Of a stretch of 59,783 nt of DNA, positions 1-59,783 are shown piece after piece. Origin of the DNA: Perkinsus olseni (taxonomy: Eukaryota); NCBI GenBank assembly GCA_013115125.1, contig JABANN010000024.1, forward strand, positions 62,001-121,783. The letters run 5' to 3'. The number at the start of each line of letters is the position of its first letter. The first letter of the stretch is position 1. A model generated the notes under the pieces. That model ran no database searches and was not told the origin of the DNA. It saw only the letters and a program-made list of their open reading frames with translations. The translations under genes were made by a program, and so were the position numbers.

Positions 1-2684
1 GAGTTGTCGTCATACGATGTCCGAGAGAGCGCTTGAGGGAACGCTCTATCCACGACGTCACCGATTTCATCGCATCCCCAGCCCGGCATGATGCTCCAGA
101 AGACTCAGGCCGGCAAGAGAAGTTCATCCAGCGGCCGTTGGGGCTGACAATGAAGCCAGCCCAAGCGATGCTACCGCCGCTGTCCGCCGTTGCTGTCTTA
201 TGCGCACTGGGCCAACTAAAGACGAAAGACGCGATACGTGAACACGCTGGTATCTCCCAAGTTCAGAGTCTTATATCCTCGAGAACATCACCACGAAAGG
301 ACAACAAGCCATTCATCGCGTGCCCGAACTTATTGGATCATGCACTTGAAGCCGAACGCTCTAGAGGACCGACGACAGAGGAGATCGAGCTCTCCCACTT
401 ACTTGCTCTTGACGACTTCCAAAGACTTCGACACCTGCTCCTCCATACCAACCAAAAGGCCATCATCAACCAGCCTGGCGGTGAATAGCGGGGCATCCAG
501 CAGAGGGTCAGAGGTCCCCAGGGCCAAGGAGCAGAGCACCGGCGACAAAGTTCCTCCCTGGACCAGACCTTTGCCATCGAAAGTGTACCGGCCGTGGGGG
601 AGGACGAGCTCGACGTTATTCAAGATTCTTTTCACCCGATCCATGGTCGCTGATTTCAGTGCCACCTTCAAGAGAGTGTTCGGCAACAGTATAAGGACCC
701 TACGCGGGTGCTTCGCGGGCAGCCCGACTTCCTGAGTCACAGCATGGCCTTTGTACAACTTGAGGACTTTGAGGGACTCGATTGGCCTCTCTAGCCGGTT
801 GAGTGCTGCAAGCACGTCCTCATGCCTGATATTCTCGTAGCAGTTCTTGAGATCATAGACGCCCACCCGAAGGCTGTCCCCGGGGAACTTTCGGACGAAC
901 TCCTCGAGCTCACCCGCTCGCTGGTCTCGGTCGAGCACTGATCGACCGAGGGAACCAGAGAATTTAATTGGTCTTATCAGCTCACGGTGGCACACTCGGC
1001 CAGACGACTGGTAGTTCTTGGGAGGCACAGCTATCGGCCGCATGCCGCCCTTGGTCTTCGGTATCCAGCGAACACGACACGAGTTCCCACTTCGGCGTCT
1101 CTTCCGGATGCTTCTTCTGACAGGCGGAGTCGCTGTCGTACTGCTCTTCATGGGCATCAGAGACAGTCCATATCCGCTGAATGCTGTGCTGAGATTATCC
1201 GGGGAGCCATCTCGGATTTCTTCAGGAGAGTCGGGCGCTGAGTCACTGTGAGAAGATAGGCCAGCAGGTAGCGAACTCCCAGGTGACTCTATTTTGGCGG
1301 AGTCCGAACACTGTGAAATACCACTGGACGTCGCGGATGCACGAGGCTCATCTTCAACTCGCTTTAGCCCAACATGAGCAACGTATCCTCGCGCTGCTCT
1401 CGCACAGAGTGCACTCCAATCTGGCTTGTAGAAGTAATGCAGTCGACCTGCAACTCTCTTGTCCTGAACTTCCGTCACGTAGAAGCACATGCGGGTGATT
1501 GGTAAGACAACATCGTCGAAGATGAACCATACCATCTCGGCCAGATAAAGTTGGGCTGTCTTCTGTGATACGCTAGTGAACCCGCGAGTCTGCATGCCGC
1601 AAGTAAGGCTTCGCAGCCCGATGGTCTCCCCAACTCGCAGGGCATAACACTTTCTCACATTCTGAAGGACAATCTTGCGGTTCTTCTCAGAACCAAGGAG
1701 CCCCTGCGGCATAGTCTCCGCTAGGATTTGTACAACAACACGAGAGGCCTCATGCGGTTCAACTTGGAATTCCTCAATGGCCTTGATTTGCTGGAAGACG
1801 TAGGCGTCCCTCAGTCCCTTGAAGCGACCATCGCTCTGCCAGTGGCCCAGCAGCTCCAGTGCCCGATTCCTCAGGCCGCTGCCAAGAGTAGACAGAAACT
1901 GCGTAACAGCCCCGAGTGGCAGGTCAGCGAAATCGTCCCTGCTCGTCAGCTGTTCTGGGAATAGTTTCCAAGGATCACGCTCCCCTAATCGAGAAGCCTG
2001 GCCTTGAGCTTCAGAAGACTCCGAATTTCGCCGATTCAACCGTAGACGCTTGGCCGGTGGCATCTTCTTTCCTCGCTGGAAAACTTGTGGGCTGTAGAGC
2101 ACAGCACTCCACTCAAGGTTCCTATCCGGCTTTCCGCCCGTCTCGGTTGATGGTGACGGGGATGCGGTGCGCTTTAGTTGTGGGGGCAAAGATTTTAAGT
2201 GACCGAAGAGAGCGATGATATTAGAGGAATCCGTGTCGGGCTGTACCAGCACGAAGCAAGCGTTAGCACCGGCGATGAGGTCGAAGGCGAGCTCGCTGCC
2301 GAAGGCTTGAGTCATGGCCCGACACGTTGCCACTGCGATACCCCTCCACGCATCTCTGCTCGGTGTTACCCCGGCTTGAGTGATACGGTGATAAAGTCCA
2401 TTGGCATCATGAGCCACTCCAGATGCATCCATCAGAGTCTCCCAGTCGATTGCTATTGGACGGTGTGGGAACAGAATGATTTGCCCTGACGAACCTCGAC
2501 ATGTGACGAAGGAGAAGTGATGAAGGCACTCACCTAGGACGGCCAGCAGATGCATATTGTCCGGCAGTGTCTTCATAGAGATGGCACAGAGTCGGGCTAG
2601 AAGAGCGGCCGCCGTCATCGATGGCTCGGTGGTCGAAGTGGACATCAGTCTGCAGGCTTCGTTAAGCTGATTGTGTGTTACCAT
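1..2684 (-). CDS. TERT: Telomerase reverse transcriptase, 3' end beyond the window. Exon 2684-403, intron 402-216, exon 215-<1.
   Basis: TRBD QFP-like block (ILAETMPQGLLGSEKNRKIVLQNV), T motif (CFYVTE..RLHYFYKPDW), motifs 1/2 (RVRWIPKTKGGMRPI), A (VYDLKNCYENI), B' (GLVQGGTLSPVLCSL) and C (RLVDDGLLV). Splicing GTAAGT (402) to TTTAG (216) continues in frame as NWPSAHKT..SIAWAGFIVS, giving motifs D and E. Confidence 0.93.
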
Positions 2685-4242
2685 TATTCATAGAAACAAC
2701 TGGGTCTATGAGGGCGAGGAGTGCCTTTAAATACCACATCACATTCCCTCGAGCACGATAGCGAGAGGTCCCTCGTCGCAGCTCTTCAATTGGAGTAGAG
2801 TATATGGAAGGGCTCACACCGCGAGAAGGGGCGTATATCGGAGATAGGAGGCTCAAGTAACATATCCTAGGACTCGGCATATCAGCCTTAGGAGATGTTA
2901 CGGTCCGTGATGCTGCATCACTGATGCATAGAGCCCCGAATCCGAGACGACCCAGTAACGTGTCCCCTCCGTGTTGTGCTCGCCCTTTAATTGACCCTCC
3001 GCTAAACGAAACTCCCGGGAGAGAGAGAAACATCATAAACGGTGAACGAGCAATGATCGACTTCGACGCTGAAGTAAATAGTGTCGGATCTCTCCGGATG
3101 ACCACAATAACGAACCGTCGAAGGTTACGGGCACGAATGCACAGGAGAATCCTCGTTTCGCGTCCTCCGCTCCAGGGCTGCGATTGTTCCCAATTCTCTG
3201 GCGGGCCTGTGTCACGCCGATTTCGTTGGGCAGCATTTTGGACCAAATTATTCGGTTGCTACCACGATTCTACAAAGACAACCTATCAGGCTGGCAGTTG
3301 TACTCCTCTGGGGACGGCTTCGTGCAGCCCGAGTCAGAGAAGAGAGATCGTCATAACGCAGAGGAGTTCTACTCTGGAGAAGAGGAAGCTTTCTTCCTGT
3401 CATAGGGACTGGAGTGATAGGCTTGACATCTTCGTGCTCGTAGTGCTCACCATTTTCTGACAGATGTGCAGCGACAGCCCTAAGCTCGAAGCACGATAGC
3501 TGGCGAAAGGCTGTTGCACCGCAGTTATTCCCTAGCTGGTATTTTGTCTCTTTCCGCACTGTTAGATGAGCTTGCCGACGACATGGTTGCTCGACGCAGA
3601 GGCAGCCCGCGTCGACGGGGGCGTCACGTCACGCGTCGCATGACGCGTGCATGCGTGCCGGAAGGGCGTCACCCACAAGGCGGCGACCTGGATCTGTTCA
3701 GGGCGCTACGTGAGTTCTTCGCCAGCATACTATGTCTCCCGCTCACCCATCAAATGAGAGTCGCTTAGTGAGACCTTCCTATTGAGTAGAGTTCTCGCAA
3801 GTGGAACCCGTGTGGCTAACCAGAGAGTCCTGAACTGTTGGATCAGGGACACAGTCCCTCGCCCTTGAGATCGCGGAATACGGGCTGAGCTTTTGTCTGC
3901 ATGGTTGATGGGTGAAATAGGAGTCGCGTAGTTTCGCCCTCTCATCATCCAGAGTAGCGCAGCTCCGGCGAACCGTCGTTCAGGTCCTCCCTGGGTGATT
4001 CTCGCCTCTGCGCTGCAGCTCTCTGTTGTGAAACGCCGTGCTTGATGAGTTGAGCCTGCACGCGTCACTGAGTGACGCGGTCTCCCGCCAACCGGTCGTG
4101 GCTCTGTTACGCGGCTGCTCCTCGTGAAAGCTTTGTGCTCACCTCTGCTCCCAAGCCCAGAAGTCATTCTCCTCTGGGAGCGGCGCCGGTACTGATTGAT
4201 GCAATTGATACAACAGCAGTTTTTATTCCTTCAACCATAGTC

Positions 4243-4458
4243 ATGGCCCGCTACGCAACATGGATCGTTCTCATCCTCAGCTCGGCGGAGCGCTTCAACT
4301 GCGAGCCGGACAACCTCCGAGCGCTTGACTCGTCTAACTGCAACTGGTGCAAGTTCTGTTATGGAGGGTCCTTCATTCCCGGCGTGATGCTCTTCTGTGA
4401 AGGCACTGTTCTGGGTTGCAGTATTGGTACGGAACAGTGCAAGAGATGTTGCAAGTGA
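4243..4458 (+). CDS. Small secreted cysteine-rich peptide precursor, copy 1 (71 aa)
   Basis: MARYATWIVLILSSA..NLRALDSSN-CNWCKFCYGGSFIPGVMLFCEGTVLGCSIGTEQCKRCCK*. Paralog at 4875 conserves the Cys frame. Confidence 0.75.
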   Translation: MARYATWIVLILSSAERFNCEPDNLRALDSSNCNWCKFCYGGSFIPGVMLFCEGTVLGCSIGTEQCKRCCK

Positions 4459-4874
4459 ATACTCATACATCACTGGAGTTACTGTTAAACGCCTGTCAGC
4501 CCGTTCGTTGTCTCTGCTGTACTCAACCCTGCGAAAAGCCATCTCGTTTTATCTCCGACTATCGGAGTTTCTCTATTCTCACCAACACCCTTAAGGGAGC
4601 CTTCATGAGCAGGCGAGAGAGGGTTTTACAGATTTCCGTCTTCCTGCTCACTTCTATATCTTCAACCCTGTCTCACACAGCCACCCGGTATTGAGTGTCA
4701 GTGAGAACCAAATTTACCCAGGGGGAGCGTACGCTACTGTATCGAAACTGTACGACAATAACGCACTCATTGAGTCTTGCTAGACCACCTGGTCACACTC
4801 TGCGGGAGGCATACCTGTTGCATAGGATGACTGAATCATTATCACTTATAGTGTTGATTATTCCGCCTTCCTCA

Positions 4875-5096
4875 ATGACAACCTCTACACTATGGATCGT
4901 TCTTGCCTTCACTTTGAAGGAGTACGTCGTCAACAGCAGGGAGCACAACATTCGTGCAACGAGCTCGTCGTCTACCTGCAACTGGTGCAAGTTCTGTTAT
5001 GGTGGATGCTACATTCCGGGCTTGATCCTCTTCTGTGAAGGCACGCTGGTGTATTGCAGCATTGGCACAGAACAGTGCGCGAGATGCTGCCCGTGA
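4875..5096 (+). CDS. Small secreted cysteine-rich peptide precursor, copy 2 (73 aa)
   Basis: MTTSTLWIVLAFTL..NIRATSSSST-CNWCKFCYGGCYIPGLILFCEGTLVYCSIGTEQCARCCP*. Tandem paralog of 4243-4458. Confidence 0.75.
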   Translation: MTTSTLWIVLAFTLKEYVVNSREHNIRATSSSSTCNWCKFCYGGCYIPGLILFCEGTLVYCSIGTEQCARCCP

Positions 5097-5966
5097 AAAC
5101 TATCAAGTTGCACTAACGCTACCCGATGAAGCAACTATTGTTTACGCTTCTCCCCCATTTGTATTTGTCCGTGCTAACTCGCGACAGGATAGCTTGCTTA
5201 TCCTGATTCCAGCTTTATTGAAGCAACTCCAGTCTCACTCGCTCCCGCCCCTTAGCGCAAGCCTGCAAAGCTGGTGAGCGACAAAGATCGCAATACCTTG
5301 CTCTGCCCGTCGTGATCCTCGTCGATCCGGGAAGGCGAGTACTCAGAGATTCGACGACTTTGGAATTGATTTTCACCTCGGCTAACCTCACCATATTGAG
5401 TTATAGTGCGAATTGATTTCTGCGTGGATCGACAAGGGCTTGCCGCTGTTGTGATGCTTCTGCTGCGGATTTGAGATACCGTGGCAAGGAGGGGCTCATC
5501 TCGTTCTAATAGAGATGCAGACACACCGCGCTACGACAATGAGCGAAGATTTCCTCTCTAGTAAGCTAGACAACCTTGTAGAAAATTTGCTGCAACTGGC
5601 GAACGAGGAACACGGATGTTCACCACCGTAGCGGAAGATGAGATCTGCACTGGTCGGAAGCACTCACGCTTAGCTGGAACATACTGAGGCGGATCCTATC
5701 ACGGTGGACCAGTTATACAGGGCTCGCCAAGGCTTTCATCCATACGACACATAAATCTTTTGAGTACGGGTCCGTATTGCCTCCGGCCTTGAACTGCTGT
5801 AGGAAAGGCATGATGTAGATGGGACCTAGTCTAAAGGCAGGCTTAGTCGAGAGCACACAACATAACCAAGGACCCAGTTAAAGTCCTGCCCGGCTTCTGA
5901 ATTCACACTGGAAACGCAGCTGGCCAACGGCAAGTAGAGATGCAGTTTGTCATTAGTTTATCCGGG

Positions 5967-8900
5967 CTAATTCTCAGTCTCTTGCAGGGCGTCAGCAGCT
6001 CGCCTCTTCCTTCCTCTTGCATTCTGGCTGCCAGCGGCGACACCCGGGGACCTCGACGCCGCAACACTGGAGCCTCGTAGTTCTGTCCTGGACACGGCCG
6101 ATGTTCCATCAACGAAGCGAGTGCCTGAGGGCAGGCGCAGAAGCTACCCTCCGAAGACTACTAAAGCACGAGAACTACGGAAAAGGACGTTCGCGTTGTT
6201 AAACATGCCATCCTTCAGACTGACGATGATGAACTGAGCTTGGGGGAAGTATTCCTTGATCATTCTACCAATGTTAGTAGTATGGCTAACGTCGAGGGCC
6301 GCATCCACCTCATCGAGAATATACCTACTGAGACTTTCCGCGAAGAGCAGGAACGTTCCATGCTACATTGGGGCAGGATTGAATTTGAGAAGGGCGAGCA
6401 CCAGTGAGAGAGCAAGCAGCGATTTTTGACCACCGCTCAACTCGGACAGAGACTCCTTCCACACTGAGCCCAGTTGGACCTGAGAATGGGTGGTAACTGA
6501 TAGAAATGAGGTTTGGAGAAATACCTTCAACTCGAGGCCCTCCAACTGAGTCATTCCCTGTGGCGGAGACAGCTTCGCGTTAACGTTCGGTAGCAGAGAA
6601 CGGAAGATACCACCGAACCACTTGTTAACCTGGGCCAACCAAATTCGTTCCATCGTACGAGGCTGTAAGAGCGATAGCTCACTTGGTGCACAGTTCGGGT
6701 AAGCTCCTCGCTCTTGCGGTCATCGAGGCTATCCCGGAAGCGCTAACAGAAGCACCGCCTTCATCTCAACGTGGCCGAACTAATGACAACCTCGTCACCT
6801 ACCTCGATTTCAAGCTTCTCTGCCAATGTTGTCTCCTTGTCAGCCAGGAGTTTCTGCGCTGCGACTTTAGACTGCTCGTACTGCATGCCTGCAAGATATC
6901 AACCTCCACAGAACTGCTGATGGTATGACACCTTCACCTGCTTTCTTGTTCAGATCACGACCGGCCTCTTTCTGATCTTTCTCGTATTGTGCTAGCCTAA
7001 GGACGACAAGTACAGAAGCAGTCACCACGACGGGCTTCCGTACTGTCTCTGGCTCTGACGCAAGTCGAGCTCCGAAGCATCAAAGTCCCACTCCGAGCCA
7101 GCGACCCCGAACTCGGACTTCTCTCGACTGATCCATGGTCGATCGCCCTCCAGCTTCTCCAGCTGAGGACGAGCAAAGATTTAGCCTCTCGAGAATCATA
7201 CCAACCCTCAAGGCAAAGCATTTGCTATCAACGACTCACTCGACTCCTCGTTGCGTTGAGTGCTCCTTGCAGTTCTGATAATCCCTTGGTCTGTTTTTTC
7301 ACCTACAGGAAACCCCTCTCAAAGATACACGGCGAAGCAGCAATATCCACCTCCGACTCCGCGGTCGCTTTAGCCTCCTTCAGGTCCACTAACTTGTTCT
7401 CCAGAGCGTCAATATCATCCTGTATGGCCTGCAAAGGAGCTACCCATTCGTAAACACCACCAGAGAGAACCAGCCTCGCCTGTCTGCTCTGGTTCATTCC
7501 AGCCAGCTTGTCTTCGATCGCCTGATGCTTCTCCTTGCTCCGGTTGTGGGCCGTCTGAGCCATACTGTGTATGAGTTCATCGGGGGAGTGGAAGGGAACT
7601 CACCTGGAGACCTCCGAGCTCCTCCCTCATCTCTTCCAAAGTCTGACCCGACATGCTGGCCTCCAGAGCCTCGACATCCTGACAAAGCGAATCAGCGAAT
7701 CAGCGAACCAGAGGTGACAAGCAGACCCTATTTTGGCAGAGGCAAGTACACCATTTCCAGACCAAATTAGTAAAACCCCACAGCAAGTTAATAAAACCCC
7801 GGAGCAATTTGATAGAGCCCAGACCTACTTAGTAAAACCCCAGAGCAAATTAGTAATGGTGTAGTTAGAGTGAGAGTCCATCACTCCCATCCTGGCATTA
7901 TAAACGCACGACGAAGGACGAGGCGGTCTACTTATTGCCCACCTACTCTACACTGTTTCAGAGCAGCAGGAAACGTGACTACTATCAACCTACCCGTACC
8001 GACTACCCGGAGAACCTCCCACAACAAGTCCTTTCATCAAACATCATACTCAAACCAAACTATGCGCGAAGGCGAAACAAAAGAGCCGTCCAACAGTCGC
8101 TATTACCCGTTCGATCGACTCTTTTTCCATCTCCATATCGCCAACCTTCGCCGCTTGCGCCTCTTGCTGGCTTCGTAAGCGGTTCTCCTCAGTCTTCACT
8201 CGTTCGATCTCGTCCTTCAGCTTCTGAAAATGGTCAACAACAACGTCCATGCTGGCGCGTCGGGGACCTCCCAATAAAACTGCCGCTGTCATTATCGTCA
8301 GCCTCATAGAATTCGCATATTCAAATTAGATTTGAGACCTTCAGGCTCTCAAGGCGAACTCGGGCAAGGGGATTGAAAAGTCGTGAAAACTCGCTTGCAG
8401 GGAACGAGAGGAGAAGTTGGGATTCCGGTTGCCAACGACACACCACTACCAGTGAGCACCAGCCACCGGGCATACCGTGATACTGCCTCACTCTACTCTA
8501 GCCTCGGTATCAAGGGTGATGAGAAATCTTGGCCACTTCCGCACCGAAGCCGCTTGGCGGTCACGATCGAGATGACCCAGCGATGAAGCTACCTACTCTG
8601 ATTTGTTCTTCCTGGTTGCCTCCAAGGCTTGCTACTTCCTCCTGCAACCGATCCACATCGGCCGCCAGACGCTCCTTCTCTACCTATCCGCAACAACAGC
8701 AGCCATCACGTCGTGTGGTTGCAAGCCAATGAGCTCAAGGTCCACAACCGAGATAATTCTGTCCAACCGTCGAGGGCCCAGGGCGAGCCGCTCAACTTAG
8801 GCTCGGCCCTCCGATAATCCAATACTTCCCCATGAACGCCATTACACTACTCACTGCTTACTTCCAGCTCCCCTATCGACTTCTCGTGCTCTTCAATTTG

Positions 8901-11900
8901 AGCATTCAGTTCCTCTATCTCTTGGTGCAGTGCATGATACGGATGACCTATCCAAGGTCACCCATGCATTCCGCAAGACTAAAGATACGCCTACTTCTAA
9001 TTCTGCATGAAACACTACCCAACTGAGTGTCGAGGTCGCGGTGCTCACGGTCGAGATTATCCCACGCCTGAAGCGCATCGCCTCGTTAAAGGCTCGAGCT
9101 TGGCAGAAGCCCAGTAGGCCACCGACCCCTTTGGATTTCTGATGCCTGCTAATCTCCACATTCAACTGCTCTATCTCGCCATTCAGCTGCCTCTCCTCCT
9201 TACAACGAGAGAAGTGCTCCTAACAAGCTTAAAAATACGGTTCCCCCGTAACCAGCAGCGGCAGACGCCTCCGTGAACTCACGCAGAGTGTCCTCAGTAC
9301 GCTGTACTCGTTACCGCCAGAGCTGCTACCTCCTGTGAGACTCCCGGACGGGTCATAGGAGTCGCCATCCCTAGTCACGGACTTGGCCCTCACCTGAGAG
9401 CACTCTACCGACCGAGAGAAGCCGGAAGCGATACATACCTGAGGATGGAAGGTGACGGCCTTGCCGGTATCGGAGGTATCGCAGAGGAAGGTCGCACCGA
9501 AAAGATACCTGTGGGAGAAGGACGGTGCCCAGCAAGGACGTCAACGGTCAACGCACTTACTCCACAACCTTGGTGTAGCACTCCGGGCAGTCCACGGCCT
9601 CCAGCGCAGGTATGCACTCTCCCTCTACGCTAGCCGCAGCACTCCCTGCAAGAAGGCGGATGATGTAGCTCCGTGAACGAGATCGACTTACTCGCCCCGG
9701 CCAGCTGTTGCGGCGTGGGCACCCTCGTCTGTATCTTCGACAGCGGTACGAAGTTCTGCCGCCGCCTCATTTGCTGAACAGCACAGTGCCACCCAAGAGG
9801 GAGAAAAATAGTATCACCCTACCCGGCTTCCGGGGTCAGACATCAGCACCTTCGCCGTCTGAGGATCGTCAACGCAAATGTGGTACAGCCTTGAGCCTGA
9901 GTATCGACCAATCTGTAACTCGCAGGAGCGGCCCGGACACTCTCACCAGCGGCCACTTCCAAAGCCTTCGCGTATTCAGCATACTCCGGCTTCACGTCGA
10001 ACAGCTTGGCACAGACACCCTTCACTCTGGACCTGCAATCGACCACTAAAGACAGTGACTGAGAAGGGGCCGTCCTACCTATCGAATCCCCCAGGGGAAT
10101 CGTACTGAAACTCAACTCTGTTGCGAACCTCCGAGTACAGCCGTTGCTTGTCCTCAATGAGCCGTTCCAAGCGAGCTTCCAACCTCCCGAGCTCGTTACG
10201 CAGGTCCCGGAACCTGTCGCGGAGGTGCCAGATAGATGGCGACCGGAACCTTACTTGTCTCTGTCGTATCCGGTCGCTGCCTTCTTCTCATTCATCTCCT
10301 CAATTCTCTTCTCAAGAGCCTCCTTCTCCTTCATCATCCGCGACCAGTCCTTCTTCTCCCCCGACCCTTTGATCTCATCCCTCCTTCTCCGCTTCGAAAC
10401 AATCTGAGAACGGTGACACTATGGACAGCAGCTGGATTATCCAGTGTTCTCGACAGCAACGGGAGTGGAAGGAGCTACATCCTCCTTGCAGATTTTCAGG
10501 TCCTCTATAGCACGTTCGTAATCATACTTGGCCTGTATGAACTGCTCATTGACCGACTGCTCGCCGCCGCCAGCTCCTGAGCTCATCAAACCAGGCACCT
10601 CAGTCGACACTTCGCAGCCCGATAACACACTCAGGATAAGGCTGAAATTATCTTATCGGTCTCAGTAGAACCAAAGAAACAACCGCAACGACTATTGATT
10701 ATTATTCCAATTCGACAATAATGTAAAATTTGACCGATGCTCACCAACGTCCCCAATCCCATTCGATATTCCGTTGAGCCTCTCGTGACATCTCTCCAAG
10801 GTCGCCTCGCAACCCTCCAACCTGACAAGCACAATGACTACCAGCAATTCACCTAATCAGGCTCGAGTTGGGAAGAGAATCTTTCCACGCTACGAGCGTC
10901 ATTGTCGCTAACGCTATTATATGGGAAAGACCTTACAGTAAGGTACAGAATATGAGGTCCTTACGGTAGGGGTCCTTACTCCCTCATCATCTTCTGTTGC
11001 TTCACCTCCTCCCTATCGTAGCACTTCTGCGCTTCTTCCAGCTCCTTCCGTTTCTCCACAAGCTGCTTCTCAACACCCTTCAGTCGCTCCTCCTCGGCCT
11101 TTATGTCATTTTCCTTGTTCTCAACCTGTTAATGGAAGCCCTCCGCCACCACCACGGACGATGTGCATGCGTGCGCAAGAGGCCGTCTTACCATCACTTG
11201 TGCCTTCACCACACTACGATTAGCTTCTTTAGCCTGAAGTATTGATACTGATGGAGTGAAGAGGTGCCAGGCGCTAACCTGTTCGTTGACTCTCGCAAAT
11301 TCCCCCTCCTGCTGCTGATCTATCCTCGCCTTCTTCTTCTTGCACTCCTCAATCTCCTCCCTTGTTTCTTCTCTGATGCAAGCGAACGAGCTCGAGACCG
11401 AAGATCAATGAACAAAATTGCCAGCAACGAATCCCGACGAGCAATGCCACCGAGGGTGGCCCACCGTAGAGTCAGACTAGAACCGCAACGGACGTCGACA
11501 GCTCGACTTGGTATCGCTTCGATAAGGCAACAGAAGTGGTCGGGCCCTGATCGTTACATGTCATTGTCACGTTCGAGCACCTCCTCCTGCTTGTCACGCA
11601 ACATCCCCTGCATCTCTCCAATCCGCCCCTCGTAGTCCCCTACAGACCGGCCGGGAATGACAAGACAACGCCACTGGCAGAACCCACTCTGCTGGCTTGT
11701 CATCTCATAGAACTCCCACGCCACCACGAATCGGCCAAGTCGTCCAATCTCAGCACTCGCCTTCGCCCAACGGTCATAATTCTCACTGGCAAGGAGGAGG
11801 TGCCGTTCTCTATGCAATGACACGCTTCACCTCTCCTTCTGCAGTTGCTCAAGCCTCGGAGTGAACTCTTCCCGCAATGTACGCTCAATTTCGGCCGCCT

Positions 11901-13127
11901 AACACCGCAACATCAGCACTTTACTCAGGCAAAATACTAAAACCGCCTTCGTCTCGACGACAGCTCCGGGAATGGGGGTAACACGGAAGAAGCCTGGAAC
12001 ACCCGTTGCTTGGTCCGTCTACCATTCGCATTTTAGACTCCACCTTTACTCCAGGTTCCCCTGTAACAGGTTATGCACACAAGCGTTCCACGATCCAGAG
12101 ACAGGCGCGCCGCTGTAAGGACGCTCGCCCGTGTGTACTCCCCCGCTTACTCTGGCTTCCTTGTTGCTTATTTTCTTTTCTGCCTGAGCTCGCTTCAAGT
12201 CGTACAGTTTAGTCCCAGCGGCCTCCTCCATCAGAGCTGACTCCAACCGCTGACGGCAGCGTAGAAGCCCTCGGCGGCCTACCTAGGATCTCGTCAGGCT
12301 TCATGTTAACAACTTTGTTTATTCGCCCCTGCATGATGAGGAAGTGGGGATTGTTCACGTTCAGCTTCACGGAGTGAAAAAGTGTGACCACGGCTTCCCG
12401 TTGAACATTTCGACCTTCCAAAGACCGCAAATCGGCGTATCCGAGGTCGATGCTGGCGGCTCACCGTTGATGATATAGCGGTTGCGTCCTCCTATCACCA
12501 CCTGCCGCGCTACGACAATCTTGTCACAATCCTCGTACTTCAACGGGCACTGCCGCTTGTCGCTGAAAAAAGGAGCTAGCCCACCTCCGACCACTGTCAT
12601 CCGAGCCTTTATGCTCGCGGCTCATTCCACTAAGGTCGAAATTTACAACCTAGGTCCGCGAACGATTTCCGAAAAACGCCCGCACATCCACAACACCCAA
12701 CCATAGTGGGGCCATATTATCCTGCTCTGACTACGAGTTTACGGCTATCACCCGAGAAAGTGCCAAGTCCCACCCTACGTATTATCGAAGGTGATCTCAA
12801 CGGTAGCCTTGGTAATCCCTGCCTGGCCCTGCTTATACACCAGCTCACTCAAGTTAGTAGCACGGACCTGCGTCCTACTCTAAGCAAGTAGTCCCCGACA
12901 GGGCAGCCCCACCTGTTTCAAGTTCGTTATCCCCATAACAAAGCATATAGAGTCAAGGATATTGGATTTGCCCGTCCCGTTGAGGCCCGTGATGGCGTTG
13001 AACTGCGGGTCGAATGGCCCAACCACAGTGTGGGCCGAGTAGCTGAGGAAGCGCCACTGACGGAGGGCGTACGATAGGCGGATAGTTACCTCTTGAAGCC
13101 GTCTATAACAACCTGGACGATGTGCAT
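5967..13127 (-). CDS. SMC2: Condensin subunit SMC2, multi-exon
   Basis: N-terminus [40 protein letters not shown] (Walker A); [18 protein letters not shown]; coiled-coil and hinge exons; signature [20 protein letters not shown]; Walker [12 protein letters not shown]; last exon RTRFVDGTS...ETEN* with stop at 5967. Confidence 0.95.
7764..7856. repeat. Degenerate ~21-bp minisatellite (about 4.5 units) in an SMC2 intron
   Basis: Units aattagtaaaaccccacagca / agttaataaaaccccggagca / atttgatagagccccagacct / acttagtaaaaccccagagca / aattagtaa. Confidence 0.8.
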
Positions 13128-13688
13128 AGCCAGACGACTGCCCTCGTGAAGGAGGGGCAATAGGAAGGCTCAACTACTGGCGGAAACAAGAGTATGAGGA
13201 GCGACCTCAATAATATCGATCCTAGTCATTTTGTTTTCAAGCCAAGATAGGATGGCAAAGCTCGGCAAGCCTGCGCCACGAAGACTAGCACAGCAGTAGA
13301 ATCAGTGCTACGTGGATCGCAGTGATTGGTACCCGCGGATGCACCTAGTTGCTACCCTCTGAGAGCGAAAGAAAAACCTGTCCTCACGTTGCGTGAGCCA
13401 CGCGCCGCCTCCCCGACGTCGGAAATCGTAATTGATCAACTTAACCCAACGAAGGTCAGAGGAGGAAACTGCGGATCAGCAAAATCACCAGTAGGCGATG
13501 GCATGGGGAAGACGAAAGTAGTCATTGGCATGGATATGTGGTGATGATCAGCTGTCTATCGCTGCTCACTAAGCGGATAATACTCTAAGGGCAGAGACTG
13601 AGGAGGGACGGGACCTGTTCTCAGACCAATGAGATGAGCGTCACTAACTCCAGGCGACGACCATGGACGAGGCCACCGACCTCTTCTA

Positions 13689-16600
13689 TCACTTGAACCC
13701 CTTCTTGTCCTGGTCATAGTTGTCCCTCTGCGGTTTGATATACTCAGCGAGACCGTTAGCGGTTATCGAAAAAGCGCACTCGGACTCCGGCAGACAAGGT
13801 GAGTCGTACACCTTCAGAATCTGTCAACAAGCAATGGGAGGAGACCCGGTGAGCACAATGATGCCCTTCCTACAAGTAAACCGAGGGAGAACGAAGAGAA
13901 CTGCAGCAGCTATCGCTAAGGCTGCCGGCTTTGAGGTGTTTCCTGCCTGTCCCAAGATTCGATCATTTGCTGCCGCTCTCAGCCAATCTCTCTCTAAGAC
14001 TTGAACCTCGAGTAAACTAGGTGCGGGTCAACACAACACGAAGATTGTACGGGATACAAGCCATATCATACACGCTTCCTAGGGTATTTCCCAGACTTGC
14101 TGGGCTAAGAAGTTTCGCCTCCTGAGAGAGGTCGATGCTTCCTGCTGAGCTACACAACTCCTGCCAGAGTTTTACTTTCATGTATATCTCTCTAGTGGGG
14201 AGAAAGCCCAGCTTGGTCGGATAATGATACAGGGGTCATGGTACACACCATGATACACGTCAGATACACGGATTGGGCCCCGCTCCAGTCAGAGACGTCA
14301 TGTGACGAAAGGGCACCCCACTCTCGACTGCGGGAAGCAATCCGGAACATACTCGTCTCGTGTTCAACGGCATAAGCTCTGATGCCAGAGCAGCCGAGAA
14401 CGGCAAAGATCTGGCAATTGCAGCCCGCTTCCGCGTTTAGGTGCCAAAAGCTCTCCGCTGCCGAGAATATGCTCCTGGGCTTGACCGCAGTCTTTACGTT
14501 CTCAGCTTTACCGCTGACATACATTGGATACCGGTAAGCGTCACCAACTTGCCACAACTCCGCCTTCTGCTCAGATAAGCTTCGAAGATTTCCCGACAGT
14601 TGGCCACAGCCGAAGCACATGGCGCACATGGGGTAACGAGTCATTACCCTTGATGTTATTGTCATCGACAATACCTGACTCGTGCGGGAGATTATTTGCA
14701 CGAAGAATCTGGTCAGGCTTGGTGGGAACGGTCGACGATCACTCCACGCATCCCTGGCTGTTAACGGTAGCCCCTTCATCACAACTATACCCGATGTGAC
14801 ACAGAGCGTCAACATCGGTCTCGGTGGTTCGAGTGGCTAAGTCTAAATCCTCGGCGGTTGTATCGCTGTGTCGATACACACATATCCCACCGAACGTGCA
14901 TATAGGCTGCACCCCTTGACTCTAGCCCACGACACTATAAACTGACGACACGATGTTATTGCAGTAAATATCAGTGATAATCCTTCCGAACGAACTTTCC
15001 CTGATTGCGTCGCATGATAGTAATATAAGTCCCATCGCGAGCGGAAATTGCCCATCATCTCCTCGCTCGCCCGTCCATAGTGGGACCCCAATTCTCAAAG
15101 GCGGCCATCCTAATCCACCTACTCTTTTCTCAGATGCCTGTCCTTTCCGAAGCTGCAAACGAGTCTGGCTGCTGTGTGCAAGAATGTTTCCCCCGATCGG
15201 CTTAGTAGCGTTGGCTGGGTTAGTGAACATGGATGGGCCTGAGCGCGAGATAGATAAATGATGGGCAAAGCCATATAGGTACCTGGATCAACATTGGCTA
15301 CAACCTGGTTGGTGAGTACGACGGCTACTCCATACCTGAACAAGGGCAGCGATGCTCTACTGATACGATGACTAGCTAGGCTGCCGCAACGCGTCGGCCG
15401 ACTAGCACCAAGAACCACCACTAGTTGATCGCGACCCACAGTGAGTCGCTCACTCATCAGCTATCCTCTGCAGCATCCTCAGGAGGCGTCCGAGTATTTG
15501 TTGGCGTTCAGCGAGCTCCCCGCGGCCCTGAAACTCTGACCGAAGCAGGTTAGTAACGGAATCTACTACGACCAATGCGTATCTGAGTACAAACCCGGCA
15601 GAGGATTCGGTCGAAAGGACCACCGCCGACCGGCACCTGCTCGCGCTCATGACACTGGCCGCATCTAGAAGCAGCTGCTGTTGATGGTCTGAATTATACG
15701 CTCGAGCGAAGGCCACATTCGAGAGCACTGTCTCTCTATCCTGAAGGAGCACGCCCCTGGAACGACTGCTCAAAGTGCACACATCGAAGACCCTTCGGAG
15801 AACAGACGGAGATCTTCTATAGGTGGTATAGGTTGACTCATTAAATCCTGTACTGCTATCAAACATGGTTGCAATCATCTAGGCTTCGGGAGTAATAGAC
15901 TCAGGAGATCAGCTATCAGTTCAGTGATCCAAGATCGCGATCTGATACTCCCATTCGTTCCATTCGACCATGCACGACACAGTGTGGAATATGCTGAGCG
16001 TAAAGAGCCTTCAGGCTGGAAACCCTTGACATTTCTGCCTGTGGCATTAGAGGAAGACAAAGAGCGACAAGGGCAGCAGTACCAGCCCCCACTTCTGCCC
16101 CATATCCGCCAGTCGCTCCGGACGGAAAGTCCCTTCGGTGTCAATATACCTGCAGACACTTTCGAGGGTCCTCATAGTAGCTACTAGAGGGTGGAGCTAC
16201 TCACAGGGATCTTCCCGCAGCTCCACCCTGGCTAACTGGCAGTTGAGCCGCGACGCACAGGGCGTGGCAGAACTGGGACTTACCTGGGGAACAATGAGTA
16301 GGGATTCCCTGCTGCTGATGATGCGCGTAACACGAGGCTACGACAGGATGTGGACAAGTACCGGATCTGGACTCTCCGAAGATCTCCGTAATTGACCCCG
16401 TTTCCACTCCTCCTTGGAGGAGCGCGTCAATGCTCGGACCTGGCAGCATCAAGGTTGGAAGCCGAATAACTGGGCCCTGAGGCCCATCTACTGGGCAGCT
16501 GCTAAACGGCCCGATAGTAAACATGCCGAGCTTACAGCCAGTAGTAATCCTTATCATACTAGATCGCTGCTCTAAATACTGCCCGGCCGATTGGAAACCC

Positions 16601-18120
16601 ATGGGAATCTTGAGAGTAGATGATGAACATCAGGACAACATTCGTGACGGCGAGGATTGCTGGCATCCGACTACACGCCTGATGGCCGATCAGTCGTCAG
16701 GACTAACCTAGTCCTGGCCGTAGTCGTAGGAACGATCGTGCATCAACATGACGAATCTACTCGATAGCGAGACGAGCACATCATAACTTCTCCGATACGA
16801 TTTTCAGAAATGTAGTCTCAATAAATAAGTATACTGGAGACATCTCAATACGATGGTGTTTGTCCTACAGCCCAACTTTCAGAGACACTTTCAAAATTCC
16901 GGCAACTGGATAGTATCCAGTGGATACGCGTTCGTGGCAGGACAGGTGAAATGGTCAAGGCATCCTGCCAGCGCAGCTTGACCCCTCTGGAAAGTACTCC
17001 AGCAACTTGTATGGCCCCTGGTGCTCCTGGTGGACGAATGCTGCCTAGATTTACCGGAGACGACAAAAGCAGGTATTTAGGTTTCGCGCTCGCCCGCTAA
17101 AGATTAAAATTACACTCTATATATCAACGGTCGTTTAGCTCAGTCGGTTAGAGCATCGTGCTAATAACGCGAGGGTCGCAGGTTCGAGCCCTGCATCGAC
17201 CATTTAGCCCAACAACACTATCTTATTGGCAGCGTTGGGTTGCATGGCTTTTCTCTGTATGCTTTGCTTGCCTCCTGCACGTCACTCTGACTGGGCGTGC
17301 GAAGGGACCTCGAAGTCAGGAAGATGAGACGCCTAGTGAATAAGTTTTAGGGATTCGGGGGAATGCGCCGAAGGTTCAGATGCTCCCTGAATTGTTCAGT
17401 GTTAAAAGCAGCAAGCACTTCGCTCATTTCAAGAGACCTACAACCCACTCCGCCAGTGAAGAAATTCCGCCCTGTGCCACAGGCCCCGTGGCGAGGCTCT
17501 CACTCAGAGCCGCTTAAGGCAATGAGGAGTTCCAACAAGAGCCACACGATTCGACTGAGGCCTGCGATGCTACATTTCTCCTCGCTGCGCTCCATACGCG
17601 GGGGCGAGCAACGGCAGCAGAGAGAGTGTGTGTGAGTTTAAAGTCCAATGCCGACAGTACTGCACAGCAGAGAGTATGGCGCTACTCACCAGAGTCACGG
17701 CTGCCTTCTTCAACTTCTCAGCTTTTTGATCTGATACGCCTCTCAAGCTACTTAGATGTCGAATGGGTGCGAAAGCCAATGCTTCGACTGTACCTAGTCC
17801 CATCGACAGTCATCCACAACGGAGGACGGCAGATCTTGTTCACCGGACACCCAGATGGTCCGAGCACATCGCAGTAGTCCTCCCAGCAGATGGACGTTAC
17901 CTATCCCCTGATCGATCAGTTTTTGGATATCTGCGGTCGTCAAGCCAGCTCCACCATCTTTCTCCGGCGCTCGCAAGCGATCCAGCAACATAGGGCCTAT
18001 GTGATGCACCGAAAACAGTGCCAAACGCTCGTCCTCAGTACGCAGTCTCACCATCGCACGCTCCTACGTCCGCGTCCATCTCGCCCTGCTCCCTCTCCTT
18101 CACAGCCTCATCGTTGCGAG
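13689..18120 (-). CDS. RAD51: RAD51 recombinase, multi-exon. 5' start uncertain and may extend to about 18.7 kb.
   Basis: HhH exons ([27 protein letters not shown]); [51 protein letters not shown] (Rad51-type rather than DMC1-type); [42 protein letters not shown]; last exon [17 protein letters not shown]...FK* with stop at 13689. Confidence 0.9.
17129..17202 (+). tRNA. tRNA-Ile, anticodon AAT
   Basis: GGTCGTT TAGCTCAGTCGGTTAGAGC A TCGTG-CT AAT AA-CGCGA GGGTC GCAGG TTCGAGC CCTGC ATCGACC A: cloverleaf with intact A and B boxes. A TATATAT stretch lies just upstream. Confidence 0.96.
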
Positions 18121-19594
18121 GACTACCCAGCCGAAGGCCAGGAGTTGTTGCCACGGTAGACGTACTCTCGCGTCGACGGCTCAGTCCCGGTGCACTCCTC
18201 CTAAAAGCAAGCTGATTGCCCGTAACAACCCCAACAGCAGCTCCGAAACCCACGTCCCTTTGCCTGTATGCTCAGAAGCATCTAGCCGCACTCGCTTGGC
18301 TGTTGGAGTCGATGACGGACTGCTCTTCTCAGAAGCTCTCGCAGCCTCTGCCACCTAGCAAGCTACAGCCTTAGAGCGACCGGATACGAAAGGCGGCCCA
18401 CGCAGGACTCGAATGCATCGTCCCTGGCCTTGGCTGGCGAACTCCCCTCAGCTGCAACTGGACTCGGTGAGAACGGCGACTCCGGGGATGAATCTGGGGC
18501 CGTTTATTACTGAATTGCGAACCCGGAACAGTCTGTACGAAGCTCGGTGACCGGTAAGGCAAGAGCGGCCGACAGTAAAGTCATGTCGATTACATCAGCG
18601 CTCCCCCCGACCGTACCAGAACTCGCCGTCTTCCCCCGCTTCCTTAGCCGGGCCGATGTCCTCGTAGTGCGACCAGGAGCAGCAACTTGCATTCGAGGAA
18701 ACGCTAGTACGCCCCGCAGTCGCTTGCAAACCCATCCCCAAGAAGCACGACAGCTGGGCCATTTCTCCGAGTCTCATCACAGTGGGTATCCATCGGCATG
18801 CCATTTTACCCGACCGGCGCAGAGCGCTATCTCCCCCAACCGAGAATGAGTCGACTCTTCGCTTCAGGCAAGCCTTCACTCGGAGGCGACCAAACCCCCC
18901 TTCCAATCTCAGCGACTGCCTCCTCAGTCCCCTCAATTGATGGACTCAACAAAGACAGGAGAAGGGTATGTAATAAAAAGGGAGAGTCTAGTAAGAGGAA
19001 AGAGAACCCGCTATCATCACGAGCTGTGCCCACTGGTCACCGCAACGGGGCTACGCCATCGACTCCCGAATTAAGAGCCGGCGACCGCGAGTTGCGAGTC
19101 GAAAGCCTGGATTGCTTTTGTCTCCTTGGACCTACCGTGAATGCTTTCGACTATTGGGCTAGCAGGTGTACGAAAGATGTCAGGCTTGGGAAGACCAAAC
19201 GCCTTGAGTGGCGTCACCACAGTCCTCACCCCAAGTAGCAAGTTAGTAACAAAACTTCCGAGTAATCTCCGAGGGTGTTGGCCTATAGCTCCCCGCATAC
19301 CCGAAATCAAGCATACCAATCAAGGCGGACCGAAAGCTGATCATCATCAACTCACTTCAACTCCATTACTAGAATCATGTGCCGAGCGGGATTCCCTTCG
19401 GGCGCCGTTGAGATACCTCGAGGAAAGGCAAGTTCCATCGTTCCTGTCTCCTGATTTTTCGATCTCCCTACAACTTCCAGGCTGCATTCTTCCCTAATCT
19501 TCATCCTGTAGCCGAGGATAGAAGTGATCGAGTTTACTCGTGTAGTTTACACCGGCGGCTCTTAACCCAGCGTACCAGCTGTTCCCTCTCCCCT

Positions 19595-20313
19595 ATGAGG
19601 ACAACTCTGTTCGCCCTCTATATTCTCTCACTGACGGCGATCCCGTCCTCGGTGATGGCCCTCCAGGCTGCCTCCAGGACTTCCACAAGACAAGTCCTCT
19701 ACAAGCGTCCACGCCCGCCCAAGTTCCGGCCTTTGGATCGGAACATCACCGTGAAGACGCGCCAGAAGGCCGACCACACCTGCGACAAAAGCTGTGTCAT
19801 CGAGTACCCCTCCCTCACTGTGGAGGTTTACAAATCTTTCCACCGTCGTAGACGTAAGGACTTTATTGATCTCTACCACTACCAAACAGTTATTGAAGCG
19901 CATACGACTGGCGAGGAAGAGGAGGTCCTCGCCCTGGTCACAGACAACCCGTGAGTCAGTCAGCAGCTCAGCCGTCGTATCTCAGCGTCAATCTCAGGGG
20001 AAACAATGGCGGGCGGTATTTTAAAATGGAAAGTAAACATAACACTTCTACAAGCGGTGTCGTCTCCAAAAGCTACGGCAGCAGGTTTTCCATCGACGGG
20101 AGCTACGAAAAAGATTTTATGAAGCCCTTCACGTCCATAGTCACGCCTTTAATAAGCATCCTCAGTGATGGCGTGGACGAAGAGGCGTGCTCGAAGGTGG
20201 CCGACTACATTGAGCAAAACGCTTCTCCGCCGTATGAGAACGAGAAGGGAACTCCGTGGATACGTGAGTACCTGCTAGGCCTGCGAGCTTTGATTCGTAG
20301 TAGAAGACAATAA
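19595..20313 (+). CDS. Secreted hypothetical protein, 2 exons (intron 19951-19985)
   Basis: Signal-like N-terminus MRTTLFALYILSLTAIPSSVMA. A 35-nt GTGAGT..CTCAG intron joins ORFs 19595-19954 and 19951-20313 in frame (DNP-VNLRG). Confidence 0.7.
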
Positions 20314-22469
20314 TTGCAGATGGTGTGGTAGAGAAAACAAGTGCCTTGGCACGCATGACGCTCTGATGTGCCTGATGTTATAATAGTACGTTTTGGTGCT
20401 GCGTGTAGTATAGCTGGACATCGCTGGGCAAAGAATGACTCCACCCAACCCACTCTAAGCAACCCGAAATGCAGAACAGATGGGCGGTCTGGATGAGTAT
20501 GGTCCCATTGTAGGTCGGCGTTGGTCTCAGAGCCTATACCCATACATACCGAACGGACTGGGAAAGGTATTACAGCTCCATAATACTATCTCGCCGGGAG
20601 GCTCCTGCCAACCTTAGGTCTGTTTCATCTACCCGTTGTAGCATTTCCGCTCGGAAATACTGCATGATCGGTTCGCTTCGACTTCGAGTGTCGCTGAGCA
20701 GCTGACGGGGGCAGTAGACTCTGAGGTGAGACACACATCCGAGCTGACATTTACAAGTCACCAGGAGAGTCCTCTCAACCAAGTGCCCCTTCACTCTCCT
20801 CTCCCACAAGCTCGACATGCAACGAGGTGCCAGTCGAGGACACTCAATTGCCTACTGTGAAGAGGCTCGTAGCAGCGAGCCCGGGTCGAATCGTAGCGTA
20901 AGTTGAGGTCCAAAAGGCTAGAGAGAGGACACGCCCTTTAGTCGAACCCACCCAGCCCTTCACATCGCTGCTATAATCGAAGGGGTTCGCAACATAGCCC
21001 AATTCACGCAAGGCGAGACCTACGACCCACCTACCCCGGGTAGGCTACCCGATTCCAGTGCCACCTTGGGTCTTAGATCTGGACAAGTTATCGTCAGAGT
21101 CTATCAGGGAAGCCTACGGGCATCACCACCGCCCTAGCCATATGCCCATGCTTCCCTCGATTGATACACCCAACAACACGATAAAGATTCGGACCTCTCG
21201 TACAAACGGGGAGTCAAGTAGAATGATACCACCCGAGGGCACCATCGCGGAGGCCATTCTGAAGGCGAGCGAGGCCGCCGACGTGGCGTGACCTTGGGGT
21301 GGTTGTCAGTAGGGTCAATCGTACAAGGGCAGCAGAGGAACTCAGCGTACTGCGATTCACAGCCTATCACCAACACCCTCGAATCTTAGCCCCGAAGAAA
21401 CTGTACCTGATGATGATAGGAAGAATGCAGGTCCTACGGAGAAGTTGAGGGAGTTACATTTTGGGTCTACTCCTAGAGGGCCAGCCACATGTGTGTTCAA
21501 CACTAAGGCAGGCAGCCTCATCAGCGTCACGCTCGTTCTCATCTTCTATTCTGATCTGACACATGAGCGATGATACCTCAGCCCGAGCCAGGCGGCATCG
21601 CGCAAGGAGAACTGACATTGAAGGCCTCGGTGTGCTCACTGGGTACCCGACTTCGCCTCGTCATCAGGTCGGCGTTACTCGTATCGGTGTTGTCTTGGGA
21701 CATGCTGCGTAACTACACATGATTGCTTTCTTCTAAGAAACACTCAAACGACGGGTGACGTTGGGCTAGTGATCGAACCCTCGAGCCGCACTCACCGAGT
21801 TGTACTGAGTCCAATCACCCTCCCGAAAAGGGAGGACAATAGGATGATGATGCTGTTGCTGCTCCGCTGGCCGGTCGGGCGACAGCGCCATCGTCGGCGT
21901 CGATATAGACCTACAGAAGCCCCAGTCATGGTCCGAGTTCAGAAGCGTGCCCTCCACTACGTGCCGTCGATGGGCGTATAAGAGTTCCTTCCAGGGGACT
22001 GGAGCAGGTAGGGGTCGGAGCAAGCGTATGCTGTGGGTGCCGCGGTCGAAGCCTGGGAAGTGCCTGGCCGGGTACGACAGTCCGCCGTACATAGTATGTC
22101 ACAAAACGTCGTCGACAAAAGCTCACGGAAACTCCTCCCTCGACGCACCGTTCCATTACAGACGGTGATCCACAGTACCGACCCCCGAGAGAATGGTACA
22201 TTCTCCCGGAAAAAGGCGGTGAAAATGGCTGAAAGCGGATCGTCGGACCTACTCTCATCGCCCATGGTCTTTGTCTGCTGCGGTTCTTGTTGCTGCTGGT
22301 ACTGGGACGTATAGATCCGCGGGATACCACCAGCCGGTGCTGGTACCATGCCTGGTATTAGAGGGTCCATACTCAATATACCAACTGCCACTGAAGGCAA
22401 GTGACGAGCACCGTCGAAGACCAGCAGCATGGCGCCAACACAACACGGGAAGATGCAGCGGAAATGTCC

Positions 22470-24662
22470 TACAGCTCCTCAGACACGTGAGCATGGCGAT
22501 ACCGCCCAACCACAGTGGCTCTGCAGCACTTCCAGTACCTGGGCGACGAGGCGAACTCAGAGACACGGAAGGCCGGTGATGGAGGGGTCCACGCATACGT
22601 ATGCACCGAGTCCCAGCAGACTGGATTCCCGTGTGGTCCGTATCTTAAGTCGCAGCAAAGGCTTGCCGTGAAGCCAGCACCCCAGCAACCGTTGTCTTCC
22701 TGAGCACTGCCGTCCACCTCTATGGCCACGACCGATGCGGCACACCTGCTCCGGCCTTCGCTTCCTTATCGTCAACGCTGCCTCTCCACATGCCTTCGTC
22801 CCGGATACCACTCCAACCCCAACTCGTGGACGAGCCGCAGCCGACCTGGTGGAAAGCATCAGACCGGACCTATCTTACTCACCGCTACCTCAGGCAGCAA
22901 CCCCCTCTTCCGTCAGAGTCGTCACTCTGACTGTAACTCCAGTATGCACAATCGGGCACCCCCGCACAGACGGCAGCGCACTCCTCCATGTCTCTCGCCG
23001 CGAAAGTGTCGGTCCGAGAGCAGTCGTCCTGAGCACACGAAGCGGTCCCCAAGTACGAGAATCCTACTGAAAAGCCCGCACCTGATGACATCCGAGCTTT
23101 TCGTCACTGCCAAAGGCCATGGCATCAAACCAAATATGCGTACCATCACCATCATAGACGGCGCCGCTCACAGCACACTCAGGGAAGGCCAGAGGGTAGC
23201 AGTCCTTGGTCCCAGAGGTGAAACCCTGCTCAGGAGGAAGGCCTTGGGGTACGCTTAATTGGCCGAGCATAGATCAGCGGGGAATTTTGCAGAACAGCCG
23301 GAGAAACTCTGAAGGCGCTGTTCACTGACGAACTTTCACCTTGGCATCCCGCGCTCCTGTGGCGCCATGAGGGATCGTCCAGCACGCAAACTCCCCGTCA
23401 ACCTTGAAATGGGAAAGCCGACTCGAGAGTGGTTATCGTCCAGAGGGACGATTCACGATTCTATCCGCCCGTGCTCAAGACCCTGTTCTCACAACGCCCA
23501 CCGTCCAGAAGCTACACGTAGTCAGCTTGGTACAGTTCCAAGCACATTCTGATACCCCTCGAACGACATAAGCACCACTCAGATCCCCCCAGTTGTCCGT
23601 GGTGCACGCTCTCGCCCTGCTCGCCGCAGCAATCACTGATCGAAGGATCGTCAATGTAGACCATGAGCTAGGAATCACCACCTACCTGCTGTAGATAGGC
23701 GAGCTTTGTTCACCTCAGCGCAGTCAGGGTAAGGCAAGACAGCGGCAGCCAAACCTATGCTGCCGAGGCCACCAAGATGGCGATACACCTTCCTCATGCC
23801 ACGCCACCTAAGGGCCACAAATGTTGCTTGCGCTCCGGTCTCCCTGAGAACGCGAACCACAACCACCGAAGAAACGTTGAAGTAAATGGTTGTTAATCGT
23901 CAAGCATTTGACCTAAAATATCATATAGCGTATCATCATCTTGAGGGGTGGGTAGGGCAGCGGCCGCTTCCTCCACTTCCGAACTCGGTGGCATCTCGAC
24001 ATCACACTCGGTGGGTTCAGGAGAGCCCGAGGACCCGCCCGAGTCCTCCAGTCGGCCTTGACGCGAAGAACGCATGAAGTCGGATATCTGGCACTGGAGT
24101 GAGGACATGGTGGCTGTGCAAGGCTCACATTAAGCGTCTGAGTATCCCATGGCATTGGGCGAGGGAAGCCTCCATGCGGCCCCGCCAGGGACGAGGCTTC
24201 CTTCATCGCTGCTATCACCGAGCTCAACGAGGGGAGGGTCCCAGCGAACGGCTGACAGAGCGAACGAAGATGCACTGAAGAGCACAGTAGTCGGCGGGAA
24301 GCACTCGGGGGAGCTGAGAGCCCGAGCCACTCCAGCTCACTTTGAACCCAATGGCGGCTAAGCGATTAACGCCGAGCGCCCGACACACGAACTTCCACCC
24401 ATCCAAGGAGAGGGTCACAAAAGGGATCCCTTGGGCTTGACAGCCGACGCAGAGGTGCCGATTGAGCTTGTATGACCTGCATGGCAAAGAGGACGGCTCC
24501 TACAGGAATCTCGAGCCACCTCTCAGGCAGTGAGGCACAGCTATCAGAATAACTAAGACTGACTAGAACGACCAGATGGCTGAGGGCAAATTCCCCCGGG
24601 GAACACATGATGCGCCGACACTCACCTACCCGGTAGAAGCCGGCATCAATACAGCCAAGCAC
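22470..24662 (-). CDS. Multi-exon PAN/apple-domain cysteine-rich (adhesin-like) protein, ends uncertain
   Basis: Apple-type motifs VSECAWNCTKLTTCSFWT...GFTSGTKDC and MEECAAVCAGVPDCAYWSY..GCCL...VVSGTKAC, plus a CWGAGFTASLCC..GNPVCWD module. Confidence 0.65.
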
Positions 24663-25664
24663 TGACCCGACTGTACGATCTTGAATGTCGCCTCCACTCC
24701 GATAGAGACATACCGGGACCTCAAGGCTGTCTGTTCAGACTCCACGGTGACTTCTTCGAGTTGGAGACGTACCTACCAATCCTTCAACAACGACCGACGA
24801 GAGGAAAAACAAGAGCCAATCAAACATGTGGGCGAGCACCTCCATCGCCCTGCGCAACTTACACTAGCATTCCATCCATCCCAGAAGGCCCTGCCAAGGC
24901 TCTCACTCGCTTCGCTCACAGTCGGCTTTCGAATTCTCACAGACGCCGGTAGCTTGGCAACGTTCCGACGAGGGGCATTCTGTCTTCCAATGGCCTTGCC
25001 CGGTTTCATGGCAATCAGCACACTGACAGTCTGGTGAAAACACAGTCTACCCAACGCGACCGCCACGTAGTTGGAAATGGTAATGCAGAGGTACTTATAC
25101 AGGGGTCACGGGAAGGCGAATGGTCCCCGATCAAATTCTATAGCCAGCAAAGGAAATATACAAGAGGTACATACCACACAGGCCTCGCCGTGTCAGCTCT
25201 AGCGGGCGCGCTATGACTGAACGACGAACCAGATAGCAACGCCTACAAGCTACTTCTATCTGGTGCCAAGGGACTTAGCAATACAGCAGTCTTCTCAGGG
25301 CCCCGCGCCATTGCCTCCAAGTTACTGACGGAGGTGTGCCACACAGGCCCGCTGGATGGACGAGTGAGCACTGTGGTGCCAGCATCGCCTCCTACTGCCG
25401 ACCAGTGACGTTGAATCCCACCGTCGAACGGAAAACGCCGCATCGATGAGAAGAGAGACGGTGCGGACCCATCACGCGGTACATGAAACCATATCGCCAT
25501 GTGGAGTCCCGAAGAAGCGAGCCCAGCAGGCTAGAGACAACGGTAGCAATAATAACAGCAGCCAAAAGATGAAGAAGGCCGGCGAGACGAGTGCAGTGGT
25601 AAATCGTACAACGAGGGCAGCCGAGTAATAGTAACTGTCTCCCCTAGCATAGGAGCCAACCGAC

Positions 25665-26480
25665 CTAGGATGGGCCCGTAACAGGCAAACCATTCAACCA
25701 CTCAAGGGCCCTAGCCGCTGCGTCCTGCTCAGCACTCCCTTTGCTGAGGGCTCCGATACCGTCGAAGGTCCTATCATCAGGCATGCACCCCAGCCTCAAG
25801 ATCGACTTGAACAGATTCTCCTTATCCTTCATCTGCTCCGTGTGGTAAGTAACATCCACTCGAGTGACCGGTCGGCCGAGTTGCCGCTGCAGAGCATGGT
25901 TCAGTCGGCTCTTCGCGTCCATTCGACAGACACTAGCCTCCGGACCAGCCTGCTGGCCCGCAGCAACTCGCAACGCTAGTGTATCCTCGATGAGCGTATC
26001 CCACGACTCCAAGGCACTCCTGCAAGCATCCTGATCGGCCTGCTTTTTCTTAGAGCAGGGATCGGACCGGAAATCAATTCCGAAAACACTGACCGTGCAC
26101 ATGAACCCAGCACCACCGTCCAGCGCATCATAGGAGAAGCTGAGCTCAGAAGCATCAGGATTGCGACCCAACGCTTGTTGCAGCTTCTCACCGAGCCGAC
26201 CACGAAAGTTCCACAGCCCATCACTAGAACTTTCAACACCAGTGCTACCACCGCCCTCTGGGTAAGGCTCCGCCGCGATCGAGCCGAACGTCGAAGGCTT
26301 AGTGCTGGCCACCGACGGCGCCGACTGTTTGCCGATGTACAGTCTACTCTCGGCCGAGTTGGTGCCCGAACGGCGTGTGAGAGAACCGTATCGGCTTTGC
26401 TGCCTCTCGTCCGACTTCCGCGCCAAGCGCTGCCGCTGCATCAGTTCAACAAGCTGCCGTTCAAGTCCGATAACCTGAGA
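25665..26480 (-). CDS. Double-stranded RNA-binding protein with two dsRBDs, 5' exons unresolved
   Basis: NFRGRLGEKLQ..FMCTVSVFG..KKKQADQDACRSAL and DAKSRLNHALQ..FKSILRL..SKGSAEQDAAARAL, which fit the dsRBD alpha-beta-beta-beta-alpha pattern with KxxAxQxA. Confidence 0.8.
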   Translation of the reverse strand, partial: SQVIGLERQLVELMQRQRLARKSDERQQSRYGSLTRRSGTNSAESRLYIGKQSAPSVASTKPSTFGSIAAEPYPEGGGSTGVESSSDGLWNFRGRLGEKLQQALGRNPDASELSFSYDALDGGAGFMCTVSVFGIDFRSDPCSKKKQADQDACRSALESWDTLIEDTLALRVAAGQQAGPEASVCRMDAKSRLNHALQRQLGRPVTRVDVTYHTEQMKDKENLFKSILRLGCMPDDRTFDGIGALSKGSAEQDAAARALEWLNGLPVTGPS

Positions 26481-27631
26481 ATGGAGAAAGATCGCACACA
26501 CCGAGAGCTGGCCGCCACCGGATACGAAAGCGATTTAGGTTGCATCACAACCTACAGTGATGCATGAATGTCTCTGCCAGGGCTCTTGAAGTTGATACCA
26601 ATGAAGTAGACGCAGTGGGTAGCATTGCTAGTTGAGTGGCACTCGTGCCGCCAGGAGTCTAGGACCAGTTCCAGGCAGCAGGGTTCTAGGGAGAGAACAA
26701 GTGTCTCGTCCGACTAGATCTCCACAGGCGGAAGGCTCCGATCGGACACTTCAATCAAGACTGATAAAACGTCACCAAACGCACGATGTTGTGTGATGAT
26801 ATTTGAAGTCAGGGCACTCGTAGACAGAGTAGATCGCCGAACAAATCAAAGACAGAGCACATCCACGCATCAAGCTGTAGTGCCTCTATCGACTCGACGG
26901 TGGACCGGACAACTCTCCGTAGAGCGAAGGTTATAATCCCAACTTGACCAGGATGAATATCCCGTCAATCATCAGGCCGAACGTTTTGCTCCGAGAAACG
27001 TCCGAACCCGACTCGAAGGAAATCGAGGACTCATACTCGGGGGACGCGAACGTTTTTGACTCTCTGGAAGCAAAAGGTGGTGTGCCCGAGGAACAAAAAC
27101 TGTATTTATACAGTTGAACATCTGCCGCTGAAATAACATCGCCTTGGAGACGAGCCCGCGTCATGCAAGGGCGCCCCTCAACAGTACTGGGAATCTTGAG
27201 TGCTCTCTGACCAACTCCAGAACCTCCTTCACATCAGACGAGGAAGGCTCGGGATTGAACTCCGAGAAGGGCGATGAGTCGGTGATCCTGAAGCATCGGG
27301 GACTCATAGGGAGCCGCTGGCCAAGTGACAATCGGAGAGCCCATGCTCACCTTTTGATGATCCGAGCACCGTCCTTCGTTATCTGCCATCGCTCTTCCTC
27401 CAGAGAGCCTTTGAAACCTATTGAGACGAAAGCCTCCGGTCGTGGATAGACTCTGATCTCTATCGACTGCAGTCGCCGTGCTATGTTGACGAAGGGATAA
27501 AACCTATTGTACTGTACACGAAGCCGCAGTGGAGAGATGCCCCACAACTCTGAGCCGTAAGAGGGGAAACAAGTGAACGTATGCAAGGAGGTTGGAATTT
27601 TTGCGCCCAACAGTACAACAAGATAAACTCA

Positions 27632-29081
27632 TTAAAGCTCCAACTTCTCTTGAGGCTGTTTCCGCTTCTCTTTAAAGGCCTCCAACGCCTCGTTCCAGGC
27701 TTCTTGAACCTGAAGTGGCTGCAAGGTCGCGGACATTGATTCCGAGGCGAGCTACATTGCTAGATGCAACGCTCATCACAGCTACGAATAAGAGCTATGG
27801 CGGGACTCACCTGCTTTGCATTAGAGGCCTTCCGTCGATCAGGCAGAGCGGTTACGTCGACTGCCGCTCCTCCGTCCTTGATAGCGTCAGACCACCACAT
27901 AACCAGACCAGGCAATAATGGTGCAGTTTTACGTAAAGATATCTCCACGACGCGATGGCAGCCGTCCGTCACCTGAAAAGTCGCGACGGTAATCGTTATC
28001 GCACTATGAACTTGTTTGCAAGAGGCGGCACTGGCAATGATGGCAATACTTGTGACACACCCAAGATGTGCCGTCCTCTGTGATACGGAGTCCGTATCAA
28101 TTCCAGAATTAAAACGAATCACTTACATCCTTCATTTCCCAGGAAATGTCGTCTTCTGGATCGTCCATTTTCACAGGGAATTCCAGGTGGCCGGAAAAGT
28201 ACGAATCATCACCTAAACTGCTGCCTATAAGTTAAATGCACGTTTGGCAGCACTCCAGAGAAGATTCGCGAGTGCACCATCTAAATCCGAGAGACCCCGA
28301 ATGGTTACCTGCGAGGTCAACCCTCAACTCGTTGTCTCGCTCAACGGTAATCGCTTTGATATCTTTCCCTTTGGTGTGCTTCGGAACTATCACCGAGATT
28401 GTGATCGAATCTTTAGTTTGCGACCAATAGTATCTACGCATACAGCACTACATCCTTCCAGATTGACTCATTCGCCCCGACACCGATTCGTCGGGTGAAT
28501 CTTATCCCGACCCCGAGCGAGCCAGCCGCCGTCGGCCCGCTCTTATCACCTCATATCACCTTAACATCCTCAGATCACAATTGAGCGAAGATACTCGGTC
28601 GCACGATCCCAGGCAGCACCCCGAACAGACGCGGCCTAGCACATTCCCATCCCTTAGTACTTGTCGCACTTCGAACCGTTCCGGATATACACCCCGTTCG
28701 TGTAGTCACCACTGTGGTCCTGAGCCGCTCCCCGTGGCTTCGACGATTGGGAACCTACATCTGGCACTAGTCGAGCTAACTCCGTCGATCCGGCGCCGTC
28801 TTGCAAGAAAATCCGACTTCCTCCCGACTCACTCGATTCCGCTGACTTCTTGCCCTGGCCGAGCGTTACGGAGACTGGTTTGTCGTAGGAACGCACCTGC
28901 AACCCTCCGGGACCAGTAGTCGTAGAGACCGGTGGTTCCCCCTGAGTGAACCGTCACACTGTACACGACGACGCGTATGGCTGCCCACCTCGATGTACAT
29001 ATCATCGTCGTCTTCTCCTCTCTCCGACGAGGAGGAGCTCGACAGATCGAGGTTGTCCCACTTGGAGTAATCCAGCACCAT
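27632..29081 (-). CDS. CS (p23/NudC-like) domain protein, multi-exon
   Basis: MVLDYSKWDNLD start; YYWSQTKDSITISVIVPKHTKGKDI (CS core); VEISLRK..WWSDAIKDG; last exon QEAWNEALEAFKEK...LEL*. Confidence 0.75.
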
Positions 29082-29526
29082 GTACGTGAACCCAATGGCA
29101 CAACTAAGGAAGAGGGCGTCTCGGTACAACTAAGTCGACGAGAGCAATCCTGAAGGGTAAGCGAAGCGCGAGGGTTCGTACTGTCCCGGTTCCTGCCGGG
29201 CTTTGGAACTTGAACACAACCCGAGAAGGCGGAAGGCTACCAAAACTTGTTCGTCATGACACTGTGAGACATCAATTAACGGCTTACACTATCCAACAAT
29301 TAACGGCTAAGCATGACTACTAGTCCATATTGGAGAGGGTTCAACCGAACCCAAATCGGTATTACCGATACCAAGCATCGACCTAGGATACCAACTAGTA
29401 CCCTCCTACGAGTAACAGCAGATGGGACCGACTACCACTAAGCATGAGCCGCCCTTGCGAACCTACTGCCGAACACGGCAGAGCCAACACTGAGAGAATG
29501 GGCGAGCTTTCTCGGCAACACGCCGA

Positions 29527-30906
29527 TCAAAGGCTGATAACAGGCCGCGTTATAATCCGTGATTCCACACTATGTGCCAGAGAATACCGATGGCCGCTCG
29601 GGGAGAAGTCGCAAGTAGTGAGCGTGACAGTTGGGGATATCTCCCCCACTCCATTGTAGGCATCCGAACTACCATCCATGCCAAACTCCCTCATCTCCCT
29701 GGCCAAGCGTTTGCTCCTTCTCCGTAACAGGAATATCACGTTACCGACCAGTCCTACTATCAGGACGCTTGTTACAGTCCATCTTGAGATCATCGTCCAC
29801 ATAGACCAGCTAACGAGCCATTCTACTACCTCACAGCGACTAAGGCACCAGCCATTATTCGCGCCTTCCGGTACCTCCTCTCCCTCTGAAATGTGCTCTG
29901 CGTATTCTATACAGTCGTCGAAGCTCATGAACACAACCTTCCTGTCCTCTGCCGCCCGCATTTGCATCTTCTCTTCTATCGACTCATCATCGCAGTAAAT
30001 CTGGCCTAACTTCGGGCGTGTAGAAACATCTTCCGCCATTTCTTCTTCCGTCCCATCATCCATCTCGCCATCTCCCATCTCCCCCTCACTCGGCCCACTG
30101 CCGTTACCCGAGTCATCCTGCATATCGCCACTGTCGTCCCGGCCCTCTGTCATCCCTGGCTGCTCTGTAGCAGCCTCCGTAGTATCGCCCACCATTCCTT
30201 GCTCTCTATCGCCGTCATCACCTCCACCCGGGGCCATTGTTCGATCCATGCCATCCACACCTGTCGTAGGGCCCATATTACCATCATCCATCCCACTTCC
30301 ACCAGGCGGGTCCATGCTGTCCATGGACTGCTCAATAGAAGTCCTCCGACGTATGCTCGGCGGCCACCCCTCTACTCTCAACCCATCAGGTGGCAACAAC
30401 AGCTGTCGGCGGCGGCCCATCCCCGACCCGCCCAGCAGCTCTTCGCACCCCTCTGCAGTGGGATCATCACACAGCATAGCCCCACTGCACCCTCCTTGAT
30501 ACCACAATCCCACGTACCCGGCCCAGATGCTATAATAAAGGCCCCGACTGGCCAAGGGAATCCCGTCATTCGAGAGCAGTTCCTTCTGTAGGCCAGCATA
30601 GACAGTATACCAGTAGGTGTAGGTCCCTGCTGATATCGAGAACAGCGCTATTAGAACAAGGAAAAGAAGCAGGAAAGATGACACCATCCAGGGATTGAAC
30701 CCGCGCCTCTGTATACAATAGCCGAAGATCCCCAGCACTATCAGTAGTATACCGGATACTAGCAACACTACCGAGGCCCATATCGGCGTCATGTGTATCG
30801 AGTAGGAGAGCTGTTGGACTGAGTTGGCGATGATAATACAGCCCATAACTACCGGTATAATATTGAGGAAGATGTGGACTGCGCTCCAGCCTCGTCGACA
30901 TTTCAT
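29527..30906 (-). CDS. Tetraspanin-like four-TM protein with an acidic Gly/Met-rich insert in the large loop
   Basis: Three N-terminal hydrophobic segments, a Cys-containing large loop (GGCSGAMLCDD, YCDD, WCLSRC) and one C-terminal TM. Single exon; start taken at MKCRR. Confidence 0.7.
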   Translation of the reverse strand: MKCRRGWSAVHIFLNIIPVVMGCIIIANSVQQLSYSIHMTPIWASVVLLVSGILLIVLGIFGYCIQRRGFNPWMVSSFLLLFLVLIALFSISAGTYTYWYTVYAGLQKELLSNDGIPLASRGLYYSIWAGYVGLWYQGGCSGAMLCDDPTAEGCEELLGGSGMGRRRQLLLPPDGLRVEGWPPSIRRRTSIEQSMDSMDPPGGSGMDDGNMGPTTGVDGMDRTMAPGGGDDGDREQGMVGDTTEAATEQPGMTEGRDDSGDMQDDSGNGSGPSEGEMGDGEMDDGTEEEMAEDVSTRPKLGQIYCDDESIEEKMQMRAAEDRKVVFMSFDDCIEYAEHISEGEEVPEGANNGWCLSRCEVVEWLVSWSMWTMISRWTVTSVLIVGLVGNVIFLLRRRSKRLAREMREFGMDGSSDAYNGVGEISPTVTLTTCDFSPSGHRYSLAHSVESRIITRPVISL

Positions 30907-31719
30907 AGTGAGGAGGAGACACAACTGCCGACGCCCAACCAAAGCTCTACTCGAAGGGCACATCCTGTGTCGAGGAAAGCTGCAGCTGTATGAAAAAAGT
31001 CCGATTATGCCTCAAGCACACATCGCACTATAATCACAAGAGCAGTCAGAGTAATGGCTGGAACCTCACGCTGGGTATGAACTCAGTACCATCCATTTTG
31101 CCCGCCCTGACCGATAATACCACCGCCCGATCGATATATTGATAACACCGAGCCTCATTACGAGCCTCAATCTACCTCTGTTGCATCAGATACACACAGT
31201 GAAAAAAGGCTAGGTAACCTCGCAAGTACTACCGCGTTCTCTGTTTGGGGGTACTGGAGAGGAGCTCATTCGGGGGGCGACTGCATAAACCCTTGGCGAT
31301 GGCCACCATAGGAATTCGGCCGAGCGCAGAAATTCACAAAAGGCGCTGCTGCAACATTCGCATCGGAATGTGAGCCGCCCACACTGCAGGAAGCATGCGG
31401 CAGTCGGCGAATGTATGCCTAATTAGTTTTCACAGGATAGTACTGTTCATAATAGGGACAGGAGAGAAGACGATTAGATTTCTATAACAAGCGCTGTTGC
31501 GCTCACTCAGACGATAGAATAAGGACTACACTTCTACTACGCGATGACGTTCACAATGGCTGAGTAGCAGTAACTAGTGCAACAACAAGAATAACAAAAT
31601 GCCATCTCACGCTTGTGTCTTCCACCAGCAAGACGACGACCCCGTGTGAAGGCGGGATGGCACTTAGAAGTGTACAGGAAGTAACAACATGAGCTTACTG
31701 TAGTTCTGCAGGAAGACCA

Positions 31720-31751
31720 CGACGACGACGATGACGATGATGATGACGACT
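31720..31751. repeat. (GAC/GAT)n microsatellite
   Basis: gacgacgacgatgacgatgatgatgacgac. Confidence 0.8.
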
Positions 31752-31796
31752 ACTTCCAGAAATCCTATTAAGTGCCACTCGGGCAGCCACTACATG

Positions 31797-32708
31797 TTAA
31801 ACCTTCACAATAGATTCTTCGGTCGATGGTGGCAGGGGGTTTCTCAGCCACCAATTGGAGCCTGAAACTGTCCGACTGATGTAGACAATCTCTTGATGCT
31901 CTTCCATGATGACCTTTCGACGATTCAGAAGATACATCGCGTTCAGAGCAACCGCTGCCAGCATGACAACAGTGAGGGCCCACATCAACAGCATGTTGTA
32001 AAAGTTCCAATTCTGAGTTCGATACAAGAGCGTATCCAAACTTGCACACCACGAGTTTATTTGCCCTTCACTCGCAGAAGGCTCCGTCAACCTAGTAGAG
32101 TTCTTGCACTCCCAGAAATAAGGCTGTCTTGCGCTCTTGGACTCATGCTCAACTCCCTCCTGCCAACGCGTGAACGCCGCTCCCAGACTACTTTCACCTT
32201 CACAGACCACTTCAGTCAACTTCACAGGATCTTCAAGGCATTTGCCATCATCTTCACATTCCCCACCCTCACACGTCCCCCACATCTCAAAAAAAGTGCC
32301 TCTCATCTTCACAACGCTCCCTCGCTGACCAGGCGTCCACTCTTCTGGAGCGTAATGATCTTGGTGACCGACTTCGGAGTGAATGCTCACCCAGTCCACG
32401 TACCCAATAGTCGCCGAAATAGCTCCACTAACGTAAAGCGCCAACAACACCATACAAACGGTGAAGAAGGACCAGATGAGACACCAGCTGCTGCTGCGCT
32501 TGGTTGCAACACACGCCAGAACAGCGAGCAACGTCATCATAACACCCGAGAAAAGTACGACAAGAATTCGCCATCTCTCAACTAACTCCGCCATGTGGCT
32601 GGAAAGTAGGAAAAAACCGTAGCCCACCATGACCATCCCGAAACAGCATGGTATCAGATTAAGCGACCAGATCAACGACCTGCCGTGGGGAGTAGTGCAA
32701 ATGGTCAT
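31797..32708 (-). CDS. Tetraspanin-like four-TM protein, paralog of the 29.5-30.9 kb gene
   Basis: Same 3TM + Cys loop (CEGGECEDDGKC, VVCE, WEC, NSWC) + TM layout, with shared LNxIP and NxWC motifs. Start taken at MTICTT. Confidence 0.7.
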   Translation of the reverse strand: MTICTTPHGRSLIWSLNLIPCCFGMVMVGYGFFLLSSHMAELVERWRILVVLFSGVMMTLLAVLACVATKRSSSWCLIWSFFTVCMVLLALYVSGAISATIGYVDWVSIHSEVGHQDHYAPEEWTPGQRGSVVKMRGTFFEMWGTCEGGECEDDGKCLEDPVKLTEVVCEGESSLGAAFTRWQEGVEHESKSARQPYFWECKNSTRLTEPSASEGQINSWCASLDTLLYRTQNWNFYNMLLMWALTVVMLAAVALNAMYLLNRRKVIMEEHQEIVYISRTVSGSNWWLRNPLPPSTEESIVKV

Positions 32709-33159
32709 AAACCAAAGTGGGCTGTCAGGAACGTTCTTACGATGATCAATCTTAATTTCTTGGCGCGTGACAAGAAGCAACAGACTTAGCGCTTCAGGCG
32801 AGGATTCGATTACCTTTTGTCAACTCGGAACTAACACAACACAAGGCACCGCCGACAAAAGATACACAGATAACTGAGAAGTCACCCGCTACAATTTGTC
32901 AGTGAGGCCCCGTGAAAGGAGCAGCCTGCTCCGAGCAGGATGGCCGACAATCACCCCCGCCTCAAGGGGTAAGATAACATGGTATTATGAACTTATGAGC
33001 GCTTAGCGATCGAAGTATAGCTCTTCGATGAGGTCCTCACCGCATAATGATGTGGGTGAAAGTTTTTAGCCCAATGCCAGAACCAGCTTAGTTCGGTAAG
33101 AGTCTTCAAGGGATCCAATCATTTCCTGACTATGACATGCACTGCCAAAAAGCTACGCT

Positions 33160-33985
33160 AGCGTCTATTCAGACTGAGAAGCTTCCTTGGCGTTAGCAAT
33201 GAGGGATCATCCGCTGATCAACTTTAATGGGGCCCTCAGAGAGAAGATTACAAGTCAGCGGCACGCCATTGTCGACAGAGCCTCAGAATCCGATGAAGCG
33301 GAACGACTTCAATTGCACATCACTGGGGGCATTCCATTCACCTCATCATAAAGACTAATCGAAAGGTTGTTCATTCACAGACAGCCGCCAAGGGCGTCTC
33401 GCATAAAGCAGGTGAAATCATCGAGGACTGACATTCTTCGCTACTTGGATAGGTTACTCAGCGAGCGCTTCAGCGCCGCAGCCGTTTCAAAATAGCTTTG
33501 TGTTCGAAACTTTGAGATTCTCGGGAACAGCGCACTCTCGAGAGCCAGGCTGATATCTTCTTGGTTGAACACAGTTGAGCCACTCGTGAACCAATTCCCT
33601 AACCGGAATCGGATACTTCAAAGGCTAGACTACCTCCGGCATGTTCACACTCTCCACCTAGCAGACAGCTTGGGAAACCAGCGCAGAGATCATTGGTGTG
33701 CAAGTGGTAGCAGACACTCTGCCAACTATGTACGTGAATAATCAGGGCCAGCGCGGAAACCAGAATGAAATGTACGCTCACCTTAACGGGACTGAACCCG
33801 TGATACCTGTGAAGAGTACTCGCGAGGACGTTAGAATCCTCGGTCACGCAGTAAAGTGAGAATCCAACATCGTAACTAGCAGTTACTAACGACTCGACCG
33901 TGTCGGACATAAAAGCGTCGAAAAGAGCACACGTCACGTCACAATCCTCGATTCGTAAGGCACCCCGGACGGTTGCGACACGCAT
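33160..33985 (-). CDS. Hypothetical multi-exon gene, possible host of snoRNA copy 1
   Basis: ATG-initiated ORF 33985-33599 with an internal GTGAGC donor, and downstream GT-AG pairs flanking the snoRNA. No recognisable domain. Confidence 0.35.
33232..33330 (-). ncRNA. Box C/D snoRNA, mgU6-47/SNORD7-like, copy 1
   Basis: Minus strand: GCCCCCA-GTGATGT(box C)...CTTCATCGGATT-CTGA(D')...GACTTGTAATCTTCTCT-CTGA(D)-GGGC, with a terminal stem. The guide TAATCTTCTCT is complementary to U6 AGAGAAGAUUA. It lies in a putative GTGAAT..GCTAAC..CTCAG intron (~33174-33341). Confidence 0.85.
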
Positions 33986-34327
33986 GACATAATAGCGTGG
34001 CCTCTAAAGCATCTTGAATCCTCATAAATAAGTCGCAAAAAAGCTATTACGCTCAAACTACTCCCACCAAATTTGTGATTCGTCTCCGGAGGATAGACGA
34101 GGCAAGGCGAACTGATCCTTGTCCATCTTCCCTAGACTCAATTGGCCAATGTGCCTTCCCAACTCCATCAACCCATCATCAACTCAAGAGAATGAAACTA
34201 ATCTGTATCAGATGTAGCATAGGTATGCTTACTGAACGGCGAGCGGGTCTCTTGAGAAGAAGAATCAATGCATCAGCCGCTCAGTAATGAATGGTAGTGG
34301 TGCTGGTGGAAGTCATCAACTTTCCGT

Positions 34328-35250
34328 TTACAACTTCTCCATGATGTTGGAGGACCTCGAGCACGAGAGACCAGTTCCATCAGGTTCGACCTCGAGATCA
34401 GTGATCTTGCCGTTGTCGATGATAGCGGCGAACCTCTTGGTACGAATGGGTCCGAGGACACCACTGGCATCGAAATCAGTGCCGAGAGCCTGAGAGGGAT
34501 GCATCATCAGCACAGCACAACAGCAGAGGCCACCCGCCGACACTCTGTTGAGACCGTGACCCTCTATTTTTACCTTGGCAGCATCGCCATCGACATCAGA
34601 GAGCATGCGAACCTTTCCATCAGCGCCCTTGATCTTTCCCCAAGCTTGCATCACGAAGGCATCATTGACGGCCATGCAGGCAACAGTCTTCACACCCTTC
34701 TGTTGGAGCTTGTCGTAATCACGAATGAATCTAAAGAAAAACGACCATTAAACAACGCAAACAGATGAACTCCAAAGCCATTCAAGCCAACGGCGATTGC
34801 TACTCTCAGAGAGAAGATTACAAGTCACGAGCATCCATTGTCGGTGCTGCTGCTTCAGAATCCGATGAAGTAGAACGAGTTTATCACTTTAACATCACAG
34901 AATAGCACCAACCACTTAAACCCCATTCAACCTTCCCACGGACAACGTACCCAGGCAAATGAGACTGATCGCAGGTTGGGGTGAAGGCACCGGGGACGCC
35001 GAAGAGAATACCCTTATCTTTGCCGAAAATGTCGCGAAGCGACTTTTTGTCACCTGAACAGAATTAACGCATAACCAGAGCCAGATTTTCACCCAGGCTC
35101 GCTGTACTTACCAGGGTCAGCCTCTCTAACAGCCACATCGGGCAAAGCATCACCGACAGCAACAGAGAAGCACCTAGCGGCCATCATACGGCTAGCGGGT
35201 GCTGCTGCGAGAGCAGCGGGAGCGAATCCAGTAGCAACACGAGAAAGCAT
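34328..35250 (-). CDS. PRDX5: Peroxiredoxin-5 (type II Prx) with a probable mitochondrial presequence, 4 exons
   Basis: [29 protein letters not shown] presequence; [18 protein letters not shown] active site; [42 protein letters not shown]. Confidence 0.93.
34801..34904 (-). ncRNA. Box C/D snoRNA, mgU6-47/SNORD7-like, copy 2, inside PRDX5 intron 34731-34950
   Basis: TATTCT-GTGATGT...CTTCATCGGATT-CTGA...GACTTGTAATCTTCTCT-CTGA-GAGTA. Boxes and guides are identical to copy 1, while the spacers and terminal stem (TATTC/GAGTA) differ. Confidence 0.88.
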
Positions 35251-35508
35251 ATTCGAATGAACTAATGAAAAAACCTGAAAAAGTAAATTCTTGAATGGCA
35301 TGCCTTGATGATGAACTGCCACTGATCACGACCAGCAGCACCGCAGCTTTCGCTGCGCCCTAGCGATCGACGGGACGGCGAAGATGCGAATCTTTTGTGT
35401 GCGGGAAGCTTGCGATGGGCTGTCGCTTACTCCATCGTGTGGGGCGCATCCCCGAATGCACAACATTCTCAACTACGTTGTTAACGCGACAGCGACTCGC
35501 GAGAAACG

Positions 35509-38500
35509 TCACTTCCAAATAAGATACAGATGAATGTCATTGGATTTGGCCGCGTCTTCGAGCAGCCGAAAAGCTTCATCACGGTTCATCATCCGGTACG
35601 CTTGCCCCTTCCGCTCCGGTCGTTCATTAAACTGCTCAATGATGTGGTCGACGGAAAGCGCACCGTTGCACATAGTCTGAAAAGACGGTTGCAGTAGTAA
35701 TCTTTTTTGGTCTCAAAAAACACAAGTAGAGCGTCGCTCCCGACCACGCATCCCCTCCACGGTGGCTTTCAACCATACGGGACCTACCAGAATTTCTTGC
35801 TGTCTGGCCAAGGCCTGCTCTTCCCTAGTCAACAGCGCCTGCTTCATCGGCCATGGCTTCGGGTGGAGTGAGGGCTCTGCACGCCCGCTCAGCTTGCCCG
35901 AATGATGCCGGTAGTGTGCCTGCGCACAACAACGAGCCGTTCTTTCTGGTGCGGGCGAAACACAACTTCGCGAACAAGTTCCGTCAGCAACTTCACCTGG
36001 GGCGGATCGACCGGGAAGTCTATGGTGATGACCTGAGAGCGTACTTCGTGCAGCTCCGATGGACTGAGAGTCGGGAACCTGTAAACTGACTCGTGGCGCG
36101 CGCGAAATCTGCGACACCTCTCCACTTACAGCCGCATCGGGCGTAAAATACCCATGACCAAACCATAAACGATGAAGTGCCTTGGGCTCGCCGACGCAGC
36201 CTTGAATTGATGCCACTTCTTCTCCAGCCACTCGCCGAGGGACAGCGACTGGTCCATCTCCAAGTAAAGACGATAGACGCTCTCCGCTGCCGATTCCCAT
36301 CGGCTTGGCGGTCCCGCCGCGACATCCGACCGACGATCTGGAAACCCACTAGCGTGCACTCGACAGTCTCCGCAGGAATTTTCTCACCATCGACATCGGG
36401 CCAGTCCCCTAGCGAGGAAGCTCTGGACCCCAGCGGAGAGCAGACCAGATAGTCATCTTCCATAACGGCCAGATTCTCGGCCAAGTCAGGGCAGACGAAA
36501 CGCACAGCATCGGCCTAAAAACCGAACCAGAAAAGCGGAGGACCACCAAAAGCGAGGGTCTTACTCGAATGAGCTCGTCATCGAAATGGGAGTGCAGCTC
36601 GGTGGCGTTGAGCATGTAATGGGAATGGGCATCTATCGGGTCCAGCATGAACACCGCCTGAACAGAAGCAAGAACTACGGTCGAAAAAAGGAGATTTGTA
36701 CGGCGAAGAGTTGATCCTTAAGCACACGGGCGAAAGTGATGACACTGACCCCAATGGCAACAAGGTTCTCCAAGCACTCAGTAGTCATCGACAAGTTAGC
36801 CGAGCACGCCATCTCCGAGATCTTCCATACCGTCCGCAGGCCGTTGCAGAGGTGCAGTATCTGTTCGAGTGCATACGCCCAGCCGAGTGCCGAGGCGGCA
36901 CTCAATCACACAACAGGAGTCCGCGCATCTTGAGCCCACCTGCGCGGCGAATAAGTCAACCTCGTCAGCTCCACCCAAACAGGAGGGAGGATACAACCGC
37001 AGTTCGTTGTCATCCTCATCCTCGTCCAATGACACCAATGCCAGCTGAGGGAAGGGCATCTGGAAGGGCTCGATCGGCGACGCCGCCACGTGCTGGAGAT
37101 CTCGCCGACTAACTGAAGAAAGGCAGACGTTGCCGTCGAGCATGCGAACAATGCTTTGAGCAACTTACACCGCTCGTCGTCTTCCCCAGACTGCGGTTCC
37201 GATACCCAGCTGGTTGAGCTCAGGGACGGACCAGTAGAGCTCCCGCTGTTCCACGCTATGGAGATGCCGGACCCGCCCGGGCTGCCATCTCCGCGCTCGC
37301 CTGCTGGACTATCTGAAAGACCAGCAAGCTGACCAAGCCGAGCGGCGGTGATGATGAGAGACCGACTTCGGCGAGGAGATTCGCTGCTGTTTCTAGCACT
37401 CGCGGACTGAGTATCAGACTCGTACTGCTGCTGTTGGTGATGGTCAGGGCGATAGAGCGCCGAGTAACCTCTCTGGGTCTGCCCCGTAGCCGCTACGGCA
37501 TTCCACACTGTGGCGGACAGAGAGGCTTCGTTGGCCAGTCGAGTGAGGCTGTGACGGAACGTGACTGAGTGGGTCTGAGGTGTTGAAATCAATACGGGGA
37601 GTTGTTATGAATATCATACACTGTAGGTAGTACAATGCACGCACATAATGCGTACCCTCACCTCCATCAACGTCACTTACATGCAGATCCGCTATACACG
37701 AAGTTTATATGAGTACGAGTAGAAACGTTAGGCTATTCGATGCTATGAGAACTACTCCGATTGATACTCGTTTGACTTCTAGATAGATGGGGCATCTTAA
37801 CCTTGGCTGTCGATAGGATATGATATGCTACGGCAGCATTCCATAGGATATTGTTGGTCCATGGAAAGTCTCACTGTCTAATTCCAACAGTTCACTACCA
37901 CGACAAGGACTTTGCTCAGGAGGATTTTGAGGCGGAATGGCATACGGTAGTCCTTCACAAATATATCGACCGATTCCCTCAACCTTTCGCCTCTTCATTT
38001 TCTCTTAGTCCCCGAGCGCGATAGAATTTTCTCGAAAATTTCACAGGGCAACCAATCCGACCTACATCCGTCACCGGCACATGAACAACATCATCGGCAT
38101 TATGCAACAGCTGAGGTATCTCGCTCGTCTCATAATACAGCTCCCCAACGCCAGTACTGGAGTTGAGCTGCTCTCGAACCTGTAGAGATCGGCACCCGAT
38201 CGTCCAGATCCCAACGGAAGCCGCTTCCAGAATTCGGAAACCCCGACTTTCTGCGCCGCACACTTTCTAGCGCGAGATAACCGGGCAAACGGCGTTCGAT
38301 CGAGTTGCCGAGAGCAGTACGCTTTCGAGTATGTATTTGACTGTGGGTCGATGAGACTCATCACTGAGAAGCCTCAAGCTCGGATCCAACTCCATTCGTG
38401 TGAAGTTAATTGCCAACTGCTGCGCGATCTCCCGGTACCTAGGGAAGCTCATCCTAACTTGGCTTCCGCCACAATGAATCGTTCGTCGGTTTTAACAGAT

Positions 38501-39482
38501 GAGCCACGTCCGAGACGAGCGCAGAGCTGGAACACAGCGCTCGGGGACTCCAAGTCTCGCCACGATCAAATAAGGAGAGGTGTGAATTGCTCTGCGCGAA
38601 CGACGCAAGGAGCAAAGGAGCCATGGAACCCTCCCGCCGGCTACACTTCCCATGGTGGTGTATCATCAGTGTCCGAATTGGTGTCCGGTACTATGAAGGC
38701 GACGCAGAAGACCAATGACGACCTGGGAAGATGACGCCTAGAGAAGCGCGGCAAGGAGAGAGCCTACCGCTCGTATTTGGAGTCTTCCAAGTAGACGGGT
38801 ACGCCCATCATGGCCAGGCCTTCAGAGAGACTTACGCAAACCACACGCCAGCAGCAGTCTCGGTCTGCCAAATACAGTCTGCGGCCGGACCAGAGGCGAG
38901 GTCCTCGCCGCGAGGAAGAGCTAACCTGGCAAGAAGTGGTATCCACATTCCTTGACTTTCGCGTGGAGGTCCAGGACGCCGATGGCCGTCATCTGCTGCG
39001 GTGAAGCCACTGGAGCCTGGTCTTGGACTGAAGCACAGACGCAGCAAGCTCTCATCACAGATTGATGGAATGAATGCTCCGGCTGAGGCTCACCATGGAA
39101 CGCCCTTGGCTGAAAAACCGGTAGTTGCGGGTCGTCCGGTGACGAGCAGGATATCATGTACCCGAGGTCGAGCTAAGACACGACAAAAAATAAGATACCC
39201 CACTGAATGCTCACTTACATCGAAAGTCAGATAGAGCATGCAGAGCATCTTGAGCCCAGTCGCGTTAGCATAAGCCTGGGCCGCACTCTGCGGGGCCTGC
39301 TGTGCGCCCAAGGCTGATGGCTGCTGGCCCAGCTCAGGAGCACTCTGCCTTAACCTCGGCAGGGACGTGGAAGAATCCGTGTTCTCCACTTCTCCGTTGC
39401 GAGGATCCGCAGCTAGTTTCCGGCCGGAAGGCGCCCCTCGCGGAGTAGTGTGGGCTGATGATGTCACTGAGACCGATGCCAT
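35509..39482 (-). CDS. NPRL2: GATOR1 subunit NPRL2/Npr2 homolog, multi-exon with Ser-rich insertions
   Basis: Collinear NPRL2-like segments: MLCMLYLTFD..GPMISCSSP; VVCVSL..MMGVPVYLEDSKYER; YREIAQQLAINFTRMELD; QILHLCNGLRTVWKISEMA; VYRLYLEM..PRHFIVYGLVMGILR; terminal CNGALSVDHII...YLIWK*. Confidence 0.8.
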
Positions 39483-39627
39483 CGCCAAGTGCTGCCGGAC
39501 ATAGGAACTGCGACGAGGTGCCCCTCCTGGCGTCACTACCAACACAAGTCTGAAATCCCCATCAGCAGTCATCAACTATGATGAAGAAATTCGACAAGTA
39601 TATCAAAGCAGTGGGTGGTTGTCATAG

Positions 39628-40572
39628 TCAACTGTCGTGCTCATCAGCCCGGCATCGTGTCGACGCAGCGGTGATGATCTCGATGAGGGAATACACAGCA
39701 AGACCGGCGTACAGGAGGAAAGGCGCCACGTGGCTCCACCAGGAGAGCCCGACCTCAAGCTGGGTGTCGAAGCAGTAGTGCAGGTTGTGAAGCACATGAA
39801 GCAGCGCCACTTCTACTAGGCTGTCCGTGGACAGGAACCTCAGACTCAGACCCACTGCAGCGACGAAGCTGACCAGCCAGGCCTCTTGGCCAGCCCCTGC
39901 GTGGGCCGAAGCGAAGAGCCCCGACTCAACACCGACAGCGAGGCATATTGATATGGCAGGGCTGATGACGGAGAGCGAACCAAGACGCTGGACGAGGACT
40001 CCCTTAAGGATAAGCAATCGGTAGACCACCTCTTCGAACGCAGGGATCGCCAGACCGACATCGAAGACCATGGGCCAGCTCACTGTATTCCAGTCGGGAA
40101 CATCCAACATAGTGAGCACCAAGCTGATGGTGAGGGGCAGCACGAGGACGAGAGAGACGTAGTGGAGGCCGCAACTGGGCACTCCCCAGGGCTGGGCTGC
40201 ATGGTCTGGACGGTACTGCAGACGCTGCTGCAACAGCACTGCAAGTGTAACTAGAATTTTCATCCACACTGGTCTTGTAAAGAGCCGCAGGAAGACGTGG
40301 AAGAAGACCAACTCGATGCCGGCAATCAGGAGGGTGACCTGTACCGAGGAGGCCAGCAAGTCTTGTACCTGCTGCGGCTCCATCCCTCCCAACTTCTTCT
40401 TGTTCTTGCCACCACGTCTCGTCAGCAGCGTCACCAGAGCCCACTCGGAGAAGCCTAGGAAGCCGTAGACCGGTGCCGAGGGGACCTTGGTATCCACCGC
40501 TGAGCCGTTCACCGCGTCCTGGGCCTCGGGAGACGTCGATGTCATTACGACCGAGTCAACTACTACTGCCAT
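39628..40572 (-). CDS. CPBP/Abi family (type II CAAX-like) intramembrane metalloprotease
   Basis: Multi-TM protein with PAFEEVVYR (EExxxR), FASAH (FxxxH) and HVLHN (HxxxN) motifs. Confidence 0.85.
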   Translation of the reverse strand: MAVVVDSVVMTSTSPEAQDAVNGSAVDTKVPSAPVYGFLGFSEWALVTLLTRRGGKNKKKLGGMEPQQVQDLLASSVQVTLLIAGIELVFFHVFLRLFTRPVWMKILVTLAVLLQQRLQYRPDHAAQPWGVPSCGLHYVSLVLVLPLTISLVLTMLDVPDWNTVSWPMVFDVGLAIPAFEEVVYRLLILKGVLVQRLGSLSVISPAISICLAVGVESGLFASAHAGAGQEAWLVSFVAAVGLSLRFLSTDSLVEVALLHVLHNLHYCFDTQLEVGLSWWSHVAPFLLYAGLAVYSLIEIITAASTRCRADEHDS

Positions 40573-40698
40573 CTCCGACCTTGTAAACGATAGCTACCAC
40601 GGTGATCTACACTAACTAACAAAACACGGGGCGGTGGTTCCTGAGGACAGTGGTGTTGTAAAATACAGCAGTTCAACGTCGAATGTCGTACAAATACA

Positions 40699-40700
<2 letters not shown>

Positions 40701-40730
<30 letters not shown>
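40701..40730. repeat. (CAG)n microsatellite between ELP3 and the CPBP gene
   Basis: About 10 CAG units. Confidence 0.85.
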
Positions 40731-40733
<3 letters not shown>

Positions 40734-40811
40734 CTGGGGAGGGGCTAGCCGAAACGCTACCAGAAACTTCCCGCACAGCTACTGCTACCAATGGTGACAC
40801 TTGTGTACGCT

Positions 40812-43800
40812 CTAGTGCTTGTGTCGAGCAAGATAGGCGAGGCCGAGGCCGCAGACAGCGGCAACCTAGGAGAGGGGATGGGGTCCTCGTGTATCGAGAC
40901 AGCTGTACTTACCCCGACCGCGGCGGTGCTTTCCAGCACGATCTGCCTTCTCCGCAAATGCCGAAGATCCTCCTTGCGAGCTGCAAACTCCGAGCTGAGA
41001 TCCTTGATCAGGAAGTGGCCCACTCCCTCACCAGGCATCTCGTACCTAGCGGACCGTGTACCCCTCCGCCGCCCCAGCGAACCGTCGTTCTTACCCGAAC
41101 TTCCTGTAGTAGTTCCGGACCCCCACGCCGGAAATAACAGCTATCTTCGAGTACCCTCGCTCAACAGCCATTCGCTCGGCCTCAGCCAGCAACCTTCGAC
41201 CCAGACCTGACCATCGCACATTGGCTAAGGTACGTCGACCGCCACCTCCTCACCTGTATGCTGCACAGGGGCTACGTCCGTCCCTCCTGCTGCCGAAGAT
41301 AGGTGGCTCGAGGACAGCAATGACGTGGCGTTGGAGACCTGTTGGAACGCTTCAACAGGGAGATGAGTCGAGTCAGTAATGTCCCACCTGACTCATGGCC
41401 CTGCCGTTCTTGTGCTGCCTGACAGCCTGTACAGTGCCATAAACGTGCAACTCTCGAATCAAGGCACATCCACTGAGCTCCGGGAAGACCCTAAGTGGCC
41501 ACGAATTCGGGAAGGTGTGGTACGGTAACACAGTAAACTCCTCCGCACGTACTTGTGATGCTCCGTCAGGCCGTTATCATTGAAGCGAAGCCTTAGCAAA
41601 CCGTACAGCGGGGCGTTGTCCTTAGGAGTCGTATCCTCGAGCCCCGCTCCGACCACCCACGACCGAGCTCTTCTCCACAGGGACTGCTGCATCGTAACTA
41701 GCAATAAGCGAACACTCCCCACCACGGTTCGGAGTAGACGAGCGCCCCGTGATGAGGTTTCAGCCTTAGCACGACTCGACCTTGGATACCCAGAAGATAT
41801 GGTCGCGGGCTCGATCCCTGGAGCGGTCATATTGTCCCGATTAAATCCTGACCGCCACGCTCCCTACCACATTTCCCAGCTCCCTCAGTGAGCTTGGCCA
41901 CGACAAAAGATCCAACCCCAGCCAGAGCGGAACTCGCCGAGCTCTCGGCCTGCTCCTCAGCATGCTTCCTATTCTTCTTCTTATTCTTCTTTTTATCTTC
42001 CTTCTTCTGCCGCTTCTTCATGCCCCTCTCAGTGGCACCCCCTCCCCTGTCACACGACGAGACCTACACTCACCAGGCCACGCCCCAAGACCTACACTCC
42101 CCGGTCGATGCTGCCCTCGAAGCTTAGGAAACACTCGTCGCCATCGCTGCTGCGGTACCTGCCAATGGAACAGGATCTCTGACGAGAGTACACAAGACAT
42201 TGCTGGATCCATCTTGTACTCTCATAGCGACCCCATCACCACCCTTGCCAGTGCATCGACCAACTTCCTAGCTACACCATCAGTAAAGCCAGCGTGGTCA
42301 GCAGCAGCCCTCTACATGAAGCATCCAAAGCCAGCGCCACCCTCCCTACTACCATCGCTTAGCTAGTCGCAGTAACGACTCATCCTCGGGCCAGTCTCTT
42401 ACTTCCCGGCACCGTATGCATCTGAAGGGAGGAGTAGGTTACCTCGACCCACATCGACAAAATGAAACGAGCCCGTCCAGGCCGAGCCCACACGGCTTGA
42501 TTTCCCAAGGAGCCGAGTGGGTCAGGAGAACACCATCCACAACCATTTCGCGGCGAGGAAGAGACCAGCCCGAAGTAACCATCCGCGGCCCACAGACCCT
42601 ACCAACCCCTCAAACTACCTGCAGTATTTGCCCTGCTTAGCAAGCTCCTTGAAGATCATCTGTCGAAGGTTGGTGTTCTGGTTACCCGCGATGATGGACA
42701 CCTCAGGGATATCCCGAATCACTCGATTAAGCCTGATCAGAGATACTCTCATGGAGGCCACCCGAGCCGGACCATGCAGGGCACCGTAACCGGCATAGAA
42801 GGGGTCTAGCAGAGTTCACGGCAAATGAAGTTGCTCCGAACTGATCCAACGGTCGATATCCCCAACGACACAAGCGAGACGCGCTAGGAGATCCACTAGA
42901 AGATACTGCGGACTATCACGATCGTCCAGTACGATGGTTTGTGGCACCACACTCGAAACGGGCGGAGCCGCGAATTATTCTCGCAGAAAGTGGATGTCGT
43001 TCGCTCCTACGAAAAGCAGTTGTCACGGTCAAGATCTAGCACGACGAGTTGAAACGATAAGGCGCCAACCCTCCACGGCAGAGTTCTCCAACCCCAACAG
43101 GAACCACGCAGCGGCAGACACTTACCGAATCCAAGGGTGAACTCTCGCCTTAGTCCAGACCAGCAAGTCCACGAGCAACTTCGGGTCTTTCTGCAACAAC
43201 GAGCACGCAGGAAGTCCCCAGCCAACAGGCCCACAAGGGCCGTATCCCTCACCTCGGTGTAGGGCATGTAGCTGCCTTCGCTATACCACTTCTCAATCAT
43301 GCTGAAGGGCGTCACTTCACAGGGGTATATCTTCCAATGGTCCGCTTGCAGGTAGGGGGTCTCTAATACGAATTTGAACATCTCTCGATCCTTCTCAGGG
43401 TTGGAGGTGGGGAGATCAGGCATCAGGTGGATGTCGACCTTGAAGCAGGACTCCTTCAAGAGCTTAACAGCCTTCATCGAGTCCTCCACAGTGTGGCCCC
43501 TGACAGGTGCACGCAAGAACTCACCAACTACCACTGGGCAGTCGCAACGGGATGCATAGTCACACTAGCTCGCCTAAGCAAATCAGTTGCAGAGACTGAT
43601 CCTAACTGGATAACGAATGAACGAACGAGGATTCTAGCTGTGCCCACGGTCGCATACAAGTGGAACACGATAGACCTCGGCGGCAGCTGCCACACCATTA
43701 CGCGAACAACATTATACTAGTGCGGCGGTCAACGACGAGATAGAAGGCAGTGAGGAGTGTTGGCTACCAATAAACGGGTAGCCAGCGAAGTTCACTGAGT

Positions 43801-45878
43801 GACCTCGATAACCCTAGCCCCTCATCGTTCCCTAACGTCTCTCGATCCGGGGAATTGACTATGGATGGCGATGGCCAAGCCTCGACAGGCTCTCAGCCCG
43901 TAATCCAATGCGCCACCCACCTATTGATGGTCTTCAGTATCTGGTTGTCCGTATGCTGTACGCCGATCTGTACTCGAGTGCAGCCCAGAGTTCTCAGCCT
44001 CCGCAGCTCAGTAGGGTTCACATAGTCTGGCCGCGTCTCCAAGGTTAAACCTGAAACGACTCTCGCACACTACCGTTCGAACCTCTCAGCGGTCGAAGCT
44101 ACACACACGCGGACAACCGATACGACAGCACGAATGAGTGAAGACAGGGATGGGATGGGCGAAGGGCAGCTCGCTCAGGGCCCGGGAGAAGTCAGCGGTG
44201 CAAGAATCCGAGCCCGCGTCCCCAACTACCGATGATCTTGCAATCGGACACTTCATTCCGGACTTGCTCCTCCTCCAGTGAGAGCTTACTGCGATACAGG
44301 CTGTTGAGGGAAGGCATGTTGTGGGCTTCCAGAGTGGACACATCTGACGCAGGGATACACTGGAGCAATGCAGAGCGGCGAGGAAAGCTTCGAGACGCTA
44401 TGCAAACCCGCAAGAAACTCGAGAGGAGCTGACCGATTCCAATCAGTTTGCCATTCTCTTATGATCGAAATTAGGTTTGACAGTAAAAGTGAGGTTAAGG
44501 CTGAGGTAAAACTTTTACCTCAGCCTCCGCTCACAAGATATGTACTATAATACGCACACACGTGACACACGATGTCGATCAGTATGAAGTTGAGGTCTTT
44601 CGGGTCGTCACTGCGACACTAGGCAAACGATGAGAATATGCCTTCTAATATCATACTACACAATCATAGTCTATTATGATAAAACAGACTGGGTTCAGCG
44701 GGATGGATCCTTTAAAAAGCGAACATCATACCGTTATTACCCAACTTCCTGTTCTTAGCGATGGCAGCCTCGTTGAAGATATTGGCAGCATAGAAGAGGT
44801 CTCTGCAGAACTGCTCCTGGTACTCATGAGGGTAGAAGGACCAGGTGCCTCCCAAGACGATGATCTCCACCTGAATGTCACGAGTGGGATTCGAACCGGG
44901 GACCTCCGCCTGTTACTTTGTCAACAGTATGCCCTTGCCTCGCTAGAGTAGTTGCACGGTCCCAGAACTGAAGCACTGGATCGAACTTGTTCTGATTCGC
45001 TCGTGCTACTGCAGGCTCCGTCGACAGATACGACCTAAATTGCAGCGAAGCGAAACTTTATCAGAGCGAACGCATCCGACCCCATTCTGATGAGAATTCG
45101 CTGGTGCCCAAGCACGCTCGAAGTGAATTCAGAAAAACAATCTGGGCAGTTTTCGCTCAGGGAATGCACATGGCTAATCTCCCTAGACTCGCAAAATTCC
45201 ACCCGATTCCTTAGGGTCCGATAGTTTCACATAGCGCTCGTTTTCGAGAGACTACTACCTCGGCTGGCCCGGCTCGTTAGGGCAATAGTAGCAGTCGTTG
45301 GGGCAGGAGAAAGGGCCCGGCGCGGTGACGATGGTGATGACCACCACTCCCGAATTAGAACGAATGGACTTCTTCAGGAATATACCTGGGTTGTAGTGGT
45401 ACTAGAAAAAGAGCACGAATCGAAGATTCAGGTTACGTTCAAAGTGCTCGTTCTGCTGGACATCACCCCGTGTAACCAGGGTAGTGTAGGCTGCCTGCAG
45501 CTGGGCCTTACTGGGAACAAGCTTAGCTTTCCGCAGTACTGCTCGGTACCTTAACGATACACGATGCATGCTTCTGTACAGTTAAGTACGATAAGTGTAC
45601 CGACCACAGATCGGATGGACCCCGGTTCGATCCCCGCTCGTATTACGAAGCCTTGTATGACTGCTCAGTAGAAAGATCGTAGTCCAAAAGGTCCTTCACG
45701 AAACCCTCGACCTTGGGCCAGTCAGTATCAGCCTTCACACGATGTTGATACCTGTCAGACCGTACCACCAACCTCCGCAGACAGCCGTCCCCCACTCCGT
45801 CCACTCCTCAGTGTACAAGTCTTTGGCCTTCATGTGCTTCGTCTGAGCATCAGTCGTACAGACATCGTACCTTACCAT
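40812..45878 (-). CDS. ELP3: Elongator protein 3 (radical SAM + KAT), multi-exon, with a C-terminal TM anchor
   Basis: [30 protein letters not shown] (Fe-S motif); [80 protein letters not shown]. Final intron 40912-40866 gives [17 protein letters not shown]. Confidence 0.94.
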
Positions 45879-46721
45879 CAAAACCACCACCGTCGCTGAG
45901 GACTCGGTACGGAAACAAGCAATGATACCCTTCGTGACAGAGTCGCATACGCGCTGCCAGGCGCATGGAAGGATGAGACACTCAACGCCATCCCAGTGAC
46001 TTTAACGCAGGCGACTCCAAGTGGTGGTTGAATTGCGAGGTAGGGTGAATAGAGTCACTCACAAAGTTCTACCAGCAGAGAATATTCCAAGGAAGTTTGG
46101 TGATTTCGAAAACGCGTTTCTCGCTGAGCAATGGGAGTTCGTCTACAAAATTCCGAGAGGCTGAGCCCAGTTTCACGGACAATGTTACCCCAAAATCTCA
46201 TCTATTTTCGTACAGAGTGTCAGGATTACCGACTCAAGAATTACGGCTCGAAACGACCATGAAGGAGCAGGGCGCCTGGGCCGACCACCACGCCTCGCCG
46301 AACCACCCTTCGATAGCCTCAACGTCTTGTATAACATTGGCGCTCGTACATGAAGCTAACGCTCACTTCTCTCCGTCCGAGGTGTACTCAGTGCGCAAGG
46401 TAGACCACTGAACGGCCCCTAGTACTGTTCCTGGCCCTCCACCATGTGCTCTCTGCCCATCTCCGCCGTAGTGTCGCCTACAGCAGATGCCTCAGTCTCT
46501 ACGCCCTCTTTCGATGATGTTGCAGCTGCTGCCATTCGTACAGGAAAGATGCAGTGGCAACAACTTCTCGTCGATCACTACGACTGATGCCACTTGTTTC
46601 GTCTCGCCTTAGCCCCTCTCGCTCACTCGATAACCCAACACTTCACATCGATACTACGTACAGGAAGGCCGACTTATAGTGACGGTAAAGACGACAAACG
46701 ACCCAACAACAGCAGCAGCCT

Positions 46722-47318
46722 TCACGGCAACTCGTACTCCACTCCTGCAGCTTCCAACTTGCCTTTCAACGCCTCCTTCTTAGCCTCCCTCCGAGCCTTA
46801 GCCGCCTCACTAACGACAGGCAAGCCCGTCTTCTCATCAACTGGGCGACTGTTGTGCTTCTCCTTATTAACCTTAACGTGAATGCGCTTCATATTGATGA
46901 TACCACGGCCCCTGCCACTCTTGGCGCAGCCGTCCCAAAGAGACTCGTGAACCTGGCTCGCGTCGAGCAGCTTAGCACTGATGGGCTTCTGCATGATGAA
47001 GTACTTGTCCATATCCTTGGCCACAACCTCAGCTACATCATGCGACTTGAACTCGACAAAGGCGTACCCCTTAGAACGAGTGCTGCGTTTCGATCTCGCT
47101 AGGCGCAGTCGGGTGATGGTACCGAACTGGGACAAGAATTTGCGGATCTCGGGCTCGTAGAATCCAGTAGGGAGCCTGCCCAGACGAACTACCCCTCTCC
47201 GTCTAGCCCACGACCCCGCGACTCTCTTCTTGCCGCCGCTGACGGCCTTCTTTGCAGAGGTCGCTGCCATCTTCGTCGACGTCTTGTTGGCCTTACGACT
47301 AGTTGTTGCAGCCACCAT
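46722..47318 (-). CDS. Nucleolar RRM protein, NIFK/Nop15-like
   Basis: GVVRLGRLPTGFYEPEIRKFLSQFG..RLARSKRSTRSKGYAFVEF..VAEVVAKDMDKY, followed by a basic C-terminus ending in GVEYELP. Confidence 0.88.
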   Translation of the reverse strand: MVAATTSRKANKTSTKMAATSAKKAVSGGKKRVAGSWARRRGVVRLGRLPTGFYEPEIRKFLSQFGTITRLRLARSKRSTRSKGYAFVEFKSHDVAEVVAKDMDKYFIMQKPISAKLLDASQVHESLWDGCAKSGRGRGIINMKRIHVKVNKEKHNSRPVDEKTGLPVVSEAAKARREAKKEALKGKLEAAGVEYELP

Positions 47319-47691
47319 GACTGTGGTGAGTAGTACTATCTAACAACCTTGCACAACAGTGGACACACACTCAACGCCCAGCGCGCGATGGAACTCGCTC
47401 CTCTCAGGGTTCAAAGTTTTGTCTCCGACAATATCAAAAAATAATCCAACCAAATTTTAGTCTACTTAATGCGAACATACTACAATTCTACCACGAAACC
47501 TTGTCCCCTACAACACTACCCCTCCTCCCTAGTGAATAAGACAACTCAACAAACACAACATCTCCATCTTTGGAAGTACCAGGAACAGTCATCCAGACCA
47601 TAGCTACTGCTCTTGCTGAACCACGACCTTGATGACGGCATCATCAACAAGGGGATAGCCCAACATCACTGTTGCAACCTCCACCAATAGC

Positions 47692-48266
47692 TTAGTTGGA
47701 GGCAGCGGAGCCGGCCTTCTTAGCGACGGTACCCTCCTTGAAGCCGTTCTTGGCTCTGCGGTCGACGAGCTTGAGATAACGGCAGCGACCGGAACCGGTG
47801 GTGCGACGACGCTTGGCCTTGATAGACCAGTTGAAGCTGCGCATCTTCCTGTTGGGGAAGCCGCAAGAAGCGCAGTGCTTCTGCTGAGTGTGGAAGCTGA
47901 ACAAAACGACAAGTCAGCGAAGGACATCCCATTCATCCGAGCAGCTTCGCCAGACGAAATCTCTTCGGAAGATTAGAAGCCGGTGTACGTCGAACCCTCC
48001 CATTATTACGATCTCTTGCCGCAACGGACGCAGAGGCCGTGAGACTTCGTCAAGCGACGTCCGAACGAGGTGGTACCCTTGGTCTGAAATCACACGAAAA
48101 ATACTCAAAGATTCCACTTCAAATTCAACAGGACCGCTCTCGTAAAACCCACGAATTCAGTTCAGCTCTTCAACGCAAACAACGTGAAGCGACCAGTTTA
48201 GAGCGAATCGGGCCGGTCGAGCTCTCGGCACGTCTAATAAACCTCCCTGTCCGCCCTTATTACCAT
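47692..48266 (-). CDS. RPL37: 60S ribosomal protein L37 (eL37), 3 exons: ATG 48266-48264, ~48083-48010, 47896-47692
   Basis: [61 protein letters not shown]. Confidence 0.95.
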
Positions 48267-48803
48267 GTTGACTGATGGACTCCTGGATAGAGGCTTTTCT
48301 GATAGCGTTCGCCTGGTCCATCGATCGCTTGGGCGAGCGAGATCGTCACGGAGAGTCGGACAGTTGCACGCATGCGCAAGATGAGACGGAACGATGCAAA
48401 CCGCTTCGGCGAGGCTAAGCGGCGGCCAACGTGTGATAACTGGCCTAGACTTGCTCCTGTGTCTTTCTTAAGGAGCCCGCCTCGCCTTCATGTTCATTAG
48501 CCTTCGTGAACTACCTAACTTCAGGACCCTTCGCGTACGTGACATCACGTGTTAATCGATTGTGCCGTGGCTGTGGCACCCTCTAGCGTCACTTGGCGTT
48601 TTCAATGACTTTACACTAGCGTCGTTGAGGTCTTGTGTTTTTAGAGCACTCAGCCGAGACGACTTCGTCGTACCTGTCCATCTGCAGTAGATCGGTCTCC
48701 GTAACTAAGGCTGTCGTCGATGTTAGTTGCGGGTGAACGGCTCAGCGTGTTGAATAGAGTTTTATGATTTTTCCATCAGTTGTGCTCCTGGATGTTTTGC
48801 TGA

Positions 48804-50456
<1,653 letters not shown>

Positions 50457-51443
50457 GCATCCGTTCCAGTTCTGTAGTTTATTAAGATACATCACTGTTG
50501 TTGGTCCGATCAACAAAATCAGTGGCGTTAAGAACAACAACCTAGTGAAGCCCTCTAATATTATTTGATCGTCATTAACAACAATTGGGGCGTTGCTGCT
50601 GCTATTCTACACAAGCATATGTACTCCTGCTAGGTTCATAGAAACCCTCATTTGCCATAGCGACTGTTGCGTTAGTCAGTAGCGAAGACGTCCATGTAGA
50701 CGGAAAGAAGATATCTGATGAGGCTCTGCTGTCCTTCGGTGGCGATCGTTGAATGGGTCAGTCCGAAACAGTTATGTGAATCAGCTGAGCTTCTTCTCAG
50801 CGACGAGTGTCTGAAGCGTTGCCACATCGAACTCTCAGCGTGCATATCTGATAACCGTCACGCACGATATTGGTGTTCAGCAGCGGGCCAGTTAGGGATC
50901 CTCTCTTTTCTACAAGGGTTCTTGATACCGTGTCGATTTAGTGGAGGGGTTGGTCGATCCTCTGTGGCAGGATTGCGCGAAGCTTCCGGAGCGAGTCGTC
51001 GAGTCGTGTTTGCCGCCCTTGGCGGACACGTTAACGAAAATGCCCAGCCTAGGCCACGTCTATTCCTAAACCATTCATCGCTTCGAAAGCTGGAGAGGAG
51101 ACGATATACTCGTCGGTGTAGAGAGAATAGCGTCGAAGTGAGCGCTCGTAGCCGGGCAATGTGAGGTCCGCAGTTGAAGACACAGCATCGTGTGCAGGCT
51201 CGACCTTCAGATATTACCGGGGAAGAAATCCTCGCGAGAGGCTTGTCACTCCCAAAAGGTTCGAGCTCTGTGCTGTTGGCTCCGATTCATTGAGCTGGCA
51301 GATCTCGGTATGCTGCATCTGATTGGTACTTATGTGAAGAGAGAACATGGATACCTCTGCGTGGTGGAGTAGGCGGAGGTCTAGAGTGAAGATGCGTGTT
51401 GATACTGAAGAGTGTATGACAGCGGATTATTGATTGGTCACCA

Positions 51444-52040
51444 GGGGCCTATTTCACAAGGATGGCTCCTCACGGAGCACCTTACGGATAGGAGCAAGGT
51501 GCCTTACGACGTAAGGAGACTTCTTTCACAAGAAATCGCTCCTTGCACCTCATGCACCTATCCGTAAGGTGCTCCTTGTCCGAGCTCGTAAGGAGCGCCT
51601 TATGAGATACACGGGTCGGCGGCACGACACGGCACTCGTGAGTGCTTCAAAAACATGACATATGAGCAAAGCAAAGCGAATGAGCTAATAAACAATCACG
51701 CCCTTCATCATGCAACCTATGATCGTTGATGAACTGGAAGACTTGGACGATTTGCGGGAGATGGAAGACATCCAAGACATCGCGGTCATTGGAGGTCTGC
51801 GTGCTTTGAAAGCACGCAGACCTTGTGGACCTGTGGGAAAGCACTGCTTTCCCACAAGCCGATCACTATAATCCCTTCGAAGCGCTGTCGGACGCGAAGT
51901 TTTTCGAGAGCTTCCGCTTCACGAAACGAGCCTGCGTCGATGTTCTACGAGAAGTTCTACCGCATTTGCCACGTAGGGTATCCCGCGCCGGCGGGGTGCA
52001 GCCTTTCATGCGCGTTCTCTTCGCCATGTACTACCTCTAA
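51444..52040 (+). mobile_element. Truncated PIF/Harbinger DNA transposon: 5' terminus plus frameshifted transposase N-terminus
   Basis: Terminus GGGGCCTATTTCACAAG; 19-bp subterminal inverted repeat (51474-51492 / 51557-51575); HARBI1-like peptide NPFEALSDAKFFESFRFTK..QPFMRVLFAMYYL ending before the DDE core. The ATG at 51710 is in a different frame. Confidence 0.72.
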
Positions 52041-52064
52041 GATTCTACCGAGTCCACCTCAGAA

Positions 52065-53741
52065 ATGGCCAATGAAGCTGCGCAGCGCCGTCTGTTGTGC
52101 TTATCTATGACAATGTGGTACCTCCACCTATTGGCTATGGCCTCCTGCTCAGTTCCCGATGCCGTGAACGAGCTACAGCGAGCTCTCCCGCCAAATGTGA
52201 CGATCACCAGCAGCATACCCGACCCCATTTACTTCAAGTTCGGAGCCGCCTACAACATCACCCCGGCGGCCATGGTGTTCCCGGCCGACGCTGATCAAGT
52301 TGTGACCGCTCTGACCATCTGCCACAAGCACGCGGTACCGGTCGCTGTTCGCAGCGGAGAAGGCCACTCCTACATCGGCCAGAGTAACGTTAACGATGGT
52401 ATCGTCCTCAGCTTACAGCGTTTGAGGGATTTCAACGTGCAGGTGGTTGGGGACGACTATATAGCCAAACTGGGTGGAGGCCTTGACTTGATTGAAGTGT
52501 ATACGCTGATGTCGTATCATGATCCTCCTCTTGGCTTCGCCGGCGGCTGGTTCCCGAACGTTGGAATTGGTGGTTTTATCTCTGGAGGAGGCCACGGTTT
52601 ATTCAGCCCCAAGTACGGTATTGGGGCTGACCGTCTCGTTGCTGCTGATGTTGTTGTATATGATAAGAGCCAGAAGACTTTCAAGGTTGTCAAAGCCACT
52701 CCGACTAACGAGTACGCAGATCTCCTATTCGCCATTCGTGGTGGAATGGGTGGTAACTATGGCGTGGTGGTGAACTTCTACTACAAAGCGTTTGTAGCCG
52801 GTACCGTACTCTTCTCTTCGGGGGCGTTCAACCAGTCTAGTGCTCAGGCACTTGCCGGCTACATGGACCGCTTTATGAAGTTCATGCTGAAGAATGATAC
52901 CTCAGAGGACTTCGCCGCCGTCCTGGTCACACCCGTACCATCACCATCATACTATTTCTCCATCTGTTTATGCAACTCTACCGGTAACTGCTCCAGCTGC
53001 CATTCGACCACGTCAGCCTTCAAGGCGTATACTGGAATTAATGGCACGACGGACCTCCTCCCGGCTCTTAAGGAGATGACCTTGGTAGAAGCCCAATGGA
53101 CTTCCTTTCACTGCCATAATGTATATCCAGTGGAAGGGATACCTGGTGCATCAGAGGGCGACCTCGTTACGGCCAAGGCTGCCTGTCTGAATGTCACGCG
53201 TCAAGTGTTGACTCAGTTCAATATCGAGCAAATGCAGTACTACTATCCGCCGGAAGTTCCCCAAGATGGACTGGATGCTATGGCTGCTAGGCTGTTGGAT
53301 GCCAATTGCAGAAGTTCCGGATGCTTCCAGTACGTCCTGCCCTACACTCACAACATGCTCAAGGACCCGACCGACTGCCTCTCTAGCTTGGGAGGGAAGT
53401 GTACCTCCTTCGACCATCGCCGGCGTGGCTTCTCTATTGAACATGGGTTCCTTTTCAAGCGTGGTGAAGACCCCGGCGAGGTCGCCGTGCCGTGGGTAAG
53501 AAATATGTCGGCCGCTGTTGAACCATTCTCCGCCGATACCAAGTATCAGAACTATCTCGAGTCGACCATGACCCGCAAGGAATGGATTCCTCGTTATTTT
53601 CCACACAACGGGACGTACCAGAGGTTACAAGCCGTCAAGTGCAAGTACAACGCTATCGATATGTTCAGCTTCGCTCGTATAAGAAACTTTACTATTGGTA
53701 TGGATGGTCATGATTGCGCTAGCCCCACTAATGAGCCCTAG
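52065..53741 (+). CDS. Secreted FAD-linked oxidase, berberine-bridge-enzyme-like, intronless
   Basis: Signal-like N-terminus; PAAMVFP; VRSGEGHSY (covalent-FAD His); GIGGFISGGGHG; DLLFAIRGGMGGNYGVV; BBE C-terminus YQNY..YQRLQAVKCKYN. Confidence 0.92.
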   Translation: MANEAAQRRLLCLSMTMWYLHLLAMASCSVPDAVNELQRALPPNVTITSSIPDPIYFKFGAAYNITPAAMVFPADADQVVTALTICHKHAVPVAVRSGEGHSYIGQSNVNDGIVLSLQRLRDFNVQVVGDDYIAKLGGGLDLIEVYTLMSYHDPPLGFAGGWFPNVGIGGFISGGGHGLFSPKYGIGADRLVAADVVVYDKSQKTFKVVKATPTNEYADLLFAIRGGMGGNYGVVVNFYYKAFVAGTVLFSSGAFNQSSAQALAGYMDRFMKFMLKNDTSEDFAAVLVTPVPSPSYYFSICLCNSTGNCSSCHSTTSAFKAYTGINGTTDLLPALKEMTLVEAQWTSFHCHNVYPVEGIPGASEGDLVTAKAACLNVTRQVLTQFNIEQMQYYYPPEVPQDGLDAMAARLLDANCRSSGCFQYVLPYTHNMLKDPTDCLSSLGGKCTSFDHRRRGFSIEHGFLFKRGEDPGEVAVPWVRNMSAAVEPFSADTKYQNYLESTMTRKEWIPRYFPHNGTYQRLQAVKCKYNAIDMFSFARIRNFTIGMDGHDCASPTNEP

Positions 53742-55479
53742 TCGATATGGCCCCTTTGAATATGCTTCTTTAGCGTCTGTTCTGGTACTGTTGTGCCAGT
53801 GGTCTATTCGTCGTGTGTAGGTGTGAGTAATTGGCTATCTAAGCTGCGGAGCTCGCGGCGCGAACGCGAATACCTTATAAATACCTTCATTCTTGAATCA
53901 TACGACTCGTATTTGAGTGGCATTCGCTCAATGTATTTTCTTGAAGCTGGTGTAGATAGTGAGTTGGTCTATCACTTTGTATATTGAGTTGCTGTCCTCA
54001 CGAGTATCTTGGGCGGGGGGAGGGGACAAACAGAGGAGGTTTGCACAACGCATCGTTCAAAGGTGTTTCTCCTGCTGACAGTGGTCTTTCCTTGGCTGAA
54101 CGTCTCGCCTCTCGATATACCACTCCGCCTTCCTCGCTGAATGCAACGAGCTGACGCCGTCCACGCACCGTTACACGACAGAAACTGTAAAGGTGCTTCA
54201 CAGAGGAACAAGTGTCTTCACGAGTCCTTCTCCGTTCCTCGTTCAGGAGTACCAAGCTGCATGTCCGTCGGCACCACGGGCACCATGTCAATGTTGAGAG
54301 GGGCGATGGGAACTCCTCCGATACCGGAAGATGAGCAATTGGTAGATGAGGACCGGTCCACGAGGCCACAACGACGGGGTCGACTTAATCATTTTTAGGT
54401 GGTGGATATTGATAACATGGGGAACGTGCATGCCCCGTCAGGTTCTGGTCAGAGGCCCTCACAACAAACGTAGGAATCGTCTGTCTTTGGAACGAAGGCC
54501 ATCGAATCAGAGTCGCTGCCTTCCTGTGTCAGGAGATTCAGTGCAGTGCTCGACACCAGTGTGTCGGAGTACCCGTCTCCCAGTACAAGTCCAGCGAGCA
54601 GCATATCTCATAGCCGTAAGTTGCTCCACAGAGTGCTGTATCATAACGCATCGTTTTCCAGTGGTGTCAGCGGCCACATTGGCGGACATGCAAAGCAGTT
54701 CTCATCGTCACTTCCATCAAACGTTACTGCAGTTCCCAAGATCGGCTACTCCGCCCAAACCATCCGCGCCGCAAGAAGTGACTACCGCACAAGCTAGAAG
54801 TGACTCCACTAGATTAACGCTCACTACGATACTTGCTGGATGACCGCTTTTCAGTTTTCCTTTGTGCTGTTATTAACGAGGCCGTGCAGACCGAGAGGCT
54901 GCCTGCGAGAGAGGCTATGGTGGCGATGAGTGGAGTGTTGGGTGGGGCATCCCAGCGAACTGAAACCTCATAGCTGATGTGTTCAGGCGAAGACCCTGCT
55001 GTGACTGACCGGATGTACACCTTCGTGGGAGCCGGGAAGAATCTTGAGGTCGGTTCAAGTGCTACACGCAACATTTGGATTCCCGTCAATCCTCAGGAGC
55101 AGCTTCGCATGCTGCAACTGTGGATTGAATTCCAGTCGTCTCCCCTGGCCGGTGCAGTCTCGTCCGCTTCCAAGAAAAGCGATCACAGCGGGAGTCTTGT
55201 TAGTCCAGGAGATGCGTCCACAGTGGCATCACCGAACTTCCAGGAGTCCCCATATGGGGCTGTAAGCATCCTCTCCCCTTCATCACCGTTCTCGTTCTGT
55301 GCGCTCGTGATGGTGGAACCGCTGCTCGTTTCAGTACTACGGTCCTGGTCCGTACGGAGCTCCTCCGTACCCTCCGCCGCCGCCAGGGCACTACCCACCC
55401 AACCAGATGGGTGTGCCTCCCCCTCCTCCTCCCCATGCGTTTGCGTATAACCCCTACGGGCCACCAACTAGCCGAGGCA

Positions 55480-56370
55480 GCCCTCCTTTACAGAACGGAC
55501 ACGCCCATCAGGGTGTCCAACCCTATGGTGGTGGATGCACTGCCCCTGGGCGGCGATGCTAGACAGTTTATTTCAGGATATTACTATCCTCACTCACACA
55601 GTCCTCCCCCACACGCACCGTATTCACCGCCGCCTCCGTTGAACCTTCAACAAGCTATCATGTCCATGGCCGCAAGCCCTCCACAGGGGTCTGCAGATGG
55701 CAATAAGTGAGCACTTCACCGGTCGCCTCGCGAGCCGACTTCGAAACAAGCATGCCTTTGTGTCACACACTCAGTGGTGGCATGAGACACCAATTGCAAT
55801 CGCCAGACTCAAACGCCACTAACGGCGCACCATCCGGTTCGATGAAACTGGCGAGCAACTACCTAACCTCCTCTACGGCACAAGGCAGTATCAACACGGC
55901 TAGTAACAGTACGGCGAACAACAACTACCGTCCTACTACTGCTGCTGCTGCTGACAACGGTGCATACGGTGCTGCTGCTGCTGCGAACGAGGGGCCGCCA
56001 GTGCTGTTCCAGCCGATGGCTCGCCGGTGAGAGTGGACGCTGATGACTCACAGCGGAATCTCTCGGGAACTTGTTATTTCACAAGTGTTCTTGTCCCACT
56101 CATTCATTCCGTTTCGCACGTGTAGTCGATCTTCGCTCAGGCCGGAGGATTTTCAACCCCTAGTGCTCGAGCCAATCCGAGGCTCTTCTCCGAGCCCCAC
56201 ATTCTTCAATGCCTCTCCGCCACTACCAAGTCCCACATCATCACTGCAGGTCAGCCCCGCCCTCTCTCGTAAAGGGAATATCGCTTGCCTTTTATTAGTC
56301 AGCGGCGCCATCACCGACTCCCACAGTTATACACAACCCCACAGTCACACGGCCAGCCCACAATGGTAAG
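55480..56370 (+). CDS. Possible low-complexity Pro/Ser/Ala-rich hypothetical gene (spliced)
   Basis: Consecutive ORFs ending at GTGAG/GTAAG donors, with repeated HSHSPP/HSHTASP. No recognisable domain. Confidence 0.3.
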
Positions 56371-58664
56371 TCGGGATATTCAAAGGAGCAATTCCTTCTT
56401 CTTGTGGTGGGGACCGAGTATCAGTGACTTTTGACTGGACGAAGATGTCCGGACCCGACGTCGCTCTGAAATTTCATGGCACGATTCCGGCTCAGCATTG
56501 TTGGCGGCAACCGTATCCCAACGGCGAGCGGGCATGAGTCTCCGTACCTCGGATGGTCAGAAGTACACCCGATGGGCCGGGTGGACTCCCCCCTCGCCAC
56601 ATTTTGTATAGCATGTAGACTATCTCGTGATTGGCTGAGGATCTCAGTTCTACGTCCTACTGCGAGACGCGTTGACTTCTCTCAGAAAGTCTGCTGCTGT
56701 TGTTCTAGCGCAGCGATTGGTCGGGCCGGGGCGTCCCAACGAGGAGCCTTTGAGTGTCATCGAATGCCATGGCCCGTTGCACTTCGGTCGTCTATTCTCC
56801 TCAGGATTACCAGGCGGAAAACCCCCAGCGGCGCCTGGAAGCTTGGTACTCAATGAGACTGGCAGTTCAAATGCTGAGGCTACCGAATCAGAGCCCATCG
56901 CAGAGGATGTAAGCGACTGTGAGGGTTGGATCTGGTCCTGACTCTGGGCTCGTTAAACCTGCGAGAGTTTAGCAGTTTGGCGCTTCGTCTTTGCTAGGAA
57001 AACACATCAGAGCCTACATAGAGCCAGTGCCTTGACCTGGCACTGATCATTGCGTCGTGCATGCATTCAACTACCTAGCTTCCAAATTCACCCTCTTCTG
57101 GAGCTCGAGTTCGACAGTTGGGAGTAGCTGTAAGTGCAGGAACGAGCTTTCTCTGAGGACGATGACACCTCCCCAATATTGCTAAATCAGGAATGAGAGG
57201 CAGCGCGTCGCTTAATCGTTTCGGCCGACGTTGTCGCAAGGCTTCATCCAAACTCCAGATCCAACTGTAGAGGGGGAAGCCGGGAGCAGCAGCAGGCTGG
57301 TCAACAATGTACGATTTCAAAACAAGGTCTTCTCGAATCGAGGGAGAACACGACTCCTTCGGGACTCTTTCTCCCCGTTGAGAGGCAGAGAGCTCGATTC
57401 AAACAGCCTTTCAGAAACGTCAGTCAGAGATCATGGCATGCTCTTCGTTATGGGTCGTAGAACAGACCCCGACTTTGAACTCGGCAGAGAATGGAGAAAG
57501 CCAGAAGCTTGTTCCTCGAAAGCCCTGTGTATGCATACCGAATCAATAATCGATAATTTATACAGTGGGTACACAGCAGAACCCGCGCGCGTCACGAGAG
57601 TGATATAAGCATTGTGTCATACTAGTGAAAGTGACACATATGGACTCGTATGGAGGGTGTGTTGAACTTCACTGGTCTGATCGAAGGGCAACACCTCTCA
57701 AGACACCCCTCGGAGATGTGAGAAGACTAAGGTGAGGGACTGCTCGCCTGAGGCGAGTCACCTCAGCAAACAAGGTAGGTGAGCCACAATTTCACGGAAG
57801 AGACACCCTGTGCCCGTGTGATAACTATTCGCCAGATGGCTCGACTGAATCGAGCATCCGTTTACTATGGATGGCTATGGAGGCCTCCATCATGCCGGCC
57901 TACACTTGCGCTGTGTGGTGCGCAAGTGTAGACGTAGTCCACACCGTGCAGGCTCCTTGCCGAGAAGACAGGAGGTCCTTCTAAGTCAACAGCCCTCCGC
58001 TTAACTCTAGCGCGTGGGGCGCGTAGATCTTCTGCCATCATAATCGAACGTTGACGAACGTTTCGGTAGAAATCCGGTCGAGAGACTACCGAGACGACTA
58101 CTCACTTGGGCCTTGTGATATGTTTCCGCTATGTCTTCGAATGAGCAAGCTAGCGCTAGGCGTAAGCTCTTTCGAACCACTTTAAGTATAGACATCGCTG
58201 TATTGCGAGCTCAGATCTACTCTCGCAAGACGGAGCCTCTAACGAGACGAACGTCGGCAGTACGGAGTGCTGAGACGTGACTCTTCGCACTAAGAGGTTA
58301 TTATCACAGCATCTGTGACAGACAAGATGTCCCAGTTTGTGACACTGTGACGAAGTAGTGGGTCGTTAATATATCACCTTCGGAATCTTGAGAACCGGGC
58401 ATAGTCCTTCCATTGAGGCTATTTCGGAAGAAGGCAAATCGACTGAAGCTGTGAGCTTCAGCATGCTCAGTTCAAGAGCCGGGCTACTGTACGGCTGGCG
58501 ATGCGGTCACGCGGCGCCATACGACTTGTCTCTACGAATGGAGTTGTCTGCGTCATCTGCGTATACGGTCGCGCTACTTGTCACCTTTAGGGTGGAACTT
58601 CTACCGTGGAAGCATACCTGGTGGCTTCTAACTTGGCCCGACTAGACTTCGTCATATATACTGC

Positions 58665-59783
58665 ATGGTTCAGATTACAAAGCAGCATTTGATCGTATCT
58701 CTATCCGTCTTCAGCTGGGCCTTTGCTAGCCCAGTCACGGACGCCATCAAGGAGTTGAAGAGCGCACTCCCGAAGAATGCCACAATCACCGACCATATAC
58801 CTGATCCATTCTTCTCCCGTTTTGGATCAAAGCACAACATCATCCCGGCGGCCATGGTGTTCCCGGCCAACACTGACCAAGTTGTGACCGGTCTGACCAT
58901 CTGCCACAAGCACGAGGTACCGGTCGCTGTTCGCAGCGGAGAAGGCCACTCCTACATCGGCCAGAGTAACGTTAACGATGGTATCGTCCTCAGCTTACAG
59001 CGTTTGAGGGACTTCTCCGTCGATGACGTGGGCGATTATATAGCCAAGCTGGGTGGCGGCCTGGATCTACTTGAAGTGTACACGCTGATGGCTCTCCATA
59101 AGCCTCCCCTCGGCTTTGCTGGCGGATTCTCTCCGAGCACAGGGATTGGTGGTTATTTCTCAGGAGGCGGCCATGGTATGACGGGGCCCAAGTACGGTAT
59201 TGGGGCTGACCGTCTCGTTGCTGCTGATGTTGTTATATATGATAAGAGCCAGAAGGCTTTTAAGGTTGTCAAAGCCACTCCGACCAACGAGTACGCAGAC
59301 CTCCTATTCGCCATTCGTGGTGGAATGGGTGGTAACTATGGTGTCGTGGTGAACTTCTACTACAAGGCCTTTGTAGCCGGTACCGTACTCTTCTCCTCGG
59401 GGGGGTACCAATAACTACGACGTGGATAACTATGTTGGGCATATGAAGGACTTCATGCATGACTTCATTGACTTCATGCAGGCCGCTACGACTCCAAAAG
59501 AGTTCAGCGCCGCACTCATACTTAGGTACTCTTCCCTTAAAGCCCTGTCATACTATTTTTCCCTTTGCCAGTGTAACTTGAAGGACTGCTCCAACTGCGA
59601 GAAAGTGACCGATGACTTTAGAAAACATACCAGACTCACTAACTCTAGCGTCATCCTCCCCGAGAGAGAAGAGATGAGCTTCATAAAGGCTCAATGGACC
59701 AGCCTGCTCTGCGTATCCTCCAAAGGGTATTTCTCCGAAGGGTGGTGCATCAATGGACGAAATCAAGAAAGCCATGACTAAGT
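58665..59783 (+). CDS. Second BBE-like FAD oxidase, frameshifted at the G7 run 59399-59405 (pseudogene or sequencing error), running off the window
   Basis: Close paralog of 52065-53741. Removing one G joins ORF 58665-59414 to ORF 59422-59781, which aligns with the paralog's YYFSxCxCN region. Confidence 0.85.

Follow-up and report, generated by a model that had tools for sequence, protein, structure and literature searches.

Two copies of a probable box C/D snoRNA gene of the U6 A47 guide type in Perkinsus, one in a PRDX5-like intron and one in an unspliced transcript

We describe here two minus-strand elements, copy A (34798-34907) and copy B (33226-33338), which lie 1.57 kb apart and are probably genes for one and the same box C/D snoRNA, a guide of the mgU6-47/SNORD7/snoZ30 type predicted to direct methylation of the catalytic core of the spliceosomal RNA U6. 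They were examined within a window of 59.8 kb, by which we mean the whole stretch of DNA that was analyzed. Boxes and guide sequences are identical between the copies, and the surrounding sequence has diverged. RNA contigs place copy A in a spliced intron and copy B in an unspliced, apparently noncoding transcript.

Conservation and architecture of the paired elements

A box C/D snoRNA is a stable RNA of ~70-120 nt bound by fibrillarin, Nop56, Nop58, and Snu13. Both elements have the arrangement of box C, box D, and terminal stem of this class. In each, box C reads GUGAUGU and CUGA occurs internally as D' and terminally as D, and the two antisense elements are shared as well. The parts of the two predicted snoRNAs are as follows.

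34798..34907, minus strand: predicted snoRNA copy A including the terminal stem (34900-34907 with 34798-34805); sequence, predicted fold, repeats
34892..34898, minus strand: copy A box C, GUGAUGU, one departure from RUGAUGA; sequence
34859..34878, minus strand: copy A D'-side antisense element, 20 nt, of which the 12 nt beside D' (34859-34870) recur unchanged in copy B; sequence, repeat comparison
34855..34858, minus strand: copy A box D', CUGA; sequence, repeat comparison
34822..34827, minus strand: copy A candidate degenerate box C', UGACUU, 12 nt before box D; putative assignment
34810..34820, minus strand: copy A D guide UAAUCUUCUCU, complement of U6 AGAGAAGAUUA; motif search, Rfam U6 consensus
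34806..34809, minus strand: copy A box D, CUGA; sequence, Rfam alignment
33226..33338, minus strand: predicted snoRNA copy B including a two-part terminal stem, core 33232-33330; sequence, Rfam alignment, predicted fold, repeats
33317..33323, minus strand: copy B box C, GUGAUGU; sequence
33287..33306, minus strand: copy B D'-side antisense element; sequence, repeat comparison
33283..33286, minus strand: copy B box D'; sequence, repeat comparison
33252..33257, minus strand: copy B candidate box C', UGACUU; sequence, repeat comparison
33240..33250, minus strand: copy B D guide; motif search, Rfam alignment
33236..33239, minus strand: copy B box D; sequence, Rfam alignment

A repeat search of the window recovered the pair as an exact 23-nt repeat (33235-33257 and 34805-34827) and a 30-nt repeat of 87% identity (33280-33309 and 34852-34881), with a spacing of 1570-1572 nt. 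Between copies A and B, boxes C (7/7), D' (4/4), and D (4/4) are unchanged; identity is 24/33 in the stretch from C to D' and 36/45 in that from D' to D, and the 60-nt flanks agree at 32/60 and 31/60 positions and are unrelated. Taken together, the boxes, the 12-nt D' guide, and the 18-nt block of C' and D guide are identical at 45/45 positions compared with 30/48 of the other internal positions (Fisher p = 1.2e-6). This is the conservation pattern of a functional RNA. It confirms the claim of the earlier note that two minus-strand elements 1.57 kb apart keep their boxes and guides while the spacers diverge, and that each has a terminal stem of its own: in the predicted folds, this stem comprises ~8 bp in copy A and, in copy B, 4 bp (33327-33330 with 33232-33235) followed by a further 5 bp (33334-33338 with 33226-33230). 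The whole predicted folds of the two copies are no more stable than those of shuffled sequences (z -0.06 and -0.65).

The 11-mer of the D guide, TAATCTTCTCT, has two exact matches in the 59.8-kb window, at 33240-33250 and 34810-34820. When one mismatch was allowed, there were four matches (two of them with one mismatch) against 0.87 expected by chance; four were reached in 1/100 shuffles, and CTGA follows neither of the one-mismatch sites. Box D' is a perfect CUGA in both copies, and the sole conserved candidate for box C' is the degenerate UGACUU, at a distance of 12 nt from box D on its 5' side. Box C/D snoRNAs with a degenerate C' have been described (PMC3116282, in part). A crude box C/D scan of the window gave five candidates; a stem of >5 bp was found in copy A alone, and copy B was missed. 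Three of the other candidates lie in or around the PRDX5 coding sequence or other ORFs and were rejected.

Searched at the Rfam gathering thresholds, the window contains no snoRNA family. Below these thresholds, the snoZ30 model (RF00288) aligned over its full length with copy B only (16.5 bits versus a gathering score of 50, E 7.7), and the snoU6-47 model (RF01221) matched a local stretch of 15 nt in copy A (15.5 bits versus 54). This stretch, UAAUCUUCUCUCUGA, consists of guide and box D; it matches the snoU6-47 consensus at 15/15 positions and also equals the corresponding stretch of the snoZ30 consensus. The earlier note had pointed to Rfam for this comparison, and the outcome is divided: guide and box D are identical to those of the U6-47 families, but the whole-model scores fall far below threshold. 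Based on this 15/15 identity and the subthreshold scores, the two elements would act like mgU6-47 by their guide, yet they stand outside both Rfam families by score. A match to SNORD70 in exon 3 of PRDX5 (20.9 versus 50 bits) was dismissed as weak.

Predicted U6 contacts of the two antisense elements

Located directly before CUGA, the D guide is complementary to U6 AGAGAAGAUUA. By direct count, the fifth pair from box D falls on the fifth letter of AGAGAAGAUUA, the A that closes ACAGAGA. In the Rfam U6 consensus, on which the motif used to collect U6 genes had no bearing, the sequence is AUACAGAGAAGAUUAGC. When prokaryotic genome contigs were searched for two motifs complementary to the guide and separated by 3 nt, 29 loci were returned, 13 of which are eukaryotic U6 genes in bacterial assemblies, and all 13 pass the Rfam U6 gathering score. 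AGAGAAGAUUA is present in 13/13 of these genes, which were picked by that motif, whereas the Rfam consensus was not. At gathering thresholds, Rfam detected no U6 gene in the window, and the available text of PMC3706591 and PMC7789003 yielded no Perkinsus U6 sequence; the target assignments of both antisense elements are read from the U6 of other organisms, not from that of Perkinsus. Two further claims of the earlier note are borne out by this comparison, namely that the D guide pairs with U6, its complement being present in the Rfam consensus and in the 13 U6 genes, and that the fifth-nucleotide rule selects the last A of ACAGAGA, human A47, the target of mgU6-47 (PMC5855946, in part).

According to the accessible parts of the respective papers, human U6 A47 is 2'-O-methylated under the guidance of mgU6-47 (PMC5855946), methylation of Schizosaccharomyces pombe U6 A41 is lost upon deletion of snoZ30 (PMC10484740), and guides of the U6 A47 type have thus been described for human, S. 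pombe, and Neurospora crassa (PMC5855946, PMC10484740, and PMC2780460). By analogy, the RNA encoded by copies A and B would form a particle with the usual set of box C/D proteins and pair with U6 AGAGAAGAUUA through the 11-nt antisense element at its box D, and fibrillarin would 2'-O-methylate the U6 nucleotide opposite guide position 5, the last A of ACAGAGA. The RNAduplex energy of the D-side region with U6 was equaled by 149-309 of 500 shuffles, the D guide being an AU-rich 11-mer; such comparisons with shuffles discriminate poorly, and even the D guide is not set apart by them.

The D' element of 20 nt is identical in copies A and B at positions 1-12 and 15-20, and its only differences are at positions 13 (A/G) and 14 (U/C). 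The outer block, guide positions 13-20, is complementary to the U6 consensus UGGAACGA, which ends 3 nt before the target of the D guide, and all of the letters at the two variable positions are able to pair with the U and G of U6. Three U6 genes (L077, L097, and L098) have AUCCGAU immediately after the 5' stem-loop, and guide positions 2-8 are complementary to it. These genes share a contig with two dinoflagellate spliced-leader RNA genes and are thus from a dinoflagellate. A second U6 adjoining a dinoflagellate leader gene, L085, has AUCCGUU in place of AUCCGAU. In the L077 U6, the two blocks paired with the D' element are separated by a loop of 4 nt versus 5 nt. In a simulation with eight U6 upstream regions, a pair of colinear blocks of this kind in any one of them was obtained with 131 of 2,000,000 random 21-mers; the two-block criteria were set after the match had been seen, and the real guides pass with the L077 type only, one of the eight U6 types. 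The RNAduplex energy of the D' region with U6 was matched by 17/500 shuffles at best, mildly better than shuffles.

Other targets of the D' element were sought as well. Among metagenome contigs, the complement of the 20-nt element, with two positions left free, occurs at 44 loci with unrelated, bacterial-looking flanks and without a downstream ACAGAGA, which is chance level. Among viral contigs, the two U6-complementary motifs with a gap of 0-10 nt occur at 26 loci, none of which has the 3-nt gap of U6, again as expected by chance. A full-text literature search with the 12-nt D' target or guide produced nothing relevant as judged by title. We know of no convincing D' target in 5.8S, 18S, or 28S rRNA, in other snRNAs, or in spliced-leader RNA.

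On balance, we lean slightly toward the view that the D' element binds U6, between the 5' stem-loop and ACAGAGA. The element could then guide a methylation in its own right, at the second C of an AAUCC motif, which lies opposite its fifth position, or it could provide extra base-pairing that strengthens the weak, AU-rich duplex of the D guide. A more far-reaching proposal is that of a dual U6 guide with a lineage-specific, D'-directed 2'-O-methylation of the C just 3' of the 5' stem-loop, combined with maturation of copy B from the body of a spliced-leader-capped noncoding RNA; we put this forward tentatively, as possible but doubtful. If both elements are read as U6 guides, they jointly cover ~31 of 34 U6 nucleotides from the edge of the 5' stem-loop through ACAGAGA. 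The accessible part of PMC5855946 lists for human U6 no ribose methylation in the region immediately following the 5' stem-loop, and that of PMC10484740 describes A41 of S. pombe U6 as the sole ribose methylation outside of the internal stem-loop.

Two alternatives bear on these assignments. It is conceivable that the D' element guides another RNA, such as an rRNA, another snRNA, or a tRNA, and that its likeness to U6 is due to chance, and double guides with both snRNA and rRNA targets are indeed known, as exemplified by N. crassa CD11 and CD29 (PMC2780460, in part). The restriction of both blocks to one of eight U6 types, read in other organisms, fits this possibility. Against it stand the placement of the two colinear blocks directly upstream of the D-guide target in the same RNA, rarely reproduced by random guides, and the 44 metagenome loci, whose unrelated flanks do not belong to any conserved RNA and make a widely conserved 20-nt rRNA site unlikely. 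We therefore consider a different D' target a minority possibility, and U6 remains our slightly favored target. The notion that the repeats are not snoRNAs at all but a short dispersed repeat or a regulatory motif appears very improbable to us. The RNA contigs contain no small RNA from either copy, and no Rfam family exceeds its threshold, as this notion would have it; yet it does not account for the complete order of boxes, their spacing, the terminal stems and the conservation pattern, for the 15-nt identity of guide and box D to two curated U6-47 snoRNA families, or for a copy number of only two in 59.8 kb. Genes for a U6-directed box C/D snoRNA are the better reading.

Transcripts of the locus and the spliced leader

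Contigs assembled from four public RNA runs (X1, X2, X10, and X19) were aligned over 32600-35400. Together with the sequence, they delineate the following features, which include three successive minus-strand units: a PRDX5-like mRNA, the transcript with copy B, and a tetraspanin-like gene.

34190..35276, minus strand: PRDX5-like (Redoxin) mRNA, extent as in RNA contigs, 4 exons, 186-aa product; RNA contigs, Pfam
34731..34950, minus strand: host intron 2 of the PRDX5-like gene, 220 nt, GT..AG; joint in 4/4 RNA runs
34044..34045, minus strand: probable spliced-leader acceptor AG of the copy B transcript; loose end in 1/4 runs, four non-templated letters
32851..34045, minus strand: unspliced, apparently noncoding transcript with copy B, 5' end probable and 3' end uncertain; RNA contigs
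32722..32723, minus strand: spliced-leader acceptor AG of the tetraspanin-like gene; loose ends in 2/4 runs, leader sequence from PMC3101222 (in part)
31797..32708, minus strand: next coding gene, tetraspanin-like ORF; ORF, Pfam

The joints 35051/35110, 34730/34951, and 34488/34573 are present in all four runs. The second of these removes intron 2, which encloses copy A, so that copy A resides in a real intron of 220 nt. The spliced product has 186 aa, and the reading of exons 3-4 matches Pfam Redoxin (1.3e-15). Placement of one copy in PRDX5 intron 2, as given in the earlier note, is thus upheld by both the joint and the Redoxin match. At the 5' side, contigs of two runs end at an AG at 35276. 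The distance to the 3' splice site is 75 nt from the end of box D of copy A and 68 nt from the end of its stem. In 2001, Hirose and Steitz reportedly found that the optimum position of mammalian box C/D snoRNAs is ~70-80 nt upstream of the 3' splice site, and the distances in copy A fit this optimum, a mammalian rule that may not apply in perkinsids. Among the assembled contigs of the four runs, there was no excised copy A snoRNA or mature RNA of ~100 nt, and all contigs join across intron 2. Copy A would be freed from intron 2 by splicing and then trimmed.

The situation of copy B differs from what had been proposed. The earlier note placed it in an intron of the next gene, at ~33174-33341, to be examined by RNA-seq, and suggested a duplication from intron to intron. 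In the RNA contigs, a joint at this position was found in 0/4 runs. Contigs of X1 (32694-34045) and X19 (32851-34163) run unspliced through both ends of 33174-33341, and a contig of X2 (32945-33318) crosses the proposed acceptor only, also unspliced; X10 covers 32881-33186 only, 31 letters short of bridging the acceptor, and is uninformative. Contig depth in the copy B region was 280 in X1 and 10 in X19, and cover of PRDX5 intron 2 in the same runs was zero, so that DNA contamination does not account for the copy B cover. At 32722-32723, ~500 nt downstream of copy B, the tetraspanin-like gene (Pfam, 4.3e-8) has a spliced-leader acceptor of its own. Because there is no joint, the contigs bridge the region unspliced, and the tetraspanin-like mRNA starts downstream of copy B, the proposed intron and with it the intron-to-intron duplication are unsupported.

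The transcript with copy B, situated between the PRDX5-like and tetraspanin-like genes, starts at ~34043; its contigs end at 32851 and 32881, and one extends to 32694. It contains several short upstream ORFs, and its longest ORF encodes 128 aa (33602-33985). This ORF matches no Pfam family, and a search of proteins with 70-224 residues gave no homologue; the transcript is therefore treated as apparently noncoding. Release of copy B from this unspliced transcript would require cutting or trimming.

Contig ends at this locus point to trans-splicing with a spliced leader of the Perkinsus type. Loose contig ends at 32723 (X1 and X19) carry non-templated letters, the reverse complement of which is CTTGGCTCA, X19 being one letter longer. 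At 34045, a loose end in X1 only has four non-templated letters, CTCA, followed by Illumina adapter. Both positions are at genomic AG dinucleotides. Joined to the genomic AG at 32722-32723, CTTGGCTCA becomes CTTGGCTCAAG, identical to the last 11 nt of the L-type spliced leader of Perkinsus marinus and unlike both DinoSL and the S-type leader of Perkinsus, as these are given in the accessible part of PMC3101222. We conclude from this match that the organism trans-splices, and a Perkinsus species is its most likely identity. In the tetraspanin-like gene, the leader is added 13 nt before the ATG. The copy B transcript probably carries a spliced leader as well, a call based on the four letters at 34045 in one run. 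The earlier note had included neither the spliced-leader context nor the D' element as a likely complement of U6. Spliced-leader trans-splicing and most protein trees ally Perkinsus with dinoflagellates (PMC3101222, in part).

A case can be made that copy A alone is functional, copy B being a silent or degenerating duplicate that by chance lies in a transcribed spacer or a noncoding RNA: no run shows an intron around copy B, its box-proximal stem has only 4 bp, and the simple box C/D scan caught only copy A. We nevertheless regard this as unlikely, given that the boxes and both guides of copy B are intact (45/45) despite diverged spacers, that the two changes in the long D' element are wobble-compatible with a single target, and that copy B has an additional outer stem of 5 bp. 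The depth of 280 for the X1 contig compared with 77 for the neighboring mRNA, both rough values, points in the same direction. Improbable in our estimation is a real intron at 33174-33341 from which copy B would be released by splicing. GT and AG dinucleotides are present at the proposed ends, and assembled contigs can lose rare spliced forms, but the missing joint in four of four runs, the unspliced bridging of both ends by X1 and X19 and of the acceptor by X2, and the start of the tetraspanin-like mRNA at its own acceptor downstream of copy B all speak against it. Two genes in different transcript contexts, one intronic and one within an unspliced transcript, remain our preferred interpretation.

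Relation to known guides and biological meaning

Similar to mgU6-47/SNORD7 and snoZ30 (RF00288, which includes S. pombe), the D-box guide described here sets the last A of ACAGAGA at position 5. Guide and box D are shared with the snoZ30 consensus, but the remainder of the RNA is unrelated (16.5 bits versus 50), and the resemblance to snoU6-47 (RF01221) is likewise confined to the 15-nt stretch. By contrast with mgU6-47/SNORD7 and snoZ30, the RNA described here has another D' element, of considerable length (20 nt), and it is encoded by two copies in different transcript contexts, in what is likely a perkinsid. N. crassa CD11, too, is a box C/D RNA from an intron; U6-Am47 is a predicted target of it, and its authors called it partly similar to mgU6-47 (PMC2780460, in part). 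According to the same source, the D' element of CD11 serves U6 and 18S rRNA and its D element serves 26S rRNA; here, instead, it is box D that adjoins the U6 guide, and the other element seems to be directed at U6 too.

Conserved snoRNA complementarity beside a methylation site was reported by van Nues et al. in 2011 to stimulate methylation (PMC3116282, in part). The D' element described here resembles such extra base-pairing in its complementarity to a stretch adjoining the target of the D guide. The extra base-pairing snoRNAs of that work act on rRNA targets, however, whereas the target here would be U6, and the extra element lies directly at a perfect D' box and could itself guide methylation. 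In bearing a snoRNA within an apparently noncoding processed transcript, the copy B locus is comparable to host genes of the UHG/gas5 type. In those noncoding host genes the snoRNAs are intronic, unlike copy B, the transcript of which is unspliced around the snoRNA and appears to bear a spliced leader.

In conclusion, we report what is predicted to be a known kind of guide, that of the U6 A47 type, in the perkinsid lineage. Guides of this type are documented in animals and fungi. A search for literature containing both "Perkinsus" and "snoRNA" returned, as judged by title, none on Perkinsus snoRNAs, so that copies A and B would be among the first snoRNA genes described for this group. The identical guide in a perkinsid would extend the A47-type guide to the alveolates and would speak for an ancient origin of ACAGAGA-box methylation. 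The paired loci offer a natural experiment, with one guide located both in a spliced intron and in a probably trans-spliced noncoding RNA, through which the formation of snoRNAs in an organism with a spliced leader can be tested directly. Should the D' element indeed bind U6, this would be a case of extra base-pairing or of a second methylation on an snRNA target. If copy B does mature from the body of a spliced-leader-capped RNA, this would constitute an undescribed route of snoRNA formation in the lineage of dinoflagellates and perkinsids.

Box C near copy B and the D' side of snoZ30

Upstream of copy B, the minus-strand box C/D element at 33226-33338 predicted to guide U6 modification, lies an additional perfect box C motif:

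33343-33349, minus strand, AUGAUGA, 20 nt upstream of the box C that copy B shares with copy A (34798-34907)

This motif was rejected as the working box C of copy B because it has neither a counterpart in copy A nor adjacent terminal pairing.

On visual comparison, the Rfam consensus of snoZ30, a U6-47-type guide family, is complementary next to D' over 6 nt (UAUACU) to the animal-type U6 L073, in the U6 segment that immediately follows the 5' stem-loop. This snoZ30 match is at the same relative place as the putative D' match to U6 in copies A and B. The snoZ30 match may be due to chance.

U6 genes filed under bacterial genomes

Eukaryotic U6 genes accounted for 13 of the 29 pattern matches in the scan of prokaryotic genome contigs. 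The U6 genes L077, L097, and L098 share a single 14.8-kb contig with loci L104 and L105, in an assembly filed as a bacterial MAG. The U6 gene L085 groups with L106 and L109, likewise filed under a bacterial MAG. On MAG-filed contigs, tandem eukaryotic U6 genes are interspersed with dinoflagellate spliced-leader RNA genes, and contigs carrying both are eukaryotic contamination of the bins.

Neighboring genes and spliced-leader trans-splicing

The following features were annotated in the window:

17129-17202, plus strand, tRNA-Ile, anticodon AAU by alignment
29530-31011, minus strand, tetraspanin-like ORF (Pfam Tetraspanin, 9.1e-6, below the curated cutoff)
31800-32708, minus strand, tetraspanin-like ORF (Pfam Tetraspanin, 4.3e-8)
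32722-32723, minus strand, AG site in spliced-leader context
34044-34045, minus strand, AG site in spliced-leader context
35275-35276, minus strand, AG site in spliced-leader context

The tRNA-Ile is the sole Rfam match at gathering level in the whole window; tRNA-Ile genes of P. marinus are described as insertion sites of Dada transposons (PMC3706591). The two tetraspanin-like ORFs adjoin as a tandem pair.

At AG acceptors, minus-strand RNA contigs carry non-templated ends that agree with the 3'-terminal sequence of the L-type leader of Perkinsus. Trans-splicing by spliced leader probably operates on these minus-strand transcripts. Contigs of the PRDX5-like gene end at 34190-34254, with the next acceptor at 34045, and those of the unspliced middle transcript carrying copy B end at 32851-32881, with the next acceptor at 32723. 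Upstream transcripts appear to end ~130-160 nt ahead of the following acceptor.
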